This document shows positions 1 through 24,000 of a stretch of 24,000 nt of DNA, piece by piece. This stretch comes from Idiomarinaceae bacterium HL-53. Lineage in GTDB: Bacteria; Pseudomonadota; Gammaproteobacteria; Enterobacterales; Alteromonadaceae. Both the position numbers and the translations under genes were made by a program. The stretch covers positions 942,659 through 966,658 of the forward strand of contig LN899469.1 of NCBI GenBank assembly GCA_001458075.1, given 5' to 3'. The notes below the pieces were generated by a model. That model searched no databases, was not told where the DNA came from, and saw nothing but the letters and a program-made list of their open reading frames with translations. Every line of letters starts with the position of its first letter. The stretch's first letter is position 1.

Positions 1-470
1 GCTGGGTGGGCTTGAAAGACCGCGCGCGGCTCGGCTTAGCGTTCAATGAAATGGTGCGTAACGGTGAGTTAAAAGCACCGATTGTTATCGGTCGAGACCA
101 CCTTGACTCGGGCAGTGTGGCGAGTCCGAACCGTGAAACAGAAGCCATGTTAGATGGTTCAGATGCAGTTTCGGATTGGCCGTTATTAAACGCCTTGCTC
201 AACACTGCAGGTGGTGCTACTTGGGTTAGTTTGCATCATGGTGGTGGTGTTGGGATGGGCTACTCACAGCATTCTGGGGTCGTTATTGTCGCCGACGGCA
301 CCGACGATGCGGAGGCACGTTTGCGCCGAGTGCTTTGGAACGATCCGGGCACAGGTGTAATGCGCCATGCAGACGCAGGTTACGAAATTGCCGTTGAGAG
401 TGCTAAAGAAAATGGACTTGATTTGCCTATGGTTGCAATTACGCAAACAGGGCAGGGAGAACAGAAATGA
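1..470 (+). CDS. hutU: Urocanate hydratase (urocanase), C-terminal ~155 aa; 5' end lies outside the window (codon phase starts at nt 3)
   Basis: The translation [63 protein letters not shown] is the conserved urocanase C-terminal core. The stop overlaps the hutH start (ATGA at 467-470). Confidence 0.95.
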
Positions 471-1990
471 GTCATGTACTTACCTTTGAACCAGGGCAAC
501 TCACGCTTGCAGAGCTCCGCAAAGTAAGTCGTGAGCCTGTTGAGCTCTCTATTCCAGAGAACGCGTGGGCCGAAGTGGCAACTGCCGCGAAGACCGTGGC
601 AGATGTGCTTGCGCAGGGCCGCGTTGTTTACGGCATCAACACCGGCTTTGGTTTGCTCGCAAATACGCGTATTAAGCAAGATCAACTTGCAGATTTACAG
701 CGCCGTATTGTGCTTTCTCATGCCGCGGGTGTGGGTGAACTCATGAGCGATTCAGTGGTTCGCCTCATGTTGGTGTTAAAGATAAATTCACTGGCGCGGG
801 GTTACTCGGGTGTGCGTCCGGAGGTGATTGAATTTTTACTCACCTTGCTTAAGAGCGAAGCATATCCGTGCGTGCCGGAAAAGGGCTCGGTGGGAGCATG
901 TGGTGACTTAGCACCACTCGCTCATTTAGTTTTACCTATTCTTGGCGAAGGTGAAATTCGCTTACGTGGGCAAGTGATTCCATCGAGAGATGCACTTGCT
1001 GAATTGGGTTTAGAGCCTATGCCGCTGGCCCCTAAAGAAGGGCTTGCCTTGCTGAATGGTACGCAAGCCTCCACCGCATTGGCGCTGCATGGACTCTTTG
1101 CCATTGAAGATGTATTCAGAGCTGGTTTGTTAGCGGGGGGGATGGCGGTGGAAGCTGCGCTCGGCTCTCGTACACCCTTCGATGGCCGCATTCATGCGGT
1201 GCGTGGGCAGTTAGGGCAAATGGACGTTGCAACCGAGTTGCGCCGCATATTAGATGGTGGCAGTGAAGTAGGCGATTCCCATAAAAACTGTGAAAAAGTT
1301 CAAGACCCTTACTCACTAAGGTGCCAGCCGCAAGTCATGGGTGCTGTTTGGGACCAGATTCGGTATGCGGCGATGATTTTGGAAAGAGAAGCGAATGGTG
1401 TGACGGATAATCCGCTCGTGTTCAGTGCCGACAACGATATTCTCTCAGGCGGAAACTTCCATGCTGAGCCAGTGGCGCTCGTGGCAGATGCATTAGCCGT
1501 CGCGTGTAGTGAAATTGGTGCATTGTCGGAGCGCCGCATTGCGTTGCTCGTAGATAAGAACTTGAGTAACTTGCCTCCTTTTTTAGTTGAAAATGGCGGT
1601 ATAAACTCTGGCTTTATGCTTGCTCAAGTAACAGCTGCGGCGCTTGCTTCGGAAAATAAAACACTTGCGCATCCAGCGTCCGTTGATAGTTTGCCGACTT
1701 CTGCAAACCAAGAAGATCATGTTTCGATGGCAACTTTTGCGGCAAGACGACTCGAGGATATCGCCGAGAATACGGCTGCAATTGTGGCAGTTGAACTGCT
1801 TGGAACATCACAAGGTTTAGACTTCCGAAGACCGTTGAAAAGTTCGGAGACGATAGAGGCAACTTACGCGAAAATACGTGAAAAAGTAGGTTTTTATGAT
1901 GAAGACCGCTACTTTTCGCCGGACATCAAAGCAATCACTCAATTAATTCGTGGTGGTGAGTTAAGCGAACTTTGCCATATTGAGCTCTAG
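467..1990 (+). CDS. hutH: Histidine ammonia-lyase (507 aa), with an Ala-Cys-Gly triad instead of the canonical Ala-Ser-Gly at the MIO-forming position
   Basis: Full-length similarity to HAL family: [13 protein letters not shown][C][45 protein letters not shown]. It is translationally coupled to hutU. Confidence 0.95.
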
Positions 1991-2892
1991 CGAGGTGCTT
2001 TTACCACATATTTGCCGGTAAACATGGCGGCGAAATCATCGCCGTCATAAACCGCAACATTAAGGGTAAGGTGGGTGTTTTTACCTTGTTTTAACCCCCC
2101 GAAATTACCTTCCATGTCACTCAAGCTAACGACGGCGCGAGGTTCTTGGTCGATAGGCGCTTTGTATTCAATGTGTCCGTCTGCCAACACGATGCCACCC
2201 GTGAGTCCTTCTTCTTGCAGGTGCAGTTGAATCATGCCCCAGCCCGCAAGTGTAGCGAGCGTGTAAATGCTGCCTGCAAACATGGTTTGATGCACATTAA
2301 TATTGCGCGCTAGCGGTGCACGAACTTCAAAAGTTCTGCCAGTGTATTGATAGATTTGTATACCCATTGCTTCGGTGATCGGTATTTCGCGATGCCAAAT
2401 CGTTTGGAGCGCTTCGCACCATGCGGGCCGGTAAACAATATAGTCGGGTTTGTCTAAGGCTTTGACGAGTTGGTGCTCAGCTTGAGGGTTTTTAACAGTG
2501 TCAGCTTCCTCTTTGAGTTCGTAACCACAGCGAATGTAAAAGCCTAACGTATTCTCGCGAGAGTTGATCACGATACGCTCAGCGCCTTGCTCCTTTGCAG
2601 CTAACTCTAGTGCATAAATTAAGCTCACTCCATGGCCCTCTCCTTGATATTTAGGATCCACTGCCATAAAGCGAATCTGTGCTTCCTCTGGGCTATTAAA
2701 GTGAATTCTACCAACGCCGATCGCTTCCCCTTTCTCATTCACCAACATACGGTGGTCGCCAACTTGGTCGTAGGCGTCCTTTTCAGAACCTGGTGGGCGT
2801 TTGAAGGGTTTACGCAATACTCGCCAGCGTAAATCATAGTAACGCGTAAAGGTTTCTTCGCTGCTGGGAATAATTACCGACACTTTTGTCAT
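1987..2892 (-). CDS. yiiD: Bifunctional GNAT acetyltransferase / hotdog-fold thioesterase, YiiD(FabY)-like (301 aa)
   Basis: The N-terminus [26 protein letters not shown]...[14 protein letters not shown] closely parallels E. coli YiiD. The C-terminal half (IQIYQYTG...[19 protein letters not shown]...[11 protein letters not shown]) matches the YiiD C-terminal thioesterase domain. Confidence 0.85.
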
Positions 2893-2951
2893 TGTCTTCC
2901 TTTTGGAATCACTTACACTGACCTCATACTTTTACGGTCGAGAATGTTTCT

Positions 2952-3647
2952 GTGAGCCAGTTATTATCCGCACCCGACTTAGAAAATTTACTCGCTTCCG
3001 CCAACATTCTTGCTATGAGGGGGAATAGCGAGGTTAGATTAGTCGTATTACAGAATCAAGAATATCGTCTTTTAGTGTTAAACGGTGCGGTGCAAAGTGT
3101 TCAGTACATGCCCCGACCAGAATTGATTATGTTCCCGCATCAGCAGGTGCTTTTAAGCATTCTGCCAATGCTTCCAGAACAGGCACGAGTGCTCGAGCTT
3201 GGTCTCGGTGGTGGCAGTGCACTTGCCCATGCAGCACACTTCTACCCAAAGCAAAAATGGCACTCTATTGAAAAGTCGATGGCAGTGATTGATCTCTATC
3301 TTGAATTTTTTGCTCCTAAAATCCCTCATGTGCATCATCAAATTGTGTGCGCTGACGCATTAGAGTGGTTGCAAGGAAATCCGATAGATCAGGAAAGCGC
3401 ATTCGATTTAGTACTCTGTGATGTATATGCGAAAGTACGGCGGCCTTTGTTAAGGGAGTGCGCAAAACAAGTAAAACCAGGCGGTTGGTTGCTCGTTAAT
3501 TGGCTGCCGCATTTGCACTCAAGTGAGCAAGTGCATAATTTTTTAAAGGCGGTACCGGAGCTTGCGAATTGGCAGGTAACAACTCAAAAAGTTGCCGGCT
3601 TTCGAAACCAAATTGTGAGGTTTCAAAAGCCGACGAAGGGGAATTAG
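2952..3647 (+). CDS. Class I SAM-dependent methyltransferase (spermidine-synthase-like fold), 231 aa; GTG start uncertain
   Basis: It carries a glycine-rich SAM motif VLELGLGGGS and downstream acidic/aromatic motifs (LVLCDVY, PGGWLLVN). It is divergent from the yiiD-like gene. Confidence 0.6.
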   Translation: MSQLLSAPDLENLLASANILAMRGNSEVRLVVLQNQEYRLLVLNGAVQSVQYMPRPELIMFPHQQVLLSILPMLPEQARVLELGLGGGSALAHAAHFYPKQKWHSIEKSMAVIDLYLEFFAPKIPHVHHQIVCADALEWLQGNPIDQESAFDLVLCDVYAKVRRPLLRECAKQVKPGGWLLVNWLPHLHSSEQVHNFLKAVPELANWQVTTQKVAGFRNQIVRFQKPTKGN

Positions 3648-3657
3648 TGAGGCTGCA

Positions 3658-4344
3658 TTAGATGGAAACCGTCCAATCTGGTAAGTGTTCAATGGCCCAG
3701 CGTTCAAGAACATGATCTAACCCTGAAAAAATCATTAACGCGAGAGCAAGTAAGGATATCCCAAGAAGTATGCGGCCTATTTTCCCAGAGCTTCTTAGGG
3801 CATTCAGTTTTTTACCTGCAGCATAGCCTATACCTAGTAGTGGTAGGGCAGTGCCGAGCCCAAAGCTTAACATGACTACGAAGGCGAAGATCATGCTTTC
3901 GCCCGCAGATGCCAGCGCGATAGCGGCCCCCAATGTGGGGCCGACACAGGGCAGCCATACCAAACCAAGTGTTGAACCTACAATAAATTGAGAAGCACTT
4001 GAACTGCCGTCTACATGAGGAGCATTCGGAGTTACTTTGGCCATCAACATGGAAAACCAGCTATTTAACGCGGGAATGAGCAGAACTGCGGCGAGAAAGA
4101 GCATGAAGAATGCCGCGCCCGTGCGAAGTAGTTGAGGTGAAATACCCGCACTCAACAACAAGAAGGTAAATAAACTGCCCCCTAATGCGAATGCGACAGC
4201 AATTCCGGCGGCTAAAAACCACAGGCCACTTTTGGAGGCACGCATGGAAGATGCGGTCACCGCTGGTACCATTGGCAATACGCAAGGCGACAACAAACTA
4301 AGCACCCCCGCCACAAAGGCGAGGGGAATTGAGGTGAATTCCAT
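3658..4344 (-). CDS. CcdA/DsbD-family transmembrane thiol:disulfide electron transporter (228 aa)
   Basis: This is a polytopic membrane protein with the two family-defining Cys motifs, LLSPCVLPMVP and WLPCVGPTLG. It lies 2 nt downstream of a secreted thioredoxin-like gene. Confidence 0.8.
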   Translation of the reverse strand: MEFTSIPLAFVAGVLSLLSPCVLPMVPAVTASSMRASKSGLWFLAAGIAVAFALGGSLFTFLLLSAGISPQLLRTGAAFFMLFLAAVLLIPALNSWFSMLMAKVTPNAPHVDGSSSASQFIVGSTLGLVWLPCVGPTLGAAIALASAGESMIFAFVVMLSFGLGTALPLLGIGYAAGKKLNALRSSGKIGRILLGISLLALALMIFSGLDHVLERWAIEHLPDWTVSI

Positions 4345-4346
4345 AA

Positions 4347-4760
4347 TTATTCGCTCTCGTGATTTCTTAGTTCACCAAAAATAGTGCGCTCACGAGTTTG
4401 CGCTACACTAAACCAGAGCTGTTCTTCACCACGGTACAGAATAAGGGTCGATTGACGCGGCGCCCGAAAGTAAGTCACCCAATCTTTTTGTTCATCGAAA
4501 TTCACTTCAAAGACACGAATGGAACTTTGTGGATTATCTTCGAAATACTTGTTTAACACCCGTTGTTGTCGTTTACAGGTTGGGCACCAATCGGCAAATA
4601 CATCGATTAGAAAAAGTTCATTGTTAGCCACGGCGGTGCGATAGGCCTCTTCAGTAAAATCAGACTTTACTGCATTGAGAGCAGGAAAGTCGTCGGCATT
4701 TGCAGTTGTTGCACTTAGCGCAAGTAATAGTGTAGCTAGGGCGAGACGATAAAGTTTCAT
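4347..4760 (-). CDS. Periplasmic thioredoxin-like protein (137 aa) with signal peptide and a CPTC active site
   Basis: The N-terminal signal MKLYRLALATLLLALSATTANA is followed by a thioredoxin-fold motif FADWCPTCK. An AGGAG RBS lies upstream, and the gene forms an operon with the CcdA-like gene. Confidence 0.8.
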   Translation of the reverse strand: MKLYRLALATLLLALSATTANADDFPALNAVKSDFTEEAYRTAVANNELFLIDVFADWCPTCKRQQRVLNKYFEDNPQSSIRVFEVNFDEQKDWVTYFRAPRQSTLILYRGEEQLWFSVAQTRERTIFGELRNHESE

Positions 4761-4856
4761 GACAGTTCTCCTTGATTGAAATTGAGAACATCGTAAAGGT
4801 TGGCTCGTTAAAACTTGTGATCAAAGCACACGGTTGTGTCTACAAAAACGCCGATT

Positions 4857-5795
4857 CTAATTTTTCAGGGCCAATAATTCTGGTGGTAAGGCCGCGACTG
4901 AGCGCTCAATCATGCTCCGAATAAGTGTGCGATCGGCCTTTGGCTCTAGGTCAATCGCGGTACCCTTCTTGCCGGTAGGCTTTGCTGTAAAAGCGGTTGC
5001 ACAGTTTGCCGCATGCGCATGACTGTCCATTTCATGAAGTCGCATTTCGCGGCTGCATACCGGGCAATAGATGAAATCTCCTGCTTGTTGATCGCTGCGC
5101 TGCACCACTACGGGTCCGCAAGATTTACAGTGATGCAGAGGAATCCCTTCTTGGCTATGACCAAGAACAGTATCGAAGGTGCCTTGTTGTACTTCGTGAA
5201 TAAAAAGCTCTCCCCAAAAGCGATTGAATTGGCTATCTAAATTCTCAGCAATAATGTTGCAAGCTCGTTCTTTCGTCATGGGCTTTCTATAGGGGCGTTG
5301 GCTCGTCATTGCATCAAATGCATCACAAATGCCTACAATCACTGAGTCTACAGGAATCATGCTACTGTTGAGTCCGTGTGGATAACCCTTCCCGTCAGGT
5401 CGTTCATGGTGAAGTTCTACAGCGGCGCCCACTAGGTTCGCTAGCGGATGCCCAGCTAGCATTCGACCCCCTGCTTCTGGATGGGTTTTTATCTCTTCAT
5501 ATTCGCGGTCGTTTAACTTGCCGGTTTTTCTGAGTACTTGATCTGAAACAGCGATTTTCCCTAAGTCATGCAAAAAGCCACCGAGGGCTATGCGCGCGAC
5601 ATCTGCAGGAGGAAGTTTGCCCGCCGCAGCCAGCTTTCTCGCATACTCAGAGACTCTCCATAAATGGCCGCCAGTGTAAGGGTCCTTGGCTTCGACAAAC
5701 CAAGCCATTACCATGAGGCTAGCAAACAATTCCTTGGTGAGCTCCGCTGGTTCGACAGCTGGTTTGGGTTCGAATTTTTGTAGCCATTTGCGCAT
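4857..5795 (-). CDS. HD-GYP domain phosphodiesterase (c-di-GMP type), stand-alone, with a C-terminal CxxC-x17-CxxC ribbon (312 aa)
   Basis: HD motif FLHDLGK, HHERPDGKGYPHGL (HD-GYP signature) and ICDAFDAMTSQRPYR are present. The C-terminal tail is HHCKSCGP...FIYCPVCS. No REC or other N-terminal sensor domain is recognisable. Confidence 0.85.
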   Translation of the reverse strand: MRKWLQKFEPKPAVEPAELTKELFASLMVMAWFVEAKDPYTGGHLWRVSEYARKLAAAGKLPPADVARIALGGFLHDLGKIAVSDQVLRKTGKLNDREYEEIKTHPEAGGRMLAGHPLANLVGAAVELHHERPDGKGYPHGLNSSMIPVDSVIVGICDAFDAMTSQRPYRKPMTKERACNIIAENLDSQFNRFWGELFIHEVQQGTFDTVLGHSQEGIPLHHCKSCGPVVVQRSDQQAGDFIYCPVCSREMRLHEMDSHAHAANCATAFTAKPTGKKGTAIDLEPKADRTLIRSMIERSVAALPPELLALKN

Positions 5796-5901
5796 AACAA
5801 AGCACTTTATCTGGGATTGATAGATCCACTCTCGTAGAGTTCTCTTTAGTTAGCAATGACAGTTGCACCGAAACAATCCACAGGAACACCGGCGCGTTGA
5901 G

Positions 5902-6825
5902 CTAGTCACCGCGAATTCGCTTGATATACTCACCAGGTGATACGCCAAGCTCTTGTTTAAAAAATCGAATGAAGGAGGTTGCCGACGCATAACCTACTTG
6001 TTCAGCAATTAACTCGATCGGTAATTTTTGTTGGTGTAATAAGAATCGTGCCCGCTGTAAGCGCAGAGCATTGAGTAGAGATTTAGGGCTCATGCCGGTT
6101 TTGTTGTGAACACGATCGGCAAATGCACTACGCGATAAAAACGCCTTGGCCGCCATTGATTCAACTTTCCAATTGCCTGCGGGGTTATCAATAATCGCCA
6201 ACACCACCTGCTTTAATTGAGGGTCTTTAAGAGCAGCGAGTATGCCTTGTTGAGCATTTTCATTGGCAATCACATTCCGTAAAACCTGTAAAACTACAAC
6301 GTCGCTCATGCGACTGATGGCGGTTTCAAATCCGGGCCGCTTCGCTTCTGACTCTTGTTCAATGAGTTCAACCACAGCACGCAATGAACCACCTTGCTCT
6401 GCCGCTGGAATAACACACCAATCTGGCAATGTTTGGAACACAGTTTCGGTGACGGTGTCATTCACTTCAATGTCGTAGCACACCAAACCTTGATCTCCCT
6501 TCTCTGGTGTGCAGTATGGCTTGAATTTTCCTGTCTCTAGGGCGCTATCGCTAGCCTCTGAACTCAGCCAATGGGTCACAGAGCGAGCAAAGAAAATGGC
6601 GTCGCCAGCTTGTAATTTTACCCGCTGATGCTCACCCGGCACCGTAAGCCAAGCTTGCCCATAGCTGAGGATATGTAGCGCAGGTTTTCCACTACTTTCG
6701 GCTTTTAATGCCCAGCCTTTGCAGAGCCCCGATTGGAAATGCAATGACGCACCAAAGGCGAGTTGGGCAATTAAGCCTTCTAATTCATTCGGTGCTTCTG
6801 TTGATTGCTTCGGCGTGTTAGTCAT
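5902..6825 (-). CDS. AraC-family transcriptional regulator with an N-terminal cupin-like domain; start trimmed to ATG 6825
   Basis: The C-terminal dual HTH is SRSAFADRVHNKTGMSPKSLLNALRLQRARFLLHQQKLPIELIAEQVGYASATSFIRFFKQELGVSPGEY. An AGGAGC RBS lies 5 nt upstream of ATG 6825, whereas the ORF-track start at 6891 has no RBS. The gene is divergent from the 6905-10597 cluster. Confidence 0.85.
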   Translation of the reverse strand: MTNTPKQSTEAPNELEGLIAQLAFGASLHFQSGLCKGWALKAESSGKPALHILSYGQAWLTVPGEHQRVKLQAGDAIFFARSVTHWLSSEASDSALETGKFKPYCTPEKGDQGLVCYDIEVNDTVTETVFQTLPDWCVIPAAEQGGSLRAVVELIEQESEAKRPGFETAISRMSDVVVLQVLRNVIANENAQQGILAALKDPQLKQVVLAIIDNPAGNWKVESMAAKAFLSRSAFADRVHNKTGMSPKSLLNALRLQRARFLLHQQKLPIELIAEQVGYASATSFIRFFKQELGVSPGEYIKRIRGD

Positions 6826-6904
6826 TGTGCTCCTACGCGCAATTGTCGAACCTATGAATACAGAAATAAGGTTAGTGTACAACAGTCTCATTGTTGGGGT
6901 TTAT

Positions 6905-7360
6905 ATGAATGATTTCATAGTTTTAGCAAGGCCGCATCCTTTTGTTGTTGGAGAAATGGCTACTTTTTTAGCTGAAATGAACGTAGGAGTGAGGAAACTC
7001 AATCACTTAGATGAGTTGAGTGAGGTTTTAGTTAATGCGAAAGCTGCTGTTATTTCGACCGCCGTAACTTCGCCCATTGGTGAAGATGCACCTACAGTTT
7101 ATGCAAAAATTCGAGAGCTGAATGCAAATATCCCAATAGTTTTTGCTGGGCTTCTTCCGCTTGAGAGAACGTATAAGATGATTGAACACATGATGAAGAA
7201 CGAACCTACTCCACATGGTTTAGTGGGCATACATGAGCGAGTAGGTAACCCTAAACTAAATAGCTCCGGTACCGCGCTCTATTTTCATAAGGAAGATCTG
7301 TTACAACTAGAGTATAGAAAAATGGCTTCTAAGTTATTGAAGCAGCATTGCGGACTTTAA
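6905..7360 (+). CDS. Hypothetical protein (151 aa), no recognisable family; alternating beta/alpha pattern
   Basis: The ORF is in frame with track ORF 6719-7360. I trimmed it to ATG 6905 because the upstream part overlaps the AraC gene on the opposite strand. It is the first gene of the co-directional cluster, and I recognised no motifs. Confidence 0.45.
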   Translation: MNDFIVLARPHPFVVGEMATFLAEMNVGVRKLNHLDELSEVLVNAKAAVISTAVTSPIGEDAPTVYAKIRELNANIPIVFAGLLPLERTYKMIEHMMKNEPTPHGLVGIHERVGNPKLNSSGTALYFHKEDLLQLEYRKMASKLLKQHCGL

Positions 7361-7380
7361 CATGTGGAATCGTCTTCAAA

Positions 7381-7587
7381 ATGTCATATTTAATCGTTAA
7401 AACAGGAGTCGGAGTTAGTTTAGTGGTTGGTACGGTACTGAACTTGATTAATCAGTGGGCTGCGATATGGGGCACAGACACTCTGGTTGTGTGGCAACTG
7501 ATATTAAATTATTTGGTACCCTTCACGGTGTCCGTGTACAGTGGTTGGCAACAAGAACACCGAATGAAAACCACTAAGGTGTCGTAG
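7381..7587 (+). CDS. Small two-TM membrane protein, NrtS-like (putative nitrate/nitrite transporter family), 68 aa
   Basis: VVGTVLNLINQ and LNYLVPFTVSVYSG resemble, from memory, the small NrtS family. I chose ATG 7381 over the GTG-type start at 7348. The family assignment is tentative. Confidence 0.4.
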   Translation: MSYLIVKTGVGVSLVVGTVLNLINQWAAIWGTDTLVVWQLILNYLVPFTVSVYSGWQQEHRMKTTKVS

Positions 7588-7608
7588 TTTAAGTAACAAA
7601 GGTATTTC

Positions 7609-8142
7609 ATGGCGAGTGCACAAAGAGAAGTTAAAGAGGCAAGTTGCCCATTAGTCGCCGAGAATCTAAATCAGCTCAGCGGTTTGTTATCCATCCTGAA
7701 CAAATTGACGGCACAGGATTACACTCGTAATGACTTCTATGCGGGTAGCTCGGCAATTGCGAGCCATGTTCGCCATGTTCTCAATCACTATGAATTATGG
7801 CTACGAGCGCAGACCTCAATGCTGCTGAATTATGAGAAAAGAGAGCGAGATATACCCGCTGAAAAGTGTCTAGATGCGGCAAAATCTTGGCTTCAAAACC
7901 TTTTAGAGCAGCTCCAAGAACGGGAGTTCGATTTGCACGCAGAGCTAAAAGTGAGCGAGTGTGGCGGTGCGCTTTCGGTCGTGTCTACGGTCGGCAGAGA
8001 AATGGCCTTCTTGTATAGCCATACTGCGCATCATTTGGCGCTGATTAAACAGCAAGCCAATGAACTAGGTTATGAGCTTTCTGCAAACTTAGGTGTTCAC
8101 CCCTCGACATTACGTGCACAAGGCAAGGCATGTGCACAATAA
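7609..8142 (+). CDS. DinB-like (four-helix-bundle, His-triad) family protein, 177 aa
   Basis: His-rich helices SHVRHVLNHYELWL and FLYSHTAHHLALIKQQANELGYEL...GVHPSTL fit the DinB/YfiT-like pattern. The 3' end overlaps the next gene by 13 nt. Confidence 0.5.
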   Translation: MASAQREVKEASCPLVAENLNQLSGLLSILNKLTAQDYTRNDFYAGSSAIASHVRHVLNHYELWLRAQTSMLLNYEKRERDIPAEKCLDAAKSWLQNLLEQLQEREFDLHAELKVSECGGALSVVSTVGREMAFLYSHTAHHLALIKQQANELGYELSANLGVHPSTLRAQGKACAQ

Positions 8143-9716
8143 CGTGGAGAATTGCTCCTGACCTCCAGCACAACAGTCAGAAATTAACCATTGTTGCTAA
8201 CCGAGATGAGAGTAAGGAGCGAGCTCAAGCGCTCCCGCCGCAATCGTTTCAGAGCCCCAGTAATACGTTTGTTATGCCCGTGGATCCACAGGGAGGCGGA
8301 AGCTGGATAGCGACGAATGAACATGCACTGACGATCGCGTTATTAAATTATTATGAAGCTGATGCTAATCATAGCGAAGAGCCCAAACGTAGCCGTGGGC
8401 TGCTTGTCAAAGACTTGGCCGCTTGCAAAACGCTGTTGCAAGCCGAAAATTATTTACACGCCGCGCAGGTAACGGAGTATGCACCTTTTCACTTGCTCGT
8501 TTTTGCTGGGGTGCAGCACCCTATTTGGTGGAGTTGGAATGGGAGCCAGTTACAACAACGATTGCTAACAACGGGAGTATTAAGTACTTCGGCGTGGGGA
8601 TCTCGCTGGGTTCCAGAGTTAAGAGCTCAGTACCTGCAACGACATTTACACACCATGCGAGAAGACTCAGAGCACTTGCAACTTATGCGGCAAAGTAAGC
8701 CGTACAGCAATAGCATTGCCGTTGCAATGCAGCGCACAGATGCCATGACGGTTAGTACCACAGTCATAAAGGTGACCAGCGCAGACACGCAACTCACTTA
8801 CTATGAGGGGCATCCCAGCCAGCAGTCACATGGCAACGCAATGTTCTTAGTCAGACACAAGTCGGCACTCCATACGCCGGTAGCACACGATCAAAGTACT
8901 TGGGTGACACGCATTCAATTTAAAACTTTGTTTCAGGAAAAGGCTCCGCAACTTGCCCAAAGCCTGCCGAGTATTGCCTTTCCTCTTCTACGTTGGGTAT
9001 TGAGAGAGCGAGCGCTCAACTCGCTTTTGAGTCGTTTTGACTATGTGGCTCCAGAACAATTTTGCGACACAGCACTGCGCGAAATTGGGGTGAACGTGAA
9101 CGTCGAGGCGGAACGTTGGCCAGAACAAAGTGAGCGGCCCGTATTTTTGAGTAATCACCCGTCTGGTGGCCTAGACGGCATTGTGCTGATTGCCATGCTT
9201 AAAAAGCGATATCCTGATTTGAAGGTAGTTGCGAACGATGTACTTCAACAAATAGAGCATATGAAAGATTGGGTGATTCCGGTAAATGTGTTCGGCAATG
9301 CCAAGCGCTCGTTAAGTAACCTGCAAAAGGCATTCGATGGTGTGGAGCCGATTCTTATGTTTCCTGCGGGAAAAACTGCCAGACGCAATGCTTTGGGCGA
9401 ATTGGATGATGGCGATTGGTCGGGGGTGCCTGTGAAGTTAGCCGCGCGCCACGAACGAACGGTCGTGCCCCTTTTTCTGCAGGCCTATAATTCGAAAACA
9501 TTTGATTTTATTGCGAAATGGCGTCAACGTGCGGGAATAAAAATGAATATTGAAATGTTACTGTTAGTACGCGAGTTAATGAAACCCGCTTGCCGACAGT
9601 TTCGGGTCCATCAGTATTCGCCGTTACAACCTAAAGCATTAGTGTCGCTTTTAGCGCAGCAGAGCCCCGGCATGGCGGTTAAAGAAATGAGTTATGCCTT
9701 GCGCAAAGGAGTGTGA
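8130..9716 (+). CDS. Fusion protein: N-terminal NRDE (TANGO2-like) domain plus C-terminal GlsA/OlsA-type lyso-aminolipid O-acyltransferase (PlsC superfamily), 528 aa
   Basis: N-terminal evidence: the protein begins Met-Cys (MCTITW) and carries ANRDE at residues 23-27 (NRDE codons at nt 8199-8210), GGGSWIA, SRGLLVKD and the hallmark NRDE-family layout over ~240 aa. C-terminal evidence: LSNHPSGGLDG (His343, nt 9156-9158), MFPAGKTARRN, VVPLFLQAYNS and NIEMLLLVRELMK match the acyltransferase family partnered with N-acyl amino acid synthases. It is a single uninterrupted ORF. Confidence 0.75.
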   Translation: MCTITWRIAPDLQHNSQKLTIVANRDESKERAQALPPQSFQSPSNTFVMPVDPQGGGSWIATNEHALTIALLNYYEADANHSEEPKRSRGLLVKDLAACKTLLQAENYLHAAQVTEYAPFHLLVFAGVQHPIWWSWNGSQLQQRLLTTGVLSTSAWGSRWVPELRAQYLQRHLHTMREDSEHLQLMRQSKPYSNSIAVAMQRTDAMTVSTTVIKVTSADTQLTYYEGHPSQQSHGNAMFLVRHKSALHTPVAHDQSTWVTRIQFKTLFQEKAPQLAQSLPSIAFPLLRWVLRERALNSLLSRFDYVAPEQFCDTALREIGVNVNVEAERWPEQSERPVFLSNHPSGGLDGIVLIAMLKKRYPDLKVVANDVLQQIEHMKDWVIPVNVFGNAKRSLSNLQKAFDGVEPILMFPAGKTARRNALGELDDGDWSGVPVKLAARHERTVVPLFLQAYNSKTFDFIAKWRQRAGIKMNIEMLLLVRELMKPACRQFRVHQYSPLQPKALVSLLAQQSPGMAVKEMSYALRKGV

Positions 9717-9718
9717 AC

Positions 9719-10597
9719 ATGAAGCCACTTGCCGAATCTATTTCAAAAGCAGAGCTCGCTTCAGAAATTGCCCGTCTCACCCCCATGAAGCATTTTCGTG
9801 GCTTGGATATTTACCAGGTGCACGGAGACGACGCTCCACGCTTAATGTTAGAAATTGGGCGTATTCGTGAGCTCGTATTTCGTGGAGCAGGCGCCGGGCG
9901 TGGAGAAGCACGTGACTTAGATCATTTGGATACCAGTCAACTTGGTTATAAGCAACTGATTGTTTGGGACCCAGTCACTGAAGAGCTTGTGGCCATGTAT
10001 CGCTTTCAAAATGGCGAACATGCGCTTACCGGCGGCGATGAAGTATTACGCACGTCTTCATTGTTTACCTACACCGATCGTTTTCGAAAAGATTGGCTGC
10101 CACACGCCATTGAGCTTGGGCGCTCGGTTGTAAATCCTTTTGCAAAACGAAAGACTCTGGGGTTCTTTGCCGTTTGGCAAGGTTTGGGGGCGCTCATTCA
10201 AGCCTACCCTCAACTGAGCTGCTTCTTTGGTAATGTGACTCTTTACAAAAATTTCCCAAAAGAAGTGCTCGATACTCTCGTGGCCACTTGTGAGAATTGG
10301 TACGCGCCCCCCGAACCACTTATGCAAGCCAAATTAGCGTTGAAATACAATAGCCCTGCGAAACCGCTGCCGCGACCGGAAGACGATTCCCCGCTCACCC
10401 GTATGCAAGCATTAAAAGAAGCATTGGCAGCACATGAAGCTCGCATACCACCTATATTACAAAGTTATATGGGGCTCAGTAACGACATTTATTTGGGTGA
10501 AACAGCGGCAGATCAAGATTTCGGTGATGCGTACGAAATTGCGATTGTTGTACCTATCAAAAACATTGCACCCGATGTGTTGAAGAAGTTTCTATAA
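9719..10597 (+). CDS. GNAT-fold N-acyltransferase of the OlsB/GlsB (N-acyl amino acid / lyso-aminolipid synthase, 'hemolysin-like') family, 292 aa
   Basis: IRELVFRGAGAGRGEARDLDHLD...KQLIVWD matches the family core motif. An AAGGAG RBS at 9706-9711 sits 7 nt before ATG 9719 (an alternative GTG at 9713 overlaps the upstream stop). The gene is translationally coupled to the acyltransferase fusion. Confidence 0.75.
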   Translation: MKPLAESISKAELASEIARLTPMKHFRGLDIYQVHGDDAPRLMLEIGRIRELVFRGAGAGRGEARDLDHLDTSQLGYKQLIVWDPVTEELVAMYRFQNGEHALTGGDEVLRTSSLFTYTDRFRKDWLPHAIELGRSVVNPFAKRKTLGFFAVWQGLGALIQAYPQLSCFFGNVTLYKNFPKEVLDTLVATCENWYAPPEPLMQAKLALKYNSPAKPLPRPEDDSPLTRMQALKEALAAHEARIPPILQSYMGLSNDIYLGETAADQDFGDAYEIAIVVPIKNIAPDVLKKFL

Positions 10598-10666
10598 ATT
10601 ATGCTGGTTGTGCGATGAGCTTGGGGCATCTAAGATACGCTTAGGTAAGTCATACATAGAGATGCC

Positions 10667-11569
10667 ATGGACGCAACAACGATCGGTGCAAAAATAACAA
10701 GCAAGCTGAAACAGGTTTGGGCAGTGAGCCAAGATTTTGTTCAGTTCTTTTCTCAGCGCTTTGCACAAGAAAAAATTAATGTAACCGCAGGCCACCTCAC
10801 CTATGTGAGCCTGCTTTCTCTTGTACCTTTGCTCGCAGTTATTTTCTCGATGTTTGCTGCATTCCCCATGTTTGAGTCGCTGCGCCAAAGTATTCAAGAG
10901 GCTATTTTAGCGAACTTGGTGCCAACCAGTGGGCAAGCGATCGAAGGTTATTTAAATCGTTTTGTAGAGAATGCAAACCAAATGACAGCCGTGGGCGCAC
11001 TATTTCTATTTGTGGTGGCGCTGTTAATGATCTCTGCTATCGACAAGGCGTTGAATACGATATGGCGGGTGCAGCAACGCCGTCGCATGATTATTTCACT
11101 GGCTGTTTATTGGATGGTGATCACGTTAGGTCCCGTGTTGGTGGGCGTAAGTATTGCTGTAAGCGGTTATTTGTTCTCGTTAACTGCACTTGCAGACGAC
11201 TATGTGTCGGGCGTTCGCTCGGGACTGCTTGGGATCGTGCCGATACTTTCAATGTTCGTTGCATTTCTCCTTCTCTATGTGACCGTTCCGAATAAAGTTG
11301 TGCGAGTTCGTCACGCATGGTGGGGCGCAGCGCTCGCGGCTGTTCTGTTTGAGTTAGCCAAAAGTGGGTTTGAGGCTTACATAACCTACTTTCCCTCTTA
11401 TCAGCTTTTATATGGCGCGGTTGCAGCAATCCCAATCTTAATTGTTTGGATCTACCTGTCGTGGAGCATCATATTATTGGGTGCCGTGCTCTCTGCTACC
11501 ATCGAAGATTATGTGGATCCCGAGCGTTACGACCGTGTTCCGGAAGAAGAAGTTGAGGCGGTTGAATGA
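10667..11569 (+). CDS. yihY: YihY/BrkB-family inner-membrane protein (formerly mis-annotated as RNase BN), 300 aa
   Basis: AGHLTYVSLLSLVPLLAVIFSMFAAFPMF, NQMTAVGA, ALNTIWR, YWMVITLGP and FPSYQLLYGAVAAIPILIVWIY are close to E. coli YihY. It is followed by dtd, as in E. coli. Confidence 0.9.
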   Translation: MDATTIGAKITSKLKQVWAVSQDFVQFFSQRFAQEKINVTAGHLTYVSLLSLVPLLAVIFSMFAAFPMFESLRQSIQEAILANLVPTSGQAIEGYLNRFVENANQMTAVGALFLFVVALLMISAIDKALNTIWRVQQRRRMIISLAVYWMVITLGPVLVGVSIAVSGYLFSLTALADDYVSGVRSGLLGIVPILSMFVAFLLLYVTVPNKVVRVRHAWWGAALAAVLFELAKSGFEAYITYFPSYQLLYGAVAAIPILIVWIYLSWSIILLGAVLSATIEDYVDPERYDRVPEEEVEAVE

Positions 11570-12009
11570 TAGGTTTAATTCAGCGCGTAAAAGAAGCGCG
11601 AGTTGAGGTCGACCATCAGATTGTTGGGCAAATAAACCAAGGGATCTTGGTTTTTCTCGGCGTAGAGAAGAGTGACACCGACGCTCAAGCCATTGAGCTT
11701 GCACGCAGAATAGCCGGATATCGCATTTTTTCGGATAGTGACGACAAAATGAACTTAGATGTGAAAGACATCGGGGGCAAAATTTTAGTGGTGTCACAAT
11801 TCACCTTGGCAGCCGATACCCAAAAAGGCCGGCGTCCGAGCTTTTCTTCGGCTAGCTCGCCAGCTTCAGCACAACGCTTATACCATGTATTTTGCGACGC
11901 ACTTCGGGCTCATGAAGTCGCAGTGGCCACGGGGCAATTTGCTGCCGATATGCAAGTGTACCTAGTGAACGACGGACCTGTTACATTTTATCTCACCGCA
12001 AAGACATGA
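11566..12009 (+). CDS. dtd: D-aminoacyl-tRNA deacylase, 147 aa
   Basis: MIGLIQRV...GILVFLGVEKSD...RIFSD...KMNL...ILVVSQFTLAADTQKGRRPSF is the canonical Dtd sequence. ATGA overlaps the yihY stop. Confidence 0.95.
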   Translation: MIGLIQRVKEARVEVDHQIVGQINQGILVFLGVEKSDTDAQAIELARRIAGYRIFSDSDDKMNLDVKDIGGKILVVSQFTLAADTQKGRRPSFSSASSPASAQRLYHVFCDALRAHEVAVATGQFAADMQVYLVNDGPVTFYLTAKT

Positions 12010-12119
12010 GCTCAGGCGAGCGAATGATGTAATCGGTTTAACTGAACCAAAACTAATTGTTTAATCGTACATAAGCTATATACTTACGTTATACACATCG
12101 CTGTTGCGGGAGAGCGTTT

Positions 12120-12344
12120 ATGAAGAAAACAATCACGTTTGCGATTCTACATTTTAGTATCGCATTCACAGTAACCTATCTAATTACGGGCAGTTGGGTG
12201 CTAGGAGGATTGGTTGCGCTAATTGAACCCACGGTGAACACAATTGCCTATTTCTTCCATGAGAAAGTATGGGAGCGTATTGAGCACAAGCGTGCCCAGC
12301 GAAAGCTGCAGGCCTCGAACCCCGAGGCCTCCTTTTCGGTATAA
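12120..12344 (+). CDS. DUF2061-family small membrane protein, 74 aa
   Basis: KTITFAILHFSIAFTVTYLITGSW...ALIEPTVNTIAYFFHEKVWE matches the DUF2061 pattern. A GGGAGAG RBS lies upstream. Confidence 0.7.
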   Translation: MKKTITFAILHFSIAFTVTYLITGSWVLGGLVALIEPTVNTIAYFFHEKVWERIEHKRAQRKLQASNPEASFSV

Positions 12345-12347
12345 CTC

Positions 12348-13073
12348 ATGTCTACCATCGCTATTTTCGGCGCCGGGGGCGGGATTGGCAAAGCCCTCAT
12401 CCAAACGCTCGCGAGAACGAAACCAAACACTAATATACGAGCGGTGAGTTCTCAGGCGCAGCCAAACGAGTTCGAATCCAATCCGCACCTAAGCTGGCAG
12501 CAAACGCCCCACGAGATTCCCGCGCTCGAGGCCTTATGTGAAGCATGGCATGAAGATGGGGTTGTGCTCGATGGTGTGGTATCGACCATTGGTTGGCTAC
12601 ACCGAGATGCGTGGATGCCAGAACGCAGAATTGAGCAATTGAATGAAGCGCAGTTGAATGCCTATTTTCACGACAACGTGATTGTACCCAGCATGCTGTT
12701 AAAAGCACTCAAGCCGCTGTTTCCCAAAAAGTCCCCGTCATTCTTTGCGCAACTTAGTGCGAAGGTCGGTAGTATTGGCGATAACGAATTAGGCGGTTGG
12801 TACGGATACCGTGCTTCGAAAGCGGCATTGAACATGATGTTGAAAACCGCAGCCATTGAGTTTAAGCGTACGCACAAGCAACTGGTGATTAGTAGCATTC
12901 ACCCGGGTACGACCGACACCAAACTATCCGAACCCTTTCAAGAGCGTTTACCGGCCGATAAACTTTTTTCTGCAGAACAAACGGCAGAACGTATGTGGGA
13001 TGTCATCGCAAAATTGAAGCCTGAAGACTCAGGGGGATTCTGGTTTTGGGACGGGACTCGATTGCCCTGGTAA
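12348..13073 (+). CDS. Short-chain dehydrogenase/reductase (SDR), CsgA/C-factor-like subgroup, 241 aa
   Basis: The cofactor motif is IFGAGGGIGKAL and the catalytic motif is YRASKAALN, with HPGTTDT downstream. It starts 3 nt after the DUF2061 gene. Confidence 0.85.
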   Translation: MSTIAIFGAGGGIGKALIQTLARTKPNTNIRAVSSQAQPNEFESNPHLSWQQTPHEIPALEALCEAWHEDGVVLDGVVSTIGWLHRDAWMPERRIEQLNEAQLNAYFHDNVIVPSMLLKALKPLFPKKSPSFFAQLSAKVGSIGDNELGGWYGYRASKAALNMMLKTAAIEFKRTHKQLVISSIHPGTTDTKLSEPFQERLPADKLFSAEQTAERMWDVIAKLKPEDSGGFWFWDGTRLPW

Positions 13074-13144
13074 ACGTGTTTCTCGCTTGCACAGCACCTA
13101 AATATTGGGCATTCTGGATTGTAATCACTAGAAGGAAAGTTATT

Positions 13145-13399
13145 GTGGATTACATTATTAGTTTAATTTTGCCTCCGTTGGGAGTATGGCGCAGTGGTTT
13201 CAAGCCACAACTCATCGTAAGCCTTGGTATTTGGATTCTAGCACTCATTTTCTTTTACGTTGCGGCTAACGATGGACCGCCGGGAACTTATGCAGCTGGA
13301 CCTGTGATTTATATGTTTGCAGTGATTCATTCCTTTGTTCTAACCCACCGTAAATTGCAGGCTGAACGAGGTTCTATTCACCCGCATCAAGACCAGTAA
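13145..13399 (+). CDS. Small membrane protein (84 aa), with an N-terminal helix weakly resembling the YqaE/Pmp3 proteolipid motif; GTG start
   Basis: LILPPLGVW followed by hydrophobic helices. I trimmed the ORF to GTG 13145, which follows a GAAGGAAAG RBS-like purine run, because the track start at 13046 overlaps the SDR gene. The family call is weak. Confidence 0.35.
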   Translation: MDYIISLILPPLGVWRSGFKPQLIVSLGIWILALIFFYVAANDGPPGTYAAGPVIYMFAVIHSFVLTHRKLQAERGSIHPHQDQ

Positions 13400-13403
13400 A
13401 AGT

Positions 13404-13439
13404 AGCGTAAAGAGCGCATTTTCATTGACTCTTTACGTT
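13404..13439 (+). promoter_or_regulatory. Inverted repeat CGTAAAGAG-N14-CTCTTTACG between the small membrane gene and the RND remnant (terminator or operator candidate)
   Basis: The arms are a perfect 9-nt repeat (13406-13414 / 13429-13437), extendable by A:T and G:U pairs. No clear U-tract follows. It lies about 30 nt upstream of the adaptor start codon. Confidence 0.3.
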
Positions 13440-13468
13440 GGTATGGCTAACCAAATAACAGAGCGTAG

Positions 13469-13990
13469 GTGCTTATGAAAGAACTCATTCGCTGTGGCTT
13501 GGTTTTCACATTACCATTTTCTATTCTAGTTTTGAGTGCTTGCTCCGATTCCAGCGCAGATGAGAGCGAGCAGCAATCCGCCCCAACTCCGAGAGTGTTA
13601 GTGGTGACAGCTGAGGCAGCTAACCTCAGTTTAGAGCGCAGCTTTACAGCGCGCACAGAGGGCTCTATGGAAGCTGAGGTAAAGGCGCGTGCGAGTGGCC
13701 AATTGGTGTCGCGTGAATTTACCGAAGGTCAATTAGTTGAAGCGAATTCGGTGATGTTCCGTATTGAGAAGGCGCCTTACGAAGTAACATTGCAATAGGC
13801 ACAGGCGGCATTAAGTCAAGCGGAAGCCGAGTTAAGCGCCGCCGAGCGAGATTGGGCTCGGGTTGCAAATTTATATGATGACGGTGCGATTTCAGGTCGG
13901 GAAAGAGATCAGGCAAAGTCTGAATTAGAAATGGCTCAGGCCATGCGTGAAAGTGCGCAAGCGGCTCTCGACGATGCTGAATTGCAGCAA
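13469..13990 (+). pseudogene. RND efflux periplasmic adaptor (MFP) subunit, N-terminal ~170 codons only, interrupted by an in-frame TAG at 13796-13798
   Basis: There is a lipoprotein signal with lipobox (ILVLSAC), then a barrel-sandwich start (EAEVKARASGQLVSREFTEGQLVEANSVMFRIE). The coiled-coil hairpin (AQAALSQAEAELSAAERDW...ISGRERDQAKSELEMAQ...AQAALDDAELQQ) continues in the same frame across the TAG. The lipoyl return, beta-barrel and membrane-proximal domains are absent. Confidence 0.75.
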
Positions 13991-15319
13991 CGAAGCGGCG
14001 TTGCGAATACGCTCACATTTATTGGCTACGACTTGCTCAATGGAGGCCGAAAGCCGAACGTAGGCGCAAGTTTCGTAACTTTAGATGACTGGGACGCGCG
14101 TGATCTCGGCGAGAACAGCAGCCAAGACTTCGCAGAAGAAATTAACGCATTGGGTGAACAATTCCCTGAGGCTGAGATTACAGCCGCGAACCCTCCGCCG
14201 ATTTCGGGTATCTCAACCACCGGCGGTATTGAAGGCTACGTTGCTATACTCACCGAAGGTGATACCGAAGCGCTACTTCTGTATATGAATGAGCTTACCT
14301 CACTCGCGAATGCGCGTCCTGAATTGCAAAATGTTCGCACCACGCTCAATACCAATATTCCACGCTACACTGCGTATGTAGATCGTGAGCGAGCCAAAAC
14401 AATTGGCGTAAATATTGAGGATATATTTGCCGCGATGGGTGCAACATTTGGTCGTAAATATATCAACGACTTTACTTACTTGGGCAGAATGTGGCGCGTT
14501 TATATGAGTGCCGAGTCTGCCTATCGAGAGAGCCCGAGAAACCTTTCAGAAGTGTTCGTGCGCGCAAGTAATGGCGAAATGCTTCCGCTTAACTCTGTCG
14601 TGCGAGTGGAACGAACAACAGGCCCTGATTCTGTCCAACGCTACAACAGTCGACCTGCAGCTCGTCTAATTGGCGAGCCTGCACCGGGGTACTCTACAGG
14701 TGAGGCCATGGCGGCGCTAGAAGAAATTGAAGCAGAGCTACGCGAAGGGAATGAGCAATATCAATTGTTTTGGACTGGCGCATCGCAACAAGAGCGAGAC
14801 GGGAAGTCATCAGCAGGGTTAGCATTCGGTTTTGCGATTCTAATGGTTTTCTTATTGCTCGCGGCGCAATATGAACGCTGGACGCTTCCGCTAGCAGTTT
14901 TAACTGCGATTCCGTTTGCGATTTTCGGGGCTATTTTTGCAACTTTTGTCTTGGGATTACAAAACAACATTTATTTCCAGATTGGTTTGTTAGTACTTAT
15001 TGGCTTGGCCGCGAAGAACGCAATTCTCATTGTTGAGTTTGCTACTTTGCACCGTAAGCGCGGCATTTCGGTGGTGGGATCGGCAATACTCGCATGTAAA
15101 CAACGATTTAGACCGATTCTCATGACCTCACTAGCGTTTATTTTGGGCGCATTGCCGCTAGTATTTGCCAGTGGCGCCGGTGCGGCTGCTCGGCAGGCTG
15201 TGGGGGTTACTGTAGTGGGTGGAATGCTTGTGGCTACCTTCGTTTCAATCTTCTTTGTGCCGGTGTTCTATCAATGGATTGAAAAGCAGGTGGTGGTGAA
15301 ACGTAGAAAAAGAACTTGA
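13991..15319 (+). pseudogene. RND (AcrB/HAE1-type) efflux permease, C-terminal ~440 codons only, fused in frame to the adaptor fragment
   Basis: TFIGYDLLNGG..NVGASFVTLDDWDARD aligns to AcrB at roughly residue 610 onward. Further matches are RYNSRPAARLIGEPAPGYSTGEAM, YERWTLPLAVL, GLAAKNAILIVEFA, RFRPILMTSLAFILGALPLV and FFVPVFY. The entire N-terminal half (TM1-7 and the PN1/PN2 subdomains) is missing. ORF-track piece 13931-15319 starts at an ATG that still lies inside adaptor-derived sequence. Confidence 0.8.
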
Positions 15320-15369
15320 TCTTAAAGGCGGGTGCTACCATACCTAAGAGAGACCTTCGGAGGTATGTA

Positions 15370-15630
15370 ATGAAAAATGACTTAAGCACCCGTTTAATTC
15401 TGCAAGTGTTCGAGAAAATTCGTGAGCATGGAGCAGCGAATGAAGGGCAACACGAGCTCGAAGGCATTACCGCTTACACCGACTTTGACGGCTACACGGT
15501 GTATATGGAAGGGCATCAAGTGAAACTCAGTACTGGTTTTCACAATACCTACCACCTCGACTACGACTCAGAGCGTGCCTTTGAGAATTTTCTCAAAAAA
15601 CTTGAATACATCGATAAAAACTATGGTTAA
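15370..15630 (+). CDS. Hypothetical small soluble protein, 86 aa
   Basis: A GGAGG RBS at 15359-15363 sits 6 nt before ATG 15370. The track start at 15316 overlaps the RND remnant stop. I recognised no family. Confidence 0.45.
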   Translation: MKNDLSTRLILQVFEKIREHGAANEGQHELEGITAYTDFDGYTVYMEGHQVKLSTGFHNTYHLDYDSERAFENFLKKLEYIDKNYG

Positions 15631-15669
15631 ATGAGCATTCCACTTGCTTATGGTCAGACCAGATAGTTT

Positions 15670-16308
15670 ATGAAAACCTATTCAATCGCAGAAGAAATTG
15701 CACATTCAGTAAGCCACGGTATTGGTGCCCTTCTCGCTATTGCGGGGCTTGTGGCCATGGTGGTCTTGTCGGTCGCTTACGGCGATGTGTGGCATATTGT
15801 CAGCACCTCCATTTATGGCGCGTCGTTGGTGTTACTCTACACCGCTTCAACGCTCTACCATGCGATTACCAATGAGCGAGCGAAACATGTGTTTCGGCTC
15901 ATGGATCACGCCATGATTTTCATTCTCATTGCGGGCACCTACACCCCATTCTTACTGGTCAATTTGCGCGGCCCGTGGGGCTGGTCTTTATTTGGTGTTA
16001 TTTGGGGCATCGCCATCGGGGGTGTGTTCCTCGAAACCATGAAGAAAAAGCGGGTGAAGTGGCTCTCTATTAGTCTATATCTAGGTCTCGGCTGGATGGC
16101 ATTGATTGCCATGAAACCGATGCTTGCGAATGTGAACCCGACCGGCTTGTTACTTCTTCTTGCAGGCGGTTTGAGTTACTCATTCGGTGTTATTTTCTAC
16201 GTGCGTAAGCAAATGGTTTATCACCACGCGATCTGGCACCTATTCGTGCTCGCGGGCAGTATTTTACACTTCTTTGCCGTGGTTTATGGGGTGATTTTGC
16301 CGGGTTAG
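15670..16308 (+). CDS. trhA: PAQR/hemolysin-III family membrane protein (TrhA/YqfA-like), 212 aa
   Basis: It has seven TM segments with the family motifs EEIAHSVSHGIG, STLYH, DHAMIFILIAGTYTPF and HAIWHLFVLAGSILHF. Confidence 0.9.
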   Translation: MKTYSIAEEIAHSVSHGIGALLAIAGLVAMVVLSVAYGDVWHIVSTSIYGASLVLLYTASTLYHAITNERAKHVFRLMDHAMIFILIAGTYTPFLLVNLRGPWGWSLFGVIWGIAIGGVFLETMKKKRVKWLSISLYLGLGWMALIAMKPMLANVNPTGLLLLLAGGLSYSFGVIFYVRKQMVYHHAIWHLFVLAGSILHFFAVVYGVILPG

Positions 16309-16326
16309 CTTATAAATTCAAATAAA

Positions 16327-16352
16327 AAAGGCTTTCCAGTTGGAAAGCCTTT
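16327..16352. terminator. Bidirectional intrinsic terminator between convergent trhA and typA
   Basis: AAAGGCTTTCCA-GT-TGGAAAGCCTTT is a perfect 12-nt inverted repeat. It is flanked by an A-run upstream (AATAAAAAA) and a T-rich tail downstream (ATTGTTTT), so it gives a U-tract on both strands. Confidence 0.75.
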
Positions 16353-16375
16353 ATTGTTTTAGAGCTCTGTAGAAC

Positions 16376-18220
16376 TTAGCCGCCGGTGGTGCGTGATGCA
16401 CGCTTACGGTCGTTTTCAGTCAAAAGCTTCTTACGTAAACGAATCGATTTCGGTGTTACTTCTACCAGTTCGTCGTTGTCGATGAACTCGAGTGCCGATT
16501 CCAAAGTTACCTTGATAGGCGGTGACAATGTCGTCGCTTCGTCGGTACCTGACGCACGTACGTTGGTGAGCTGTTTGCCTTTCAAGCCGTTCACGGTTAA
16601 GTCGTTTGAACGGTTATGAATACCGATGATCTGACCTTCGTAAACTTCATCACCATGAGACGCGAACAAACGACCGCGATCTTGTAGGTTATAAAGTGCG
16701 TACGACAAACACTTACCTTGTGCGTTCGAGATCAATACACCGTTCATACGCTGGCCAATGCGGCCGCCTTTATGTGGGCCGTAATGATCGAATGCGTGGT
16801 AAATCAAACCAGTGCCTGAAGTAAGTGACATGAATTCTGTTTGGAAACCAATCAAGCCACGGCTTGGCACGATAAAGTCGATACGGGTACGACCTTTACC
16901 GTCTTGCTGCATGTTCGTCATTTCAGCTTTACGCAAACCAAGCGCTTCCATCACAGAACCCTGGTGCTGCTCTTCGATATCAACCGTAAGTGTTTCAAAC
17001 GGCTCTTGTTTTACGCCGTCTACTTCTTTAACGATTACTTCTGGGCGAGACACGGCAAGTTCAAAGCCTTCACGACGCATGTTCTCGATAAGTACACCTA
17101 AGTGAAGCTCACCTCGACCTGAAACACGGAATTTATCTGGGTTTTCGGTTTCTTCTACGCGAAGCGCTACGTTGTGTACTAATTCTTGTTGTAAACGATC
17201 AAGAATTTGACGTGAAGTCACGTATTTACCTTCTTTACCTGAGAAAGGCGAAGTATTGACTTGGAAAGTCATGGTCACGGTAGGCTCGTCGACCGTTAAC
17301 GGAGGCATGGCTTCAACATGACCGGCTGCACAAACGGTGTCGGAGATTTTAAGTTCTCCTAAACCAGTAATTGCACAGATATCACCGGCGCCTGCTTGGT
17401 CTACTTCTAGGCGATCGAGGCCCAAGTATCCGAATACCTGTCCCACTTTACCGTTTCTGGTTTTACCGTCAGCACCAATAATGGTGACTTGTTGGTTTGG
17501 CTTCACAGAGCCACGGCGAATACGGCCAATACCAATTACACCAACGTAGCTAGAGTAATCAAGCTGCGAGATTTGTAATTGTAAAGGGCCTGTTTCGTTT
17601 GCTTCTGGCGGCGCTACTTCCTTTACGATGGTTTCGAACAATGGCGTCATGTCGCCGTCTCGCGCATCGGCATCGAGTGAGGCATAACCGTTCAACGCAG
17701 ACGCGTAAACAATCGTGAAGTCTAACTGTTCGTCGGTTGCACCTAAGTTGTCGAATAAATCAAATACTTGGTCAATAACCCAATCTGGACGTGCGCCTGG
17801 ACGGTCGATTTTGTTTACTACAACGATAGGCTTCAAACCGTGCGAGAATGCTTTTTGCGTCACGAAACGCGTTTGTGGCATGGGGCCGTCTACAGCGTCT
17901 ACGAGCAATAATACCGAGTCTGCCATTGACAGAACACGCTCTACTTCACCGCCAAAGTCGGCGTGGCCAGGAGTGTCGAGAATGTTGATATGGTAACCGT
18001 TCCAGTTAATGGCGGTGTTTTTAGCTAAAATGGTAATGCCTCGTTCTTTTTCGAGGTCATTAGAATCCATAATACGCTCTTGTACTTCACCACGGCTCTC
18101 TAACGTACCTGATTGCTGAAGTAGTTTATCAACCAACGTAGTTTTACCGTGGTCAACGTGCGCGATGATGGCGATGTTACGTAAGTGTTTGACGTCCTTA
18201 GACGTTAACGTGTCGGTCAT
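16376..18220 (-). CDS. typA: Translational GTPase TypA/BipA, 614 aa; start trimmed to ATG 18220
   Basis: It is near-colinear with E. coli BipA: [57 protein letters not shown], through to the C-terminal LTENDRKRA. The 19-aa N-terminal extension in the ORF track has no counterpart in BipA. Confidence 0.95.
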
Positions 18221-18308
18221 GCTTATTTCCAGTTTGGGTGCTGCACCGAACACCGAAAAAAATTCCTCGATGCTCACAAAGGGTGCTGCGGGTAAAAAAT
18301 AGGTGCGG

Positions 18309-18314
18309 ATTATA
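18309..18314 (-). promoter_or_regulatory. Candidate -10 element (TATAAT on the minus strand) for typA
   Basis: The minus strand reads CCTTGTATAATCC, a perfect TATAAT about 90 nt upstream of the typA ATG. No convincing -35 was seen. Prediction by eye only. Confidence 0.3.
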
Positions 18315-18443
18315 CAAGGCTACTTGCATAAAAAACAGGCGAAACAAGCCTGCTTTGCATATTTATTTTTATAAGATGCTGCTAGGCTTTAAGAAATATG
18401 CCACGAGCTAATATGAATTTATTTCATTGATGGGAATTAAATA

Positions 18444-19487
18444 ATGAAGGAAAGTCTGGAACGGCGTTCATTTCTGTTGTTGCTTTTAATAGTAACCATC
18501 TTGTTTTTATTAGTTTTAATCCCTTTTTGGGGGGCTATTTTTTGGTCCGTGGCAATTACTGTTATTTTCCAACCGCTACACCATAAATTAGAGGAAAAAC
18601 TGGGTCATAGACCAAACACAAATGCAGGGCTCACTTTGCTGGCGGCGATCGTGATCGTGGTGATCCCTATCCTGTTGGTCTCTGCTTCTTTTGTAAATGA
18701 GGGCATAAAACTTTATGAAGCAATCAATCGCGGTGACATAGACCCGAGAGAGTTCATCACACGAATACGTGAAGCTTTTCCTGCAATTCAAACTGTTATA
18801 GAGCAGTTTGACATCGACATGGATCGAATACGTGAAAGATTTTCAGAGTTTGCGGTGAATGCCAGTGAATTTATCGCACGCCGTTCACTGAGCTTCGGTA
18901 CGGGCACGTTCAATTTTGTGGTTAATCTTGCGATTATGCTCTATCTCACTTTCTTTCTATTCCGTGACGGCCATAAGCTTACTGAGCTCTTAGTTGATGC
19001 GTTACCACTGGGCGATGATCGTGAGCGTATGCTGTTCAGCAAGTTTGCTGAAGTTACGCGAGCAACAGTTAAAGGAAACATTATAGTCGCTATCGTGCAA
19101 GGCGCGCTCGGCGGCATAATTTTTTGGCTTTTAGGAATCCAAGCGCCCATTATTTGGGCAGTTGTAATGTCTTTTCTTTCACTTATCCCTGCCGTAGGTG
19201 CGGCGATTATCTGGTTCCCTTTCGCAATCTACTTGATTGCGAGCGGTCATTGGGTGCAGGGTACCGTGTTAATCGCATATGGTGCGATTATCATTGGTCT
19301 GGCCGACAATATTTTGCGGCCAATTTTGGTGGGTCGAGACACGAAATTACCTGATTATGTGGTTTTACTCTCAACTTTAGGCGGCATTACCCTTATGGGT
19401 ATTAATGGCTTTGTGATAGGCCCATTAATCGCCGCACTCTTTTTAGTCTGTTGGCAAATTTTTGCGAAAGATTTTAATCATTATTGA
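18444..19487 (+). CDS. AI-2E family transporter (PerM/YdiK/TqsA-like, UPF0118), 347 aa
   Basis: It is a polytopic membrane protein with the typical layout and motifs (FFLFRDG, TVKGNIIVAIVQGALGGIIFWLLGI, IPAVGAAIIWFP, LIGLADNILRPILVG). Confidence 0.85.
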   Translation: MKESLERRSFLLLLLIVTILFLLVLIPFWGAIFWSVAITVIFQPLHHKLEEKLGHRPNTNAGLTLLAAIVIVVIPILLVSASFVNEGIKLYEAINRGDIDPREFITRIREAFPAIQTVIEQFDIDMDRIRERFSEFAVNASEFIARRSLSFGTGTFNFVVNLAIMLYLTFFLFRDGHKLTELLVDALPLGDDRERMLFSKFAEVTRATVKGNIIVAIVQGALGGIIFWLLGIQAPIIWAVVMSFLSLIPAVGAAIIWFPFAIYLIASGHWVQGTVLIAYGAIIIGLADNILRPILVGRDTKLPDYVVLLSTLGGITLMGINGFVIGPLIAALFLVCWQIFAKDFNHY

Positions 19488-20529
19488 GGTGATTTTTTTC
19501 CTCATCAGCTGAGGCAGGACTATTCTGTTTGAGCCGCTTGTCCCAACGTTGTTGCGCATAGCGGCGCAAGCTCGGAACGGTGTCAGTTTCATCCATAATG
19601 GGCTGGCCAAGGATGGTTTCTATAATGTCTTCAAGCGTTACTAATCCAAGCCATGAGCCATGTTCGTCGTACACCAGAGCCATATGTTGTTTTTGCTCAA
19701 GCAGGCGCGTCATGACTTGTTCTACATCTATCGTTTCGATAACAATTTCTGCCGAGCGAGCCAAATCTTTGGTTGCGCAGTCAGATTGCGCCTCTAAAGC
19801 TTCATTACGCAATATAATTCCATGAGGCACTTCATCATTGTCAATAACTGGAAAACGTGAGTAGGGCATCGCTTTAACACGTTGCAAGAAATCACTTACC
19901 AATTCATCTGGAGAGGTTGCTTGGCAAACCGTTCTTGGTGTCATTACGTCTTTCACTCGGATAGTGTGTAAATCAAGAATATTGCTTATGACACGTCTTT
20001 CGTCAGGGTCGATCAGTTTTTGTTCTTGTCCCATGGTGGCGAGCGCCTTTATCTCAGATCTCACGTCCAAATGCTCTTCACCACCTATCCGTCGTGTAAT
20101 TTGATCTGACATCCAAATAAAAGGCTTTAAAGACAAAATCATGAAATTGAGCATACCCGGCAAGACTGGAGAAAGCTGCCGCCAGAATTTAGCACCGATC
20201 GTTTTCGGTAAAATTTCCGAGAATACGAGAATTAGAACGGTCATTACCGCCGAGGCAATGGCGAGATACCCGTCACCAAATACAACACCTACCTGCGCAC
20301 CTACGCCTGCAGCGCCTGCTGTATGTGCAACGGTATTTAGCGTAAGAATGGCGGCAAGTGGGCGGTCAATATTCGATTTCAGCGCAGAGAGTTTTTTGTG
20401 AAGTTTGGGTCGTTCCTCGCGCAGTTGGGCTATGTAACTGGGTGTAATTGAGAGCAAGGCCGCTTCCAAAATAGAGCATAGAAACGAAATAGCTATCGCG
20501 ACAAACGCAAATATAAAGAGCAGAATCAT
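19474..20529 (-). CDS. CNNM (DUF21) transmembrane domain plus CBS-pair protein ('hemolysin family'/CorB-like), 351 aa, lacking a CorC_HlyC C-terminal domain
   Basis: The N-terminal DUF21 helices are FLCSILEAALLSI and EILPKTIGA. They are followed by a CBS pair (VKDVMTPRT... and HMALVYDEHGSWLGLVTLEDIIE). The protein ends shortly after the CBS pair. Confidence 0.85.
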   Translation of the reverse strand: MILLFIFAFVAIAISFLCSILEAALLSITPSYIAQLREERPKLHKKLSALKSNIDRPLAAILTLNTVAHTAGAAGVGAQVGVVFGDGYLAIASAVMTVLILVFSEILPKTIGAKFWRQLSPVLPGMLNFMILSLKPFIWMSDQITRRIGGEEHLDVRSEIKALATMGQEQKLIDPDERRVISNILDLHTIRVKDVMTPRTVCQATSPDELVSDFLQRVKAMPYSRFPVIDNDEVPHGIILRNEALEAQSDCATKDLARSAEIVIETIDVEQVMTRLLEQKQHMALVYDEHGSWLGLVTLEDIIETILGQPIMDETDTVPSLRRYAQQRWDKRLKQNSPASADEEKNHLNND

Positions 20530-20571
20530 GTGAACCCTATCATTAAAAATCGGACGTCAATTTTCTACGAG

Positions 20572-22290
20572 TTATTCTATGTTGTCTAGTTTTTCAAATA
20601 GCTTCTTTGTTTCCGGTGCCTTATTTGGAATTCGCAAGATAAAGCGTGTTCCCTTTCCTTCTGTGCTGTAAACCTCAATACTGCCGCCTAGAACAGTGTC
20701 TACGATATTATAAGTGATGTGCATACCTAAGCCGCTACCTCCCTTTCCAAGCTTCGTGGTGAAGAATGGCTCAAATACTCTCCGTTTAACTGCCTCAGGC
20801 ATTCCTTTACCAAAGTCTTCCACCACAATTTCAACTTGCCCACAGCGCTCTGTATGCGCAGAAATCTTAATTTCGCCGCCAATAACGCCTTCGTATCCAT
20901 GCACCACCGCGTTCTGAATTAGATTGGTAAGTACTTGCCCCAGTTGACCAGGATAACTCTCACATTGAATTACCTGAGGCACTACTATGGTCGTTTTGAC
21001 CTGACTTTTTCGTAACTCAGGCCCGAGTGTCGTAATCACTTGTTCTATTGTTTTTTCAAGATCAAACTCACGTTTCCGAGCACTCGTTTGGTCGATAGAT
21101 ACCTGCTTGAAGCTAGAAATTAACTCGCTTGCACGGAAGGTGTTGTGCTGCAGAAGCTGCGCAGCTTCTGCAAGCCGATCCAGTTCTTTAAGGACAACCT
21201 GAGGCTCGAGCTCCCCAGCTTTCTTTTTTAACTTGTTGAAATTCTCAACAATAATCGACGCCGACATCATGGCATTACTAATAGGGGTTGAAAGTTCATG
21301 TGCGACGCCAGCTACTAAGCTGCCCAGCGCCGCCATGCGTTCCTGCTTCACCAGTTGAGATTGCGCTTGTTGTAAACCGCGGAATGTATTTTTCAATTGC
21401 CTAGTGCGCTGAGCTACAAGTGTTTCCAAACGAATATTCTGAAATAGAATCGAGCCGTAGGTTAGGGTGATTAAAAATGTCAGAGATAAACCCACAATGA
21501 TAATACCGATCTCGGCATTCTCTTCTTGCCACAAAGGGCTGTAATCGGCGTCGAATTTCCACACCAGCTCGAGGGGCTGATTGCCGAACTCTCCATAAAT
21601 GCGGTGCGTGGCTTCTTCTTCACTTTCAAGGGGCGCAAGTGCCGCATAGTTAATGAGCGGGTTATATGGTTGATAGATTTCGAGTGTTTTACCAGCCCCA
21701 ATAAAATCTTCCGCAACTCGAGCCAGAATATCGTCAAAATAGCTTACAACCATAAGCACGCCGCGTTGGCCGTCATTAGCAACGGCAACGCTCATGACAA
21801 TATAACTACGTGAATCTTTACGAAACAAAGGCGCTATCACTAAGTTCGAGGGTTCCGCGAGTGCAGTTTGATAAGCAATTTCTAACTCCTGTGGCAACGA
21901 GACGGCAGTACCATTGTGCAACCAAGGAATATTGCCAACAACCTGATCGAGGCGTTGGCTTTGTTCACTAATCCACGCCACTGAGAGTTCGCTCTCTCGT
22001 TTTGTTAATGCTACTAAGTTGGAACGGGCGTCGCGGAGTTCTTCAAGTGTGACTTCCTCAGAGCCTTGAAAGAGTGCTGCAAGGCTAATGAGAGGTTCGC
22101 GCTCCCGTTCCATACGATAAATAAGTTCAGTAGACATGCGCTCAGCTTCAGCAATTGCGCTAAGTTGCCAAAGTCTAAATTCATTGCGCTCAGATAGAAA
22201 TACAGACAGTGCAGTAAGCCCAATTCCTATCACTAGAATGAGTGCTAAAGTGAAGGTGTGTTGTCGGTGTCTTTTCAGGTATTTAACCAA
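20572..22290 (-). CDS. Membrane sensor histidine kinase with a ~220-aa extracytoplasmic domain, 572 aa; TTG start uncertain; no adjacent response regulator
   Basis: There are two TM segments (residues ~13-33 and ~260-282). The H-box is VAGVAHELSTPISNA, the N-box NLIQNAVVHG, G1 VEDFGKGMP, the F-box FEPFFTTK and G2 GGSGLGMHI. Confidence 0.85.
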   Translation of the reverse strand: MVKYLKRHRQHTFTLALILVIGIGLTALSVFLSERNEFRLWQLSAIAEAERMSTELIYRMEREREPLISLAALFQGSEEVTLEELRDARSNLVALTKRESELSVAWISEQSQRLDQVVGNIPWLHNGTAVSLPQELEIAYQTALAEPSNLVIAPLFRKDSRSYIVMSVAVANDGQRGVLMVVSYFDDILARVAEDFIGAGKTLEIYQPYNPLINYAALAPLESEEEATHRIYGEFGNQPLELVWKFDADYSPLWQEENAEIGIIIVGLSLTFLITLTYGSILFQNIRLETLVAQRTRQLKNTFRGLQQAQSQLVKQERMAALGSLVAGVAHELSTPISNAMMSASIIVENFNKLKKKAGELEPQVVLKELDRLAEAAQLLQHNTFRASELISSFKQVSIDQTSARKREFDLEKTIEQVITTLGPELRKSQVKTTIVVPQVIQCESYPGQLGQVLTNLIQNAVVHGYEGVIGGEIKISAHTERCGQVEIVVEDFGKGMPEAVKRRVFEPFFTTKLGKGGSGLGMHITYNIVDTVLGGSIEVYSTEGKGTRFILRIPNKAPETKKLFEKLDNIE

Positions 22291-22386
22291 AGGCGACTTC
22301 TTCTCAAGAATTCATTACCCTGAGTATAGTAAATCGCCTTTGGAATGCTCTTTCTTTTACATTTTCTAACAACTTAATTTACACGG

Positions 22387-23868
22387 CTACTCATAGAATG
22401 CGCGCAAGTCCCGCACCAACTGGTCTAGAGACGGATGATGGATATACATCATATGGCCCGATTCATAATATTTCATGGTGACTCGGCTCGGATCGATACC
22501 GTTATTGTTAAAACTATGTTCAGTTGCAAAAAACGGCGTCGCCGCATCGAAGTATCCATTTGCAATGAATATATCGAAGTCGTTATTTCTTTGTTGAGCC
22601 GTCGCAAAGTGTGGAGCAAGATTGTGATAGCCCTGCTGCTGGCCACGCGGCATACTCCAATCCCAGCCTGCGAACACAGCACCACTCAAGATCTGGTATT
22701 CCTCTGAGCGATTTACGCCTAAATGATTACGAAGGTGATAATTAATTGCAGCAGTGTATGGCCCATCGATTCCATAAGCTGACGGATCTGCCACTGGGCG
22801 TTCCCCTACATTTTCACTTTCAATGCCTATGAACCGACCATCTAGGCGCCCAACCACTTCGCCGCGGGTGCGCAGTAATTCACGGAAGAATCGATGCGGC
22901 TGTACGCGCAAGTTACTATTGTGAATGTAGTCTTTGCTCAGTCCAGTGAAGTAATGCAAGCGATCGATAACACGCGCTTCTTGCGCCTCACTCAAGCGAG
23001 AGCCTTGAAAAAGTGCAACATGCAAGTCTGAGCCTGCAAATGCGCGCGCATCCGCTAAAAACGCCTCTAAGTTTTCCGGCTTTTCGGGAAGTGAGTCGTG
23101 ATACCAAGCAATAGCGGCATAGGTAGGTAAGTAGAATACATAGGGTAAGTCGTTACCTGGACTCGTGCGCGTGGTGCTGAAATCTACAATTGAGGAGATA
23201 AGCTGCACACCATTTAACGGCATGGTACCCCAACCTTGTTGTAGTTCGGCAAGGAGCGCGCCTACACGAGCCGTGCCATAGCTTTCACCTGCCAAATACT
23301 TGGGCGCATTCCATTTGTTGTGTTCGGCTACAAATAAGCGAATAAACTCAGCAAGCACAGCTGCGTCTTTCTGCACACCCCAAAAATCCGAGTTCTTTCC
23401 TTCGCCGACCGCACGTGAAAAGCCAGTTCCTACAGGGTCAATAAAGACCAAATCCGTCGTATCTAATAAGCTGTCAGGGTTATCTACAAGGTCGTAAGGT
23501 GCAGCCCCTGGATTCTCTGCATCACTTGGAAGCACGATTTTCTTGGGGCCGTATAAACCGAGGTGCAGCCACACTGAGGAAGAGCCAGGGCCACCATTAA
23601 ATACAAACGTAATTGGACGCCGTGTACTATTATCAACGTCGGTACGAAAATAGGCGGTTGAAAAAATAGCAGCAACAGGTGCGCCGTCATCATTTTTAAT
23701 TAACGTGTCGCCGGCAACGGCTCGATAGCGAATGTTACTGCCATTGATACGCGCACGGTGCTCCGTAATACTCGGTTCATCCACTTGCACGTGATCGTTC
23801 GCAAGCAAAGAGCCTGCAGGTAAGAATACGAGTGCCAAAGCAAGCACACTTGAGAGTACGAATTTCAT
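22387..23868 (-). CDS. Secreted peptidase family S10 (serine carboxypeptidase-like), 493 aa
   Basis: A signal peptide MKFVLSSVLALALVFLPAGSLLA is present. FVFNGGPGSSSVW and the catalytic-serine motif YLAGESYGT are S10 signatures. A GGAG RBS lies upstream. Confidence 0.85.
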   Translation of the reverse strand: MKFVLSSVLALALVFLPAGSLLANDHVQVDEPSITEHRARINGSNIRYRAVAGDTLIKNDDGAPVAAIFSTAYFRTDVDNSTRRPITFVFNGGPGSSSVWLHLGLYGPKKIVLPSDAENPGAAPYDLVDNPDSLLDTTDLVFIDPVGTGFSRAVGEGKNSDFWGVQKDAAVLAEFIRLFVAEHNKWNAPKYLAGESYGTARVGALLAELQQGWGTMPLNGVQLISSIVDFSTTRTSPGNDLPYVFYLPTYAAIAWYHDSLPEKPENLEAFLADARAFAGSDLHVALFQGSRLSEAQEARVIDRLHYFTGLSKDYIHNSNLRVQPHRFFRELLRTRGEVVGRLDGRFIGIESENVGERPVADPSAYGIDGPYTAAINYHLRNHLGVNRSEEYQILSGAVFAGWDWSMPRGQQQGYHNLAPHFATAQQRNNDFDIFIANGYFDAATPFFATEHSFNNNGIDPSRVTMKYYESGHMMYIHHPSLDQLVRDLRAFYE

Positions 23869-24000
23869 TCTTCAACTCCTCAACATAAAAAGGTCATAAA
23901 TCACCTTTAACCTATCACTAATCAGGGGTTCTACACTCGATAAATCTGGTCAGTCGCAGAAAAAATACGACTGGATTCGAGTTGAACTATACTTTCCGCA

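Follow-up and report, generated by a model that had tools for sequence, protein, structure and literature searches.

The 24,000-nt stretch of Idiomarinaceae bacterium HL-53 DNA analysed here (the window) exhibits five closely packed plus-strand genes and a divergent AraC-family regulator (Table 1). The fourth gene (8130-9716) encodes a 528-aa fusion protein. The ORF listing of the window reproduced all the gene coordinates given by a sequence-only reading of the same DNA, together with the junctions: in order, gaps of 20 and 21 nt, then a 13-nt overlap and finally a gap of 2 nt. Family matches likewise confirmed that the cluster lies immediately upstream of the yihY-dtd pair. A search for terminator-like sites found none at the four gene junctions. 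The two plus-strand sites in the cluster (9004-9028 and 9450-9467) are both within the fusion gene, and the 9 sites observed agree with the 7.3 expected from shuffles. No Rfam element was found in a search for such elements. The spacing, the overlaps and the terminator-free junctions suggest that the five genes may form a single transcript.

Table 1. Features of the locus, with positions in the window
Feature	Position	Strand	Family match or remark
HD-GYP phosphodiesterase, Cys4 tail	4857..5795	-	PF13487, 106 bits
Cupin_6 + HTH_18 AraC-family regulator	5902..6826	-	PF12852 113.7 bits, PF12833 75.5 bits
Divergent control region, 78 nt	6827..6904	.	conserved box at 6870-6879
orf151, predicted pseudo-receiver protein	6905..7360	+	predicted CheY-like fold; unnamed family
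NrtS-like membrane protein, 68 aa	7381..7587	+	NF038050, 26.2 bits
DinB/YfiT-fold metalloprotein	7609..8142	+	PF05163, 25.3 bits
NRDE/TANGO2 domain, N-terminal third of 528-aa fusion	8130..8840	+	PF05742, 60.5 bits
GlsA/OlsF-N-type O-acyltransferase domain, same 528-aa protein	8913..9716	+	PF19576, 144.3 bits
GlsB/OlsB-type N-acyltransferase	9719..10597	+	PF13444, 41.1 bits

The regulator and the divergent control region

The regulator ORF is open to 6891 (5902-6891), and the N-termini of its homologues place the start at the Met encoded at 6826. The resulting intergenic region agrees with the distance of about 80 nt noted previously. The nearest named family of the regulator is RclR, in which membership was rejected (121.6 bits, cut-off 400). 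A divergent orthologue of the regulator is present in seven of the eight fusion-type loci. The closest relative, Aliidiomarina sp. B3213, has a lipid module adjoining yihY-dtd and no AraC gene. The control region contains the box GGTTAGTGTA, the one occurrence of RGTTAGYSTA in the window. This box is located ~25-50 nt 5' of the first operon gene in five of seven orthologous loci, irrespective of which gene leads; the Aliidiomarina minuta locus exhibits a copy with one mismatch, and another locus (L027) a related sequence on the opposite strand. A test for genome-wide enrichment of the box found none, and a search of 6827-6904 for a sigma-70 consensus was also negative.

Predicted aminolipid synthesis enzymes and the DinB-NRDE pair

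The O-acyltransferase domain PF19576 spans residues 268-504 of the fusion protein and scores 188.3 bits with the GlsA model (cut-off 260) and 116.4 bits with the OlsF model. Its motif NHPSGGLD has the counterpart NHPLGGLE or NHPFGGVE in OlsF-like proteins. The N-acyltransferase gene, with a strong AAGGAG 5' of its ATG, is the sole PF13444 gene in the genome; its product scores 197 bits with the GlsB model (cut-off 300) and 150.4 bits with the OlsF model, and falls in a separate, long-branched clade of eight "split" enzymes in a phylogenetic tree. Both the family matches and the uniqueness of the PF13444 gene support the earlier proposal that the two 3' genes make up a complete pathway from an N-acyl amino acid to an acyloxyacyl aminolipid. 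The GlsB-like enzyme would use a 3-hydroxy fatty acid to N-acylate an amino acid, a head group not predictable from sequence, and the C-terminal domain of the fusion would esterify a second fatty acid onto the 3-hydroxyl of the N-acyl chain. The lipid module (DinB, the NRDE-acyltransferase fusion and the GlsB-like enzyme) would then make an acyloxyacyl amino-acid lipid. Since the locus proteins do not reach the GlsA, GlsB and OlsF equivalog cut-offs and the branch of the N-acyltransferase is very long, the product could be something else, either another N-acyl amino acid or a lipid that is secreted.

Absent from the earlier description is the PF05742 domain that covers residues 1-203 of the fusion protein. 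Its profile matches the human TANGO2 structures 8sv7 and 9bwa (E = 1.4e-4). An alignment of homologues exhibits invariant residues M1, C2, T3, N24, R25, D26 and E27, and the Met-Cys start is present in all 80 of 80 related NRDE genes. The fusion is free of stops in Aliidiomarina, an Idiomarina genome bin, Alishewanella, Alkalimonas and Arsukibacterium. In the order-wide sample described below, NRDE matches are split into a strong group of about 1e-41 or better, to which most DinB-linked copies belong, and a weak group of about 1e-6 to 1e-14. One partial copy with stop codons scores between the two.

The DinB-like assignment of the gene upstream of the fusion is borne out by a PF05163 score above the cut-off of 23 bits and by the predicted fold: the AF2 model (pLDDT 91.1) has as its best PDB matches DinB/YfiT proteins exclusively, with a TM of about 0.64. 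The residues invariant in 42 homologues (R55, H56, Y75, R78, R80, R130, E131, H138, H141 and H142) retain the H...HxxHH set and four invariant arginines. Of 78 loci spread over many phyla, 52 have DinB directly 5' of NRDE, about one third of the related NRDE genes being without a DinB neighbour. The junction is an overlap or a gap of at most 15 nt in 51 of these 52 loci, and the same 13-nt overlap is found in 14 loci. Among 201 genomes drawn evenly from the order, NRDE is immediately 3' of this DinB in 46 of the 52 genomes that carry it, with six genomes lacking the adjacent NRDE; a PF13444 gene is present in 44 of the 46 genomes versus 86 of the 155 others, and in at least 22 of the 46 it lies no more than 3 kb away from the pair, all of these counts and the locus counts overstating the statistical strength because kin are not independent. 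The pair adjoins aminolipid synthases of two separate clades in the tree. The NRDE domain has in DinB a core partner to which it is translationally coupled, and across phyla the two are linked with aminolipid synthases. The treatment of DinB, the NrtS-like protein and the 151-aa protein as one unexplained group must accordingly be abandoned: DinB pairs with NRDE, and the other two belong to a separate module. We found no paper linking DinB-NRDE to aminolipids.

Human TANGO2 binds acyl-CoA through the NRDE motif, and its loss raises lysophospholipids, while the purified protein exhibits no lysophospholipid acyltransferase activity (PMC11867700). Its crystal structure points to a Cys Ntn hydrolase whose pocket is of the size of a lipid (PMC13044924). 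The NRDE domain has this Cys-N-terminal-nucleophile fold and forms with the coupled DinB a conserved accessory pair that would handle the acyl chain for O-acylation. We prefer a role in which the pair takes up an acyl thioester, by binding it or as a transient carrier, and hands it to the O-acyltransferase; alternatively, it may edit or hydrolyse N-acyl amides.

It is unlikely that both proteins are deacylases turning the aminolipid over, so that the locus combines synthesis with breakdown or remodelling. NRDE would be an N-acyl amidase comparable to acid ceramidase or bile salt hydrolase, and the piggy-back acyl chain would be removed by DinB as a metal-dependent esterase. In structure TANGO2 is indeed closest to Cys-Ntn N-acyl-lipid amidases (acid ceramidase, NAAA and bile salt hydrolase; PMC13044924). 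N-acyl amino acids chemically resemble N-acyl lipid substrates, and the depositors of early DinB/YfiT structures labelled them "putative metal-dependent hydrolases". However, an amidase of the intermediate fused to the enzyme consuming it would create a futile cycle, and the 1:1 translational coupling with the synthase genes is more easily explained by a biosynthetic complex than by a catabolic enzyme. No enzymatic reaction, hydrolysis included, has been demonstrated for any NRDE protein.

Among the structural matches of DinB, the DinB/YfiT proteins that have been characterised are bacillithiol and mycothiol S-transferases and a mycothiol-dependent isomerase. On the model of mycothiol S-transferase and its conjugate amidase, DinB and NRDE could be an S-transferase and an amidase detoxifying thiol conjugates or electrophiles within a general oxidative or envelope stress response, merely co-regulated with the aminolipid genes and without a part in the lipid pathway. 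The oxidant sensor RclR as the nearest named family of the regulator, and the AhpD-like peroxidase-related genes, thioredoxin-CcdA pairs and flavoprotein disulfide reductases that recur around the loci, are in keeping with such a function. We judge it quite unlikely, given that NRDE is covalently fused to the lipid O-acyltransferase throughout one clade, that the pair tracks two different aminolipid synthase lineages, and that nearly all pair-bearing genomes have PF13444 genes; our neighbourhood survey found no recurrent genes for thiol biosynthesis or conjugate export beside the pair.

orf151, the NrtS-like protein and the HD-GYP protein

Searches of Pfam and NCBIfam returned no match for orf151, in agreement with its previous description as a protein of no recognisable family. 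Its own family comprises 106 representative clusters, all of about 150 aa, and every named one is a "hypothetical protein". The AF2 model (pLDDT 93.7) best matches receiver domains in the PDB (TM 0.5-0.6), and the invariant residues A8, R9, P10, H11, S51 and H148 replace the acidic pocket. On this model orf151 is a predicted pseudo-receiver, with a receiver-like (CheY-like) fold and no phospho-acceptor pocket. The next protein exhibits two hydrophobic segments, and its score above the NF038050 cut-off of 25 bits upholds the NrtS-like assignment. In six other contexts, a gene at or above this cut-off (25.4-43.9 bits) is adjacent or close to an orf151 homologue; a seventh context exhibits one of 17 bits, below the cut-off.

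The stand-alone HD-GYP protein, with its Cys4 tail at the C-terminus, was likewise left out of the earlier description; its gene is on the strand of the AraC gene and downstream of it. Its orthologues in two other loci (L100 and L110; 52-66% identity, same Cys4 tail) are located directly between the orf151 and NrtS-like genes, and in a third (L023) the lipid operon begins with the orthologue. Lipid-free loci contain orf151 and the NrtS-like gene with orthologous HD-GYP, Cupin_6 AraC regulators, a flavoprotein oxidoreductase and ECF sigma factors. The three genes are one conserved set, often without lipid genes. Among the 21 Aliidiomarina genomes searched, HD-GYP is found in two, only at this locus type, and orf151 in two, always at this locus, versus five for the lipid core; this distribution favours the accessory origin suggested before for the 5' part. 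The AT-richness of that part, previously judged by eye, is real but modest in a windowed calculation: orf151 and NrtS have a G+C of 0.413 versus 0.475 for the genome (sd 0.028, same-size windows), within the lowest 2.7% of windows, and orf151 itself 0.404, with a GC3 of 0.34.

We infer that orf151 and the NrtS-like protein are an accessory insert and not lipid enzymes. The signalling module (orf151, the NrtS-like protein and the HD-GYP protein) would be separately mobile, inserted at the lipid locus. Its most likely function is to make c-di-GMP turnover and expression respond to a redox or envelope signal, and an action on the lipid is improbable. Of the three functions guessed earlier, sensing the inducing signal is the better one for orf151 and the NrtS-like protein, in view of the module's independence of the lipid genes; modifying the head group and flipping the lipid find no support for them.

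We give little credence to a direct action of the two proteins on the lipid pathway, for example with the membrane protein flipping or exporting the lipid and orf151 as its cytoplasmic partner. In three genera both genes are in one operon with the lipid genes, behind the same promoter region, and in other DinB-NRDE loci the candidates for moving lipids are different small membrane proteins and DedA/VTT proteins. However, orf151 and the NrtS-like gene occur without aminolipid genes in a Gallionella genome bin (L102), Microbulbifer, another Aliidiomarina and an unclassified metagenome contig (L107), and two betaproteobacterial contigs have an HPP-family protein with orf151 in place of the NrtS-like one. 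The two genes are absent from five of the eight fusion-type lipid loci, and neither was found in 80 NRDE loci of other taxa.

A probable two-module locus and its known relatives

The Aliidiomarina locus is probably composed of two gene modules, one for the lipid and one for signalling, under one divergent Cupin_6-type AraC regulator; this grading applies to the explanation as a whole, with the lipid product, the acyl handling by DinB-NRDE and the signalling insert. A DinB-NRDE pair also lies upstream of a VCA0646-type OlsF in Vibrio mimicus (L097). Vibrio cholerae VCA0646 is a functional OlsF and the last gene of a putative four-gene operon; the olsF promoter is salt-regulated on its own, and the upstream promoter is weak (PMC12186959). 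Given this separate promoter, tight co-regulation of the pair and the synthase is not universal.

That NRDE is a heme-trafficking protein in incidental proximity to lipid genes, as proposed for TANGO2/HRG-9 and by comparison with Shewanella HtpA (SO0126), is scarcely credible: a bacterial NRDE-family protein was reported to bind heme and aid cytochrome c maturation (PMC10470608), but a crystal study found heme binding non-specific (PMC13044924), a cross-species study challenges the heme role (PMC12782551), NRDE matches are split as described above with a Shewanella-like genus (g10) in the weak group and without an adjacent DinB, SO0126 adjoins a metal transporter and not a DinB gene, and cytochrome maturation genes were not recurrent near the DinB-NRDE pair in the neighbourhood survey. 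The locus offers a simple bacterial system for testing the function of TANGO2-type proteins. Here a relative of the human disease protein TANGO2 is fused to an aminolipid O-acyltransferase and coupled to a DinB metalloprotein.

Layout of the locus and its predicted aminolipid synthesis genes

The host genome (Aliidiomarina, 2.74 Mb, single contig) carries five tightly packed plus-strand ORFs paired with a divergent regulatory gene. The successive junctions are a 20-nt gap, a 21-nt gap, a 13-nt overlap and a 2-nt gap, and both junctions and ORF positions agree exactly with the sequence-only reading. A terminator scan placed no terminator-like site in any of the four junctions; both plus-strand sites of the cluster lie inside the gene of the 528-aa fusion protein, and the total agrees with the shuffle expectation. 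No Rfam element was found between 4000 and 12500. The AT-richness suspected by eye in the 5' part is genuine yet modest: the orf151 and NrtS-like genes exhibit a G+C content of 0.413 against 0.475 for the genome (sd 0.028), within the lowest 2.7% of same-size windows, and the GC3 of orf151 is 0.34. The locus is an AraC-flanked composite, in which an aminolipid module containing a DinB-NRDE gene pair stands together with a pseudo-receiver/NrtS-like/HD-GYP module. The earlier picture of a compact AraC-flanked aminolipid cluster thus stands as an observation, while its grouping of the three 5' genes does not.

Features of the locus (window positions)
Feature	Position	Strand	Description
HD-GYP	4857-5795	-	stand-alone, with a C-terminal Cys4 tail
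regulator	5902-6891	divergent to cluster	Cupin_6 + HTH_18, AraC family
orf151	6905-7360	+	ORF
NrtS-like	7381-7587	+	ORF
DinB	7609-8142	+	ORF
fusion	8130-9716	+	ORF
GlsB-like N-acyltransferase	9719-10597	+	ORF

The last gene encodes an OlsB/GlsB-type N-acyltransferase domain (PF13444, 41.1 bits, cut-off 22.4) and is the sole PF13444 gene of the genome. The O-acyltransferase part of the fusion (residues 262-524 of 528) matches PF19576 (144.3 bits) and PF01553 (29.8 bits), and its translation contains NHPSGGLD, corresponding to the H-x5-[DE] catalytic motif. As both domain families are matched, the proposal that the two 3' genes form a pathway from N-acyl amino acid to acyloxyacyl aminolipid is upheld. 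Neither product reaches an equivalog cut-off for GlsA, GlsB or OlsF: the N-acyltransferase scores 197 bits against GlsB (cut-off 300) and 150.4 against OlsF (620), and the O-acyltransferase part 188.3 against GlsA (260) and 116.4 against OlsF (620). The predicted pathway is clearly of the acyloxyacyl aminolipid type; its head-group amino acid is not readable from sequence. The acyl donors of OlsF-type enzymes are still to be determined (PMC12971839).

A tree of PF13444 domains exhibits three clean groups: canonical OlsF, OlsF adjoining DinB-NRDE pairs, and eight "split" enzymes including that of the window. The latter form a separate clade on a long branch (3.16 changes per site), and the tree does not support the idea that they arose when an OlsF of the neighbouring type split in recent times. 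A resemblance to clusters of the stieleriacine/thalassotalic acid (N-acyl tyrosine) type was considered and rejected, the partners there being ThiF-like and nitroreductase genes and not a DinB-NRDE pair.

The NRDE/TANGO2 domain and its DinB partner

The sequence-only reading had recognized only a two-enzyme pathway in the 3' genes and missed a further domain at the N-terminus of the fusion, where residues 1-203 match PF05742 (NRDE/TANGO2) with 60.5 bits versus 22.6. Residues M1, C2 and T3 and the motif N24 R25 D26 E27 are invariant among its relatives. A profile of this domain reaches the human TANGO2 structures 8sv7 and 9bwa (E = 1.4e-4, residues 1-117); it was alone in doing so, single-sequence PDB searches with the fusion, DinB and orf151 proteins having returned no useful match. 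About a dozen intact fusions (510-605 aa) are found in Aliidiomarina, an Idiomarina genome bin, Alishewanella, Alkalimonas and Arsukibacterium. In the protein database the window's fusion is entered with 480 aa, starting at the internal Met49; this leaves out the N-terminus (window 8130-8274) and with it Cys2 and the NRDE motif. Conservation of the first 48 residues points instead to a start at 8130, where the ATG overlaps the DinB gene.

The upstream DinB protein matches PF05163 with 25.3 bits versus 23. Its AlphaFold model (pLDDT 91.1) retrieves DinB/YfiT proteins as all of its top 19 PDB matches, with TM-scores up to 0.64, and the DinB/YfiT-fold assignment is sound. Among 42 homologues the residues R55, H56, Y75, R78, R80, R130, E131, H138, H141 and H142 are invariant, and H53 is nearly so. 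H56 on an early helix and H138 and H142 (H-x3-H) on a late helix make up a predicted metal-binding histidine triad.

Of 21 Aliidiomarina genomes, 5 contain the lipid core (DinB, fusion and GlsB-like genes), all five keeping the DinB/fusion overlap. Beyond the genus, profiles built from the genus sequences were used to scan 80 loci with genes for NRDE-domain relatives, drawn from a species-representative genome collection. All 80 NRDE genes begin with Met-Cys. In 52 of the 78 loci with enough sequence, the NRDE gene is directly preceded by a DinB-like gene of the same strand, and 51 of these 52 junctions are overlaps or gaps of at most 15 nt, the identical 13-nt overlap recurring in 14 loci. 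Such pairs occur in Gammaproteobacteria, Verrucomicrobiota, Planctomycetota, Acidobacteriota, Gemmatimonadota, Spirochaetota and others. Aminolipid synthase domains are encoded within 8 kb of 26 of the 38 pairs having at least 5 kb of sequence on each side. The DinB gene, formerly listed as an unexplained extra, is thus rather a core partner of NRDE. In the order-wide genome sample described next, the scores of NRDE matches separate into two sets: most of the DinB-linked proteins reach about 1e-41 or better, the others lie at 1e-6 to 1e-14, and a single partial, stop-carrying copy stands between; this division indicates that the DinB-linked NRDE proteins constitute a distinct subfamily.

A less biased check drew on 201 genomes sampled evenly across the order, with coordinates compared by hand. 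The DinB subfamily was found in 52 genomes, immediately followed by NRDE in 46. A PF13444 gene is present in 44 of these 46 genomes versus 86 of the 155 others; the genomes being related, such counts overstate statistical independence. It lies within 3 kb of the pair in at least 22 of 46, a lower bound, as PF13444 undercounts divergent synthases (the window's own gene scores only 1e-10). We regard the DinB-NRDE pair as a conserved accessory added to aminolipid synthesis. The recent aminolipid reviews examined make no mention of NRDE, TANGO2 or DinB, and our literature search found no paper describing a link between DinB, NRDE and aminolipids.

Five genomes of the order-wide sample carry a DinB gene without adjacent NRDE, at most about 2 kb from an aminolipid synthase gene (G029:C1:636725-638852, G157:C1:3407473-3409441, G030:C2:160719-162678, G059:C3:610794-612767 and G122:C6:155697-157663); the first of these DinB genes is interrupted by a stop codon. 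A short (about 260 aa) N-acyltransferase is encoded near DinB in three small genomes that belong to one genus.

Outside the clade of fusions, frequent neighbours of the pair encode a DedA/VTT protein, a RimK-like ATP-grasp protein of about 375 aa (sometimes fused to VTT and alpha/beta hydrolase domains), a secreted YHS protein and a small membrane protein, as in a Vibrio mimicus locus (L097:5683-11406) and two further loci (L017:4418-9451 and L055:8720-11338). The V. mimicus order is DedA/VTT, ATP-grasp-like, DinB, NRDE, YHS, small membrane protein and OlsF; the OlsF-like gene of this strain (CAIM 602, L097:9606-11406) is in two frames (9606-10004 and 9889-11406), by frameshift or assembly error. 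This locus presumably corresponds to that of VCA0646 in the sister species V. cholerae, an experimentally confirmed ornithine-lipid synthase induced at low salinity, whose gene is the last of a putative four-gene operon, VCA0649-0646 (PMC12186959). An ATP-dependent amide ligase encoded beside an ornithine-lipid synthase would be a candidate enzyme for extending the head group; according to a review, no protein has yet been assigned to the ATP-dependent transfer of taurine to ornithine lipid (PMC12971839). None of the Vibrio-type DedA, ATP-grasp-like, YHS and small membrane proteins was found in the genome of the window.

The orf151, NrtS-like and HD-GYP genes and the control region

The product of orf151 belongs to no Pfam or NCBIfam family. 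It is no orphan, as had been supposed: an exhaustive search recovered homologues in 106 representative clusters (about 150 aa), every named one a "hypothetical protein". Its model (pLDDT 93.7) exhibits a CheY-like (beta-alpha)5 fold, the best PDB matches being receiver domains (E = 1e-4 to 1e-3, TM 0.5-0.6). Across 53 sequences there is no conserved phospho-acceptor aspartate at the end of strand 3 and no acidic pair after strand 1; the invariant residues are A8-R9-P10-H11 after strand 1 and S51 ending strand 3. With a receiver-like fold whose acidic pocket is replaced, orf151 is a pseudo-receiver and not a REC member.

The NrtS-like protein matches NF038050 only marginally (26.2 bits versus 25), partners of orf151 homologues scoring up to 43.9. 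No nitrate/nitrite reductase or assimilation gene occurs in the window between 4347 and 13073 or in the orf151 contexts examined, and the name "nitrate/nitrite transporter", based on a marginal profile score, has no backing from a nitrogen-assimilation neighbour.

The HD-GYP protein has orthologues of 52-66% identity in orf151 contexts, with the same C-x2-C...C-x2-C (Cys4) tail, and in other genomes their genes sit directly between the orf151-family and NrtS-like genes. This suggests a split arrangement of receiver-like and HD-GYP proteins. In Alishewanella longhuensis, the AraC gene is divergent from orf149, HD-GYP, NrtS-like, DinB, fusion, GlsB and AhpD-like genes in this order. Another Aliidiomarina has orf148, HD-GYP and NrtS-like genes only, with a Cupin_6 AraC gene nearby and the lipid genes absent, and in Microbulbifer orf151 overlaps the NrtS-like gene. 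In a Gallionella bin (L102) and in L107, an unclassified metagenome contig, orf151 is joined by genes for a TIGR03169-type flavoprotein oxidoreductase and for an NrtS-like protein, with an ECF sigma factor gene next. In two betaproteobacterial loci (L103, L104) and a metagenome locus (L106), an HPP-family protein takes the place of the NrtS-like one beside orf151 and the oxidoreductase, and a Cupin_6 AraC gene is close by. An ECF sigma/anti-sigma pair lies downstream in L103, L106 and L107. Among the 21 Aliidiomarina genomes, orf151 and HD-GYP were found in two each, every time at an AraC-aminolipid locus, and orf151 and NrtS are absent from the 80 NRDE loci of other taxa. Given these independent contexts and the low G+C content, orf151 and its NrtS-like partner are best seen as a mobile signalling cassette inserted in the lipid locus and not as lipid-tailoring enzymes. 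They form a module distinct from DinB, found also without lipid genes, and the view of the three 5' genes as one lipid-linked group is given up. What emerges is an unnamed family of pseudo-receivers accompanied by an NrtS-like membrane protein and a zinc-ribbon HD-GYP, a set that may offer c-di-GMP signalling a new route of input.

Where the orf151 family heads oxidoreductase/ECF operons (L102:5723-8116, L103:6001-9419, L106:4001-6595, L107:4001-6609), the oxidoreductase is a pyridine nucleotide-disulfide enzyme of the "N-terminal to SelD" type (TIGR03169), often with Cupin_6 AraC and AhpD-like genes nearby. By gene content, this set looks like a redox-stress signalling cassette, of which we found no description in the literature.

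The divergent cupin-AraC regulator reported at about 80 nt is borne out by its Cupin_6 and HTH_18 domains. The Met encoded at 6826 is where its homologues start, which sets the control region at 78 nt (6827-6904); a promoter scan found no sigma-70 consensus within it. Seven of the eight loci of the fusion type have this divergent Cupin_6 AraC gene, the exception being the closest relative, Aliidiomarina sp. B3213. A 10-nt box, RGTTAGYSTA (window copy GGTTAGTGTA, 6870-6879), lies upstream of the first gene, whichever this is, in five of seven orthologous loci. It is not claimed as a regulon motif, since it is not enriched genome-wide (13 sites versus about 45 expected from composition).

The recurrence of thioredoxin-CcdA, AhpD-like and disulfide-reductase genes near these loci hints at a possible redox signal. 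A thioredoxin-CcdA/DsbD pair stands beside the AraC-aminolipid locus in four genomes of two genera (window 3658-4760, L014:10940-12072, L016:4482-5629 and L100:1095-2227), and this recurrence indicates that its position is conserved and not incidental. In Alishewanella a bufferin-type cluster (BufA1-MbnB-HvfC-DoxX) is intercalated between this pair and the AraC-aminolipid locus. The lipid operon of Alishewanella ends with a gene for an AhpD-like "peroxidase-related" protein (TIGR01926, below the cut-off at about 50 bits), and one also occurs near the orf148-HD-GYP-NrtS operon of the other Aliidiomarina. The gene closing the A. minuta operon resembles it in position and N-terminal sequence only, and the window cluster has none. 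The genes concerned are at L014:5724-6266, L100:10587-11123 and L110:8066-8617.

Proposed function and comparison with known systems

Humans deficient in TANGO2 suffer from a severe metabolic disorder. What the protein does at the molecular level is disputed, the proposals being a heme carrier, an acyl-CoA binder and a Cys-Ntn hydrolase. TANGO2 binds acyl-CoA via its NRDE motif but has no lysophospholipid acyltransferase activity of its own, and lysophospholipids increase when it is lost (PMC11867700); its crystal structure points to a Cys-Ntn hydrolase whose pocket is large and amphipathic (PMC13044924). For the NRDE-O-acyltransferase fusion, an acyl-handling role serving the O-acylation step would fit best. 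A broader reading, which we put forward as a long shot, is that NRDE/TANGO2 proteins may be acyl-thioester-handling Cys-Ntn enzymes which, in bacteria together with DinB, load or present an acyl chain to lyso-lipid O-acyltransferases, the fusion being a "Rosetta stone" for the human disease. If true, it would explain why lysophospholipids build up on loss of TANGO2 though TANGO2 is no acyltransferase. A three-gene pathway with a TANGO2-type domain fused to an acyltransferase could be moved into E. coli, turning the target of the domain into a question of lipidomics and mutagenesis.

Heme trafficking as the main explanation is rejected. It has been proposed for the bacterial TANGO2 homologue HtpA of Shewanella oneidensis (SO0126), likewise of gammaproteobacterial origin and of the same Pfam family; HtpA, however, belongs by score to a different NRDE subfamily, neighbours a metal transporter, and has neither a DinB partner nor a link to aminolipid genes. 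With human TANGO2 and the NRDE-DUF833 family, the window domain shares the Met-Cys N-terminus, the NRDE motif, and the Pfam and profile matches, and the lipid/acyl-CoA connection proposed for TANGO2 (PMC11867700, PMC13044924) is a further likeness. In contrast to TANGO2, it is fused to a lyso-lipid O-acyltransferase, has a DinB-fold partner and no mitochondrial targeting, and its similarity is weak past the first 120 residues or so.

The window DinB shares the four-helix bundle and the usual histidine positions of the DinB/YfiT superfamily (Bacillus subtilis YfiT, Staphylococcus aureus BstA, Mycobacterium tuberculosis mycothiol S-transferase and the DinB-like iron-binding domain of EgtB). It differs in an extra beta-hairpin (residues 112-127), in subfamily-specific invariant DYxxRxR and RE motifs, and in its coupling to an NRDE gene, with no thiol cofactor context evident.

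The signalling module recalls RpfG-type REC plus HD-GYP proteins in that a receiver fold and an HD-GYP domain are encoded together, the two genes being adjacent in two loci from other genomes (L100, L110). Unlike RpfG, these are separate polypeptides, the phospho-acceptor aspartate and acidic pair are replaced by Arg-Pro-His and Ser, there is no histidine kinase, and the NrtS-like membrane protein is a constant third partner. The regulator resembles E. coli RclR, which responds to reactive chlorine and is divergent from rclABC, in its Cupin_6 and AraC HTH domains and its divergent layout. The RclR equivalog NF040475 is its best NCBIfam match, with near-full model coverage; with 121.6 bits versus a cut-off of 400 the regulator is nevertheless not RclR, and its target genes differ. 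rclA adjoins rclR, and in relatives of the window locus a gene of the flavoprotein disulfide-reductase family comparably adjoins orf151.

The aminolipid genes themselves share the two-step logic and the PF13444/PF19576 families of GlsB/GlsA of Bacteroides thetaiotaomicron, of OlsB/OlsA, and of OlsF (Serratia proteamaculans OlsF; V. cholerae VC0489 and VCA0646), and their order, O-acyltransferase then N-acyltransferase, is that of the OlsF domains (PMC12971839; PMC12186959). Compared with these systems, the window proteins score below every equivalog cut-off, the N-acyltransferase belongs to a long-branched clade of its own, the O-acyltransferase bears an N-terminal NRDE/TANGO2 domain and is translationally coupled to a DinB-fold gene, and a Cupin_6 AraC regulator stands in place of control by PhoB or low salt.

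Follow-up and report, generated by a model that had tools for sequence, protein, structure and literature searches.

A TANGO2/NRDE-type domain fused to a GlsA-type O-acyltransferase in a conserved bacterial aminolipid operon

The function of TANGO2, whose loss causes a severe human metabolic disease, is disputed, with heme trafficking, acyl-CoA binding and Ntn hydrolysis all under discussion. In the stretch of 24,000 nucleotides analysed here (the window), a single gene joins a domain of this NRDE/TANGO2 family to an acyltransferase of the kind that acts on lyso-aminolipids.

The fusion gene and its two domains

The fusion gene is one uninterrupted ORF joining two modules (Table 1), as had been claimed in a reading made from the sequence alone, and all the motifs listed in that sequence-only reading are found where they had been placed: M1-C2, A23-N24-R25-D26-E27 (codons 8196-8210), GGSW (56-59) and SRG (88-90) in the N-domain, and NHPSGGLDG (342-350), FPAGKTAR (411-418) and NIEMLLL (473-479) in the C-domain. 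Between the domains lies a variable linker, in which residues 245-257 have a pLDDT below 50 in the AF2 whole-protein model and identity among orthologues is 0-36%, as opposed to 21-56% in the two domains. The model reaches a pTM of 0.86 in spite of this disordered linker, which suggests that the arrangement of the predicted domains may be fixed.

The window derives from a metagenome contig, and an error of assembly or sequencing could in principle have joined two genes into one, an explanation that has practically no chance of being right, since 31 other genomes, each assembled independently, and 2 further metagenome contigs carry the same unbroken ORF, with cultured isolates (Aliidiomarina, Alkalimonas, Arsukibacterium, Alishewanella, Salinispirillum) among its carriers. 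Comparison thus answers whether a frameshift or stop separates the two halves, the same ATG-TGC ORF being intact in isolates and MAGs alike, and a frameshift artefact is rejected. The JGI gene call for this locus, Ga0076929_100133, begins at Met49 (480 aa), because of which Cys2 and the NRDE motif are missing from it, and the public annotation of the source contig needs correction at the start of the fusion gene.

Table 1. Features of the fusion locus, in window coordinates
Feature	Position	Strand	Basis
AraC-family regulator (Cupin_6 + HTH_18), divergent	5902..6891	-	Pfam: Cupin_6 E=1e-32, HTH_18 E=4e-21
Conserved hypothetical, ~150 aa, start uncertain	6908..7360	+	Conserved between AraC and DinB-like genes
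Small NrtS-like membrane protein, 68 aa	7381..7587	+	NCBIfam NF038050, 26.2 bits (cut-off 25)
DinB-like helical protein, 177 aa	7609..8142	+	PF05163, E=1.7e-5, 25.3 bits (cut-off 23; marginal)
NRDE::GlsA fusion gene	8130..9716	+	ATG start, 528 aa, no internal stop, TGA 9714-9716
NRDE/TANGO2-type Cys-Ntn domain, residues ~1-240	8130..8849	+	PF05742, Foldseek, conservation
Cys2, putative nucleophile (codon)	8133-8135	+	
NRDE motif (codons)	8199-8210	+	
Inter-domain linker, residues ~241-265, variable	8850..8924	+	Low pLDDT, low identity
GlsA/OlsF-type lyso-aminolipid O-acyltransferase domain, residues ~266-528, plus stop	8925..9716	+	PF19576, PF01553
His343 (codon, inside NHPSGGLDG)	9156-9158	+	
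Asp349 (codon, inside NHPSGGLDG)	9174-9176	+	
GlsB/OlsB-type amino-acid N-acyltransferase, 292 aa	9719..10597	+	PF13444, NCBIfam GlsB

The N-terminal domain belongs to the TANGO2/NRDE family, as proposed from its motifs (PF05742, E=3.7e-16, 60.5 bits against a cut-off of 22.6, with residues 1-203 covering model positions 1-199). A single-sequence search against PDB sequences reached TANGO2 at E=0.06 only and was insufficient, whereas the family profile of the N-domain matched the human TANGO2 chains at E=4e-8. When the AF2 model of the domain (pLDDT 85) was compared by Foldseek, the best matches were TANGO2 structures 9bwa and 8sv7 (E ~1e-9, target TM 0.58-0.64), followed by CV2077, penicillin V acylase (PVA), bile-salt hydrolase (BSH) and isopenicillin-N acyltransferase (IAT), so that the predicted fold is of the Cys-Ntn-hydrolase type and bears out the likeness of the Cys2 start to Ntn amidases that had been remarked upon.

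Conservation is high at several residues expected of such a fold. Among 32 fused orthologues (the window and 31 other species), whose N-domains are only 21-55% identical, C2 and R25 are invariant (32/32 each), and D26 and N73 are kept in 31 and 29; in 16 stand-alone relatives Cys2, Arg25 and Arg165 are again invariant, and Asp26 and Asn73 nearly so. Met-Cys-Thr stands at the extreme N-terminus of every fused protein and of 15 of the 16 stand-alone ones, the exception (P0052) having a 17-residue extension ahead of its Cys. With Cys as residue 2, methionine aminopeptidase would be expected to remove Met1. C2, N24-R25-D26 and N73 align with C2, N25-R26-D27 and N75 of human TANGO2, its proposed catalytic set, and the motif N24-E27 as a whole with N25-E28. 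Where counterparts of TANGO2 Asn157, an oxyanion-hole residue, and Lys166 were sought, S154 (30/32) and R165 (32/32) are present as candidates, in a region in which the MAFFT addition of the human sequence is unreliable; the human sequence used agreed with 25 residue numbers in PMC13044924 and with 128 residues of the profile alignment.

These residues bear on the idea that the NRDE domain is a non-catalytic module, binding acyl-CoA or lipid or acting in regulation, which tethers or senses the substrate of the acyltransferase. Human TANGO2 has been shown to bind, and only to bind, and Balneolales paralogues with degenerate NRDE motifs persist, as this idea would allow; against it stand the near-universal N-terminal Met-Cys-Thr and a Cys-Ntn Arg/Asp/Asn set that is invariant or nearly so, a pattern which, as far as sequence conservation can tell, looks like the signature of a nucleophile and not of a pocket alone. 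A non-catalytic module is accordingly judged improbable.

The C-terminal domain is a GlsA/OlsF-type O-acyltransferase, in agreement with the sequence-only reading (Acyltransf_2, PF19576, E=4.2e-42, 144 bits against 27, residues 268-504; PF01553, E=6e-7). H343, P344, G346, G347, D349, G350, R418, N473 and E475 are invariant in 32/32 orthologues, and a comparison of the domain with PDB sequences found no relative with a solved structure. The NCBIfam GlsA model (NF053697) gives 188.3 bits (E=1.5e-55) on the fusion, below its equivalog cut-off of 260, and the downstream gene, which is OlsB/GlsB-like as had been supposed (PF13444, E=3e-10), gives 197 bits with the GlsB model (NF053696), below its cut-off of 300. 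Membership of either equivalog is therefore rejected, and because of these scores the C-domain is filed as GlsA-type and not as GlsA. OlsF membership is rejected as well, since the N-acyltransferase lies on a separate gene and the OlsF model (NF052615) gives 116 bits (N-half) on the fusion and 150 bits (C-half) on the downstream gene, against a cut-off of 620. The two genes are tightly coupled, the GlsB-like ATG lying 2 nt past the fusion TGA with GGAG 8 nt upstream, and a GlsB-like gene stands directly 3' of the fusion in every fused locus of sufficient extent.

The operon, its spread and its unfused relatives

The locus is a conserved aminolipid operon, in which a DinB-like gene is followed by NRDE::GlsA and then GlsB. 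The DinB-like gene had been overlooked; it is translationally coupled to the fusion, its TAA stop (8140-8142) overlapping the ATG-TGC start by 13 nt, and no other gene accompanies this NRDE subfamily as constantly. In 22 of 31 fused loci, and in most of the unfused clusters, the orthologous gene stops where the NRDE reading frame begins, and a DinB-like gene adjoins stand-alone relatives in 46/66 metagenome loci. Residues H53, H56, H138, H141, H142, R55, R78, R80 and R130 are invariant, of which H53, H138 and H142 are compatible with a His triad, the family match itself being marginal. No match was found between the DinB-like profile and PDB sequences, and a single-sequence AF2 model (pLDDT 48) was unusable for fold comparison. 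None of the three operon proteins matched the anti-phage defence models of PADLOC.

Further upstream, the divergent AraC-family protein, a candidate regulator of the operon, has an orthologue (45-55% identity) that is placed and oriented alike in 18 fused loci of gammaproteobacteria. The hypothetical gene beside it, for which no significant Pfam or NCBIfam match was found, is present in loci L003-L005, L008, L009, L013 and L019, and the NrtS-like gene is kept immediately 5' of the DinB-like gene in several fused loci. Scans of positions 6700-10900 gave no promoter-like sites and terminator-like sites at chance level, and the composition profile indicates no island.

The fused ORF with its Met-Cys-Thr start occurs in species from three phyla, mostly from alkaline or soda habitats. 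It is rare (12 clusters among 5.8 billion; ~31/185,579 species genomes) and is annotated as 'NRDE family protein' and nothing more specific, and a literature search found no paper linking NRDE/TANGO2 with any aminolipid term, which agrees with the suggestion that the architecture had not been characterised. A search on the polar lipids of Aliidiomarina, Alkalimonas, Arsukibacterium and Alishewanella found nothing useful. The fused N-domains form one clan, apart from 41 stand-alone sequences, which together with the intact ORF in so many species speaks for selection on the fusion. The fused form is the rare one and derives from a large family of NRDE proteins of ~245 aa that stand alone.

The fusion had been put forward as genomic-context evidence that NRDE domains act on acyl lipids, and this argument, of the Rosetta-stone type, has grown stronger, as the unfused relatives are linked to the same genes on a much larger scale. 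Stand-alone NRDE genes lie beside OlsF or GlsA/GlsB in Vibrio cholerae, V. vulnificus, V. nigripulchritudo, Marinomonas and metagenome lineages; among metagenome loci whose flanks each span 3 kb or more, OlsF, GlsA or GlsB adjoins in 17/25, or in 11 of 16 lineages after dereplication, and several different gene orders are seen. Relatives with no aminolipid neighbour also exist (L085, L086, L088, L093 and L094). A cyanophycin-synthetase-like ATP-grasp ligase and DedA genes are often found in the unfused clusters, and no ATP-grasp gene was found near the fused lineages. NRDE is dispensable for basic aminolipid synthesis, because 49 GlsA-GlsB loci have no NRDE inside the flanks examined and V. 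cholerae VCA0646 alone suffices to yield ornithine lipid in E. coli (PMC12971839). Together, the fusion and the unfused linkage point to a probable lipid-acyl role for TANGO2-type proteins.

This linkage also bears on a role outside lipids, such as heme trafficking (suggested for Shewanella HtpA and HRG-9), with the NRDE domain fused merely through gene adjacency. HtpA (SO0126) of Shewanella oneidensis, a bacterial TANGO2 homologue of the same Pfam family (DUF833/TANGO2), has been reported as a heme-trafficking protein (PMC10470608), and genes for cytochrome P460 and for cytochrome c assembly lie near two unfused relatives. The context of htpA differs, however, in that a metal transporter adjoins it and no aminolipid or DinB genes are reported there; the heme role is disputed, heme binding having been nonspecific in a crystal study; and adjacency alone can explain neither the aminolipid linkage in most independent lineages and in several gene orders, nor a fusion kept across three phyla. 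We regard a role of this kind as very improbable.

A proposed role for the NRDE domain

The reading that we prefer, tentatively and at a little less than an even chance, is that the N-domain is catalytically active, forms an acyl-enzyme of the Cys-Ntn kind and assists the fused acyltransferase, the likeliest mode being the loading of acyl groups from thioesters. In the pathway so conceived, the GlsB-like enzyme would attach a 3-hydroxy fatty acid to the amino group of an amino acid, yielding a lyso-aminolipid, the glycine type being the nearest model, and the C-domain would esterify a second fatty acid onto its 3-hydroxyl. Methionine aminopeptidase would expose Cys2, because of which the NRDE domain could be placed only at the N-terminus of a fusion. 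We infer that Cys2 would then accept a fatty acyl group from an acyl-CoA or acyl-ACP thioester to form an S-acyl-enzyme, and that this would deliver the acyl group to the lyso-lipid acyltransferase or gate its supply, with hydrolysis of the acyl-enzyme as a possible editing outlet. The DinB-like protein would be an obligate partner acting with the NRDE domain.

Thioester loading is favoured by analogy with two systems. Purified human TANGO2 binds C16/C18 acyl-CoA via its NRDE pocket, and its loss leads to accumulation of lysophospholipids, although the protein is no lysophospholipid acyltransferase itself (PMC11867700); in the window, an NRDE domain is fused to a lyso-lipid acyltransferase. 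IAT, a close structural neighbour, is a Cys-Ntn enzyme with an acyl-CoA donor. On the other side, the bonds cleaved by most Cys-Ntn relatives characterised so far (PVA, BSH, acid ceramidase, NAAA) are amides and not thioesters, gene order alone could account for the fusion partner being the O-acyltransferase and not GlsB, and the roles of the DinB-like, ATP-grasp and DedA proteins are unaccounted for in the model; the dispensability of NRDE for synthesis as such and the relatives that lack aminolipid neighbours also count against it.

Nearly as likely, and so possible rather than probable, is that the NRDE domain acts as an amidase or transamidase on one of the fatty-acyl amides that the pathway makes, be it the N-acyl amino acid, the lyso-aminolipid or the final product, with editing of wrong amino acids, lipid turnover, or exchange of head groups via acyl-Cys2, as in bile-salt hydrolases, as its modes. 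The structural neighbours after TANGO2 are PVA, IAT and BSH, the last of which cleaves and re-forms N-acyl-glycine and N-acyl-taurine amides; the pathway runs via an N-acyl amino acid; the ATP-grasp ligase of the unfused clusters suggests amide-bond chemistry at the head group; NRDE is accessory and not essential for synthesis; and aminolipids are currently without known remodelling, editing or degradation enzymes. A hydrolase fused to the enzyme that consumes the same intermediate looks futile, however, unless it were strictly editing, and amide chemistry would leave unexplained both the acyl-CoA binding of TANGO2 and the lyso-lipid accumulation in TANGO2-deficient cells; the ATP-grasp gene, too, is absent from the neighbourhood of the fused genes.

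The fusion and its many unfused relatives tie the bacterial NRDE branch, physically and genomically, to lyso-lipid acyl transfer. A wider proposition, which we hold to be doubtful, is that NRDE/TANGO2 proteins are true Cys-Ntn acyl enzymes ancestrally servicing lyso-lipid acyltransferases, by loading, editing or exchange, and that in bacteria they form a two-gene enzyme together with the DinB-like protein, which would possibly be a separately encoded equivalent of the helical alpha-subunit found in acid ceramidase and NAAA. If this were true, bacterial aminolipid clusters would give the NRDE/TANGO2 family its first defined substrate and partner, and the lyso-lipid accumulation upon TANGO2 loss in human cells would be explained. 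With a simple aminolipid product that LC-MS can measure, the TANGO2 question becomes addressable in tractable bacteria, and work on VCA0646 has already supplied V. cholerae strains, conditions and lipid assays. The clusters also draw attention to a so far unrecognised set of accessory genes beside aminolipid synthases, a module of DinB-like and NRDE genes, often with DedA and an ATP-grasp ligase.

Comparison with known systems

In V. cholerae, VCA0649-VCA0646 correspond to DinB-like, NRDE, YHS and OlsF genes, as read from primer mapping, with VCA0647 and VCA0648 placed by position. Mapping of published primers puts VCA0646 on the OlsF gene, and a VCA0649 primer falls on codons 12-17 of the DinB-like gene with 5 mismatches, yet exactly at its published position; for 2kbU_646_F and the full-length chimeric deletion primers no mapping was obtained within the mismatch limits. 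VCA0646 has been described as the OlsF ornithine lipid synthase, induced at low salinity, in a paper that gives no description of VCA0647-0649 (PMC12186959). The cluster resembles the window in having a DinB-like gene, NRDE and then an aminolipid synthase, in unfused form, and its NRDE protein is 32% identical to the window N-domain. It differs in that the genes are separate, that a YHS-family gene is added and DedA and ATP-grasp genes lie upstream, and that the synthase is a bifunctional OlsF, as opposed to the GlsA-type and GlsB-type pair of the window. The GlsA and GlsB of the Bacteroides glycine-lipid pathway are the top-scoring named models for the C-domain and the downstream gene and share the order of O-acyltransferase, then N-acyltransferase; the window proteins score below the equivalog cut-offs, and GlsA there stands alone with no NRDE domain.

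Human TANGO2, which has been proposed as a Cys-Ntn hydrolase, shares with the N-domain its family by HMM, its fold (8sv7, 9bwa), the Met-Cys start, the NRDE motif and an LxN motif. Identity is only ~16%, and the N-domain differs in that it is joined to an acyltransferase and has a DinB-like gene as its partner. In the class II (Ntn) glutamine amidotransferases GlmS, PurF and AsnB, a Cys-Ntn domain, which has to lie at the N-terminus, is fused upstream of the synthase that it supplies. The likeness to these enzymes is one of architectural logic only, as their Ntn family is unrelated and ammonia, not an acyl group, is transferred.

The Cys-Ntn hydrolases IAT, PVA, BSH, acid ceramidase and NAAA belong to a different family and are 10-14% identical to the N-domain; they act on lipophilic N-acyl substrates, and acyl transfer is a further activity of IAT and BSH. 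Autoproteolysis uncovers the Cys of IAT, acid ceramidase and NAAA, in which a helical alpha-subunit remains bound, whereas the Cys of the fusion protein comes straight after the initiator Met, and a separate gene immediately upstream encodes the helical DinB-like protein, which by analogy might, speculatively, be the counterpart of that alpha-subunit.

The fused gene and its operon

The 528-codon ORF begins with ATG and is uninterrupted, and every motif listed for it by the sequence-only reading was found on translation at its stated residue. Its first half matches NRDE (PF05742) over residues 1-203, from model position 1, with 60.5 bits (cut-off 22.6; E=3.7e-16), and its second half matches Acyltransf_2 (PF19576) at E=4.2e-42 over residues 268-504 and PF01553 at E=6e-7, in keeping with the NRDE domain and C-terminal acyltransferase first read there; membership tests place the protein in both PF05742 and PF19576. 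Among NCBI models, the C-terminal domain is ranked first by GlsA (lyso-glycine lipid O-acyltransferase) and second by the N-terminal half of OlsF, the bifunctional ornithine lipid synthase. The GlsA score is 188 bits, below the equivalog cut-off of 260, and GlsA equivalog identity is ruled out.

The following gene, already taken for a translationally coupled OlsB/GlsB-like synthase, proved to be of this kind, its scores being 197 bits for GlsB and 150 bits for the C-terminal half of OlsF. At 197 bits against a cut-off of 300, GlsB equivalog identity is ruled out, and neither this gene nor the fusion protein qualifies as OlsF. The head-group amino acid of the putative aminolipid cannot be named from model scores. 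Absent from the sequence-only reading was the DinB-like gene, which shares its last 13 nt, TAA included, with the ATG-TGC start region of the fusion gene.

Features of the operon and its upstream flank (window coordinates)
Feature	Position	Strand	Models and remarks
AraC-type regulator, divergent	5902-6891		upstream of operon
Conserved hypothetical, 150 aa			upstream of DinB-like gene
Small NrtS-like membrane protein	7381-7587		upstream of DinB-like gene
DinB-like gene, 177 aa	7609-8142	+	PF05163, 25.3 bits vs 23
NRDE::GlsA-type fusion gene	8130-9716	+	PF05742, PF19576, PF01553
GlsB-like gene	ATG 9719, 2 nt past fusion stop, GGAG upstream	+	PF13444

The public gene call on the source contig, the JGI metagenome contig Ga0076929_100133, starts at Met49 and gives 480 aa; the stretch left out (window 8130-8274; L175, 1857-2000) holds Cys2 and the NRDE motif. 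Against this call, Met-Cys-Thr opens 32 of 32 orthologues, and the stop of the preceding gene overlaps the true start.

Downstream of the operon lie a BrkB/YihY-family gene, dtd and an SDR gene, all of them housekeeping genes. Farther along, the ORF at 13931-15319 (+) matches the AcrB/RND pump model (1021 positions) over 575-1020 only; it lacks the N-terminal half and is possibly a truncated pump gene; two small ORFs 5' of it (13046-13399 and 13469-13798) gave no family match. Another two-domain acyl-handling protein, a GNAT acetyltransferase fused to a YiiD_C thioesterase-like domain, is encoded at 1987-2892 (-), 5 kb upstream of the operon and with no relation to it as far as seen.

Distribution and conservation of the fused form

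Both the intactness of the gene and the taxonomic spread of its architecture had been raised from the sequence; the fusion is genuine, ancient and rare. Among 5.8 billion protein clusters, both domains were found in one protein in 12 clusters only (35-55% identity), which publicly bear just the name "NRDE family protein", and when one genome from each of 185,579 species was scanned, 31 loci with the full-length fused protein came up. In 31/31 of these it is a single ORF with an ATG-TGC (Met-Cys-Thr) start. The fused loci fall in the Gammaproteobacteria (Aliidiomarina, Alkalimonas, Arsukibacterium, Alishewanella, Rheinheimera, Idiomarina, Bacterioplanes, Saccharospirillum, Salinispirillum and Natronospirillum) and elsewhere in Balneolales and Cyclonatronaceae MAGs, several from CSSed-labelled sediment samples, and in one Polyangiaceae MAG. 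The closest match is that of Aliidiomarina sp. B3213 (53-56%), where gene order is also shared as far as the BrkB-family gene, dtd and SDR; a related, Idiomarinaceae-like organism is thus the probable source of the window.

The genera involved are mostly of alkaline or soda habitats, record titles carrying no pH data, and across the fused loci the form is almost confined to lineages regarded as alkaline, soda-lake or saline, examples being Alkalimonas, Arsukibacterium, Aliidiomarina, Natronospirillum, Cyclonatronaceae and Balneolales (CSSed sediment). There are hints here of a link between the fused form and life at high pH.

Identity among fused orthologues is 21-55% in the N-domain, 31-56% in the C-domain and 0-36% in the linker, and particular residues are kept throughout: C2, R25 and R165 in 32/32, D26 in 31/32, S154 in 30/32 and N73 in 29/32 in the N-domain, and H343 and D349 in 32/32 in the C-domain. 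In a quick neighbour-joining tree, built without bootstrap, fused N-domains and 41 stand-alone relatives lie on opposite sides of one branch, a pattern consistent with one fusion that later spread horizontally.

Two fused paralogues occur together in some Balneolales (L020 and L027, from one MAG; also L025 and L028). In one of the two the NRDE motif is degenerate (NRDD, NRDA or NREI) and N73 and SRG are gone, with C2, R25 and R165 kept. In a Natronospirillum MAG (L031, 8001-9257) the fused ORF has just 418 aa, matching the N-domain over residues 1-178 and the C-domain from about its position 55, which suggests an internal deletion spanning the domain junction.

Stand-alone relatives and their aminolipid genes

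The stand-alone subfamily is large: when 1.84 billion representatives were searched with a profile, 7,770 clusters passed E<=1e-3 and 2,316 passed E<=1e-30, nearly all of 230-300 aa, with one fused cluster among the best 150. For unbiased sampling, metagenome contigs were scanned with a peptide pattern from the N-domain only, and the resulting 80 loci were annotated with profiles built from loci already found. The DinB-like gene lies immediately upstream of NRDE in 46/66 loci having enough upstream sequence, and an OlsF, GlsA or GlsB gene lies within 3 kb in 17 of the 25 loci whose flanks each extend for 3 kb or more. After dereplication at 70%, a synthase is present in 11/16 lineages, the DinB-like gene in 13/16 and an ATP-grasp gene in 8/16, so that the proposal that the fusion is context evidence for an acyl or lipid role of NRDE is supported and extended to unfused genes.

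This linkage is not one inherited block, since gene orders vary among lineages: the synthase may be co-directional or convergent, upstream or downstream. In Vibrio nigripulchritudo, V. cholerae, V. vulnificus and Marinomonas the order is DedA, ATP-grasp-like, DinB-like, NRDE, YHS-family and OlsF, and in two metagenome lineages it is DinB-like, NRDE, then convergently YHS, (GlsB,) ATP-grasp and GlsA. Some stand-alone lineages have the module and no synthase, and two have neither; NRDE was absent from the flanks of GlsA-GlsB loci, 49 in number, in Bacteroidota, Spirochaetota and Neomarinimicrobiota.

A DedA/VTT membrane protein accompanies the unfused clusters L081 (3700-8971), L089 (3677-8935), L091, L092, L110, L125 and L137, and those of Vibrio and Marinomonas have an additional secreted YHS '(seleno)protein'-family gene. 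The ATP-grasp ligase of unfused clusters (360-420 aa) is weakly similar to cyanophycin synthetase and is a candidate enzyme for modifying aminolipid head groups at the expense of ATP; no gene is known as yet for the ATP-dependent step that transfers taurine to ornithine lipid.

In V. cholerae, VCA0646 was shown in 2025 to work as an ornithine lipid synthase and to be induced when salinity is low (PMC12186959), and both OlsF paralogues of this species are functional in E. coli (PMC12971839). The published VCA0646 primers map exactly to the OlsF gene of the V. cholerae locus L089. VCA0649 is identified from sequence as the DinB-like gene, since its reporter primer lands there at the published offset of 51 nt (codons 12-17, with 5 mismatches in a divergent strain); by position, VCA0648 is assigned to NRDE and VCA0647 to the YHS family. 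In the non-reference V. cholerae loci L089 and L090 (7129-8935), the OlsF gene is split between calls of 48 and 534 aa, and translation from the published GTG start (7129) meets a stop, this start looking out of frame; translation there likely starts at the methionine of MMQTQPF (about 7201), and a frameshift or sequencing error would lie near 7330.

Fold, possible mechanism and known systems

A profile of the N-domain with 15 stand-alone relatives matches the sequence of the human TANGO2 crystal structures at E=4e-8, pairing C2, NRDE and the LxN motif (N73 with N75). The AlphaFold2 prediction for the full-length protein, made from an alignment of 12 sequences, reached a mean pLDDT of 85 and a pTM of 0.86, with disorder only at 245-257. 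The suspected likeness to Ntn hydrolases was recovered with Foldseek against the PDB, which ranks human TANGO2 first (9bwa, 8sv7; E ~1e-9), then the bacterial NRDE protein CV2077 (3gvz), then Cys-Ntn enzymes in the order penicillin V acylases, bile-salt hydrolases and acyl-CoA:isopenicillin-N acyltransferase. As modelled, the N-domain is a TANGO2-type Cys-Ntn fold with an intact-looking catalytic site and obligatory N-terminal placement. Methionine aminopeptidase is known to remove Met before Cys, which would give the free alpha-amine required for Ntn catalysis. The same kinship has been proposed for TANGO2 in a 2026 crystal study, which found heme binding nonspecific and put forward C2, N25, R26, D27, N75, N157 and K166 as the catalytic set (PMC13044924); counterparts of C2, NRDE and N75 were placed in the N-domain, and those of N157 and K166 could not be fixed.

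At sequence level, NRDE is coupled covalently or operonically to lyso-aminolipid acyltransferases, with a constant DinB-like partner, and from this setting we infer substrate and mechanism. Tentatively, the domain may serve the fused acyltransferase by thioester loading: Cys2 would take an acyl group from acyl-CoA or acyl-ACP, and the domain would pass or gate it to the acyltransferase. This reading is favoured by the binding of acyl-CoA in the NRDE pocket of TANGO2 and by the accumulation of lysophospholipids on loss of TANGO2, itself no LPLAT (PMC11867700), the bacterial fusion partner being an LPLAT-superfamily lyso-lipid acyltransferase. Slightly less probably, NRDE would be an amidase or transamidase acting on an N-acyl amide, whether to edit it, to turn it over or to exchange its head group; cleavage of lipophilic N-acyl amides, N-acyl-glycine conjugates included, is the activity of most characterised relatives, NRDE is accessory to aminolipid synthesis, and many unfused clusters hold an ATP-grasp ligase. 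Thioester loading is placed slightly ahead because it alone connects with known TANGO2 biochemistry and phenotype. Isopenicillin-N acyltransferase, a Cys-Ntn enzyme using acyl-CoA, is a precedent for it, and the resemblance of the fusion architecture to class II amidotransferases also counts in its favour.

Neither reading accounts for the DinB-like protein. Its family has invariant H53, H56, H138, H141, H142, R55, R78, R80 and R130 (alignment A3), and no solved-structure relative was detectable by sequence; His53, His138 and His142 with the four arginines suggest a metal site with an anionic ligand. Speculatively, its place just ahead of a protein with an N-terminal Cys may be compared with the helical alpha-subunits found in acid ceramidase, NAAA and IAT.

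A search of one literature library found no paper combining NRDE or TANGO2 with aminolipid terms, and a 2026 aminolipid review names no amidase, Ntn, DinB or ATP-grasp component (PMC12971839). By that search, the general NRDE-aminolipid linkage has not previously been described, and it would be unexpected to specialists in TANGO2 or bacterial lipids; through it, the disputed function of the TANGO2 disease-gene family becomes directly testable in bacteria. The GlsA/GlsB-type aminolipid operon is a known kind of system, to which the present one adds a Cys-Ntn domain with a DinB-like partner, an architecture that, by the literature search, is as uncharacterised as first supposed.
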